This document shows positions 1-32,000 of a stretch of DNA of 32,000 nucleotides, piece by piece. The stretch is from an uncultured archaeon (GTDB lineage: Archaea > Asgardarchaeota > Lokiarchaeia > Sigyniarchaeales > Promethearchaeaceae). Numbering within the stretch: position 1 is the stretch's first letter; each line of letters opens with the position of its first letter. A program made the translations under genes and the position numbers. The DNA is taken from assembly GCA_964426185.1 (NCBI GenBank), contig CAYRPF010000006.1, positions 1 to 32,000 of the forward strand, given 5' to 3'. The notes under the pieces were generated by a model. It did no database searches. It saw nothing but the letters and a program-made list of their open reading frames with translations, and had not been told where the DNA came from.

Positions 1-71
1 ATTATATTCGTTAAAAATACAATATGAGAAGGAAAATAAAAAAATATCACGAAAAATTAGATTAAAAAAAA

Positions 72-1580
72 TTAGAAATCGAATATTTTTCCAAATTTCA
101 TTTCCGCATAATCTAAGAAATAATGGGGATTTAAAGGTTCACCAGATAATTTCTCAATAAAAGGAAGCGGATCATACATATTACCAACGTTATGGACATT
201 TGTAATCAACCATTGTTTTATCGCGCTAAAATTTCCCTGGCGGAGCTGTTTGTTCCAATCCGGAATTTGTTTTTCCATTACATACAGCATTTGGCTATTA
301 TATAGGTTTCCCAACGCATAATCTGGGAAATAACCAAAAAGACCCGCATACCAATGGGTGTCTTGAAGAACGCCCTCTGCATCATTTTTAATTTCTTGCT
401 GGAGATATTTATCCATTTTTTCGTTCCAAATCTGAGGTAGTTCATTCACGGTTATTTTCTGGGCAAAAAGATCCCGCTCGATTTCAAACCGCAAGATGAT
501 ATGGAGGCTGTAAGTAACTTCATCGGCGTAAATTCGTATTTTTGAGGGTTGGATCGCATTTACAGCTCGGATGAATTGAGTGGTGTTAAACGCTCCGAAT
601 GAGGGAACTAATTTTTGTAATTTGGGAAAAATATATTCCAAAAAACTCGGGTTTTTTCCTATAATATTTTCTATGAATCTGCTTTGAGATTCATGGATTC
701 CCATTGAAATGTGCTGACCTCTTAGTGTAAATTGTGCCTCTCTAGGGAGGTTCATGTCATACATTCCATGACCAGCTTCATGCATCAGCGAGGTAAATGA
801 GGCCATAGGTTGTCCCAGAAGATAATGAGTTGTTATTCGTACATCATCCAACATACCGGTGGTGAACGGATGTTCCGTTTCATCTACTCTAATTCTATCT
901 CGGTCCAGCTGTAAGAAATCCAAAATTAATTCATTTACTTTTATTAATTGATCTTTACTAGCAGGAGCATCCAATAAAGAAGGATTAGGCATATCATAAC
1001 AGTCTTTAATGGCATCTTGATATTTTTTTACTAATTTTATGGTCCCATCGCGTACAGGTACAAAAAAGGAAGTGATTTGCTCTGCATATACGCTCGGTTC
1101 ATATTCATCCGCGAGTACATCCCAAGCTGGTCGCGAAGGATCCACGTATTCGGCTTTTTTCTTAAGGAGATCAACCATCTCTTGAAGGTCTTTTTTCACG
1201 ATGGAAAAATCGCTCTTTTCTTTAGCTTTTACCCATAAATGTTCCAGAAAACTCGATTTTTTTGAAATTTTTCCCACTAATTCTGTGGGTACTTTTGTCT
1301 CCCGCTGATAATCTCTTTCAAAAAGTTCCAATTCTCTTATTTGTCCCGTATTTAAATCTGGAATGGATTTACTGGCATTTAAGAGCTCTCCCATTTTAGG
1401 ATCGGTAAATTTTTTATGAATCAATTTCTGGAGAATAGCTAATGCATTTCCCCGCTGATTAATTCCTTTTTTCGGCATATATGTTCGCATATCCCATGCT
1501 AAAATAGAATTAGCATATCCCAAATGAAGAATTTCGGAAATTCGGGATTCAAGTTCATTAAAACTGTTAGATTTGCTCAT
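72..1580 (-). CDS. M32 family metallocarboxypeptidase (carboxypeptidase Taq-like)
   Basis: 502 aa with the M32 motifs HPF, DVRITT, HEAGH (HExxH), HESQ, IRIYADE, GVLQDTHW and GYFPDYALG. Confidence 0.95.
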   Translation of the reverse strand: MSKSNSFNELESRISEILHLGYANSILAWDMRTYMPKKGINQRGNALAILQKLIHKKFTDPKMGELLNASKSIPDLNTGQIRELELFERDYQRETKVPTELVGKISKKSSFLEHLWVKAKEKSDFSIVKKDLQEMVDLLKKKAEYVDPSRPAWDVLADEYEPSVYAEQITSFFVPVRDGTIKLVKKYQDAIKDCYDMPNPSLLDAPASKDQLIKVNELILDFLQLDRDRIRVDETEHPFTTGMLDDVRITTHYLLGQPMASFTSLMHEAGHGMYDMNLPREAQFTLRGQHISMGIHESQSRFIENIIGKNPSFLEYIFPKLQKLVPSFGAFNTTQFIRAVNAIQPSKIRIYADEVTYSLHIILRFEIERDLFAQKITVNELPQIWNEKMDKYLQQEIKNDAEGVLQDTHWYAGLFGYFPDYALGNLYNSQMLYVMEKQIPDWNKQLRQGNFSAIKQWLITNVHNVGNMYDPLPFIEKLSGEPLNPHYFLDYAEMKFGKIFDF

Positions 1581-1681
1581 AAACTAAAGTTAGCTGGATT
1601 CTTAAATAAATTTTACATATATTTATAATCCCAAAGCTTGAAAATATTGCATAATGTTAATAGTTACAATATTCGTTTTTT

Positions 1682-1864
1682 ATGAGTGATGATGAATTTC
1701 CCCCGAAAATTGATGATATTTCAGAACAAGGCGATGTCCAATATTCTCTTACAACAGCACTCAAGGATCTTAAAATGGGAATCTCTTATTATCAAAATCG
1801 GAAATGGAAATTGGCTTTACCTTTAATAAACCAAAAATATCGATTGATCAAGATATTGCTCTAA
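1682..1864 (+). CDS. Small hypothetical protein or truncated helical (TPR-like) fragment
   Basis: 60-aa ORF with ATG just downstream of an AT-rich divergent intergenic region; GISYYQNRKWKLALPLI resembles one TPR helix. Weak support. Confidence 0.35.
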   Translation: MSDDEFPPKIDDISEQGDVQYSLTTALKDLKMGISYYQNRKWKLALPLINQKYRLIKILL

Positions 1865-1893
1865 ATATTTATTCACTCAGTCCTGCAGATTCA

Positions 1894-2259
1894 TCAAATC
1901 TTAGCTTTCCAATATTCAGGGTCAAATCCATCGGAGTAATATTCTCCCGAATCAGTTTTAAAAATAACGAAAGGGGAAGCCATTCTAGTTTTAAGTTTAA
2001 AGTGTTCTTGAACCCAAGTCTTTACCTTTTTCTTAAGATTTGGTTCCAAATTATCTAAATACAGCCATTTAAAGGAAACCTCTCTCTCTCTCAACCATTT
2101 TAATCCTTTTTTACAATACATGCAGGTAGTTAGGCTAAAATAATAAATTTCCGATTTTTGGCTACCTTTTTCATTCTTTTTATTATTTTCTAAAGTCCAA
2201 GGTAGATTTTCTAAAAATTTCAAATTTTCAAAGGAACTCGCCTCGATGGTCATACTCAT
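1894..2259 (-). CDS. Glutaredoxin/NrdH-like redoxin
   Basis: YYFSLTTCMYCKK (CxxC), cis-Pro-like ASPFVIF and C-terminal GFD; 121 aa. Confidence 0.85.
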   Translation of the reverse strand: MSMTIEASSFENLKFLENLPWTLENNKKNEKGSQKSEIYYFSLTTCMYCKKGLKWLREREVSFKWLYLDNLEPNLKKKVKTWVQEHFKLKTRMASPFVIFKTDSGEYYSDGFDPEYWKAKI

Positions 2260-2285
2260 TAAAAGAGATCCTTCAAAAAAAGAAT

Positions 2286-3275
2286 TTACACTTTTACATC
2301 ATAAATCGGAGTTTTAAACAAATCCCACAAAGCTTGCTGCTCATAATTAACCTTTTTGATTGCTTGCTTAACTTTGGGATATTTCTTCATTATAGTGTTC
2401 AGCTCATTAACAACGCTCTTTCCTTCAGTTAATAAGTGAATTAAACCAATACAGAGATCTTCTGGAACATCAAAATATATAGCTTCATTAAGAATCAATT
2501 TTTGATATAATTCAAAGGTTTGCTTGCGAAAATTAATGAAAATTCGATCTACGGCTTTAGAAAAACGTACGAATTGACCCGGATTGGCAATACCTTGAGA
2601 AAAAGTGGAGTCTATTAGTTCTGCAAATTCATTTTCAAAAGTGTTAGTTAATTCAACAGTTAAATCTTCCAAAATAGGCTCAATTAGGTAATTTATCTTC
2701 ATTCCAATATTGGAAAGAACCGCTATTATGATTTTCTCTCCCTTATGAAATCTAATTTCAATATTTTCTGCTCGGATTAAGTTTAAACCTTTTTTCCACC
2801 CCATTCGATTGATAAATAAGTGAATTGCACTAAATAATCCAGAAACTAAATTCTGATCTATTGAATCCTGATCTGGCTTTCCATAGAATTTAAAATGATA
2901 TAAACATAGCCCAGAGGGAGAGAATATGTAAATTTCTGGAATTTCAATAGAATCTGGAAGGATTAGTGGAAGAGAAACATTCTCCTGCGATTCATCAGAT
3001 AATCGAGTAATAGATTTTGTATCAGAAGATAAGGATTTTTGGCCATTTAAAGGAATAACGGAAAGTGAATTTTCTTGCTCTGTTGCAAATAAAGATTTTA
3101 TATAGGTAAGATATTCCATATATTCTTTCATTTCTGCAATATTTAGGGTAATTTCTGCTTGTCTAAGAATAAATTTTGGCTCTTCTCCATCATTTTCAAC
3201 TGTAGTAATTTCAATGGGAGAAAGTTTTGAATCATGAATTTTCCAATGGGTTATTTTTTGCTTATTTATCTCCAA
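2286..3275 (-). CDS. Longin/roadblock-like domain protein (Asgard type) with N- and C-terminal extensions
   Basis: Central segment IYIFSPSGLCLYH...DQNLVSGLFSAIHLF...IIIAVLS...FENEF...FVRFSKAVD matches the pattern of Asgard longin-like domains. TTG start preceded by GGAGG. Confidence 0.7.
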   Translation of the reverse strand: MEINKQKITHWKIHDSKLSPIEITTVENDGEEPKFILRQAEITLNIAEMKEYMEYLTYIKSLFATEQENSLSVIPLNGQKSLSSDTKSITRLSDESQENVSLPLILPDSIEIPEIYIFSPSGLCLYHFKFYGKPDQDSIDQNLVSGLFSAIHLFINRMGWKKGLNLIRAENIEIRFHKGEKIIIAVLSNIGMKINYLIEPILEDLTVELTNTFENEFAELIDSTFSQGIANPGQFVRFSKAVDRIFINFRKQTFELYQKLILNEAIYFDVPEDLCIGLIHLLTEGKSVVNELNTIMKKYPKVKQAIKKVNYEQQALWDLFKTPIYDVKV

Positions 3276-3411
3276 AACGGCGCCCTCCGAGTTTTTTGTT
3301 GCTAATCATTATAAAACAATTTTAACTAATTTATTTTACCCTCTTGATTAATTCTTCCTTTTCATATTCAAATTAAATCGCTTTTTTTAAGGTTATATTT
3401 AATTCAAAAAT

Positions 3412-3966
3412 ATGGAAAAAAAGAAGATATATAAAATCATTCTTGCAGGAGATGGAGGTGTAGGAAAATCCAGTTTATTAACCACAAAAATAACTGGACA
3501 ATTCAGTTACAGTTCCAAAATAACTGTTGGAATTGATTTTTCTTGTTTATTGGTTGAAAATAATCACCACCCCATTTCTTTTATAGTGTACGACTTAGGG
3601 GGACAAGAGAGATTTCATTTTCTTCACGATGCCTATTTGCGGGGAACCAAAGGCGCTTTAGTATTATATGACATTACTCGACCTAAAAGCTTTGAAAATA
3701 TTTCTCATTGGGTAGAATTATTAATGAAGGAAAATTCGCAAATTCCAATAATCTTGGTAGGATCAAAAATTGACCTTGGTCAACCAGAAGATTTGTTAAA
3801 TTATCAAAAATTATGGAAAAAAAGGGAAAATGTCTTCCCATATTATTCCAACATCCGAGCCCATAAGTTTATATCATCAAAAACCCAAATTGGAATTGAA
3901 GATTTATTCAATACTTTAAAAGAATTATTCATTACCCCACATGTTTACTTAATCGAGCAATGTTAA
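3412..3966 (+). CDS. Ras-superfamily small GTPase, Rab-like
   Basis: G1 GDGGVGKS, G2 ITVGIDF, G3 DLGGQ, G4 SKID, G5 SSK; RabF-like segments ERF, YLRG and VLYDIT. Confidence 0.95.
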   Translation: MEKKKIYKIILAGDGGVGKSSLLTTKITGQFSYSSKITVGIDFSCLLVENNHHPISFIVYDLGGQERFHFLHDAYLRGTKGALVLYDITRPKSFENISHWVELLMKENSQIPIILVGSKIDLGQPEDLLNYQKLWKKRENVFPYYSNIRAHKFISSKTQIGIEDLFNTLKELFITPHVYLIEQC

Positions 3967-3997
3967 ATAAAAAAAAAGATGGAATACATAACTGTTC

Positions 3998-5995
3998 TCA
4001 ATCTTCATCTACTAATTTATCGATAAGTGAATCATCTGCCAAAAACGGCATGGTTATATACCCTTTTCCTTGATTTCTTTTATTCCATTCACTTGCAGTT
4101 TCAATGGCATGAGGATTTCGCGCCCATGCACGACGAGCAATACCACAATGTACATCCCAGTCAAGTGCAAGATCTATAATCATATCTACTCGTTCACTTC
4201 CATCTAAAACCAGACCGAATCCACCATTAATCACTTTTCCAGTTCCAACTCCTCCTCCGTTAGAAAGAACGCACATGGTCATTCCTCGCGCAACATTTCC
4301 TGCCCAAGAATGATGTGCCATTTCTGACATGATATTGCTTCCATCTTTAATATTTGAAGTTTCTCGGAATGGGCTGTCCGTTCCTGATACATCGTGATGA
4401 TCCCGTCCAAGCATTACGGGACCAATTTTCCCTTCACGGACTAGTCGGTTGAATTCATGTGCAATTTTAACTCGACCAAGCCCATCTGCATATAATATTC
4501 GGGCTTGAGTCCCTACAACTAAACCATTCTTTTCTGCATCTCGAATCCACACATAATTATCACGATCTTGTCCACGTCGATTCGGATCGATACATTTCAT
4601 AGCAGTTTGATCAGTTTGGATCAAATCACTGTGCTTTCCACTTAAACACACCCAACGAAACGGGCCATAACCATAATCAAAGCAAATTGGCCCCATAATA
4701 TCTTCCACATATGATGGGTAAATAAAACCATTTCTGGGATCGTGATCTTTGGCAATTGAAGTTGCTCCTGCATCGTATACAGCTTTTAAAAAGGAATTTC
4801 CATAATCCCAAAATTTGGTGCCTCTTTGAGTCATAATTTGAATCAGTTCAAATTGGCGCTTTAATGATTCATCTACCAATTTTTTAAACTTTTGGCGCTC
4901 ATTTTTCAGCAATTCTCGACCTTCTTTAAAAGAAACACCTACTGGAGTATACCCTCCTTCATAAACAGCATGACAGCTGGTTTGATCAGAGGCTAATTCA
5001 ACTTTGATGTTGTTATCTACCACATATTGCCACAAATCAACCACATTTCCATGATAAGCAATCGAAAGAGATTCCCTTCGGGTTCTATATTCATCAACCC
5101 ATTGAAATATTTCTTCTAAATTATCTGAGATACGGTTTACCCATCCTTGTTCATGGCGTGTTTTAATCCGAGAAAGATCTACTTCTGCAGTAACACTTAT
5201 TGCTCTTGCGATATCTGCTGCCTTCGGTTGAGCACCACTCATTCCACCCAAACCTGAACTAATGTATAATACACCAGATAAATCTTCATTTTCCTTTCGA
5301 TTAAGATATAGTCGACCTGCATTAAGCAAGGTTATGTATGTCCCATGTACAATTCCTTGCGGGCCAATATACATCCATCCTCCTGCGGTCATTTGACCAT
5401 AATTAGCCAAACCTAAGGCTTGAGCGCGGTGAAAATCTGCAGAATTATCATACATACCAATCATTAATCCGTTGGAGAAAATTACTCTGGGAGCATTGCG
5501 TTTGCTGGGAAATAATCCTAAAGGATGACCAGACATTACAACCAATGTTTGATCTTCCTTTATAATTTCAAGATATTGTTTGATTAATCGATATTGCATC
5601 CAATTTTGGCATACTTGTCCTGATTCACCATAAGTAACTAATTCATATGGATAAAGAGCGATATCAAAATCTAAATTATTATCTATCATAACTTGGATTG
5701 CTCGAGCCTCAAGAATTCCCTTGTATTCATCAATTGGTTTGCCTACAATCGGACCATGAGGGCGATAACGATATGCATAAATCCGACCTCGTGTCTTTAA
5801 TTCATACAGAAATTCAGGTGCGAGTTTTTCATGCAATTCTTTAGGAACATAACGTAAAGCATTTTTCAATGCAATTTTAGTTTCTTTCGGAGTTAAATTA
5901 AATCCACGATTTGGAGCTCTTCGATATTGAGGATCAAATTCGGGATCTGGGGGGAGTTCTGCGGGTAATTGAATTTTCACAATGTTATTCGACAT
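3998..5995 (-). CDS. hutU: Urocanate hydratase, long (~665 aa) form
   Basis: YPYELVTYG, YGQMTAGGWMYIGPQGIVHGT, SSGLGGMSGAQPKA, SDQTSCH, GPFRWVCLSG and GRDHHDVSGTDSPFRET; adjacent to hutH. Confidence 0.97.
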   Translation of the reverse strand: MSNNIVKIQLPAELPPDPEFDPQYRRAPNRGFNLTPKETKIALKNALRYVPKELHEKLAPEFLYELKTRGRIYAYRYRPHGPIVGKPIDEYKGILEARAIQVMIDNNLDFDIALYPYELVTYGESGQVCQNWMQYRLIKQYLEIIKEDQTLVVMSGHPLGLFPSKRNAPRVIFSNGLMIGMYDNSADFHRAQALGLANYGQMTAGGWMYIGPQGIVHGTYITLLNAGRLYLNRKENEDLSGVLYISSGLGGMSGAQPKAADIARAISVTAEVDLSRIKTRHEQGWVNRISDNLEEIFQWVDEYRTRRESLSIAYHGNVVDLWQYVVDNNIKVELASDQTSCHAVYEGGYTPVGVSFKEGRELLKNERQKFKKLVDESLKRQFELIQIMTQRGTKFWDYGNSFLKAVYDAGATSIAKDHDPRNGFIYPSYVEDIMGPICFDYGYGPFRWVCLSGKHSDLIQTDQTAMKCIDPNRRGQDRDNYVWIRDAEKNGLVVGTQARILYADGLGRVKIAHEFNRLVREGKIGPVMLGRDHHDVSGTDSPFRETSNIKDGSNIMSEMAHHSWAGNVARGMTMCVLSNGGGVGTGKVINGGFGLVLDGSERVDMIIDLALDWDVHCGIARRAWARNPHAIETASEWNKRNQGKGYITMPFLADDSLIDKLVDED

Positions 5996-6107
5996 GATTC
6001 TCGTTTAAAAAAGAAGCTATTTCAGAATAAAAAGTTTGTTTCATAAATTCCCCCTCTTGACCCATTTAAAAAATTTTATAGTATGACCACCCATTATCTA
6101 TACAGAG

Positions 6108-7646
6108 TTGATAAAGTTGGAAGAATTTCATTACGGAATGGATCAGATGGATGTTCCCATTGCACTGAAATTATGTTCGGGAGAAATGAAAGGAATTATC
6201 ACCGATGAAGTTAAAACGAAAGTTCAACAGTGCCATGCTGCAGTACAACGAATTGTTCAAGGGGAAAAGCCTGTATATTCAATAAATACTGGTTTTGGAT
6301 CTTTGTGCACCACTAAAATTTCGAAAGATGATGCAGGAAAATTGCAAGAAAACTTATTGAAATCTCATAGTGTTGGAGTAGGCGCTCCAATCGAGACCGA
6401 CATTGCAAAAATTATGCTTATTTTAAAGGTTCACGCTCTTTGTCAAGGTTATAGTGGAGTATCATTAACTTTGATTGAGCGAATACTCTGGCACATCGAT
6501 ATGAATTATATTCCTAAAGTTCTAGAGCAAGGTTCAGTTGGTGCTTCTGGAGATTTATGTCCTCTCGCGCATTTATTCCTTCCATTAATCGGACTGGGAG
6601 AAATTACTAAAGATGGTGGGAAAAACTATGTGCCAACCCATCAAATTCTAGAAGAAAATCAAATATCCCCTCTCTCATTAGGAGCAAAAGAAGGATTGGG
6701 TTTAATCAATGGGACTCAATTTATTGCAGCACATGCAATTAAAGTGGTCGAACGTTTGGAAAATTGCGTGGATCATGCTGATTTAATTGGTGCGTTAAGT
6801 TTAGAAGGATATCTTGGTTCGGTGGCACCTTTTGATCCCAGATTGCATAAAATACGACCTCATCCAGGTGCTCAAATTGTAGCGCGGCATCTTCGTGAAT
6901 TAACAGAAGGATCGGAATTTATCGAATATCATAAAGATTGTAATAGGGTGCAAGATCCCTATTCTTTTCGGTGTATGCCACAAATTCATGGAGCATGCCG
7001 AAATGCGCTTAATCATTTAAAGGAAGTTCTTATTCGGGAAATTAATTCGGTAACTGATAATCCAAATATTTTCCTTGAAGGAGAAAATGGAATAGCAATT
7101 TCTGGAGGGGGATTTCACGGAGAACCGCTAGCTTTACCATTAGATTATGTTGGTTTAGCTGCATCAGAATTGGGAAATATATCTGATCGACGCGTATATC
7201 TATTATTGGGTGAAAAAGGAGAATATGGACTTCCACTTTATCTAATTAAGGGTTCTGGTTTAAATTCTGGCTTTATGATTGCCCAATATGCTACAGCTGC
7301 ACTTGCCAGTGAAAACAAATCTTTATGTTTTCCAGCTAGTGCAGATTCCATTCCTACCAGTAATGGGGTTGAAGATTTAGTGTCTATGGGTTCAATTTCT
7401 GCACGGAAAACTCTCAGGATGATCGCAAATCTGGAGCAGATCCTAGGAATTGAGTTAGTTTGTGCATGTCAAGCAATGGATTTCAGACGACCCTTACAAA
7501 GTTCTGAAAAATTGGAATCTTGTCATTCTTATGTTCGAAAATATATCCCCTTTATTGAAAATGATGAAATTCTTTCACCACACATGCAGAAAGCAGCTGA
7601 AATTGTTCGCTCTAAGAAATTGCTTGAAATTTCACAAATCAATTAA
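6108..7646 (+). CDS. hutH: Histidine ammonia-lyase
   Basis: MIO-forming GSVGASGDL, plus YSINTGFG, KEGLGLINGTQ, QDPYSFRCMPQ, NSVTDNP and EDLVSMG. The TTG start is uncertain. Confidence 0.97.
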   Translation: MIKLEEFHYGMDQMDVPIALKLCSGEMKGIITDEVKTKVQQCHAAVQRIVQGEKPVYSINTGFGSLCTTKISKDDAGKLQENLLKSHSVGVGAPIETDIAKIMLILKVHALCQGYSGVSLTLIERILWHIDMNYIPKVLEQGSVGASGDLCPLAHLFLPLIGLGEITKDGGKNYVPTHQILEENQISPLSLGAKEGLGLINGTQFIAAHAIKVVERLENCVDHADLIGALSLEGYLGSVAPFDPRLHKIRPHPGAQIVARHLRELTEGSEFIEYHKDCNRVQDPYSFRCMPQIHGACRNALNHLKEVLIREINSVTDNPNIFLEGENGIAISGGGFHGEPLALPLDYVGLAASELGNISDRRVYLLLGEKGEYGLPLYLIKGSGLNSGFMIAQYATAALASENKSLCFPASADSIPTSNGVEDLVSMGSISARKTLRMIANLEQILGIELVCACQAMDFRRPLQSSEKLESCHSYVRKYIPFIENDEILSPHMQKAAEIVRSKKLLEISQIN

Positions 7647-7789
7647 TTTTTTTTCTCATGATGAAGATCACAAATAGGTGATTGGTAAAATTTTTTTCTA
7701 AAATATTCCATTTTCTTGGGCAGATCATTTTAATTTAACCCCTAATTCACCATATTACGAATCACTTTCTACTTATTGTGTGATCTATT

Positions 7790-9322
7790 ATGCCATTAGT
7801 TGAACTAGTTCCCAATTTTAGTGAAGGTCGGAATAAAGAAGTAATCGACCAAATACTATACGCCTTAAAATCTGCCGGGTCTGCTAAAGTACTCGATGCC
7901 CGCGCGGATCCTGATCATAACCGGCTTGTGGTCACAATGGTAGGTGAACCAGATGCTTGTTTCAATGCGGCTTTTGCAGGAATTAAAACCGCCTCCCAGT
8001 TAATCGATATGGATAAGCACACAGGAGAACATCCCCGAATTGGAGCAACAGATGTTGTCCCCTTTGTTCCGGTCTCAGGAATTACAATAGAGGAATGTGC
8101 TGAGCTTGCAAAGAAACTTGCGGAAAAAGTTTCCTCCGAGCTAGGGATTCCCACTTATCTATACGAAGCAGCAGCCACCCAACCTGACCGTGTAAATCTG
8201 GCAAATATTCGGAAAGGGCAATATGAAGGATTAAAAGAAGAAATTAAGACCAATCCCGATCGTAAACCGGATTTTGGGCCTTCAGAATTACCAAAAGCAG
8301 GTGCCACGGTCATAGGCGCCCGAGAATTCTTGATTGCATATAATATTTACTTAAATACTGACAACGTAGAGATTGCCAAACGTATTGGGGTGAATATTCG
8401 ACATAAAAATGGTGGTTTTCGCTATGTAAAATCGATGGGATTCGATACCAAACCTTACGTGCAAGTATCTATGAATTTAACAAATTACAGAGAAACGCCC
8501 ATGCATATGGTGGTTGAAACTGTTCGTCGTGAGGCTGCACGATATGGTGTGATGATTACCGAAACAGAAGTATATGGTATGATTCCAGTGGATGCATTAT
8601 TGGATTCCGCTGAATTCTATCTCCAACTAAATGATAAGTGGGAACGAAACCAAGTTATCGAGAAAAAATTAGAAGAAGTCTCACGAAATGAAAGTCAAGC
8701 TTTAATAAACTACACTGTACAAGACTTTATTAAAGAATTAGCTTCAGATTCTCCTGCACCAGGTGGTGGATCAGTTGCTTGCGTAGCAGGGGGTATGGGT
8801 GCTGCTCTTGGAGCAATGGTTTCCCGTTTAACTATCGGGAAAAAGGGATATGAAGAAGTATCATCCCTGTTCTCGGAAAAATTGAAAGACCTGGATGAAT
8901 TGCATCATAAATTGACCATGTTAATTGATAAAGATGCCAATGCTTTTAATGGAGTCATAAAGGCTTTTAAAATGCCGAAGGACACTGAAGAACAAAAAGC
9001 TGCGCGCTCTGCAAAAATACAAGAGGAATATAAAAATGCCGCTTTAGTTCCCTTAGAAACTGTGAAAACATGTAAAGCAGTATTAGATGTACTGTTCGAA
9101 ATCGGAATAAAAGGTAACAAGAATGCTCTTTCGGACATTGCGGTTGGTGCGATGAATACACTTACCGGTTTGAAATCAGCTGCATTAAATGTGGAGATTA
9201 ACCTACCAGCAATAAAAGATGAGGAATTTAAAACAAATGTTAAAAATGAACTTCTTTCTATAATAACAGGGTTGGATGAAAAAGTAAATTATTTAGTGGA
9301 AGAAGCCAGGAAAAATTTTTAG
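7790..9322 (+). CDS. ftcD: Bifunctional glutamate formiminotransferase / formiminotetrahydrofolate cyclodeaminase
   Basis: N-terminal LVELVPNFSEGR, DHNR, GEHPRIGATDVVPF and GAREFLIAYN; C-terminal cyclodeaminase ASDSPAPGGGS, GNKNALSD and ALNVEINL. Confidence 0.95.
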   Translation: MPLVELVPNFSEGRNKEVIDQILYALKSAGSAKVLDARADPDHNRLVVTMVGEPDACFNAAFAGIKTASQLIDMDKHTGEHPRIGATDVVPFVPVSGITIEECAELAKKLAEKVSSELGIPTYLYEAAATQPDRVNLANIRKGQYEGLKEEIKTNPDRKPDFGPSELPKAGATVIGAREFLIAYNIYLNTDNVEIAKRIGVNIRHKNGGFRYVKSMGFDTKPYVQVSMNLTNYRETPMHMVVETVRREAARYGVMITETEVYGMIPVDALLDSAEFYLQLNDKWERNQVIEKKLEEVSRNESQALINYTVQDFIKELASDSPAPGGGSVACVAGGMGAALGAMVSRLTIGKKGYEEVSSLFSEKLKDLDELHHKLTMLIDKDANAFNGVIKAFKMPKDTEEQKAARSAKIQEEYKNAALVPLETVKTCKAVLDVLFEIGIKGNKNALSDIAVGAMNTLTGLKSAALNVEINLPAIKDEEFKTNVKNELLSIITGLDEKVNYLVEEARKNF

Positions 9323-9330
9323 ATGTAAGA

Positions 9331-9340
9331 TTTTTTTTTT
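9331..9340 (+). terminator. Oligo-T archaeal-type terminator after ftcD
   Basis: Run of 10 T starting 9 nt after the ftcD stop codon. Confidence 0.55.
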
Positions 9341-9538
9341 AACCACCAATTCTTATATCTTATTAATTTTTTTTTTACTTTGGGCTAAATCAACTAATCA
9401 TTATATCATAATCAAGAAAAAAATTCTATTTTTATAGAACGGTCATCTTTTTAGTAGAAGAACTCTTTAATCCTATAATCACAATATTAAATAGGTTCTA
9501 AAAATGTACTAATACTATTAATAAATAAATGTGATTAC

Positions 9539-9760
9539 ATGAGTCGCGATTTTGAAGATAATTTGAAGTCATTTTCCGAAATTCAACTTCCCCAAGGCTA
9601 TCATAATATGCCTAGATGTGAATGGTGCAATAAACCTCTTCCAAAACGATATATCAGCCACGTAAATTTACAGCAAGACCCTCCAGAACATAAATTCTGT
9701 AGTCGTGTTTGCAAAGAAAAGTGGTGTGCTAATGCAGGAAAAAAAAAAAAAAAGAAATAA
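9539..9760 (+). CDS. Small TRASH/zf-FCS-like zinc-finger protein
   Basis: CEWC ... FCSRVC metal-binding pattern; 73 aa with a poly-Lys tail. Confidence 0.7.
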   Translation: MSRDFEDNLKSFSEIQLPQGYHNMPRCEWCNKPLPKRYISHVNLQQDPPEHKFCSRVCKEKWCANAGKKKKKK

Positions 9761-9770
9761 CCCTTATTGG

Positions 9771-11609
9771 TTAATCTTCGAGAATTCGGCGAATATCTTG
9801 AATTTTTTTTTCCATTCTATTCCAATCTCCCTCTGATTCAGGTTTTTGATGTTGAATTGTCTGAGCACGTGATTTTCCTATTCCATCAATAGCTTCTAGT
9901 TCTTTTTGAGTAAGAGAAATCAATTTTACCGGTGTTACTAAGCAAACCAAAGATCTAGCTCCGTGATTAACGACTTTCAAATCATAAAATTGATGCAATG
10001 GTATTTTTTTCGGAATAAAACATCGGATAGGGTAGGTTCCAATCTGACGAGCTAAAGTGCCTTTTCCATCATGTTTTTCGGCATATACACGAAAAAGCTT
10101 GCTTCCAAAGGGAAATAGGCGCTGTAACATTGGATAATCGATCTCATCTCGAATTTTTGCCTTCCAATGAAAATACTTGCTTTGATATTTGTTTAAATGC
10201 TTTCGAACCCATCTTTGGGTCGTTTTATTTATGGTGTTGGAGACTAGAAATTTGCGTAAATTTATTCTACGAATCAGATAACCTTTTTTTAGCAAATTAA
10301 GCAAGAAATCATAATTTTGCTGTAAACTTTTGGCAGTTTCCCCTGGAAGCCCCATGATGAAGTTTAAACCGGGTAAAAATAACGGTGTTCCATTAACACC
10401 TAACCGACTACCATGCAAATTTATGATTTTTATTGCCTGCTCGATTTCTTCTGCTTTAGCTTTCAAGTTATTGGCGCGAATTACTTCTGGGACTATGGAT
10501 TCTACTCCAATGGCTGCTATGTTACCTGATGTGCAGTATTCTGTGATAATATTGGTTATTTCTTCTGCCTCTTCTGGATATAGTGAGAAATTGAGCGCGT
10601 TTACGTTATCAATGTGAAGTGTTTCCAGATTGGGGCATTTTTTTCGTATTTCGCTCAATAAGGTATAAATTGCTTTAACATTCGGTTGAGGATATTTAGG
10701 ATGGATGAATTCTCTATGTTGGAATGCGTAAAAATCAGTTTGTGAACCCAGACGAAAATGTCTTACACCTATTTCATATAATGAAACCACTTCTTCCACT
10801 ATATCTTCTATTTTTCGGTGTTGAGTAGGCCCTTTCAAAGGTTCGATACAAAATCTGCATCCCCCTGTTCGATATCGTGGGCAACCTTGAAATGTTTCGA
10901 TTTCGCAGATTAAATTTCCGAAAGGTTTTCTATTAAAATTTGGATGTTGTGGAATGATCCACGATGGGCCTGCTATTGCAAAAGGTTGCAAGGAGTGAAT
11001 ATTTGGTCGTTTGGCTTCTCTTAGGTTTTTAATTATCTGCGATGAAACATTTGGACGATCAAGAGATTCCAATTGAGAATTGAATTGAGAAATGGAAGAA
11101 TAACTATGCTTTTTTCTACGAAGGGATTTTAAAAAGGAGCGGTATTGAGTGAATAAAAGAAAAATCGCCCAATCTGCATCTTCTTCTAAAATTAAATCAT
11201 AGATACCTTCAAGAAGCTTTATTCCACGACTGGTGCGTCCACCTTCTTCTCCAATGCCATATTTAGTCGCTGGACCACATAAAATTGATACTGTTTTAGA
11301 AAACAGCGTAACCAATTCCCTAATCTCACGATAGCTTATGGGTCTTGCGCCTAGATATTTACCAGGCACAGTAACTCCCGAGATAACAATCATTAAATCT
11401 ACAGCATTTTGCTGGTAATTATTTCTATTGTGACGGAATTGGTCGATTGTGCAATAAATTAATTCCATATGAGTGGATTGTTGCGAAGTAGCTTCTCTAA
11501 TTGCACCTGCAATATATCGCGGCAAGGGGGCTAAAAAGGGAGGTACCCCTAAGCATCCAGGTTCATCAATATACCCATCAATGAGCAAGATCTTTAGAGA
11601 TAGATCCAT
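9771..11609 (-). CDS. Radical SAM protein with C-terminal helix-hairpin-helix (COG1031-like)
   Basis: IDGYIDEPGCLGVPPF at the N-terminus, EIETFQGCPRYRTGGCRFC cluster motif, GLNFIMGLPGET, and HhH LEAIDGIGKSRA. Start moved to ATG 11609 (preceded by GGGGGA) because the longer ORF overlaps the divergent gene. Confidence 0.85.
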   Translation of the reverse strand: MDLSLKILLIDGYIDEPGCLGVPPFLAPLPRYIAGAIREATSQQSTHMELIYCTIDQFRHNRNNYQQNAVDLMIVISGVTVPGKYLGARPISYREIRELVTLFSKTVSILCGPATKYGIGEEGGRTSRGIKLLEGIYDLILEEDADWAIFLLFTQYRSFLKSLRRKKHSYSSISQFNSQLESLDRPNVSSQIIKNLREAKRPNIHSLQPFAIAGPSWIIPQHPNFNRKPFGNLICEIETFQGCPRYRTGGCRFCIEPLKGPTQHRKIEDIVEEVVSLYEIGVRHFRLGSQTDFYAFQHREFIHPKYPQPNVKAIYTLLSEIRKKCPNLETLHIDNVNALNFSLYPEEAEEITNIITEYCTSGNIAAIGVESIVPEVIRANNLKAKAEEIEQAIKIINLHGSRLGVNGTPLFLPGLNFIMGLPGETAKSLQQNYDFLLNLLKKGYLIRRINLRKFLVSNTINKTTQRWVRKHLNKYQSKYFHWKAKIRDEIDYPMLQRLFPFGSKLFRVYAEKHDGKGTLARQIGTYPIRCFIPKKIPLHQFYDLKVVNHGARSLVCLVTPVKLISLTQKELEAIDGIGKSRAQTIQHQKPESEGDWNRMEKKIQDIRRILED

Positions 11610-11712
11610 TTTATCCCCCGCTATCATATTAATTATAATGGAGCTTACTTTATGGAAATTATCATTTCGACAAGACTTTTTAGTTTTTCCGTGTTTAGTT
11701 CCAACATAGAAA

Positions 11713-12852
11713 ATGAATACGAATTTATCTGGTGCATCTTCAAAAAAACGTGCGATGATCATTGGAATTGGGGGTCATGCCCATGTATGGCGCAAGGCTA
11801 TTTCTTCACATCCTGGGTGGGAAATTGGTGCCATCGTTGACACTGATACGGATAAATTAGAACATGCTCCCAAATTATGGGGAATTCCGAAAACCGAATG
11901 CTTTACCTCGATGGAAGAAGCAATTCAATACGGGCAAGGTCCCTATGATTTAGCAATTATTGTCACTCCCACTTATACTCATCATGTTCTATCCATGGAA
12001 GCATTAGATTTAGGTTTAAATGTTCTGTGTGAGAAAAATATGGCCAGCACCATCTCCCAAGCTCGAGAAATGGTTAAGACTGCCTTAAAATATCCCAAAC
12101 TTTGTACCGCGGTAGGAACTCAAACACGTTTCTTTCCTCACAACTGGTCACTTAAAAAAGCCTATCTCGAACGAAAAGATGTTTTGAAAAAAATAACATC
12201 GCTAAATTTGACCTATTTGTATAATTGGGGGAAAACACGGCAAGGCTGGCGCCGATGGTTAAGAGATTTATTTTTGGAAGATATGGCGCCACACCATCTT
12301 GATTTACTACGTTATATTACCGAAATGGATGTTGTTCAAGTGCAAGGCGCGGTAAATTTCAAACCTAGTTTCTCTTATTTTAAAGGATCATCCACAACAT
12401 TTGCCATTCTCGCTCTAGCTATCCCAGAAAATTATCATAATCCTGATGAATGGATTTATGCTACTTATCGAGGTGATTGGCAGAAAAAAGGAGAACTTTA
12501 TCATCGTTTAGATATGAACTGTGAAAATGGGGAAATTAATCTAATCGAACGGAATAAGGTAAAAAGTCTGACTATAACTGAATTTGAAGACCCAGAAGGA
12601 TTTACTTTCCACACAAATCCGGTTCTTATTACATCTGATGTAGAATACAATGTCTATAATTATGCATCAGAACTTTATTTGTTGGAAGAATTTTACCAAT
12701 GTATCGAATCACGGGGTAAATTGCAGCCAAAAACTAATTTTATGGATGCAATCAAATCTTTTGCTATCACCCGTGGTATTGTAGACAGTTTTGAGCAAAA
12801 TCGGGCAATATTCCTACCAGAATATTGGAAAAATCTTCCAATAATTAGATAG
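11713..12852 (+). CDS. Gfo/Idh/MocA family NAD(P)-dependent oxidoreductase
   Basis: IIGIGGHA Rossmann motif, IVTPTYTH, VLCEKNMA (EKP-like) and LEDMAPHHLD. Confidence 0.9.
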   Translation: MNTNLSGASSKKRAMIIGIGGHAHVWRKAISSHPGWEIGAIVDTDTDKLEHAPKLWGIPKTECFTSMEEAIQYGQGPYDLAIIVTPTYTHHVLSMEALDLGLNVLCEKNMASTISQAREMVKTALKYPKLCTAVGTQTRFFPHNWSLKKAYLERKDVLKKITSLNLTYLYNWGKTRQGWRRWLRDLFLEDMAPHHLDLLRYITEMDVVQVQGAVNFKPSFSYFKGSSTTFAILALAIPENYHNPDEWIYATYRGDWQKKGELYHRLDMNCENGEINLIERNKVKSLTITEFEDPEGFTFHTNPVLITSDVEYNVYNYASELYLLEEFYQCIESRGKLQPKTNFMDAIKSFAITRGIVDSFEQNRAIFLPEYWKNLPIIR

Positions 12853-12914
12853 ATTCATCCAAAATGAACGAAATTGAAAAAATGGTGGAAATTTATTCCA
12901 AATTTAAATTCCCC

Positions 12915-13805
12915 TTAATTATCTTGCACGCCCAGTTGGGTAATTAACTGCTTTTTTTGCGTCTCGACATCCCGTGAAAGACCGAATGTGTCGGCAAACT
13001 GATCAGTTGTAAATAACTCAGAAGATCGACCCTTCTTTCGCGCCTCAACATAACCCCGGTCAATTAAAAATTTAACATGCTCATATGCTGTGGAACCACG
13101 CAACTTAACCAAAGTCGATTTCATCAAAGGTTGTTTTAAGGCAATAATAGTTAAGGTTTTCAGAATTGCATCGGGAATTAATCCTCCACTAGCGAATTTT
13201 TTCACTTTGGGCGTATATTCTGGCTTAATTTGCAAGCTGTATTTATCTTGAATATGGACAATTTCTAACGCAGTTGGGCGCATTAAATAATCCATAGCTA
13301 ATTCATCTAGTAATTTTTCCAATTCCCTTTTTCGGATATCGGTTTTAGTGCTTAATTCTTCAACAGAAACAGGTCTACCTGCAACAAAGAGTGCTCCTTC
13401 AACCACATTTTTCAAATGGATATAGGCTTCTTCTTCATCGCTCATGGGTGCAATATCTGCATTTTTTTTTTCAAGAGAATCTTTTTCAGAGCTAATTTCT
13501 TTGGTTTCTTGGCCAGATCGTTCATTCAATATCTCACGAATCAAAGTTTCACCCGTTTTTACATCCTTAACTGCTTCAGTGTCTTTATCCATGAATTCCG
13601 TGTTTTCATTCTCTGTTACAGATTTTGATTCCATCATTTCTGAATCTTTTTCGATTTCCAAATTATTTAATTCAGAAATTTCTTCATTCCCCACACTTTC
13701 TCCAAGTTCATCTTCCAATTCTTCCAAGTCGGAAAGAATTTCCTCGTCCAAATCAGAATCATCTTGCTTTTCCAATAGCTCCTTCTGTTCGGGTTTTTTT
13801 TCCAT
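12915..13805 (-). CDS. scpB: SMC-Scp complex subunit ScpB with long acidic N-terminal extension
   Basis: VEGALFVAGRPVS, LKTLTIIALKQP, LRGSTAYEHVKFL and FTTDQFADTFGL; located downstream of scpA and smc. Confidence 0.93.
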   Translation of the reverse strand: MEKKPEQKELLEKQDDSDLDEEILSDLEELEDELGESVGNEEISELNNLEIEKDSEMMESKSVTENENTEFMDKDTEAVKDVKTGETLIREILNERSGQETKEISSEKDSLEKKNADIAPMSDEEEAYIHLKNVVEGALFVAGRPVSVEELSTKTDIRKRELEKLLDELAMDYLMRPTALEIVHIQDKYSLQIKPEYTPKVKKFASGGLIPDAILKTLTIIALKQPLMKSTLVKLRGSTAYEHVKFLIDRGYVEARKKGRSSELFTTDQFADTFGLSRDVETQKKQLITQLGVQDN

Positions 13806-13838
13806 TTTTTTCCCTCGATTTTGATTTATTTGTGAATT

Positions 13839-14987
13839 CTAAAATTCTAAGCTTGTTTGATCAATGAGTTTAATCATTAAAGGCGCTTCAGTATCCTCTT
13901 GGTGCAAAATAATTTTACTTAATGAAGCCAAAAATAACATTTCTTCGAATGTTTGAATATATTTGACTTTCTTCTCTAATATTTTAAGCGAATTATCTTG
14001 ATAAATCATATTTTTAAAATAATCCATTGAAACAGTGCGATTTGGTGGATTTTCCATTCGAATAATTTCAACTAATTGACGATGGCGGCGTTTTAAACGT
14101 TCCTCAATGGTTTCTTCACTTCCTGTAATATGCTTTAATATTTCTGCTGGTAATCGCCCCTTACCACGCTTTTTAACTTCTTTCTCGCGTTTTGCCATTT
14201 GCTGTTCTCGACGTATTCGAAGTTTTTCCCTTTTTTGCATTGTTTCAATAATTGCGCGGCGCATTGCTCCGAAGAGTTCTTCTGAAGTAGCAATTTTCCG
14301 GGCTTCTCGTAGTGGTTGAGCGATAGGTTTTGGAATTTGCCTACGAATCCGTTCCCGCATTTCAGCTTTCTGGATTTCTTCTTCTTGTTTAATAACTCCA
14401 GTAATTTTAGAATGGTATAATTGGGCTGAAGAGTAAATTGCCAAGCCGGAGATACGAAAATCGATTAATTCTTCTTCGACCATTTTCGAAACGAAATCTT
14501 CAATCAACGATGAAAGATCAAATTTAGTAAAATCCACTGTTTTCGCTAAGTCGGGGTCTAGGAGACTACGATAAGGTTCTTCCAGCCACCATTTCTTGAT
14601 TTGAGAGATTTTTTCTAATTCTTCCTCCATTACATCTTTCTCTTCTAAATCCTCACCAACAGAGATCACTTCTTTTATTTTTGGTTCTGCAGGAGTCCTT
14701 TTTTCTTTAGGTTTTTTAGTGGTTTTTTGTGATTTTCTCGTTTGCGATGTTGTTGTCTTTGATGGTTTAGCGATTTTTGCATTTGTTACCTCTAATGGTT
14801 TTTGTTTTGAGATTGTTGAAACTTTTGATTTCGTCGATTTTTTAGATTTGGTTAATTTTTTTTTAGATTTTGACACACTACTCTTTTTTTTGCTCGACTT
14901 TTTACGTGAGGTTCCTTTTCGAGCTGAGGATTTCTTTGAACTAGTCTTTTTATTTCTGGGTTTTTGAATTGTTTTTTCTGTTGTCAC
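13839..14987 (-). CDS. scpA: Kleisin ScpA with Lys/Ser-rich N-terminal extension
   Basis: N-kleisin segment FDLSSLIEDF...DFRISGLAIYSSAQLYHSK, middle SEELFGAMRRA and C-terminal winged helix TFEEMLFLASLSKIILHQ. GTG start after AGGAGG; lies between smc and scpB. Confidence 0.88.
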   Translation of the reverse strand: MTTEKTIQKPRNKKTSSKKSSARKGTSRKKSSKKKSSVSKSKKKLTKSKKSTKSKVSTISKQKPLEVTNAKIAKPSKTTTSQTRKSQKTTKKPKEKRTPAEPKIKEVISVGEDLEEKDVMEEELEKISQIKKWWLEEPYRSLLDPDLAKTVDFTKFDLSSLIEDFVSKMVEEELIDFRISGLAIYSSAQLYHSKITGVIKQEEEIQKAEMRERIRRQIPKPIAQPLREARKIATSEELFGAMRRAIIETMQKREKLRIRREQQMAKREKEVKKRGKGRLPAEILKHITGSEETIEERLKRRHRQLVEIIRMENPPNRTVSMDYFKNMIYQDNSLKILEKKVKYIQTFEEMLFLASLSKIILHQEDTEAPLMIKLIDQTSLEF

Positions 14988-15013
14988 TCACGGTTCCTCC
15001 TATTCCTCTAATC

Positions 15014-18000
15014 TTAATTCTGATCGGGAGTATCTTTTACCAACTCCACATTCGTATCAAAATCCTCTCTTTCCTTTTCTTCTTCAAGATTAACTGTAAA
15101 AATATCGGTAATTCCGTCATTCATTGCAACCCCATAAATCCGATCTGCATTAGTGATATTTTCTTCTCGATGACTAATGACTAAAAATTGAGATTGTCTG
15201 GCATATTCTTTGATTACCATCGAAGTTCGATAAACATTTGGACCATCGAGAGCTGCATCTATTTCATCCATAATGTAAAATGGAGCGGGATAAAAGTTTT
15301 GGATTGCAAAAATAAAAGAAAGGGCAACCAATGTCTTTTCTCCGCCTGATAAAATGTCCAGCGATGAAATTTTCTTTCCTCTTGGTCTGGCTTCAATGGT
15401 TATTCCACCTTCAAAAGGATGGGCTGGATTTTCGAGAATCATTTTAGCGGAACCGCCTGGAGATAGTTTTTGAAACACCGAACTAAACACCCGATTAATT
15501 TCGTGATATGCCTTCATGAAATTCCGCGTTTTTTCCAACTCAATACGGTCAATAGAATCCAAAATAGCTTTACGCTCTCGTTGGAGAGTTTGCCGACGCA
15601 TATCAATTTCATCCCAGCGTTCTTTGACTTCATCGTATTCTTCAATGGATTTTAAGTTTACTGGCTCTAAGGCTTTCTTTTCAGTGTTAGCGGTTCCAAT
15701 TTTCTGATTTAATGTTTCTTCATTTAAATCATCTGTCACTGGTGGTAAGGTGCCGTAATCTTTTGATTTTTCAAAAAGTTCATCAATTTTTTCTTCTACT
15801 ACAATTTTACGAGTTTCTAATCCGTTGAATTTGGCATTATTTCGTGATAAATCCGCATTCAATTCACCTAGTTCATCTCGGAGCGATTTCTGTTTTTCCC
15901 AAGAAGCATTTTTTTGACCTTGAAGATCTGTCAATATTTCAATTTGTTTTAATCGCGATTCTTCAAGTTTTGTAATTTTATCGGTTATAGATTTAATTAA
16001 TTCTTGAAAATCGGCAATTTTATCTCCTAATTCACCCTCTTCGTCCTTAAGTTGTTCAATTTCGCCTTCCCGGGCCTTCATTTGAACTTGCTTATCCAAC
16101 TTCTTTTCCAAAGCCTTAATTTGATTGCTAATTTCTTTAGACTGTGCTCTTAATTCTTTTTCTTTTGATTCTAATGACTGTCGTGCAGTTTGATGTTCGG
16201 CAATGAGTTTATTTTTCTCTTCAATTTGACTTTCTAATTCATGAATTTGGTTCTCCAATTCTTCATTACTCTTAGTATTTTCAGCAATTTTCTCGGTAGA
16301 TTCGGTAATTTCTATTTCTAATGCTTCAATATCGGAAATTATTTTTTGAACATTTTGCAAATCCTTTATTCGACCGTTGACCTCACCCAGTTTATCCGAT
16401 TCTAAGTCAATTTGGGCTTGTAGATCGGTTCTCACATCATCAGCCTTAGCTCTTTTCTCCTTAACTTCGGAAATTTTGGCGAGAATTTCATCAATTTCTT
16501 TTTGTACTTTTTCACTTTGAGTAGATAGATCTTGAATATTTTGGTTTTTTGTCTCAATTTCTACTTGTAATTTCTGCTGTTCTTCAGTTGCATTATCAAT
16601 ATCGTCCAATAGTCGCTTAACATTACTTAAACTATTTAAATCGTCCACAATTTGTGCCAATTCTTCTGATTTCTCGTCAATCAGGCTCTGTAAGTCTTTT
16701 GAATCTTTCCAAAAATTTTCTGAAGATTGCTTCAATTCAGTTAACTTTTTGCTAATAGATTCAATTTCCTCTTTAATTTGACTCGCTTTGGTTGATTTTT
16801 CCTCAAATTCTTTTCTATTTGTTGAGATTTTAGATTCCAAATCATTAATTTTCTTTGTTAAGGCAGAGATTTGAGAGTTTGTTTGATTCAATTCTTGTTG
16901 TTTTTGCTCTAAATGGGCAGTAATTTTTGTAAATTGAACTGAAGCCTTAGAATATCCTTCTGCTTGAGCGGAGATAGCTGTATTGAGATCTTCCAAAGCA
17001 CGATAATGCTCAGAAGTATCTGCAACAGCCACAGCTTGAAGTGCTACCCTTATTGAATCGAATTTATCAGTAAAATCTTGAATAAAACCATCAAAATTCG
17101 CCGTGGATTCATTTAATGCTTCATCACTAGCTTCTTGAACCATTTCATTTAACTGAATTAAAGGTTGTTCTGCATTTTCAATCAACAATTTTAAAGTATT
17201 AACCGCAAAAGAGAGTTGTTCTTGAATTTCTCGGGGTTGATCAGGTGTCATTTCAGAAATTTCTTCAATCGACCGAAGCATATCGGTAACATCGAGCACA
17301 AATGCTTTAAAAACCTTGCTGGATTCATCAATGGCAACTTGGCTCACATTTTGAATGTCTGATTTAATATCGCCTGCAGATCGGTCAATATTCAGAATAA
17401 GATTAGTGAGATTATCCAGAACAGAGTTTAATTCTACCTGGGTTTCGTTATGTTCTGCTTCCTTTTTATCAATGGTTTCCTGCAGTTTTTCCCTTTCCTC
17501 TTTCATATGCTCTATTTTTTCACTGAAATTATCAAGTTGAGCTTGTAATTTAGTTTGTTCAGCGGATAGAGCGGCAATTTCTTTTTGTAGATTATCGTGA
17601 ATAATTTGAATATGTTGTTGCTGACGTTGGCTGGAATGAAGATCTGTTTCTGCTGTTTTAAGTTCTACCCCTATTCCAGTAAGTTTCTTTTCTAAGTCTC
17701 CTAATTCCCCTTCTAATGCACGCCTTTTTAATTCAAATGACTCTTGCTTGGTTTGACTGCGTTTTTGTTCCTCGTTGGCAGAGTTTAATTGAGATTTTAA
17801 ATCTTTGACTTGGTCACCAATTTTTTTTTCTTTAGATCTTAGGATTTTGATTTGATCTTCCACAGCTTGCCCTTTAGTTAATTTTTCGTATTCTTTTTGA
17901 AGAGTGTTCTTTTTTGATTCCAGATCTTCGATTCGTTTTTTGATTAAATTTATTTCTGCACCAGTTGAAGAGACTGCTGCTTGAATATCTGATTGAGATT

Positions 18001-19477
18001 TGGCAACCGTGTCTCTTTGTTTTTCTAATTTTAGAATTTCTTCATCTAATTGTTTTTGGAGGTTTTTTTGTTCAATAATAGATTGCTTAAGTTTGGTAAT
18101 TTGATCTTGAATAGCTTTTGCTTCGGTATTGGCTTGTTCCATGGCCTGTTCTATGCTTTCTGCATCTTTTTGTAGTTTTTGTAAATCTTTATCTAATTGA
18201 GATTTTCTTTTTTCGTTCTTTTTGATAGATTTCTCAAGAAGCTTAATTTCAGTAGTTAAAGCTTTACTGTCTTGTTTAATCTTAGAAATTTCTTTGTTTA
18301 TTTGAGCCTTTTCGGCGTTAATATCAGTGATGATTTGTTCTTCTTCTTTTTGTTTTACTTTATTTTCTTCAATAAGTCCTGCATTTTCATCAAGTGCTTG
18401 TTGTACTCCATCAATTTCTGTCTTAGTGCGTGCTATCAAATCATCAAAAGTTTGACCTTCTTCTAATTTCTCTTGAAGTTCTTCAAGTTTGATTATATTT
18501 TGTTGAAGCCGTTTTAAATTTTCTTCCGTGGCCTTGAGAGTTGCTTCTTTGGCAGAAAGTTCTGCTTTTTGAGCGGTAATTTCTTCATCTAATTTTGTTT
18601 TTTCAGTTTCTTGAACTTCAATATCTTCTTCTAATCCCTTTAAAAATAACGCTTCTGCTTCAATTTTATCTTTCTGTCGTTGAATTCTGTTTTTTAAGTC
18701 TTCAATTACCAATTGGGTAGATTCGATTTCTGCATTAATATCATCCTCTTCCAAGCGCATTTTATGAATTTTTAGTGCGATTAACTGAGCGTTGAATAAA
18801 TTTACTTTATTATCTAGTTCTTTCCAACGAAGAGCATCATTTTTTTCTTTTTCAACTTTTTTCAATTGAGTAGAGACTTCTTTAAATATCGCCTCAAATT
18901 GACCTAAATCTTTATCTGCTTTCTCTAGCTCTTTCAATGTCTTATCTTTCATTTCGTCATATTTACTTAATCCAATCAACATTTCAATAAATTCACGTCT
19001 TGCATTGGAACTCATATGAGTTAATTCTACGATTTTTCCTTGAAGAACAAATTGATTAGAGCCATCAGGATCAATATTTGCTTGAGCAAGAGCATTTAAA
19101 ATGGCCGTTCGGGTACTTGCCTTGCCTTGGATACGGTAACCACTAGTTCCACTGCGTTTTATCCATCGCGACACTTTGAATTCATCAGAATCGCTGGGAA
19201 AAACCCGATCTTTATTATCAAAAACAATTTCTACTTCTGCACGAGTTGCTGGTTTAACTTTTTTAGATCCTGCGAAGATTAAATCAGTTAATTTTGTGGC
19301 GCGCATGGTAGACTTTGCCAATCGACCGAGAGCAAAACATAAACCATCAATTACATTAGATTTTCCATTTCCATTCGGTCCCACAATGCATGTAAACCCT
19401 TTAGCAAGATTGACTGATACAGTGCGATTTCCGAAAGATTTGAACCCAGTCATCACGACACGTTTTATATAGGTCAT
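15014..19477 (-). CDS. smc: Chromosome segregation ATPase Smc, elongated, with non-canonical central domain
   Basis: GFKSF, Walker A GPNGNGKSN, Q-loop FVLQGKI, PVNLKSIEEY, signature LSGGEK, Walker B/D-loop YIMDEIDAALD and H-loop ISH; long coiled coils; operon with scpA and scpB. Confidence 0.95.
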   Translation of the reverse strand: MTYIKRVVMTGFKSFGNRTVSVNLAKGFTCIVGPNGNGKSNVIDGLCFALGRLAKSTMRATKLTDLIFAGSKKVKPATRAEVEIVFDNKDRVFPSDSDEFKVSRWIKRSGTSGYRIQGKASTRTAILNALAQANIDPDGSNQFVLQGKIVELTHMSSNARREFIEMLIGLSKYDEMKDKTLKELEKADKDLGQFEAIFKEVSTQLKKVEKEKNDALRWKELDNKVNLFNAQLIALKIHKMRLEEDDINAEIESTQLVIEDLKNRIQRQKDKIEAEALFLKGLEEDIEVQETEKTKLDEEITAQKAELSAKEATLKATEENLKRLQQNIIKLEELQEKLEEGQTFDDLIARTKTEIDGVQQALDENAGLIEENKVKQKEEEQIITDINAEKAQINKEISKIKQDSKALTTEIKLLEKSIKKNEKRKSQLDKDLQKLQKDAESIEQAMEQANTEAKAIQDQITKLKQSIIEQKNLQKQLDEEILKLEKQRDTVAKSQSDIQAAVSSTGAEINLIKKRIEDLESKKNTLQKEYEKLTKGQAVEDQIKILRSKEKKIGDQVKDLKSQLNSANEEQKRSQTKQESFELKRRALEGELGDLEKKLTGIGVELKTAETDLHSSQRQQQHIQIIHDNLQKEIAALSAEQTKLQAQLDNFSEKIEHMKEEREKLQETIDKKEAEHNETQVELNSVLDNLTNLILNIDRSAGDIKSDIQNVSQVAIDESSKVFKAFVLDVTDMLRSIEEISEMTPDQPREIQEQLSFAVNTLKLLIENAEQPLIQLNEMVQEASDEALNESTANFDGFIQDFTDKFDSIRVALQAVAVADTSEHYRALEDLNTAISAQAEGYSKASVQFTKITAHLEQKQQELNQTNSQISALTKKINDLESKISTNRKEFEEKSTKASQIKEEIESISKKLTELKQSSENFWKDSKDLQSLIDEKSEELAQIVDDLNSLSNVKRLLDDIDNATEEQQKLQVEIETKNQNIQDLSTQSEKVQKEIDEILAKISEVKEKRAKADDVRTDLQAQIDLESDKLGEVNGRIKDLQNVQKIISDIEALEIEITESTEKIAENTKSNEELENQIHELESQIEEKNKLIAEHQTARQSLESKEKELRAQSKEISNQIKALEKKLDKQVQMKAREGEIEQLKDEEGELGDKIADFQELIKSITDKITKLEESRLKQIEILTDLQGQKNASWEKQKSLRDELGELNADLSRNNAKFNGLETRKIVVEEKIDELFEKSKDYGTLPPVTDDLNEETLNQKIGTANTEKKALEPVNLKSIEEYDEVKERWDEIDMRRQTLQRERKAILDSIDRIELEKTRNFMKAYHEINRVFSSVFQKLSPGGSAKMILENPAHPFEGGITIEARPRGKKISSLDILSGGEKTLVALSFIFAIQNFYPAPFYIMDEIDAALDGPNVYRTSMVIKEYARQSQFLVISHREENITNADRIYGVAMNDGITDIFTVNLEEEKEREDFDTNVELVKDTPDQN

Positions 19478-19489
19478 TTGAAATATTAG

Positions 19490-19568
19490 TCTCCTAAATA
19501 CCTAACATATGAAATCCTTAAAGTATCAATCTCCTAAATACCTAACATATGAAATCCTTAAAGTATCA
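19490..19568. repeat. Exact 39-bp direct repeat, two copies with 40-bp period, in the smc / gelsolin-gene divergent intergenic region
   Basis: tctcctaaatacctaacatatgaaatccttaaagtatca at 19490-19528 and 19530-19568. Confidence 0.95.
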
Positions 19569-19592
19569 TTTACATTATTAACATGATAGATA

Positions 19593-22337
19593 ATGAGCAA
19601 TTCTTCCAAAATTCTTCTTCCTTATATACTCAAACCAGAAGGAAAGATAGAACCACTTGATATAGAAGATATTCCTTCAAAATTAATTTCTGTTAATATT
19701 TTGTATTTTTATCACTATGAAAAGAAAAGATTATATATTTGGATTGGTAAAAATGCAGGAAAGAAATTAAAGCAGACAATACCTACTGCAGAAGAAATAA
19801 TTTTAAAAAAAAATCCAGATATCACAATTATTCGCCATTTTACGGTAGATGAAGGAAGCGAAACACATGATTTTTGGCAAGATACCGCTCTTAATCCCGA
19901 AAATATTAGAAAAATTCAGCAAAAATGGTCTGAATTCCGATTAGATCAATATGCTTTGTTAGATAAACTTCGAATCAATATGACATCTGCTAAAAATACT
20001 GGTGATTTTGAAAACGCAATAAATTATATTGAACAAATACTTAAAGTTGCAGAAGAAATTTATGATTGGGATTTGATCGATGAATTCACACAATTACGTG
20101 ATCAAATCCTTCGAGTAAAAGATTTGAGATCTCGAAAAGATGAAATCAAGCGCGAAATTCCCCATAAAATTGCCAAGCTTGATAAATTAATGGCAGAAAA
20201 TGAGGTTATAAAAGCCCATGATTTAGCCGTTGAAATTCAAGAATATTACTCAATTTTATTTAATGAACCCATTCCCCGTAAATTTCAAAGATCATTAGAC
20301 TCAGAAAAAATGTTGTACGATGAATATATTAGAATAAAGAAAGATATTAATGATTTACAAGAGCGGTTTAATGAGTTCTTACCGGAAAGAAATTTAAGAA
20401 CTCTCTATCGCATTGGTAAAAAACTCGTCCAATTAAATGAAAAATTTGACGATATTACGATTGATCAGTCAATGATGGAACAAATTTCCTTAATTGAGGC
20501 ACAATACAAAGAATGGGAAAAATCAGAAAGAGAATATAGAAATAATATAACCACCTTAACATCAGCATACCAACGAGCAAAAAGTAACTATGAATTTGAT
20601 GAGGCTCAGCAACATTTGGAGAAAATAATAGAATTAATTCAAACTTCAGATCATAAAAGTGAATTAGAACAATGGGAAACTGAAATATCGAATTTGAAAG
20701 AATTAAAAAAACAATGGGAGCTGCAAAAAGAAGAAGCTAAAAAGAAAAAGTTAGAAAATCGTGATAAAATTAAGCAAATGCAAGCAGAAATTGAACAACA
20801 ATTACATAATAGAAATTTCCCAGAAACCTTTGCTTCCGTGGAAAAACTCTATCTTTTTGCCTCACAAACTCATGACGAAGAAATTGAAAAAGAAATTGCC
20901 AATTATCGGAAAGAAATTAATGAAAAAATAACAAACTTAAAGTTGTTAGATATATTATTGAAAAAAATTTCAGAATGGGAAGAATCTTTCCCTGAATTGA
21001 AAAAAACCAAGCAGTATGATACAATTTTAAGCGATCTCAATATATTCCTTTCTGATGAAGCCATAAATTATTCACTCGAACATAAAGCCAGATTATCAGA
21101 AATCAAATCGTCCATCGAAGAATTGAAGGAAAAATACTCGAAGAATGTAGCGCTCTATAATCGCTTATCTACAGAAATCAAAGAGAATGAAAATAAAGAG
21201 CAATGGATGGCTTTAACCCGTAATGCTAAACGCATTCAAGAAATCCTTCCTGAAATTGATAAGGAAAATGAGCACATAAAGTTTCAAGAAATAGAAAATT
21301 TAGCCAATCAAAAAATTAAGGAGAAAGAGAAGAAGAAAGAAGAAGAATTGGCTCAATTATTAAATAAAGCGAAAGAAATCGAAAATATCATCCAGAGTGA
21401 AAAAAAAATACTCCCATTGGTGGAGGATTTATCATTAGAAGACATCTTACCGAATTTATCTACCGATGTCAACGAAATGCTTACTCAAATTGAAAGCGTA
21501 TTAGATAAGCAGCGCGTTGAGGTTAAGGATGATATGGAAAGTTCAATGCTGTTAACCAGTGCCTCGGGCGAAACTATGGAGATCACTGCAAAAATACAAG
21601 TTTCAATGGAGTCTGCTTCACTTGATAAGGAAACTTTGGAGATCTCCCCGTTTACGAAATTTAAGGCAAGTTCTGTGTTGGAAAATCCATTCCACGACGC
21701 AATTTCTGAGGTGATTATTGAAGATATTATTCCCTATAACTTTGAAATTTCTGATATAAACGTGGAGGGGGGCGATAATTTCGAAAAACCCGAAGAACAA
21801 TTACACAAAGACGGCTTCGTCTTAAAATGGAAATTAAATAACATTCCCGCCCAAAACTCGGTTAAAATTAATTATGAATTACGTAAAAGAGTCTCACGAA
21901 CTATTCTAATTCCCTTGGAAACGCAATTAAAGGTAATAAAAACCCATACGAGTATCAAAGATTATTCTCCAGAAGGTTTGTACGATGTAACCATGTTTTT
22001 CAAAAACAAATTTGCAAAGTCAGTCATCGGCGTTGTTATTGAAGATATAATTCCAACCTTTTATCATTTCCAAATTAAACTTCCTAAGGATGCACTACCT
22101 GCTTCTCAAGTAGAACAACCAATTGGAGCACTTATTAAGTGGAATTATCACGAAATTCTTGAAAATAAGGAATTGAAACATCAATATCGTCTGTTAAATT
22201 TGGCTCAATTTGAAAATTTAAAGATTTTAGTGGATAAATTGACACGTGAAGCTTATAATACACTTGAAAGAGGCGATATCGATAAATCTTTGGCAACTTA
22301 TCAAAAAATTGTCAAAAAATTGCGAAAGTTTACCTAA
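19593..22337 (+). CDS. Gelsolin-like domain protein with helical-repeat rod and two C-terminal Ig-like beta-sandwich repeats
   Basis: N-terminal LYIWIGKNA...TVDEGSETHDFW (gelsolin/villin repeat signature); recurring helical units; two V(I/V)IEDIIP...(L/I)KW...Y repeats 107 aa apart. Confidence 0.75.
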   Translation: MSNSSKILLPYILKPEGKIEPLDIEDIPSKLISVNILYFYHYEKKRLYIWIGKNAGKKLKQTIPTAEEIILKKNPDITIIRHFTVDEGSETHDFWQDTALNPENIRKIQQKWSEFRLDQYALLDKLRINMTSAKNTGDFENAINYIEQILKVAEEIYDWDLIDEFTQLRDQILRVKDLRSRKDEIKREIPHKIAKLDKLMAENEVIKAHDLAVEIQEYYSILFNEPIPRKFQRSLDSEKMLYDEYIRIKKDINDLQERFNEFLPERNLRTLYRIGKKLVQLNEKFDDITIDQSMMEQISLIEAQYKEWEKSEREYRNNITTLTSAYQRAKSNYEFDEAQQHLEKIIELIQTSDHKSELEQWETEISNLKELKKQWELQKEEAKKKKLENRDKIKQMQAEIEQQLHNRNFPETFASVEKLYLFASQTHDEEIEKEIANYRKEINEKITNLKLLDILLKKISEWEESFPELKKTKQYDTILSDLNIFLSDEAINYSLEHKARLSEIKSSIEELKEKYSKNVALYNRLSTEIKENENKEQWMALTRNAKRIQEILPEIDKENEHIKFQEIENLANQKIKEKEKKKEEELAQLLNKAKEIENIIQSEKKILPLVEDLSLEDILPNLSTDVNEMLTQIESVLDKQRVEVKDDMESSMLLTSASGETMEITAKIQVSMESASLDKETLEISPFTKFKASSVLENPFHDAISEVIIEDIIPYNFEISDINVEGGDNFEKPEEQLHKDGFVLKWKLNNIPAQNSVKINYELRKRVSRTILIPLETQLKVIKTHTSIKDYSPEGLYDVTMFFKNKFAKSVIGVVIEDIIPTFYHFQIKLPKDALPASQVEQPIGALIKWNYHEILENKELKHQYRLLNLAQFENLKILVDKLTREAYNTLERGDIDKSLATYQKIVKKLRKFT

Positions 22338-22359
22338 GTGTAAATTAAAAGGAATTGAA

Positions 22360-22574
22360 ATGTCAAACATCACTTAGTATACTCCTTTTTTTGGAGTGAT
22401 TATAGTTAATTGGGATGCTTTCAGCGATGTCGATGAAGATAAAAGAACCTTGTTGAAAATCTACTGGCGATTTTTACAGAATATTCAGAAAACTTGATGA
22501 ATTTTCAAGGAAATGTCGAAATATTTGATAATTTTAAGAGAATTCTTTTATCTATGGATCTCGATATGATATAA
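22360..22574 (+). pseudogene. Possible decayed longin-like gene remnant
   Basis: ATG at 22360, in-frame TAG at 22375, then a frame change near 22441-22449 into LVENLLAIFTEYSENLMNFQGNVEIFDNFKRIL, which resembles longin C-terminal helices. Confidence 0.35.
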
Positions 22575-22605
22575 CTAATCCAAATAATCAAATCTCTAAT
22601 GTTAA

Positions 22606-22911
22606 TTGAATAATGGGGTAGAAGTTGTGAATCAGAAATCGAACAAGCCAGAAGAAGAAAAATCTCAAGAAGAATCAACTATATCTGAGAAAAGTCAAAA
22701 AAAAAAAAAGAATGTACATCAAAACACCTCAGAAGAAAAAATTCTTAAAAAATATGAAAAAGAGCTTAAAGAACAAAAAAAATATCTGGTTTCTATTGAA
22801 ATAACAATTGTCGTTCAAGAAAAACAACAAGATAGGCTATCCCAAGCAATCCAGCCAATAATTGACAATTATAAATCATTTTTTAAAGCATATATGTGCA
22901 GACTGCCATAA
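22606..22911 (+). CDS. Hypothetical Lys/Glu-rich protein, possibly frameshifted from a downstream Zn-finger segment
   Basis: 101-aa ORF; the +1 frame continues as HICADCHK...ICAE* to 23011. Confidence 0.45.
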   Translation: MNNGVEVVNQKSNKPEEEKSQEESTISEKSQKKKKNVHQNTSEEKILKKYEKELKEQKKYLVSIEITIVVQEKQQDRLSQAIQPIIDNYKSFFKAYMCRLP

Positions 22912-23124
22912 ACAGCAAAATGTTCTTCTCTACTGTTTGGAAGATGCAATTGTGTCGATGATGGTATACATATGGTTTGAAATCAACAAATCCACCATTT
23001 GTGCTGAGTGATTGAAAAAAATATTTTTGTCTTTTTTGGATTTTAAAAAAGTATATTTTGCACTTTTTGTTTTTTTTGAAATTTTGTCATTTCGGAAAAA
23101 TATGTCTTTTTATTTGTTTCAATT

Positions 23125-24246
23125 TCAATTTAATTTTGTCAAATCGCTTATGCTTTGTTGCATTTCTGTCTTTTTGAGAATTGATCGTTGAGAAAAATCA
23201 CTTTTATTATTTAGAGGCAATGTTATATAAAATGTAGTCCCTTTCCCATATTGGGTATGAAAAGCAATATGACCGTCATGTTTACGAATAATATGATAAC
23301 ATGAGACCAGACCTAAGCCATTTCCCCTATTTTTAGTAGTTACATTAAAGTGAAAAAGTTTATTTTGGACTTCTGGGGGAATTCCAGGCCCATTATCTTG
23401 TATTGAGACGCATACCATGGGGAATTTCAATTTTAATCTCTTTTGATGTTGGTTATTTGCCCAGATAAGCCTTTCTTTTTGGTATTTACCATAAAAATTC
23501 TCCTGATTTTTAAAAAGTTCCATTTTCACAGAAATTCGGCCCCGATTATTCATTGCTTGCTTTGCATTTAGAACTAAATTTTGAATTACTTGCGAAAATT
23601 GATTTGGATCTACATCGAGCGGGGGGATATTAAAAGGTATTTCAAAATTAGCGGCTACGCTTGATCCTGCCAAAATAAACTTGGTAGAATCTTTAACAAT
23701 CTCCTCCAACGATGCATTCTTTTTAATAGGTTGTCCTCCTTTTCCGAAACTTAAAAGTTGTTCTGTAAGTCCCGTGGCGCGTTGAGTTGCTTTTAATGCG
23801 ATATCTAAGTTTTCTTGTAAATTTTGGAATATGTTATAATCAGGATTTTCTTGAATATCGATTAATGAAATAGACAGAATTCCAGTTAGTGTAGTTAAAA
23901 TATTATTGAAATCATGAGCAATTCCTTTAATTACTTGGTCACGTTCGTTTTGATTTAAATCTAATGATTTATTATTCACAGAAGAAGGAATTTCTTCCCT
24001 TTTATGTGCTCCAAAAAAGAGTAGAAATCCTAAATTAATAAGAACAAACAAGATTCCTAATATCAAAACAATTATTTCTAGAGTTTTTAAGTTATTTCTT
24101 TGTAAAAATGAAGCGAAAAATAGTATTATGGATAGTCCAACCGCCGAATTAGTGAGAAGTAAAATCTTGCTTTTAATATCTTGGCGGTTAGACACATGGT
24201 TAATGAAGTGAGACATATTTGTATTATCCATTTTAAACATTGCCAT
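23125..24246 (-). CDS. Membrane sensor histidine kinase (2 TM, HisKA + HATPase_c)
   Basis: H-box GIAHDFNNILT, N-box QVIQNLVLNAKQAM, G1 DNGPGI and G2 GNGLGL; two N-terminal hydrophobic helices. Confidence 0.93.
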   Translation of the reverse strand: MAMFKMDNTNMSHFINHVSNRQDIKSKILLLTNSAVGLSIILFFASFLQRNNLKTLEIIVLILGILFVLINLGFLLFFGAHKREEIPSSVNNKSLDLNQNERDQVIKGIAHDFNNILTTLTGILSISLIDIQENPDYNIFQNLQENLDIALKATQRATGLTEQLLSFGKGGQPIKKNASLEEIVKDSTKFILAGSSVAANFEIPFNIPPLDVDPNQFSQVIQNLVLNAKQAMNNRGRISVKMELFKNQENFYGKYQKERLIWANNQHQKRLKLKFPMVCVSIQDNGPGIPPEVQNKLFHFNVTTKNRGNGLGLVSCYHIIRKHDGHIAFHTQYGKGTTFYITLPLNNKSDFSQRSILKKTEMQQSISDLTKLN

Positions 24247-24715
24247 TGCTGATTAGCCTTTCATTTCAATTGAATCAATATCAAGATTTACAAAAACGAA
24301 GGGAGATTTTAGACAGAAATATTGACACTCTTCTCAAATCAATTTTCCAATAATTTTTTTCCCCAAAACGTTTATTGTCGAAGTATTTATAGTTATAATC
24401 ATATAAAAAAATTTGTAAATTCGATTATAATAAAAAGGATTCTGAATAAAACATCAAAAAAAAATTAGTAAAAAATATAAAAATACAAAATGAAATCAAA
24501 TAATATATAAAATTTGAGAATATAACAAAAAAAAACTATATTATAACTTATATTATTCTAAAAAAAATATTGGAAATTTGGGATATAATTAATTCAATGC
24601 TGATTTTATCATAATTGTAAGTTGAAAAAGAATCAGACATACTATATAAAGCTTTGAATTTTTTCGCAACTTTTTTATACTTCATCTTTCTCAAGTAACT
24701 TGAGGGAAACCTCTT

Positions 24716-24949
24716 ATGAATGGGCAAACAGTAAAAAAATTGGCATGGGTATTTTTCTCAATCGTCTTAGTCGGTGTTATCGTTGGATTTGTAATTACCG
24801 CAATTGATTCCTCATTTTTCTCTCAAGTCCTAAGAAATCTTGACCCAAATGGAAATCTGAGCGATGTATGGATGCGAATTAATTCCTTCTTCTCCAATTT
24901 CTCTTTTTTAGAAAAAGAAACTGGTGGTGGAGGCGGAACTCCGGGTTAA
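24716..24949 (+). CDS. Small single-pass membrane or secreted protein
   Basis: KK followed by a ~20-aa hydrophobic helix; C-terminal GGGGGTPG; GAGGG and a TTTTATA box upstream. Confidence 0.65.
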   Translation: MNGQTVKKLAWVFFSIVLVGVIVGFVITAIDSSFFSQVLRNLDPNGNLSDVWMRINSFFSNFSFLEKETGGGGGTPG

Positions 24950-25057
24950 TTACATTTTTTATTTGTTCTACCAGCATCTTCTGCAAGATCGTTCTTAAAA
25001 TGCATTGATAATGCTTATTACACCTAAAATCTTTTTTTTTATAAGTAGCTCAGAGGG

Positions 25058-26185
25058 ATGAAAATTAACTCAAAAATTTCAATTGATAATATAACATTTA
25101 AAGAAATACAAATTCTTCTTACATTACATCAGCATCCTTTCGGTACTTTTGAAGAATTGGCTGAAATAACTCACATTCCAAAAACTACCGTCTATGAAAT
25201 TATTCAGAAAATTAAACCAGTTTTTTGGGTTGCGGCTATTCCCAATTTAGCTAATTTGGGCCTTACTACCTATGATGTTTTTTCAGAAGTAAATTCTCTA
25301 GTAAATTTAACATTTTTAGAAAAGATCGGTCAAAAACATCCCTATCTCTACTACTATGCTAGGATATATGGCAAAATTACAGGTATCTATTTTCAATTTC
25401 GCGCACCACTCGAATTAGGAAAAAATCTAGAATTATTGTTCCGCGAATTGAAATCACAAAATAAAATAAAAAATTTCACTATGCTCCATTTTCCTCATCA
25501 ATTCTTGATTACTCCATTTAACTTGACTCTTTGGAATCCCGAAAATTTCACTTGGAAATTTAATTGGAAAAATTGGTTTCAAATTGCTGAATTTCATAAA
25601 GATCCTCAAAAAGAATATCAAAAACAACCTTCTTTTCCAGCATACGATGTGAAATCATGGATTCAAAGGAGAGATATTGCTTTATTAAATAAACTCATCA
25701 CTAATGCACGCTGTCCTAATACAAAACTGCGTGAAGAACTTAACAATCAAGGCTTCCAAATAAGTGATTCGATTATAAGTCGACGTAGGAAGAAATTAGA
25801 ATTAGAGGCAATTTATGGATATAAAGTCCAAATTGATCCACATTTATTCGACGTTGTAAATACGGTTCTGATTTGGGGTTATGGGCCAGAAAAATTTTTA
25901 AAATCAATCACAATTCGTCTTGAAAATCATCCCATTCCCTTTTATTCCGTGTTTAATATTGAAAAGTTTACAATTTATTGGTATTTACATTTGCCAACCC
26001 ACCAATTATCCGATTTACTTCATATCCTGCAAGAAAATCTTTATGAACTACATTTTATGTATGTTGATTATCCTAAATCCAATGTATTTTCTCTTGATCC
26101 TGATGCTTTCGATGAGAAGAAGCATGATTGGAAGAAGAGTTCTGAATTTGTGATATACGATTTGCTTAAAAAGGTTGAAGATTAA
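25058..26185 (+). CDS. Tandem (duplicated) Lrp/AsnC-like winged-HTH transcriptional regulator
   Basis: Two HTH modules (KEIQILLTLHQHPFGTFEELAEITHIPKTTVYEII and RDIALLNKLITNARCPNTKL...ISDSIISRRRKKLE), each followed by an alpha/beta segment. Confidence 0.7.
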   Translation: MKINSKISIDNITFKEIQILLTLHQHPFGTFEELAEITHIPKTTVYEIIQKIKPVFWVAAIPNLANLGLTTYDVFSEVNSLVNLTFLEKIGQKHPYLYYYARIYGKITGIYFQFRAPLELGKNLELLFRELKSQNKIKNFTMLHFPHQFLITPFNLTLWNPENFTWKFNWKNWFQIAEFHKDPQKEYQKQPSFPAYDVKSWIQRRDIALLNKLITNARCPNTKLREELNNQGFQISDSIISRRRKKLELEAIYGYKVQIDPHLFDVVNTVLIWGYGPEKFLKSITIRLENHPIPFYSVFNIEKFTIYWYLHLPTHQLSDLLHILQENLYELHFMYVDYPKSNVFSLDPDAFDEKKHDWKKSSEFVIYDLLKKVED

Positions 26186-26216
26186 TAAGGATAATGAAGA
26201 ATTCTTGTTAGAATAG

Positions 26217-26259
26217 CGAAGTTCGGAAATGAATGAACTTCGAAAGTGATATTTTATAA
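26217..26259 (+). promoter_or_regulatory. Inverted-repeat operator candidate plus TATA box upstream of the MFS gene
   Basis: CGAAGTTC-N10-GAACTTCG at 26217-26242, followed by TTTTATAA at 26252-26259. Confidence 0.55.
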
Positions 26260-26333
26260 TATAGTCAAAATTCTTTTTCTTGTAAATTATCTTTTCTAGT
26301 ATTTTTCTGTAAAAAAAATTTTGGCTAATATCT

Positions 26334-27764
26334 ATGACAAAAATTCTTTCACCTCTTCCAGAAAATGATATATACCGGGAAATTTCTTCCCAACAAATTT
26401 CAGTTTCTGATGTTCCATTAGATCAAAAAGAACATGTAACTCGAAAAAAGAAGAAATCTTCACAAGAATTCTACCAATATGCTACTAAAGATTTTGATCA
26501 GATGAACAATATCGTTTTTTGGAATAGTCTAGGTTTTTTCCTTTTCACATTTTTGCTTCGGTTTGCCACTAATAAATTGCTAAATGCCTCTGGAACGGAA
26601 ACAGGATTGGTATTTGCGGCCCAAACTTTTGGGGGGTTATTAATGACACCTCTGGTGGGATATTTAACCGATCGCATGTCAAAGAAGAAATTGGTATTAT
26701 TTGGCGCTGTTGGAAGGGGATTCTCGTATATTCTTCTTTATTTCGGATTAGGAATGAATAACTTGGTATTTTTCGGTGTGGGAACGTTTTTTTTGGGGGT
26801 TGCAGTGGTTTATTTTTGGACCCCGCTTAACGCCCTGATTTCACAAAAAACCTATAAAACGGTTCGTTCCACAGCTTTTGGTAAACAAGCTGGTATGATA
26901 GGTTGGGGAAATCTACTTGGCGCACTTTTCACACTTTTATATTATTATCTCATGAATTCTTGTTTTCCAAATAATCCATGGATTCTTTTCCTACCTTTGA
27001 TCCTATTTTGCGGATTCAATGTATTTGCAGGAATCCGATTCTATTTGCACGTAGATGAATCTATATATTTTAACGATGAATTAGTTGAGAAATCTAATCT
27101 TCTACAACAGACTTATAATGAAAAAGATACTGAAATTGAAAATTTTGTTCCAGAAATAAAAAATAAACGCACTTTTTATTTGGGTATGGGAGCTCTTCTC
27201 ATTGCATTCATGATATCCGCCATTAATCAATCTATTGCTTCTCCCTTCCTTCAGATCTATATCACAGATACATTTTTCCCAATGCAAGATACCTATGAGG
27301 TCGGGATTAGTATTATGCTCATATATCTTCCCTCCGAAGTACTCTCTCAGTTATTTGCTCCGAAAATGGGGGAATTAGGAGATAAAATTAATCCTCAATT
27401 GGGGATTACTGTGATCTGTGGTCTTGGAAGTTTAATTACATGGCTGCTAATAAATCTTCATTCAATTATATGGTTTGTGCTCATTCTTCTGATTGATACA
27501 TCTTTAGCATGGGCAAATGGGTTAGTTTTGGCTAACTTGATGAGTAGAATTTCCAAAAATAATCGAGGAAAGATTTTTTCGGCGCGTCAGTGGGTATCTC
27601 TTCTAGGTGCTGCTATAGGTCCGATTTTGGGAGGATTGGCATGGGAATATTTAAATCATTATGCGCCATTCAGAATCTCTATTTTTGTAGAGCTGGCATT
27701 AATCCCCCTCTATTGGATGGCGATAAAATGGTTGAATCCCTTTATGGAAGAAAAACTTGATTAA
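26334..27764 (+). CDS. Major facilitator superfamily transporter
   Basis: About 12 hydrophobic helices; motif A variants GYLTDRMSKK and GELGDKIN; GAAIGPILGG near the C-terminus. Confidence 0.93.
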   Translation: MTKILSPLPENDIYREISSQQISVSDVPLDQKEHVTRKKKKSSQEFYQYATKDFDQMNNIVFWNSLGFFLFTFLLRFATNKLLNASGTETGLVFAAQTFGGLLMTPLVGYLTDRMSKKKLVLFGAVGRGFSYILLYFGLGMNNLVFFGVGTFFLGVAVVYFWTPLNALISQKTYKTVRSTAFGKQAGMIGWGNLLGALFTLLYYYLMNSCFPNNPWILFLPLILFCGFNVFAGIRFYLHVDESIYFNDELVEKSNLLQQTYNEKDTEIENFVPEIKNKRTFYLGMGALLIAFMISAINQSIASPFLQIYITDTFFPMQDTYEVGISIMLIYLPSEVLSQLFAPKMGELGDKINPQLGITVICGLGSLITWLLINLHSIIWFVLILLIDTSLAWANGLVLANLMSRISKNNRGKIFSARQWVSLLGAAIGPILGGLAWEYLNHYAPFRISIFVELALIPLYWMAIKWLNPFMEEKLD

Positions 27765-27778
27765 ATACCTCAATCTCT

Positions 27779-30136
27779 TTATCGTTCGTGTGTGATATCC
27801 CATATAATTTTATTTAATTCTGCAAAATCTCCAATAATTTGATCCTTTTTTACATTCCATCCTAAAATCTGATAGATTTTGGTCTGCAAATGCCTGGTTT
27901 TCAATTCTTTTAGAATGGTTAGGTTATAATAATTCTCTTTTTTCAAACTGGAGTTATTTCTCTTTAATAATGATTCGATTTCCAAATTTGCAATTGATTT
28001 TACTTTCCTTTCCATATTTTGGGAGTGCATTACCAGTTTTTGATGTAATGGGTTATGCAAATCAAAATCTGGGAGAAAGAAGGTAAATGGGAGTTTATGA
28101 ATATCGCGGGCGGATTTTTCAATTCTAACGGCTTTAGTGAGATCGGGAGCATTTAAAAAGCCCATTACATAGTATGCTTCATCTATGGAACTAAGTTTCA
28201 AAAAATAGTTGGTGGTATCTACAATAACATGTGGATCAAGAAGCAGTGCGGCTTTTACGTAGGATCCACTTCGCTGATACACCACTTTAATTGGACTGAG
28301 ATGTCGAGGATTGGTTAGATTATTATGGAAATTAATTCTTTCCCATAAAGAGCGTATTGCTGCACCTGATTTATGATTTTCTTGAAAAATTTGTTCTAAT
28401 ATTTGATAATAATGCCATCCCTTTGAGTTTTTCTCTTGGATTTTTCTGTATCTATGGGAATCACCATCAAGTTCAATTGGAATAAAAGCATAATCAAAAT
28501 GAGTAAAAGCGAAAGGAATCAAGTGCTTACTTTTTAAAATTGGGAAAATATACCTCGATTCCACTAAGATTTTGCCGAAATGATATATATCTGGATATTT
28601 TTTCAATTGACTTTCCAAATCAAAATCCCAATTAGCTTTTGATTCTTTATTTTGAGGAATTATAACCAATTTTCCAGATGATTCAAATTGGGGCAAAATC
28701 GAAAGCAACGAGCGAGGAAAAATGTCCGCTCCTCGATGGGAGAGACGATAGTACGAATTATTTCCATGAGGTAGGAGAGATTGCAGGTTTTTCTTTTCTT
28801 CCTTTTTAATCAACTTTTGAACTTGCAATCGACTATTTTGTCTCTTTATTCTGGAAGGAATCAAAAAATATCGCTCCTTTAAGTGGAAATTCCAGTTATT
28901 TCCTTCTTTATGAGCACTAAATTCAAGATTTTCCAGCTCCAGATTATTTAATTCACTTTCAGATCGAATCAATCTGGGAGAATATCTAGCAAAAATGCAA
29001 ATATGGGGAACAGAGAATATATCGAGGTCGAAAGACCAAATAGATATGCCGTCAAACTCAGGAAATGTTCGTGTTATTGCGTGATTGCTTCCAGTGATAA
29101 ACGCATTACTTACTACCAAAGCAATAACACCATTTCTAACCAAAAATTCACGGCTTTGAAAAAAAAATAAGGCGCTAATTTCAATATTAGGAACTTGATG
29201 AGGCTTCGGTTTAAATCCTAACTTAGATGCTAATTTTTTCACCTTTTCCTTATATTTCAGATGTTGCATGCTTTTAATGGTAATCCAAGCTGGATTTCCA
29301 ATAATCAAATCAAATTTGTGAGTTATTTTATCTACAGAGAAATATTTATTTTCCCAAAAAAGCACACTTTCATGATAAATTTGAATTTTTTGCCAAGGAA
29401 AATCGATTTTTGAAAGATGCAAGGCCAAAATGATATTCATTCTCGCCAAAGCACAAGCAAGTGGGTTAATATCAAATCCAAAAACATTTTTCGCTGCTTT
29501 TTTTTTTTCATCCAGTGAATGTTGAGTATTAAAAATTATAATTTTAAGAATTTCGATTAGAAAAACTCCAGTACCGCAAGCGGGATCCATAATCTTCTGG
29601 CCAAATTCATAAGTCTCTACAACCATTTTCGAAGCTAAGTCCGGTGGAGTGTAAAACTCACCCAAGTTGTGGCGAACCTTAGGAGATACTAGTTTTTGAT
29701 AAAACAAATGAAAAAAATCTCCAAAAATTGGATAAGATTTATGGTTTTGCTCCGTTGAATTTAGTTTCAATTGATCCGAAATAGGCGTGTTGATATGAAA
29801 GTCGGAGAAAAATTCGGTAAACCATCCAAAATAAGAGGAACCGCTAAGCTCAGGAAAAACCCGGTTAAAATCCAACGATGATTCTAGATTACAAAAGATT
29901 TCTTTGATTATAATCACGCAATATAGATGCTTGAAAAATAGATCTTCGGTGAGATTTTGTGCACTATAGAAGATTAGGAAGGATTTATTCCATATTTCAT
30001 AATTTTCCTCAAATTTTCTTCTAAAATGTGGATCTATTTTTTTCTTTTCGCTTAACTCATAGAAAAATTGGTTAAATACTTTAGAATCCTGCCCGAAATT
30101 TTCATCTAAAAATTTATCGTTGAGAAAAAGTTCCAC
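27779..30136 (-). CDS. N6-adenine-type DNA methyltransferase (gamma class, Eco57I/type IIG-like) with long C-terminal target-recognition region
   Basis: LGEFYTP (motif X), IMDPACGTGVF (motif I), GFDINP and FDLIIGNPAW (motif IV variant). Confidence 0.88.
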   Translation of the reverse strand: MELFLNDKFLDENFGQDSKVFNQFFYELSEKKKIDPHFRRKFEENYEIWNKSFLIFYSAQNLTEDLFFKHLYCVIIIKEIFCNLESSLDFNRVFPELSGSSYFGWFTEFFSDFHINTPISDQLKLNSTEQNHKSYPIFGDFFHLFYQKLVSPKVRHNLGEFYTPPDLASKMVVETYEFGQKIMDPACGTGVFLIEILKIIIFNTQHSLDEKKKAAKNVFGFDINPLACALARMNIILALHLSKIDFPWQKIQIYHESVLFWENKYFSVDKITHKFDLIIGNPAWITIKSMQHLKYKEKVKKLASKLGFKPKPHQVPNIEISALFFFQSREFLVRNGVIALVVSNAFITGSNHAITRTFPEFDGISIWSFDLDIFSVPHICIFARYSPRLIRSESELNNLELENLEFSAHKEGNNWNFHLKERYFLIPSRIKRQNSRLQVQKLIKKEEKKNLQSLLPHGNNSYYRLSHRGADIFPRSLLSILPQFESSGKLVIIPQNKESKANWDFDLESQLKKYPDIYHFGKILVESRYIFPILKSKHLIPFAFTHFDYAFIPIELDGDSHRYRKIQEKNSKGWHYYQILEQIFQENHKSGAAIRSLWERINFHNNLTNPRHLSPIKVVYQRSGSYVKAALLLDPHVIVDTTNYFLKLSSIDEAYYVMGFLNAPDLTKAVRIEKSARDIHKLPFTFFLPDFDLHNPLHQKLVMHSQNMERKVKSIANLEIESLLKRNNSSLKKENYYNLTILKELKTRHLQTKIYQILGWNVKKDQIIGDFAELNKIIWDITHER

Positions 30137-30201
30137 ATCATAATATTTCCAAGATAGGAAAAAAAAGTAGCGGTTATTGAATTATTCACATTACAAAAAA
30201 A

Positions 30202-30825
30202 TTATTCAACAGGGTAAGGAACTCCGCCTTCCATTTTAAATTTTTGACCACAAGCTTCACAAAAAGCGGAATCACTTTTTTTTAATAGAGAAACCATGGA
30301 TTTAGGCATCACTGCCCCACAATTGGAACAATGAAATTTCGAAGGTTCATCTTCACCTTTCTCTTTTTCACCTTTTTCTGTTGATGGTTTCTTTGCCTGG
30401 TTCATCCCTTTCTTATCTTGTTGAGTTACCTTCTTGGCGATTTCTTCACGTGTCATTATCAAATCTTTCTCTGACTTGGGAAAGAAGAAGATTTTTAACC
30501 GTCGAATGGAGTTTTTATAGATTTCTACGACTGTTGCAAATTTTTGGTATCTGAAAAAACCGAAAGGAATTATAAAGAATACCCATGCAACAGAAAATAA
30601 TATTATGACGATAACGAAAAGAATTAACTTCAAAATCCAGAAAATTCCTTTGAATATAGCTGCAAATCCATCTAGAATTCTATAAAGAAAATACAACAAT
30701 GTAGCCAGCAAAGCAAAAACTACAATTCCAATAATAACCTTTTCTGGAGTTTCCATGGCTAAATAATTTTGCCACATACTGCTAAATCCTAACAAATTCA
30801 CGGTTGAAAGAATGAATTGGATCAT
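30202..30825 (-). CDS. Membrane protein with C-terminal zinc ribbon
   Basis: Two hydrophobic segments followed by CSNC...CEAC. The start is uncertain (ATG 30825 or 30777 preferred over the longer ORF). Confidence 0.7.
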   Translation of the reverse strand: MIQFILSTVNLLGFSSMWQNYLAMETPEKVIIGIVVFALLATLLYFLYRILDGFAAIFKGIFWILKLILFVIVIILFSVAWVFFIIPFGFFRYQKFATVVEIYKNSIRRLKIFFFPKSEKDLIMTREEIAKKVTQQDKKGMNQAKKPSTEKGEKEKGEDEPSKFHCSNCGAVMPKSMVSLLKKSDSAFCEACGQKFKMEGGVPYPVE

Positions 30826-30951
30826 TAATATGCACTTCATTATGATGATATTATTGTTATATAATATTATCTCTTTTATTAGAAATAACTTTAGGCCAAA
30901 ATTTGGCGTAGGATCTAACACTTTTATTTTATGGAATTTTAGATTATGCTA

Positions 30952-32000
30952 ATGGAAAAAAACTTTGATAGATCATCTTCAAGCGATTTAACTTTCCGAT
31001 TCGGCACTTGCACCAAAGATTGCTACGGAGCTTGCGTATTTTCCGGTTTATGGAATGACAACAACATTCACCAGCCACTTAAAAAAACCATCCCTTCTGA
31101 AAATCACCCTTTCACTCAAGGAACCTTTTGCCCTAAATTCAGCAACAAGATTGGTTCTATCTATCATCCTTCAAGACTAAAACACCCATTGAAACGAATG
31201 AACGAAAAACCCTGTCCAATTTCCGATTTTAATACCATTAGCATGGATGATGCTTGGGAAATCTTAAATCAAAAATTATTAGATATTTACATTAAGTACG
31301 GTCCTGAGAAATTATTAGCCGCTTTTTATTCTGGAAACACCGGTTTACTCTCACAATATTCCCCATTACGTTTTTTTCATCAAATAAATGCTTTGGTTAC
31401 CAATGGTGGGATATGCAATGAGGGGGGTTGCGCCGGGTTGAGTCAACTCTTCGGCACTTATTCACTCTCCCACCCTCTTCAAATCTTACGCCCCGAAAGC
31501 GATTTGATAGTTATTTGGAATTCAGATTTGACTAATAACAATAACCATGCCCATTTATTAGTTAGAAAAGCTCAACAGCGCGGCGCCAAATTGGTTGTAA
31601 TCGATTCCCGTCGTACCAAAATTGCAGAACAAGCTGATTATTTTTACCAAATCTCTCTGAATACGTCTCATTTGTTTAGTTTGGCGATAATTAGAGAAAT
31701 ATTGCAGAAGAAAGCAGAAAATAAAGAATTTCTAAACAAATATGTAAAAGATTGGGAAGTTATTAAAAGTTTAATTGAAAATCTTGAATTTATTAACTTA
31801 TTAAAGATCCTTGGTTTGACTCAAAATGATCTTGAAGAGATAACATCACTGCTTATCGAAAATATGGAACACAGTCTTTTTATGATTGGATATGGAACTC
31901 AAAAAGATCGTTTTGGGGGTTACTATGTTCAAATAATCGCTTTACTTCAAATAATTTTAGGAAATATTGGAAAAGCGGGCGCTGGAATCATTTATTCTTT
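30952..32000 (+). CDS. Molybdopterin (bis-MGD) oxidoreductase catalytic subunit, partial (runs off the window edge)
   Basis: Not in the ORF track; translated by hand. Shows GTCTKDCYGAC...HPFTQGTFCPK ([4Fe-4S] motif), RLKHPLKR, GGICNEGG (putative Cys ligand) and GAKLVVIDSRRTKIAEQAD. Alternative ATG at 30946. Confidence 0.9.
   Translation, partial: MEKNFDRSSSSDLTFRFGTCTKDCYGACVFSGLWNDNNIHQPLKKTIPSENHPFTQGTFCPKFSNKIGSIYHPSRLKHPLKRMNEKPCPISDFNTISMDDAWEILNQKLLDIYIKYGPEKLLAAFYSGNTGLLSQYSPLRFFHQINALVTNGGICNEGGCAGLSQLFGTYSLSHPLQILRPESDLIVIWNSDLTNNNNHAHLLVRKAQQRGAKLVVIDSRRTKIAEQADYFYQISLNTSHLFSLAIIREILQKKAENKEFLNKYVKDWEVIKSLIENLEFINLLKILGLTQNDLEEITSLLIENMEHSLFMIGYGTQKDRFGGYYVQIIALLQIILGNIGKAGAGIIYS

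Follow-up and report, generated by a model that had tools for sequence, protein, structure and literature searches.

A long-armed Smc with a predicted duplicated helical apex in place of the hinge, encoded beside a kleisin and ScpB in one order of Lokiarchaeia

A hinge is regarded as both universal and defining in Smc-ScpAB, condensin, cohesin, and Smc5/6, where it provides the dimerisation site and a DNA-binding surface and, in cohesin, a proposed DNA entry gate. Elsewhere in the SMC superfamily, a small apex at the end of the arm joins two molecules of Rad50/SbcC via a CxxC zinc hook, and the apical domains through which MukB and RecN dimerise are small or non-canonical; MukB retains a small globular hinge and works with MukE/F, and RecN is short-armed and works without a kleisin. 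"Hinge-less" SMC homologues of marine Actinobacteria have been described from sequence and predicted structure only, with an SMC-type head, a coiled coil, and neither hinge nor zinc hook; this group is bacterial, comes from ocean metagenomes, and was reported with neither partner subunits nor a genomic context (PMC12153180). Surveys of archaeal SMC proteins recognise two archaeal types and an extra Nse-type duplication (10.1101/2024.01.07.573240; PMC8665677). Here, we describe a Smc from a Lokiarchaeial genome that has a condensin-type head and, at its centre, a duplicated, apparently all-helical apex instead of the hinge; we found no published description of such a protein.

The closest known system is Smc-ScpAB (Pyrococcus structures 5xei and 4i99; B. 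subtilis), with which the locus shares the head motifs, the predicted antiparallel coiled-coil arms, and an operon containing a ScpA-type kleisin and ScpB. The window, which is the whole stretch of 32,000 nt that was analysed, encodes the Smc on its reverse strand as an open reading frame of 1487 aa (P0001; 15014..19477) with an SMC_N score of 154.6 bits. The N-terminal half of the ATPase head (aa 1 to ~170; 18968..19477, reverse strand) holds the Walker A motif GPNGNGKS at aa 33-40 and the Q-loop at aa 145, and the C-terminal half (aa ~1311-1487; 15017..15547, reverse strand) holds the signature motif LSGGEKTL at aa 1376, the Walker B motif and D-loop at aa 1400, and the H-loop at aa 1433. 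All the motifs are present, in agreement with an earlier note made from the sequence, which had described the head as intact, and the head is canonical for an ABC ATPase of the condensin type. It scores 418 bits against the Pyrococcus Smc head (5xei), which matches the hinged Smc of the same genome at 428 bits, whereas Rad50 heads reach ≤36 bits; the two Smc proteins of the genome are 36% identical over aa 1-436. TIGR02168 scores 583.0 bits, above its cutoff of 567.35, and the archaeal-type model TIGR02169 scores 635.7 bits, below its cutoff of 729.4, as expected with a domain missing. Identities as Rad50, ASRP, or arcadin were rejected on the head scores.

The smc gene is followed, after intergenic gaps of 26 and 33 nt, by a kleisin gene (P0002, 382 aa; 13839..14987, reverse strand) and a long-form scpB (P0003, 296 aa; 12915..13805, reverse strand). 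The latter was identified by PF04079 (118.5 bits, cutoff 27.4) and TIGR00281 (102.7 bits, cutoff 89.2). The middle gene, which the earlier note had taken for scpA, encodes a divergent product that by itself has no Pfam match, and it was recognised by profile and fold comparison. The profile of its family (22 members) matches the ScpA N-domain 6ivh_A with an E of 1.4e-4 over 110 residues and the ScpA/Scc1 C-terminal winged-helix domains with an E of 0.08-0.7, and PF02616 is matched by 7 of the 22 members (best E 2.2e-5). In the model, the C-terminus (pLDDT ~90) has the ScpA C-domain 4i99 as its top Foldseek match, with a TM of 0.80, a probability of 1.00, and an E of only 0.06, followed by C-domains of Scc1, RAD21, and ScpA. 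Judged by its profile and model, P0002 is a kleisin of the ScpA type, with a predicted N-terminal helical domain and C-terminal winged helix. Compared with Smc-ScpAB, the kleisin carries a basic or SAP/HeH-like N-terminal extension (in P0002, a Lys/Ser-rich, basic tail at aa 1-100 with a pI of 11.7), and ScpB carries an acidic one (aa 1-130, pI 4.1). The order smc-kleisin-scpB recurs in Lokiarchaeum ossiferum and two distant MAGs, and a kleisin homologue, present in 58 of the 61 genomes of the order, adjoins smc wherever both were located. From gene order only, we infer that the kleisin and ScpB bind the hingeless Smc; the conserved operon, which also encodes the kite subunit ScpB, bears out the proposal of a kleisin-associated SMC.

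The centre of the protein had been proposed to lack both an SMC hinge and a Rad50-type CxxC hook, and the searches agree on both points. The hinge and zinc-hook profiles (PF06470 and PF04423) gave no match in the whole protein (E≤1), in the isolated apex (E≤1), or in seven full-length relatives (E≤0.01), and the genome's own hinged Smc scored 106.7 bits in the same hinge test. When a profile of 30 apex homologues was compared with one of 17 archaeal hinges by hhalign, the probability was 10.6% and the match covered a coiled-coil flank only. The hingeless Smc has no CxxC; it contains just two cysteines, C30 and C47, neither of them central. It resembles Rad50/SbcC as a hinge-less ATPase of the SMC superfamily with a small apex on what is predicted to be a long hairpin arm, but differs from it in the missing CxxC, in the Smc-type head, and in its putative partners, a kleisin and a kite rather than Mre11.

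In place of the hinge, the chain midpoint carries an apex of ~130 aa, composed of two homologous 56-aa helical units and a short variable turn. The ascending coiled-coil strand (aa ~171-681; 17435..18967), modelled as helix over aa 601-681 and periodic at lag 195, leads into repeat 1 (aa 682-737; 17267..17434), a linker with the turn (aa 738-753; 17219..17266), repeat 2 (aa 754-809; 17051..17218), and the descending strand (aa ~810-1310; 15548..17050), periodic at lags 90 and 180, all on the reverse strand. The motif MTPDQP, which the earlier note had placed between the repeats, occupies aa 743-748 (17234-17251, reverse strand) at the midpoint of the 1487-aa chain. The two repeats lie exactly 72 aa apart, again as it had proposed, with 17 identities in 56 positions; their ungapped BLOSUM62 score is 69, a value that 20000 shuffles never reached, the next best 56-mer in the protein scored 16, and the autocorrelation at lag 72 has a z of 5.7. 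A profile-profile comparison of the repeats by hhalign gave a probability of 98.3% and an E of 1.4e-14 over 61 columns. The repeat was missed by plain BLASTP of the two halves and was found by ungapped scoring, Smith-Waterman alignment with shuffles, and hhalign. The linker differs in length and sequence among relatives, one of which is 8 residues shorter at the turn. We know of no such duplicated helical module in either MukB or RecN.

AlphaFold models the monomer of aa 600-900 as a single continuous antiparallel helical hairpin (helix 601-743, loop 744-748, helices 749-767 and 770-899) with a mean pLDDT of 85, which is moderate (60-80) in the apex and 93-97 in the flanking stem. The centre is therefore predicted as all-helical rather than as an alpha/beta hinge fold, in keeping with the idea of an internally duplicated helical apex. 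The arm would form a long antiparallel intramolecular coiled coil, modelled over aa 600-900 and read from sequence over the remainder, with ~570 aa per strand, which is ~1.5 times the usual length and compares with ~330-350 in Smc-ScpAB; the ascending coiled-coil strand has ~510 aa, compared with ~325 in the hinged paralogue. The Smc thus departs from that of Smc-ScpAB in lacking the hinge, in its duplicated apex with a predicted hairpin fold, and in its longer arms. The chain might instead run on without folding back, so that two chains would pair antiparallel over their full length as a ~170 nm rod with a composite head at each end and the loop as a kink. A globular turn-forming domain is absent, the turn is short and variable, and the duplication gives a pseudo-symmetric centre that would also suit antiparallel pairing between molecules. 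We consider this arrangement improbable, since AlphaFold folds aa 600-900 back with a confident stem, a kleisin bridging neck and cap needs both heads side by side, and the arms are intramolecular in all SMC-family proteins examined to date, according to Melby et al. (1998) as cited in PMC8665677.

A survey of Asgard genomes found the apex in 135 of 400, nearly all in one Lokiarchaeia order: in 13 of 13 genomes of family f1, the single genome of f2, 115 of 135 of f3, 2 of 4 of f4, and 3 elsewhere. The carriers include Ca. Harpocratesius repetitus FW102 and both cultured Lokiarchaeia, Promethearchaeum syntrophicum MK-D1 and Ca. Lokiarchaeum ossiferum Loki-B35, whose genomes are complete. The suspicion in the earlier note that the DNA is of Asgard origin was correct, the protein being Lokiarchaeial. 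The actinobacterial "hinge-less" SMCs are set apart by description, as the present proteins are Asgard, have cultured carriers, lie in a kleisin-kite operon, and have a duplicated apex and lengthened arms. The genome that contains the window is a draft of 155 contigs, and an assembly artefact or a decaying Smc with its hinge deleted was weighed as an explanation; we found no support for it, and its probability is close to nil. The same architecture and length (~1480-1515 aa in the apex-bearing frames) occur in more than 100 genomes, three of them single-contig or complete, the frames are open, the C-terminal head halves are 76-95% identical within the family (≤49% to other Smc proteins), the centre aligns almost gap-free down to 22% identity, and the hingeless Smc is longer than the hinged one, not shorter. 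The hingeless centre is thus not a misassembly, and sequence conservation for practical purposes refutes both artefact and decay.

The same genome encodes a hinged Smc (P0050, hinge at aa 535-650) with its own ScpB on contig C3 and an SMC5/6-like protein in an SMC5/6-like operon on contig C1, which makes the hingeless Smc a third paralogue. In a head-domain tree, the hingeless proteins group together as a single clade (SH-aLRT 100) on a long stem branch; this clade appears to nest within the archaeal Smc radiation and apart from the Loki hinged clade, with its deep placement tentative. Compared with Smc-ScpAB, the hingeless form coexists with a hinged Smc or, in many relatives, seems to replace it. 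A strong canonical hinge was found in only 7 of 42 sampled f3 genomes, and in five relatives that are 99-100% complete the only strong canonical Smc N-head match is the hingeless frame of 1487-1489 aa, this absence of hinged Smc being the outcome of two queries against genomes of which most are MAGs. Several near-complete genomes of the order yielded no condensin-type Smc other than the hingeless protein. We regard it as very probable that these genes represent a genuine member of the Smc-kleisin-kite group, conserved and specific to its lineage, which is the third SMC complex of this genome and is spread across one order of Lokiarchaeia.

Large hydrophobic residues make up 33-39% of the apex and 21-27% of the arms in 13 homologues, and the apex carries a net charge of -16 to -20 in the same set. 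Strongly acidic and richer in hydrophobic residues than the arms, the apex looks like a protein-protein surface and not a DNA-binding one. Its conservation exceeds that of the neighbouring arm only modestly, at a mean pairwise column identity of 0.45 against 0.25-0.33. A PDB sequence search with aa 600-900 returned noise only, and an ESM Atlas feature search with the apex returned no family and nothing above 0.87. Sub-threshold Pfam hits of the apex to DUF948, DUF1664, and WXG100 were coiled-coil noise and were rejected as composition effects; PF27241, a precomputed domain of close homologues, also occurs on a hinged Thermococcus Smc and so is not apex-specific. Foldseek searches with the apex model returned generic long hairpins only, including the MukB elbow, Smc arm fragments, and, as the top match (E 3.7e-4), the chemoreceptor cytoplasmic domain 2ch7, a long antiparallel hairpin with a conserved tip. 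Two chemoreceptor hairpins form a four-helix bundle. The likeness is one of shape only, with 13-14% identity and no sequence relation, and it serves as a model for tip pairing, not as evidence of it.

The two-repeat module, including the loop, is also carried by a non-SMC protein of ~1000 aa encoded on contig C26 of the same genome (P0049), to which aa 658-831 of the Smc align at aa 51-218 with an E of 6e-13. Proteins of this type were seen only in family f1, and some have two tandem matches to the module. A second copy in P0049 is visible by eye and is unaligned. The 914-aa neighbour of the operon (P0004) is unrelated to P0049 and is not a conserved neighbour.

Two apices packed into a four-helix bundle, the example of a dimerisation tip that the earlier note had offered, are our preferred reading, to which we give roughly even chances; a two-copy prediction of aa 600-900 scored 0.18 against a mark of 0.42 and is uninformative either way on dimerisation. 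There is a lesser chance, perhaps one to be called unlikely but substantial, that the apex does not dimerise, the Smc chains being joined at the heads by ATP engagement and kleisin and along zipped arms, while the conserved, acidic, and hydrophobic tip serves as a docking site for the module-bearing non-SMC family or for a basic chromatin protein. The acidic apex would fit such a site, as would the module common to the Smc, P0049, and the f1 relatives, and a shared module often underlies like-with-like binding. However, the P0049 family is confined to f1 whereas the hingeless Smc is order-wide, so a P0049-type partner would not be general, and topological entrapment of DNA, as by Smc-ScpAB, would not be possible for a complex open at its far end. 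Such entrapment is established for B. subtilis Smc. The complex would act as a chromosomal SMC-kleisin-kite ATPase, in which the kleisin bridges two Smc heads at neck and cap in the manner of Smc-ScpAB; in the preferred four-helix arrangement, its far end would be closed by the two hairpin tips packed together in place of the hinge. The apex would be a protein-protein surface, and the kleisin, with its basic or SAP/HeH-like N-terminus, would perhaps provide the DNA contact lost with the hinge.

Replacement of the hinge by a duplicated helical hairpin tip would imply that ring closure or arm pairing is achieved by undescribed means. With the hingeless complex, the Asgard SMC complexes, from which those of eukaryotes are thought to derive, would gain a third member. 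With a natural Smc that has a canonical head, its own putative kleisin and kite, and arms lengthened 1.5-fold but lacks a hinge, both the need for a hinge and the strictness of arm-length tuning become directly testable. With the gene present in the cultured MK-D1 and Loki-B35, and with subunits that are ordinary soluble proteins, the system is open to biochemistry, EM, and chromosome-conformation studies. A further-reaching reading, possible but doubtful, is that the complex is the sole condensin-type SMC machine in most of the order, that its all-helical apices meet in a new interface that closes or gates the DNA compartment, and that the module is a portable like-with-like unit that also docks the non-SMC protein onto the SMC tip. 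If this is true, close relatives of eukaryotes would have a chromosomal Smc-kleisin-kite motor that can do without the hinge.

The hingeless smc gene lies at 15014–19477 on the minus strand, on contig C6 of a draft Lokiarchaeia genome (3.26 Mb, 155 contigs, 92% complete; the window is C6 bases 1–32000), and its ORF encodes 1487 amino acids. We found a full set of ATPase motifs in the head, and the top match among solved structures, at 418 bits, is 5xei, which comprises the Pyrococcus Smc head and some of its coiled coil; no Rad50 head scores above 36 bits. The intact Smc head described in the earlier note is hence borne out. In Pfam, SMC_N is matched at 154.6 bits, and all other matches belong to a sub-threshold coiled-coil series. 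The protein passes the NCBIfam cutoff of TIGR02168 with a score of 583 and stays below that of TIGR02169 (635.7 against 729.4), a position between both Smc equivalogs that would be expected if a domain were missing.

The centre of the chain contains neither an SMC hinge nor a Rad50 zinc hook, as had been read from the sequence: a Pfam scan at E ≤ 1 found neither domain, and the profile of the apex region (aa 600–900, 30 sequences) aligns with an archaeal hinge profile (17 sequences) at an hhalign probability of 10.6%, over the coiled-coil flank only. Both cysteines of the protein are located in the N-head, and no CxxC exists in it or in eight relatives. The apex consists of two homologous segments, both quoted in the earlier note, namely repeat 1 (aa 682–737, at 17267–17434, minus strand) and repeat 2 (aa 754–809, at 17051–17218, minus strand), arranged around a turn with MTPDQP at aa 743–748; the chain midpoint is 743.5. 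Aligned without gaps, the repeats share 17 of 56 residues with a BLOSUM62 score of 69, which was reached by none of 20000 shuffles, and the second-best 56-mer across the protein scores 16. The Smith–Waterman score of the pair is 76 against 30.7 ± 5.7 in shuffles, and repeat-unit profiles built from 13 homologues match each other over 61 columns with an hhalign probability of 98.3% and an E value of 1.4e-14; BLASTP with composition correction left the pair undetected. By these comparisons a duplication in the Smc centre, far beyond chance, is confirmed. Among relatives, both repeats can be aligned nearly gap-free down to 22% identity, the turn between them varies in length and sequence, and the apex forms a local, not dramatic, conservation peak (0.45 versus 0.25–0.33 in the adjoining arm).

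The two-repeat module, complete with its loop, is also carried by a non-SMC protein of ~1000 aa encoded on contig C26 of the same genome (C26:16177–19254, equal to L030:2400–5177, minus strand), in which aa 51–218 match Smc aa 658–831 at E 6e-13. By eye, the first copy seems to be followed by another, and the rest of the protein comprises a beta-rich region and then a Lys-rich C-terminal tail; no Pfam family was found for it. Its relatives with the module occur only in f1, one of the families of the order, some of them with two tandem matches. Since Smc and this protein have the module in common, the apex is a discrete evolutionary module rather than a mere coiled-coil end.

Two genes of 382 and 296 codons' worth of residues follow smc on the same strand, with gaps of 26 and 33 nt. 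The 296-aa product is ScpB (PF04079 at 118.5 bits; TIGR00281 above cutoff), and it bears an acidic low-complexity N-terminal extension (13416–13805, minus strand; aa 1–130, pI 4.1) not present in the 189-aa ScpB encoded after the hinged Smc on contig C3. The 382-aa product is a divergent kleisin. Scanned alone it has no Pfam match; the profile of 22 orthologues matches the ScpA N-terminal domain 6ivh_A at E 1.4e-4, and the C-terminus of the family profile matches the winged-helix domains of ScpA and Scc1 at E 0.08–0.7. PF02616 is matched by seven of the 22 orthologues and Rad21_Rec8 by three. The closest structure to its AlphaFold model is 4i99, the ScpA C-domain on the Pyrococcus Smc head (TM 0.80), followed by the C-domains of Scc1, RAD21, and B. 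subtilis ScpA. The kleisin begins with a Lys/Ser-rich tail (14688–14987, minus strand; aa 1–100, pI 11.7), and at this place the orthologues of family f3 have SAP/HeH/Rho_N-like motifs; such a tail may be a DNA-binding add-on making up for the lost hinge. A CPYCG zinc-ribbon-like motif was seen in two kleisin orthologues in A2, the alignment with kleisin relatives. L. ossiferum and two distant MAGs share the smc–kleisin–scpB order, and 58 of the 61 genomes sampled from the order have a kleisin homologue; the downstream scpA/scpB genes of the earlier note stand, and its kleisin-associated architecture is supported. Divergently transcribed from smc is a 914-aa gene without family (19593–22337, plus strand), whose position next to smc is not shared by L. 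ossiferum or by the distant MAGs; its product has a long middle part, helical and coiled-coil-like, faint TPR matches, and a beta-rich C-terminal region.

Only 29 of 1.84 billion representative proteins match aa 560–940 at E ≤ 0.001. The full-length ones measure 1296–1497 aa, have no hinge, and come from sources labelled Promethearchaeota, Ca. Harpocratesius, Ca. Lokiarchaeum ossiferum, and MAGs labelled Heimdall- and Sigynarchaeota. As the survey of Asgard orthologues shows, the hingeless architecture is present in relatives: 135 of 400 genomes from the phylum carry the apex (aa 670–825), almost all of them belonging to the window's order (families f1, 13/13; f2, 1/1; f3, 115/135; f4, 2/4), in open frames of typically 1480–1515 aa. 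A C-head scan recovered copies with 76–95% identity in Ca. Harpocratesius repetitus FW102, in many MAGs, and in the complete genomes of Promethearchaeum syntrophicum MK-D1 and Ca. L. ossiferum Loki-B35, separated by a clean gap from all other Smc proteins (≤49%). Misassembly or decay of smc is ruled out by this conservation of the family across the order, complete genomes included, together with the gene order and the kleisin. C-heads close to the Asgard Smc are also encoded on L103 (DATKTW010000114.1, 79% identical, filed as a Nanopelagicaceae bacterium MAG) and L129 (DAITAL010000089.1, 96%, filed as a Bacillota bacterium MAG); both are probably Asgard contigs that were binned wrongly.

Two surveys of how SMC proteins evolved in archaea and in Asgards describe complexes that dimerise via the hinge, of canonical and SMC5/6-related types together with a further Asgard duplication linked to Nse-type kites, and neither mentions a hingeless Asgard Smc (10.1101/2024.01.07.573240; PMC8665677). 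'Hinge-less' SMC homologues are known from marine Actinobacteria metagenomes but were reported without partners or genomic context (PMC12153180). We found no publication on the hingeless Lokiarchaeia Smc among open-access papers and preprints.

The arms on either side of the apex are lengthened. Periodicity beyond heptads exists in the descending arm (15548–17050, minus strand) at lags of 90 and 180 aa (z 7.5 and 5.4) and in the ascending arm (17435–18967, minus strand) at lag 195 (z 7.1), a pattern that would fit lengthening by tandem duplication of ~90–97-aa modules. The AlphaFold2 model of aa 600–900, based on a 30-sequence alignment, is a single antiparallel helical hairpin: helix 601–743, loop 744–748, helix 749–767, a kink of two residues, and helix 770–899. 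Its mean pLDDT is 85, with 93–97 in the stem and 60–80 at the apex, and beside such a hairpin, Smc chains running through their centre without a fold-back are unlikely. Foldseek returned long hairpins only, namely the chemoreceptor cytoplasmic domain 2ch7, the MukB elbow, Smc arm fragments, and dynein stalks. In 13 homologues, large hydrophobic residues make up 33–39% of the apex versus 21–27% of the arms, and the apex has a net charge of −16 to −20 (Lys+Arg 7–11 versus Asp+Glu 24–29). Judged by composition, the hydrophobic face would be wider than a two-stranded coiled coil needs, as a higher-order bundle would require, and the acidic tip would argue against DNA binding at the apex. Because of this extra hydrophobicity, the conservation, and the pseudo-symmetry, we prefer a reading in which the hairpin tips of two chains form a four-helix bundle, as in the chemoreceptor hairpins, and consider its chances about even. 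That the tip is instead a docking site for another factor, with dimerisation confined to the heads, appears rather improbable. If the established Smc–ScpAB mechanism applies, ATP would drive engagement of the heads, the kleisin would link one Smc, by its neck, to the second, by its cap, and would carry ScpB.

A second smc, with a hinge, is present in the genome, a point the earlier note had raised. This Smc (1203 aa, hinge 106.7 bits) is followed directly by the 189-aa ScpB (the pair at C3:63042–67238), no scpA is adjacent, and the genome's single trace of PF02616 is a weak match on contig C16 (E 0.11). Contig C1 encodes an SMC5/6-like SMC (C1:13514–17047; 1177 aa, weak hinge of 29 bits) with Smc5 and Smc6 among its best named matches, and two ORFs of 256 and 193 aa come after it; an incomplete 902-aa frame of SMC_N type lies on contig C49. 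The hingeless Smc is the third paralogue. It equals the hinged Smc in its score to the Pyrococcus Smc head (418 and 428 bits), and the two are 36% identical in the N-terminal part (aa 1–436) and 33% in the C-terminal part (aa 1049–1465). A maximum-likelihood tree of 35 head-domain rows, obtained by quick search with the SMC5/6-like protein as root, unites the 12 hingeless proteins in a single clade on a long stem (SH-aLRT 100). This clade falls within the archaeal Smc radiation, where the deeper branches are unresolved, and outside the well-supported clade with the Loki hinged Smcs; the duplication into hinged and hingeless forms is therefore not recent.

A strong canonical hinge (E ~1e-29 or better) was found in only 20 of the 61 sampled genomes of the order, and in only 7 of 42 of family f3; the others show a weak SMC5/6-type hinge only, or none. 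The canonical hinged Smc was undetected in many near-complete genomes, such as G178, G199, G233, G265, and G160, which retain the hingeless Smc and the SMC5/6-like protein. Five f3 genomes, 99–100% complete, give one strong match each to the hinged-Smc N-head, and this match is the hingeless frame of 1487–1489 aa; by the queries used, the hingeless Smc is apparently their sole condensin-type Smc. The earlier note was right on the architecture of this Smc and its partners, its dimerisation tip is a candidate reading, and it is amended in that the protein is a third paralogue here, apparently the only Smc of condensin type in many relatives, with lengthened arms and a module shared with another protein. 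Its apparent standing as the only condensin-type Smc in five genomes is the strongest argument for taking the hingeless Smc to be a functional chromosomal SMC rather than a secondary paralogue.

Follow-up and report, generated by a model that had tools for sequence, protein, structure and literature searches.

The Smc-like gene in the window, i.e. the whole stretch of 32,000 nucleotides that was analysed, raises the question of how the arms of an SMC protein become longer. Its product, P0001, was described in an earlier note as some 300 residues longer than a typical Smc, with arms lengthened by duplication of whole modules of about 90 and 97 residues. The excess length is real: P0001 has 1487 aa against the 1185 positions of a profile built from canonical Smc, and its two arm strands measure ~570 and ~550 aa against ~330 aa in canonical Smc. 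The gene is followed downstream, on the same strand, by scpA and scpB:

15014..19477, minus strand: gene of the Smc-like ATPase P0001, a hinge-less, long-armed paralogue (ORF, 1487 aa)
13839..14987, minus strand: scpA (kleisin), 382 aa (phmmer match to PDB 6ivh, E 3.2e-7, aa 150-253)
12915..13805, minus strand: scpB (kite), 296 aa (PF04079, E 2.7e-34)

The ScpB product scores 102.7 bits with TIGR00281, above the cut-off of 89.2. A Pfam search assigned ScpA to no family, and the PDB entry that it matches is titled 'Segregation and condensation protein A'. P0001 carries an SMC_N domain in its head (PF02463, E 3.4e-45), and its translation contains a Walker A motif (GPNGNGKSN), a signature motif (LSGGEK) and a Walker B motif (FYIMDEIDAALD). 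The heads resemble those of the Pyrococcus Smc structures 5xei and 5xns, PDB Smc heads being matched at E 7e-124, and residues 1-486 and 1132-1470 are collinear with the canonical Smc profile. P0001 thus shares with the prokaryotic condensin Smc-ScpAB of B. subtilis and Pyrococcus (5xei, 5xns, 3zgx, 6ivh) the ABC heads, the head-proximal joint, the antiparallel arm and the adjacent scpA and scpB. It differs from this condensin by its long arms, its lack of a hinge domain and the presence in each arm strand of four modules detectable in the sequence, which are absent from 57 canonical Smc. It is also a paralogue: the host genome encodes two SMCs besides P0001, among them a canonical Smc of 1203 aa that scores 828 bits with TIGR02169 and 705 bits with TIGR02168, whereas P0001 reaches 583 bits with TIGR02168 (cut-off 567.35, above) and 635.7 bits with TIGR02169, below the equivalog cut-off of 729.4. 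Two other identities were rejected, Rad50 (58-102 bits with the Rad50 models, cut-offs 700-1087) and the archaea-specific SMC-related protein ASRP (NF045487, 153 bits, cut-off 300).

The apex of the arm has no recognizable hinge. The hinge family PF06470 gave no match in aa 640-870 even at E 1, although the same model scored 93-125 bits on the positive controls P0131, P0135, P0136 and P0138 and 111.5 bits on the host genome's gene on contig C3. Comparison of the apex with solved hinge structures was equally negative. The AF2 model shows two long helices forming a hairpin, for which Foldseek returned generic hairpins only, and the indels of the family are concentrated at 741-751. In many related genera, a strongly hinge-bearing Smc was not found. 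Rad50/SbcC proteins likewise combine a head of SMC type with a long antiparallel coiled coil whose apex is devoid of globular hinge; P0001 differs from these proteins by the absence of a CxxC zinc hook (its only cysteines, C30 and C47, lie in the head and none occurs from aa 48 to the C terminus) and by its partners, a kleisin and a kite protein instead of Mre11. From marine Actinobacteria, Sussfeld et al. (2025; PMC12153180) described an SMC homologue in which a coiled coil adjoins the ATPase head and the hinge is likewise absent. It forms a bacterial clade that comes only from ocean metagenomes, and arm modules are not mentioned in the portions of that article consulted here.

Between heads and apex, the N strand contains four tandem modules of 97/98 aa each (aa 245-633) and the C strand four tandem modules of exactly 90 aa each (aa 863-1222), 90 residues corresponding to 12 heptads and one hexad:

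18746..18955, minus strand: head-proximal part of the N-strand arm, aa 175-244, with discontinuities of joint type (heptad breaks 218 and 233; collinear with the canonical Smc profile)
18455..18745, minus strand: N-strand module 1 (LN1), aa 245-341 (lag 97 similarity to module 2; hhalign LN1-LN2 E 3e-9, LN1-LN3 E 2e-10)
18164..18454, minus strand: N-strand module 2 (LN2), aa 342-438, beginning at the EGQ loop and the delete-1 heptad break 342 (AF2 loop 334-343; hhalign LN2-LN3 E 3e-17)
17870..18163, minus strand: N-strand module 3 (LN3), aa 439-536, beginning at loop 435-441 (AF2 loop pLDDT <50; hhalign LN3-LN4 E 7e-14)
17579..17869, minus strand: N-strand module 4 (LN4), aa 537-633, beginning at the KGQ loop 533-539 and the delete-1 break 537 (heptad tracking, AF2, hhalign)
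16892..17578, minus strand: apex, aa 634-862, an all-helical hairpin in place of the hinge, turn at aa 742-748 (AF2, Pfam and PDB negatives)
16622..16891, minus strand: C-strand module 1 (LC1), aa 863-952 (lag 90 similarity; hhalign LC1-LC2 E 1e-12)
16352..16621, minus strand: C-strand module 2 (LC2), aa 953-1042, beginning at the delete-1 break 953 and the AF2 break 948-953 (heptad tracking, AF2, hhalign)
16082..16351, minus strand: C-strand module 3 (LC3), aa 1043-1132, beginning at the delete-1 break 1043 (heptad tracking, hhalign; pLDDT dip ~1030-1049)
15812..16081, minus strand: C-strand module 4 (LC4), aa 1133-1222, delete-1 break 1137 (heptad tracking, hhalign; W1193 conserved)
15017..15811, minus strand: C-strand joint (breaks 1242-1252 and ~1270-1276) and C-terminal ATPase head, aa 1223-1487 (AF2; canonical profile positions 845-1183; PDB head matches)

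The motifs on which the earlier note had built its proposal are present in the translation where it placed them: LSNVKRLLDDI (950), LQNVQKIISDI (1040) and QVQMKAREGEI (1130) every 90 aa on the C strand, the third being a weak match by eye, and on the N strand EGQTFDDLI (340), DAESIEQAM (438) and KGQAVEDQI (535) together with TEIKLL (409), AEINLI (507) and VELKTA (604). The two tryptophans that it singled out, W923 and W1193, are likewise in place, and across the family Trp occupies positions 923, 1013 and 1193, an identical offset within the module.

Any coiled coil should show some correlation near lags 91 and 98, both being multiples of 7, and the repeats could be mere heptad background. With plain shuffles of P0001 alone, lag 90 in the C arm (z 8.7), which is not a multiple of 7, stood above lag 7 (z 5.4) and was accompanied by lags 180 (z 5.6) and 270 (z 4.7); in the N arm, lag 195 reached z 7.0, lag 97 z 3.7 and lag 98 z 3.1. 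When the shuffles kept the heptad register, lag 90 of the single sequence retained z 3.4 (0/2000) and the N-strand lags 97, 98 and 195 were marginal (z ~2, ~40/2000). In a profile of 114 orthologues under the same register-keeping shuffles, the signal was clear on both strands: z 6.7 and 4.95 for lags 90 and 180 of the C strand, z 5.5, 4.5 and 5.1 for lags 97, 98 and 195 of the N strand, none being equalled in 1000 shuffles. Lags 90 and 97/98 thus keep z 4.5-6.7, whereas in this profile the plain heptad-multiple or satellite lags (83 and 97 in the C arm, 91 and 105 in the N arm) drop to an absolute z of at most 1.2. The 57 canonical-length Smc display no lag-90-type peak, just a decaying heptad series, while the peak is present in each of ten diverse members of the long class and six of the short class described below. 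An assembly artefact is contradicted by the ORFs of 1460-1513 aa present in over 100 genomes, of which several are assembled into a single contig. Heptad background and assembly artefact, refuted by the register-preserving null, the canonical Smc, the module alignments and the orthologue lengths, can hence be practically discounted.

The modules were further compared as profiles with hhalign. Every within-strand pair aligned in register and end to end (probability 90-99%, E 1e-6 to 3e-17), the apex controls failed (19% and 3.6%), and the highest similarity was found between neighbouring modules. The modules resemble each other most at core positions a and d, and the resemblance extends to flanking positions and to surface positions b, c and f. 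The C-strand modules are mutually ~12-24% identical at the protein level and no DNA-level repeat was detected in the gene, so the duplications would be old and are deduced from protein similarity.

Similar residues every ~90 aa could also be imposed by convergence, if a constraint acted once per superhelical turn, through closed-rod arm contacts or a periodic partner as in tropomyosin. Such a constraint would account for the peak at a and d positions, for a period equal to the functional period of B. subtilis arms, for the consensus-like LN3, about equally similar to every N module, and for the absence of a DNA-level repeat. It fits poorly with the end-to-end alignment of whole modules, in register and surface positions included, at E down to 3e-17, with the lack of such a repeat in canonical Smc arms of equal coiled-coil geometry, with the greater likeness of neighbouring modules, as after tandem duplication, and with sister clades exactly one module per strand apart. 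We regard convergence as quite unlikely. Long-period repeats are also present in the coiled coil of the myosin rod. The pseudo-repeats of tropomyosin are a further example (cited in PMC5344682). Both rods resemble P0001 in a long-range period on top of the heptads and in regular discontinuities, but they consist of two parallel chains and their periods follow those of partners in binding or packing, whereas P0001 is an intramolecular antiparallel coil with unequal units of 97.5 and 90 aa. Tandem duplication of whole-period modules, as first proposed from the motifs, appears the better reading of these repeats, the direction of later gain or loss being left aside.

The module borders coincide with structural discontinuities. 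The AF2 model (aa 170-1300, pLDDT 76.7) is all helical; loops interrupt the N strand at 334-343, 435-441 and 533-539, and a further loop forms the apex turn at 742-748. A short N-strand loop per module had been predicted, and these helix breaks agree with it; each contains a conserved Gly (341, 437 and 536, Gly536 being 99% conserved). Heptad tracking on the family profile located delete-1 breaks at 342 and 537 on the N strand and at 953, 1043 and 1137 on the C strand; position 438 lies in a loop but shows no heptad phase shift. Counted in residues from the apex, loops 334-343, 435-441 and 533-539 lie opposite the one-residue heptad deletions 1137, 1043 and 953, respectively. What supports this pairing register is a residue count along the secondary structure predicted by AF2, together with a single natural pair of heptad deletions; a covariation scan for N-to-C strand pairing gave no signal. 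The difference in unit length, 97.5 - 90 = 7.5 residues, is in keeping with the loop size. Each N module would thus carry a Gly-containing loop of ~7-10 residues facing a one-residue C-strand heptad deletion, and one N and one C module would together form a coiled-coil segment of ~90 helical residues, roughly 13 nm at the usual rise per residue. With a Gly loop of the N strand set against a hexad of the C strand at intervals of ~13 nm, these discontinuities might be working joints allowing the ~80-nm arm to bend or fold segment by segment as a multi-elbow; the module would then be both the step by which arms change length in evolution and the motor's mechanical step. This model is speculative and, in our judgement, unlikely.

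If arms change by whole modules, orthologue lengths should differ by steps of ~187 aa (97+90) and not continuously, and this is what was observed. The complete relatives fall into two discrete classes, 1460-1505 aa (whole-genome ORFs up to ~1513 aa) and 1290-1304 aa, and a complete form of intermediate length was found neither among the listed homologues nor in the best 150 of 1.84 billion representatives nor in 400 Asgard genomes. The two classes have the same apex domain; the arms of the short one are missing a block from each strand, 96-97 aa long in the N strand and 90 aa long in the C strand. Other changes are rare: among 136 orthologues, with identity down to 42%, the arm outside the apex loop shows three indels in total, a matched pair of 7 aa in P0014 only (N 384-392 with C ~1076-1087) and, in 32 of the 136, a deletion of 2 aa in the C strand. 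In a heads-only tree, the two classes are sister clades and canonical Smc lies outside. On the C strand, the module without short-class counterpart is LC1 (best gap position 863-884), the short-class SC2 being closer to LC2 (score 96.9) than to LC1 (66.5). On the N strand the comparisons are ambiguous, as LN3 resembles all three short-class N modules and both LN2 and LN3 are similar to SN2 (79.2 and 76.5).

These scores bear on the direction of the change. The four-module form may be ancestral, the 1290-1304-aa clade having lost one N and one C module, by deletion and not lengthening. LC1 is about equidistant from LC2 (64.8) and from SC2, LC2 and SC2 being close, which points to a duplication predating the split; the head tree, with the classes as sisters, allows either direction; and the long form occurs much more widely (13/13 genomes in f1 and 114/135 in f3, against 2/4 with the short form in f4). 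On the other hand, the equal proximity of LN2 and LN3 to SN2 would follow from a split between them later than the divergence of the clades, and a three-module stage must have existed if modules came one by one. Loss is a serious possibility, a little short of evenly balanced, and would leave the duplication origin of the modules unaffected.

Under either direction, the modules would have arisen via tandem duplication within both halves of the gene, and later change in arm length would have occurred solely in whole paired modules. A step of 96-97 + 90 aa is expected to preserve the superhelical phase from head to apex, so that three-module and four-module forms could both work; the strictly kept length of the 136 orthologues lends at most indirect support to a need for arm lengths in phase. 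As judged from sequence comparison and structure prediction, P0001 is most probably the SMC subunit of a predicted lineage-specific Smc-ScpA-ScpB complex of one order of Lokiarchaeia-type Asgard archaea, in which the hinge is replaced by a helical hairpin and the arm is made of four tandem modules per strand, produced by tandem duplication and changing in length by whole paired modules.

The ~91-residue functional period of B. subtilis Smc arms, to which the earlier note referred, is documented (Burmann et al. 2017, Mol Cell; PMC5344682). In the same study, natural arm lengths were found to be multimodal (238, 341 and 515 aa, minor modes 163 and 423), with steps of ~100 aa. The quantised lengths emerged from engineered proteins and from statistics of arm length in sequences that had been collected by means of their hinges, and internal sequence repeats were not reported (PMC5344682). 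A hinge-based search would probably miss the P0001 family, because it has no hinge. The sister clades, differing by 96-97 aa (N) and 90 aa (C), agree with that work, and arm length in nature appears to differ by the same ~90-residue steps as the Bacillus experiments tolerate. In contrast to that work, the period of the P0001 family takes the form of tandem modules in the sequence, bordered by regular discontinuities; a B. subtilis-type period thus seems to be written into natural sequence.

SMC arms are thought to be tuned mechanical units whose length is matched to the superhelix, a view supported so far by engineered B. subtilis proteins and length statistics. The sister clades display the permitted step directly, one module per strand with almost nothing between, and the module step would offer a concrete evolutionary route for changes in SMC arm length. 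It also poses the question of how matching units can be added or removed at two distant places in one gene. The natural module borders may be usable for designed arm resizing, and the hinge-less family would be a natural test of the separate contributions of arms and hinge.

Repeat modules were confirmed in both arm strands of P0001, the hinge-less long-armed Smc of the window (residue numbers below refer to P0001). The protein is encoded by an open reading frame of 1487 aa on the minus strand (15014-19477). This frame contains all the coordinates of the earlier note, which correspond to aa 340-1219, and the motifs listed there were all found at their positions in the translation. The SMC heads match PF02463 and, at E 7e-124, the head structures of Pyrococcus Smc. 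P0001 scores 583 bits against TIGR02168, above the cut-off, and 635.7 bits against TIGR02169, below the cut-off of 729.4. Downstream on the same strand lie the genes of a 382-aa kleisin, whose residues 150-253 match the ScpA of PDB 6ivh (E 3e-7), and of an ScpB (PF04079 match; TIGR00281 above cut-off). Among the matches listed, the named homologues belong to Lokiarchaeia or Promethearchaeota, the closest being those of 'Candidatus Harpocratesius sp.' (79% identity) and Lokiarchaeum ossiferum (Smc, 63%). A 40-nt tandem direct repeat whose copies are 90% identical lies immediately 5' of the smc start codon (19478-19557), and the divergent 914-aa ORF beside smc (19593-22337, plus strand) has no Pfam match at E 0.001.

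The repeated regions span aa 245-633 on the N strand and aa 863-1222 on the C strand, with four modules each.

Repeat modules of P0001 (residue numbers)
245-341, N strand, module LN1
342-438, N strand, module LN2
439-536, N strand, module LN3
537-633, N strand, module LN4
863-952, C strand, module LC1
953-1042, C strand, module LC2
1043-1132, C strand, module LC3
1133-1222, C strand, module LC4

In P0001 alone, BLOSUM62 autocorrelation of the C arm peaks at lag 90 (z 8.7), with further signal at lags 180 (z 5.6) and 270 (z 4.7) and at the heptad lag 7 (z 5.4); in the N arm, lag 195 has z 7.0, lag 97 z 3.7 and lag 98 z 3.1. As 91 and 98 are both divisible by 7, a stricter null was built, in which the heptad register was assigned from a 114-orthologue profile by phase tracking and a Viterbi path, and columns were shuffled solely inside each register class. 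Under this null, the heptad-multiple and satellite lags of the family profile (7, 14, 21, 83, 188, 202 and, in the C arm, 97) drop to |z| <=1.2. The module lags survive: lag 90 (z 6.7) and lag 180 (z 4.95) in the C arm, and lags 97 (z 5.5), 98 (z 4.5) and 195 (z 5.1) in the N arm, none of 1000 shuffles attaining any of these values. For P0001 on its own, the register null leaves lag 90 at z 3.4 (0/2000) and the N-strand lags at z ~2; the C-strand repeat is thus clear in one sequence, and the N-strand repeat depends on the family. Core, flanking and surface heptad positions all share in the excess similarity. Profiles of the modules were aligned by hhalign end to end and in register for every within-strand pair (probability 90-99%, E 1e-6 to 3e-17), the apex segments used as controls giving 19% and 3.6%. 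Together with the lags that survive the register null, this supports the modular arms proposed in the earlier note. The lag-90 peak is present in 10/10 diverse members of the long class, i.e. the P0001-like orthologues with four modules per strand (z 4.7-11.3), and also in six members of a shorter class described below. The same autocorrelation applied to 57 Smc proteins of canonical length gave smoothly decaying heptad series only. A myosin-like period of 28 aa, prominent in P0001 alone, was dropped, lag 28 being outside the 14 highest-z lags of the family profile.

Each C module is made of 12 heptads and one hexad, and one-residue heptad deletions interrupt the C strand at 953, 1043 and 1137. 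On the N strand such deletions occur at 342 and 537 only, which explains the alternating unit lengths of 98 and 97 aa. An AlphaFold2 model of aa 170-1300 (69 family sequences, mean pLDDT 76.7) is all helical, with N-strand loops at 334-343, 435-441 and 533-539 (pLDDT <50 in the last two), a turn at the apex (742-748), a break in the C strand (948-953) and joint-type breaks at 1242-1252 and about 1270-1276. Glycines are conserved in the N-strand loops at 341, 437 and 536. The N-strand sites picked out previously (340, 438 and 535) are these three loops, and the suggestion of one short loop per N module agrees with the model; it is further supported by the fact that an N module exceeds a C module by 7.5 residues, the length of the loop.

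If residues are counted outward from the apex, the partner of loop 533-539 would be 948-953, that of loop 435-441 about 1047 and that of loop 334-343 about 1138. This secondary-structure arithmetic suggests that the N-strand loops face the three C-strand discontinuities. The 1460-aa orthologue P0014 has lost one heptad per strand (N 384-392, C about 1076-1087); its C-strand deletion lies near the predicted partner position, which supports the N-to-C pairing. P0014 is the sole orthologue of 136 with full-heptad arm indels, a natural compensated pair at roughly facing positions. A search for the N-to-C register by covariation (APC-corrected mutual information, 136 sequences, Neff 51, antidiagonal sums) gave no peak above noise, the maximum being z up to 3.1 among 200 offsets. 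The regular discontinuities may act as repeated or multi-elbow joints.

A profile of 57 canonical Smc proteins is collinear with aa 1-486 and 1132-1470 only, and the region between 486 and 1132 takes the place of both hinge and hinge-proximal arm. Pfam, the sequences of solved structures and fold comparison all revealed no hinge in P0001, and the positive controls for PF06470 did match. The hinge position is occupied by the apex (aa 634-862), an all-helical hairpin: AlphaFold2 folds aa 640-870 as two helices (pLDDT 80), for which Foldseek against the PDB returned generic helical hairpins only (best E 0.1). The apex also carries an internal duplication with a 72-aa offset (window 16990-17440, aa ~680-830), seen by autocorrelation (z 4.8) and by hhalign of aa 680-737 with 752-809 (97.7%, E 2e-12).

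Arm length is nearly invariant among the long-class orthologues. An alignment of 136 full-length sequences, down to 42% identity, was surveyed for indels over aa 170-1300; besides the heptad pair of P0014 it contains only a 2-aa C-strand deletion and variation in the apex loop (741-751, plus one 2-aa insertion at 766). The 2-aa deletion, near 905-917, is found in 32/136 sequences and is not mirrored on the N strand. It falls in the first C module (window ~16727-16765), near a conserved YW at 922-923.

A discrete step appears beyond this class. Among the best 150 of 1.84 billion representatives searched with aa 1-1200, the long family (1464-1497 aa, >600 bits) forms the top tier. It is followed by P0124 (1296 aa, 478 bits), then by fragments of 327-657 aa (357-475 bits) and finally by canonical Smc of 1140-1211 aa (<=223 bits). 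P0124, labelled 'Candidatus Sigynarchaeota', has at least eight further full-length relatives of 1290-1304 aa. This short class possesses the long-class apex domain, shifted by 94-100 residues, and has no match to PF06470. A MAFFT alignment with the long class shows it to be shorter by 97 aa in the N strand and by 90 aa in the C strand; the diagonal offsets are 96 and 90. The length step of ~187 aa that the earlier note had posed as a check is therefore seen between the two classes (96-97 aa N plus 90 aa C), and a difference of one module per strand between sister clades supports changes of arm length by whole periods. Among the matches listed, no complete form had two or five modules.

Similarity is highest between neighboring modules (LN2-LN3, E 3e-17; LN3-LN4, E 7e-14; LC1-LC2, E 1e-12), which is the pattern left by tandem duplication. 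There are no DNA-level repeats at spacings of 270 or 291-294 nt, so the duplication events are old. On the C strand, orthology by hhalign is clear: the short-class modules SC2, SC3 and SC4 correspond to LC2, LC3 and LC4, leaving LC1 (863-952) as the module without a short-class counterpart. On the N strand, LN3 is about equally similar to SN1, SN2 and SN3. MAFFT places the gap at 491-587, a single-gap scan, biased by a +1 skip at the short-class junction, at 439-534, and hhalign sums allow N2, N3 or N4. The location of the extra N module is hence ambiguous, each method favoring a different position. In a tree of the heads only, with the arms left out, the long (98) and short (100) classes are sister clades with canonical Smc outside. 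A single change explains the difference between them, gain and loss fitting the tree and the module similarities alike. Whichever way the step went, the four similar modules imply a stage at which duplication built the arms. A module step requires two events, far apart within one gene.

In a survey of 400 Asgard genomes, matches to the apex domain are confined to one order, save three outside it.

Apex domain in families f1-f4 of the order
f1: 13/13 genomes, open frame about 1480-1513 aa
f2: 1/1 genomes, open frame 959 aa (incomplete)
f3: 114/135 genomes, open frame about 1480-1513 aa
f4: 2/4 genomes, open frames 1307 and 1349 aa

The long class occurs in f1, f2 and f3, and f4 appears to correspond to the short class. 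Shorter frames were obtained from several incomplete assemblies; lengths of 860-1350 aa in this survey are those of open frames, many near contig ends, and are probably truncated. Outside the order, the domain was observed in genomes G039 (family f13) and G063 (family f16; open frame 1501 aa), which could reflect mis-binning, gene transfer or a wider family distribution.

The genome encoding P0001 has two further SMCs. One, a canonical Smc of 1203 aa (L011:5043-8654, plus strand), has a strong hinge (PF06470 111.5 bits) and scores 828 bits against TIGR02169; a 189-aa ScpB comes after it. The other (L012:5015-8548, plus strand) is divergent, 1177 aa long, and has a weak hinge of 29 bits; the two ORFs after it, of 256 and 193 aa, have no Pfam match. 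Three SMCs fit the two or three SMC complexes reported in Asgard archaea (bioRxiv 10.1101/2024.01.07.573240). The same genome also contains a 1025-aa ORF weakly similar to the Smc apex (L013:678-3755, minus strand, contig C26; E 1e-10, 23% identity), with no Pfam match except a weak Lys-rich HC2-like tail; its relatives in f1 show two tandem apex matches. Among near-complete genomes of the order (61, a sample rather than proof of absence), f1 and the f3 genera g9, g17 and g18 were the only groups to yield a strong-hinge Smc of about 1200 aa. In most f3 genera (g13, g19, g20, g21) the hinge-less protein was seen with no more than a weak-hinge SMC of about 1150-1170 aa, which suggests that the hinge-less complex may be the main condensin-type SMC there.

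Burmann et al. 2017 (PMC5344682) report that the functional arm lengths of Bacillus subtilis Smc follow a 91-aa period, close to a superhelical period of ~99 aa. Natural arm lengths across Smc sequences, which they collected via hinge alignments, are multimodal, successive modes lying about 100 aa apart. A hinge-less SMC is described in marine Actinobacteria (PMC12153180). The literature search found no paper on internal repeats in SMC arms or on a hinge-less Asgard Smc. In this family, the sequence itself shows the arm period, in the form of modules with regular discontinuities, and a natural step of one module separates sister clades; both aspects seem to be new.

Follow-up and report, generated by a model that had tools for sequence, protein, structure and literature searches.

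The Lokiactin cytoskeleton lets Asgard archaea crawl and reshape themselves (PMC13716822), and three architectures of Asgard gelsolin have been defined, among them 1DGelX, in which a single gelsolin domain is joined to an unknown, predicted coiled-coil domain X (PMC7444086). The Thor 1DGelX protein binds rabbit actin with a Kd of 7.7 µM and shows calcium-independent nucleation and severing, and bundling by both Thor ProGel and Thor 1DGelX has been seen by TIRF (PMC7444086). In Loki genomes, two 1DGelX proteins have been counted in MK-D1 and three in GC14_75 (PMC9433394). Small-GTPase genes of Asgard archaea have rarely been matched to regulators or effectors by gene order (PMC10933270), and a GP motif has been described in eukaryotic GAP longins and in one class of Asgard longins (PMC12290439).

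The gene analyzed here lies at 19593-22337 (+) of the window, by which we mean the whole stretch of DNA studied, positions 1-32,000 of contig CAYRPF010000006.1, from whose first letter all window coordinates count. It is one uninterrupted ORF for a 914-aa protein, P0001, which is cytoplasmic, having neither a signal peptide nor a membrane segment (top 19-residue hydropathy, 1.17). With one gelsolin domain and a non-gelsolin extension, P0001 is by its modeled architecture a member of the Asgard 1DGelX class and appears to be a much extended new variant of it; no description of its repeat rod and tail was found in the literature searched. Overall, we consider it somewhat probable that P0001 regulates actin in the cytoplasm as a modular member of this class, with a gelsolin head, a spacer rod and a docking tail.

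With P0001 alone as query, Pfam and NCBIfam returned only sub-threshold TPR matches and no Pfam gelsolin match, phmmer against the PDB gave nothing meaningful (IpaD at E 0.3), and BLASTP self-comparison found no internal repeats; to bring these out took profile comparison and shuffle tests. Three relatives came from a word-indexed search, P0003 from a Lokiarchaeota MAG being the closest (914 aa, 57% identical, aligning without any length change), and an exhaustive HMMER search found 179 at E ≤ 1e-3. Local phmmer mapping divided P0001 into an N module (aa 1-360), which is also found as independent ∼350-aa proteins, a middle of low conservation (aa 361-494), and a C module (aa 495-914) present in proteins of 314 to 1417 aa. 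Structure models built from alignments of 60 N modules (alignment A2) and 74 C modules (A3) were confident (pLDDT 94.8 and pTM 0.78 for the N module; pLDDT 94.9 and pTM 0.89 for the C module).

The gelsolin-homology domain occupies aa 7-99 (19611-19889, +) and bears the WxG signature at W50/G52. In the N-module model, aa 8-98 form an alpha/beta domain whose central beta-sheet is flanked by one long and one short helix packed against it, as in the gelsolin/cofilin fold. The best 50 Foldseek matches of this head in the PDB were all gelsolin-family domains, and a head-only profile (A4) matched adseverin (9e-6), villin (4e-5), ProGel (2.9e-4, end to end), and Loki 2DGel (8.9e-4); among 60 homologues, W50 is invariant and G52 is conserved in at least 90%. 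A preliminary description of this DNA had placed a gelsolin-like domain at aa ∼5-100, and structure prediction followed by Foldseek confirmed that the N terminus does adopt a gelsolin fold. In the A4 alignment to adseverin, the family N35 faces an Asp and the K/L at aa 58-59 face a Glu run, positions that we take to be the type-2 calcium ligands of gelsolin (the Asp after strand B and the Glu after the start of the WxG helix). P0001 therefore has N35 and K58/L59 where calcium-regulated gelsolins of the G1 or 2DGel type have acidic ligands, and calcium-independent action is predicted on this basis. We infer that the head binds actin and acts without calcium. The same genome holds a second N-module paralogue (gelsolin plus helical, 282 aa; G000 contig C50:651-1259, −; locus L011), which matches the N-module profile at E 3.9e-56 and lies close to a contig end.

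Behind the head lies a rod (aa 102-595; 19896-21377, +) of seven ∼65-aa units, each a long helix, a turn, and a short helix; units 5-6 (aa 361-494) fall outside the models. From aa 102 of the N model, long (34-43 aa) and short (15-19 aa) helices alternate, the same long-short-long pattern opens the C model (aa 496-595), and turn motifs at about aa 136, 203, 266, 333, 406, 473, and 535 delimit seven units of 62-73 aa, with an eighth, closing hairpin at about aa 893. We read the units as consecutive three-helix (MIT/TPR-like) bundles linked by continuous helices. The seven turn motifs bear out the earlier proposal of about seven helical units of 65-75 aa. The units are true repeats: hhalign matched aa 103-179 to aa 502-578 (91% probability, E 1e-6), and phmmer cross-matches connect units of the N module with those in the C module of other proteins. 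Long stretches of the rod are absent from the homologues P0004 and P0005, and the proteins of the family vary in size between about 640 and 1417 aa; this variation in rod length fits a spacer, which would gain or lose entire units from one homologue to another. In genus g8, where 28 of 28 genomes were matched, the ∼350-aa GelX gene generally has directly behind it a ∼385-aa gene that encodes rod helical units only, without the beta-sandwich tail (e.g. G117:C14:7078-9141), so that the rod exists also as its own protein, and genus g5 has proteins of ∼540-567 aa consisting of GelX and a longer rod.

The tail opens with a small alpha/beta element recognized by its invariant columns (aa 597-645; 21381-21527, +; in the model, a strand at 609-614 and helices at 615-618 and 626-640); no linear stretch of the tail is better conserved than this element (P608, V610, E611, S614, L622, S623, D625, and R641). 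Two homologous beta-sandwiches follow, the first at about aa 647-774 (21531-21914, +; approximate boundary), with VIIEDIIP at 707 and LKW at 744, and the second at about aa 778-869 (21924-22199, +), with VVIEDIIP at 814 and IKW at 848; their local alignment score is 71 against a shuffle mean of 27 (z 8.5). The closing helical hairpin (aa 870-913; 22200-22334, +; helices 870-892 and 896-913 in the model) bears a TPR-like motif, with a sub-threshold TPR_6 match at aa 892-909. Two beta-rich repeats sharing VxIEDIIP, 107 aa apart, and xKW, and a final helical unit behind them, had been noticed beforehand, and both observations are borne out by these results. The nearest ESM Atlas clusters to the sandwiches were DUF11 (shape matches of TM 0.20-0.33 by query). 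No Pfam family reached threshold with the P0001 tail; DUF11 (PF01345) gave sub-threshold matches in 6 of 74 relatives (best E 0.0014), and P0115 scored 31.6 bits against it at a cut-off of 24.6. We regard the sandwiches as DUF11-like domains of the Ig type and as putative DUF11 members.

The C-module profile (E ≤ 1e-10) matched 104 of 301 sampled genomes of the phylum, strongly in its own order and as a ∼520-600-aa tail form in families f7 (26/28), f16 (10/11), f24 (20/21), and f29 (11/11), and gave no match in f9 (0/76) or f14 (0/19); some weak matches in f2 span the helical unit alone. Cluster names were of little taxonomic use, bearing only Promethearchaeota and Sigynarchaeota labels, and the named members are from Sigynarchaeota. 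By these profile matches, the tail (about aa 495-914), of which the source genome has one copy, is an Asgard-wide module that occurs with varied heads or none. The N-module profile at E ≤ 1e-8 matched 5 of 6 genomes in f1, 57 of 69 in f2, and elsewhere 1 of 225 (1 of 5 in f18), and the specific head-plus-X module is at this threshold nearly restricted to its own order. Other heads on the tail are vWA with zinc ribbons or RING-like fingers: in P0065, P0068, P0069, P0072, and P0074 (about 1090-1120 aa), the tail stands behind vWA and zinc-ribbon/RING/PHD-like fingers, not gelsolin. The domain types of these heads are those of the Sec23/24 trunk and ArnAB, differently arranged.

Such a layout could also belong to an actin cross-linker or bundler, in which dimerization through the rod or tail would set two gelsolin heads on a long spacer, in the manner of spectrin or alpha-actinin although unrelated to them. 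The long repeat rod, with continuous helices between three-helix bundles, does resemble cross-linker spacers, and the bundling by Thor ProGel and 1DGelX in TIRF (PMC7444086) speaks for the same function. However, the units of 65 aa (62-73 aa) are MIT/TPR-like and not 106-aa spectrin repeats, P0001 contains no CH domain and has no CH or spectrin Pfam match, and the retention of the tail with non-actin heads (vWA and Zn ribbon) points to docking over mere dimerization. We consider a cross-linker unlikely, though worth keeping in mind.

All ORFs were scanned with profiles, 40 further loci included, and a tail gene was present in 46 loci. The gelsolin head was fused to the tail in 10 of these, a separate GelX gene lay 31 or 127 bp upstream of the tail gene in two, and four loci, from family f24, had a separate gelsolin-domain gene 2.8-3.7 kb away. 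A homologous partner gene for a protein of 535-693 aa was situated within 300 bp of the tail gene in 18 of the 46 loci, from its own order and f24, and a Sigynarchaeum-type locus had it 1.1 kb away; in the same scan, no partner gene lay close to the many tail proteins of ∼520 aa from other Asgard families. BLASTP ruled out that the downstream ∼680-aa genes of the relatives are P0001 paralogues. The middle of the partner is TPR (LGN/Pins-like), its C-terminal domain gave sub-threshold matches to the Fuz/Mon1 and Intu/Ccz1 longin families and to TRAPP Bet5, and its N-terminal domain, for which no PDB or Pfam match was found, has a conserved WD...GP motif. In four Lokiarchaeales loci, L032 (G279:C211), L033, L034, and L037, a tandem paralogue of 643-696 aa that lacks the head (rod and tail) comes behind the fused gene; two partner-type genes come after this paralogue in L032, and a stand-alone ∼140-aa longin-like gene lies upstream in L033 and L034.

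A natural, related pair from a same-genus genome, a 535-aa partner and a paralogous 437-aa short tail protein rather than P0001 itself, was co-folded with an alignment for each. This paralogous short pair scored 0.57 (runs of 0.57, 0.29, and 0.62), compared with 0.00 for the best of three controls; the runs share at least 52% of contacts, and the pLDDT of the partner was at least 77. Of the reference cases, 58 of 80 solved complexes passed the mark used, as did 2 of 110 mismatched pairs, counts that apply only approximately because our alignments were self-made. Passes at 0.60 or less were those of only 7 of the 80 complexes and of both passing mismatches, and a weak pass of this kind is wrong in most cases where the pairing was not already probable. 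The co-fold lends weak support to binding of the partner by the tail and, with conserved adjacency as the prior, modestly raises its odds.

In the same-genus genome, the gene is followed by the 693-aa partner, a histidine kinase, a 77-aa ORF, a ∼379-aa ORF, and a methyltransferase. The window keeps this gene order, with a gene-to-kinase gap of 787 bp in which tblastn detected a relic of the partner 3' end (22443-22574, +), comprising 43 codons and the stop, with stop codons before it, and 57% identical over 30 aa to aa 660-689 of the partner from same-genus locus L001 (E 4e-6). Three further independent assemblies have a gap of about 787 bp, apparently with the relic, and an identical protein, which indicates a real deletion and not a mis-assembly, and no full-length partner copy was found elsewhere in the 92%-complete source assembly. 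The partner gene (∼2 kb) has thus been deleted in the source genome save for the relic, and the tail is intact and conserved despite this deletion. The gap also contains a putative gene, a low-complexity Lys/Glu/Gln-rich ORF of 101 aa (22606-22911, +) with no Pfam match. Further along, the window encodes an N6-adenine methyltransferase of the Eco57I/MmeI type (785 aa; 27779-30136, −), with a syntenic 811-aa homologue in the same-genus genome.

Small Ras/Arf/Rag-like GTPases are directly adjacent in four loci (L004, L025, L026, and L048), which is suggestive; the GTPase of L004 carries a domain homologous to the C-terminal domain of the partner (E 9e-30), and the N terminus of that of L026 has a similar GP-containing sequence. 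In 8 of the 46 loci, the distance to a GTPase gene is 4 kb or less, a proximity that we do not count as support given the abundance of small GTPases in Asgard archaea, and the association over all loci is not clearly above chance. A Ras/Rab-like small GTPase of 184 aa is encoded in the window at 3412-3966 (+; Pfam Ras, 3.9e-34), next to genes for urocanase (3998-5995, −), a histidine ammonia-lyase-type enzyme (6108-7646, +), and formiminotransferase-cyclodeaminase (7790-9322, +). It resembles the GTPases of the tail clusters (E 4e-17) but was rejected as a member of the system, being 15.6 kb away beside histidine-utilization genes. As a bolder and, taken whole, rather unlikely proposal, the tail, its longin-TPR-longin neighbor and an Arf/Rag-like GTPase might form a GTPase-switched docking platform to which Lokiarchaeales fused a severing or nucleating gelsolin head. 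If true, this platform would prefigure in archaea the eukaryotic logic that leads from small GTPase to actin effector, and the partner-less genome would be a natural uncoupled variant.

In the modular actin regulator that we favor, the head would bind Lokiactin where ProGel and gelsolin G1 bind actin, the rod would act as the spacer, and the tail would be a docking module that in relatives most likely binds the neighboring longin-TPR-longin protein, which may itself regulate a small GTPase or act as its effector. The family would in this way bring a head that caps, severs, or nucleates actin to a defined location, and P0001, having lost its partner, may be untethered, have another docking target, or be on the way to loss. 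It counts against this reading that the tail is intact and conserved here although the partner is deleted and that many ∼520-aa tail proteins have no partner gene nearby. That the gelsolin fold is also used in non-actin roles, as in Sec23/24, counts against an actin function and agrees with P0001 serving as the scaffold of a longin/GTPase system that has nothing to do with actin, its gelsolin fold re-used for protein-protein interaction; we rank this next after a cross-linker and hold it to be improbable. A Sec23/24-like coat or adaptor, in which the rod would be a solenoid and the sandwiches its "ear" domains, had been offered in the preliminary description beside an actin-binding head on a spacer with Ig appendages. 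The latter is the best supported layout, but the coat alternative found no support and is very improbable: P0001 departs from the Sec23/Sec24 set (Zn finger, vWA trunk, beta-barrel, helical, and C-terminal gelsolin domains) in having no vWA trunk or Zn finger, its domain order is reversed, no Sec23/24 beta-barrel was among the tail matches listed, and the scores of the tail against mu-homology domains (AP mu and delta-COP) lie within the range of a common arrangement.

The smc gene (15014-19477, −) diverges from the P0001 gene across a shared intergenic region of 115 bp and is followed by a 382-aa ORF (13839-14987, −) with no Pfam match, presumably scpA by its position, and then by scpB. Most of the intergenic region is taken up by a perfect tandem duplication of 40 bp × 2 (19490-19568; 100% matches, score 158), which, being without mismatch, is probably recent and may alter the promoter of smc or of the gelsolin-rod gene. 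A cytoskeleton-chromosome link, in which P0001 would work with the divergently transcribed Smc-ScpAB genes as had been suggested from this head-to-head arrangement, is the least credible reading, for although the arrangement is kept with the 57%-identical same-genus orthologue, smc adjoins the tail gene only in the window and in that same-genus locus (L001), 2 of 46, and the distant full-length orthologues at L004, L024, and L025 have unrelated upstream genes.

For this locus, the analysis maps the domains firmly, corrects how the smc adjacency is seen, and gives evidence of partner-gene loss. More broadly, the family physically ties a gelsolin head to a conserved tail whose gene keeps a longin/TPR neighbor across Asgard lineages, and it may couple actin to GTPase-type machinery; it offers concrete proteins with which to ask whether actin regulation was coupled to longin/GTPase machinery before eukaryotes.

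Compared with described systems, P0001 is like Thor 1DGelX in that just one gelsolin/cofilin-fold domain, at the N terminus, precedes a helical non-gelsolin extension, and its predicted calcium independence agrees with the calcium-independent nucleation and severing measured for the Thor protein. The latter runs near actin on gels (PMC7444086) and is far smaller than the 914-aa P0001, whose extension, unlike that of Thor 1DGelX as described, consists of seven three-helix repeats and a double beta-sandwich tail. Homology of its X region to the Thor domain X is putative, the N-module profile being nearly confined to its own order, so that the Thor activities may not transfer. ProGel (PDB 7c2f) is the domain alone, whereas the domain of P0001 heads an 800-aa extension, and in contrast to gelsolin G1-type domains, its type-2 calcium-ligand positions hold N and K/L. 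Sec23/Sec24 and the archaeal ArnAB "Sec23/24 core motif" (PDB 8s05) likewise combine gelsolin-fold, helical, and beta-sandwich domains, and vWA and Zn-ribbon domains of the Sec23/24 type are carried by P0001-family paralogues. The tail sandwiches resemble the prokaryotic beta-sandwich repeats of the DUF11 (PF01345)/CARDB-like kind, to whose DUF11 clusters they lie nearest in the ESM Atlas. DUF11 repeats typically occur in secreted or surface proteins, whereas the tail sandwiches are cytoplasmic, two in number, helix-flanked, and, in P0001, below every Pfam threshold. For the partner, a putative longin regulator, the nearest analogues are Mon1-Ccz1/Fuzzy-Inturned, TRAPP Bet5, and the FLCN/SMCR8-type GAP longins, and its N-terminal WD...GP resembles the GP motif of eukaryotic GAP longins (PMC12290439); unlike the eukaryotic longin-domain GTPase regulators, it has two longin-like domains that flank a TPR solenoid in one chain.
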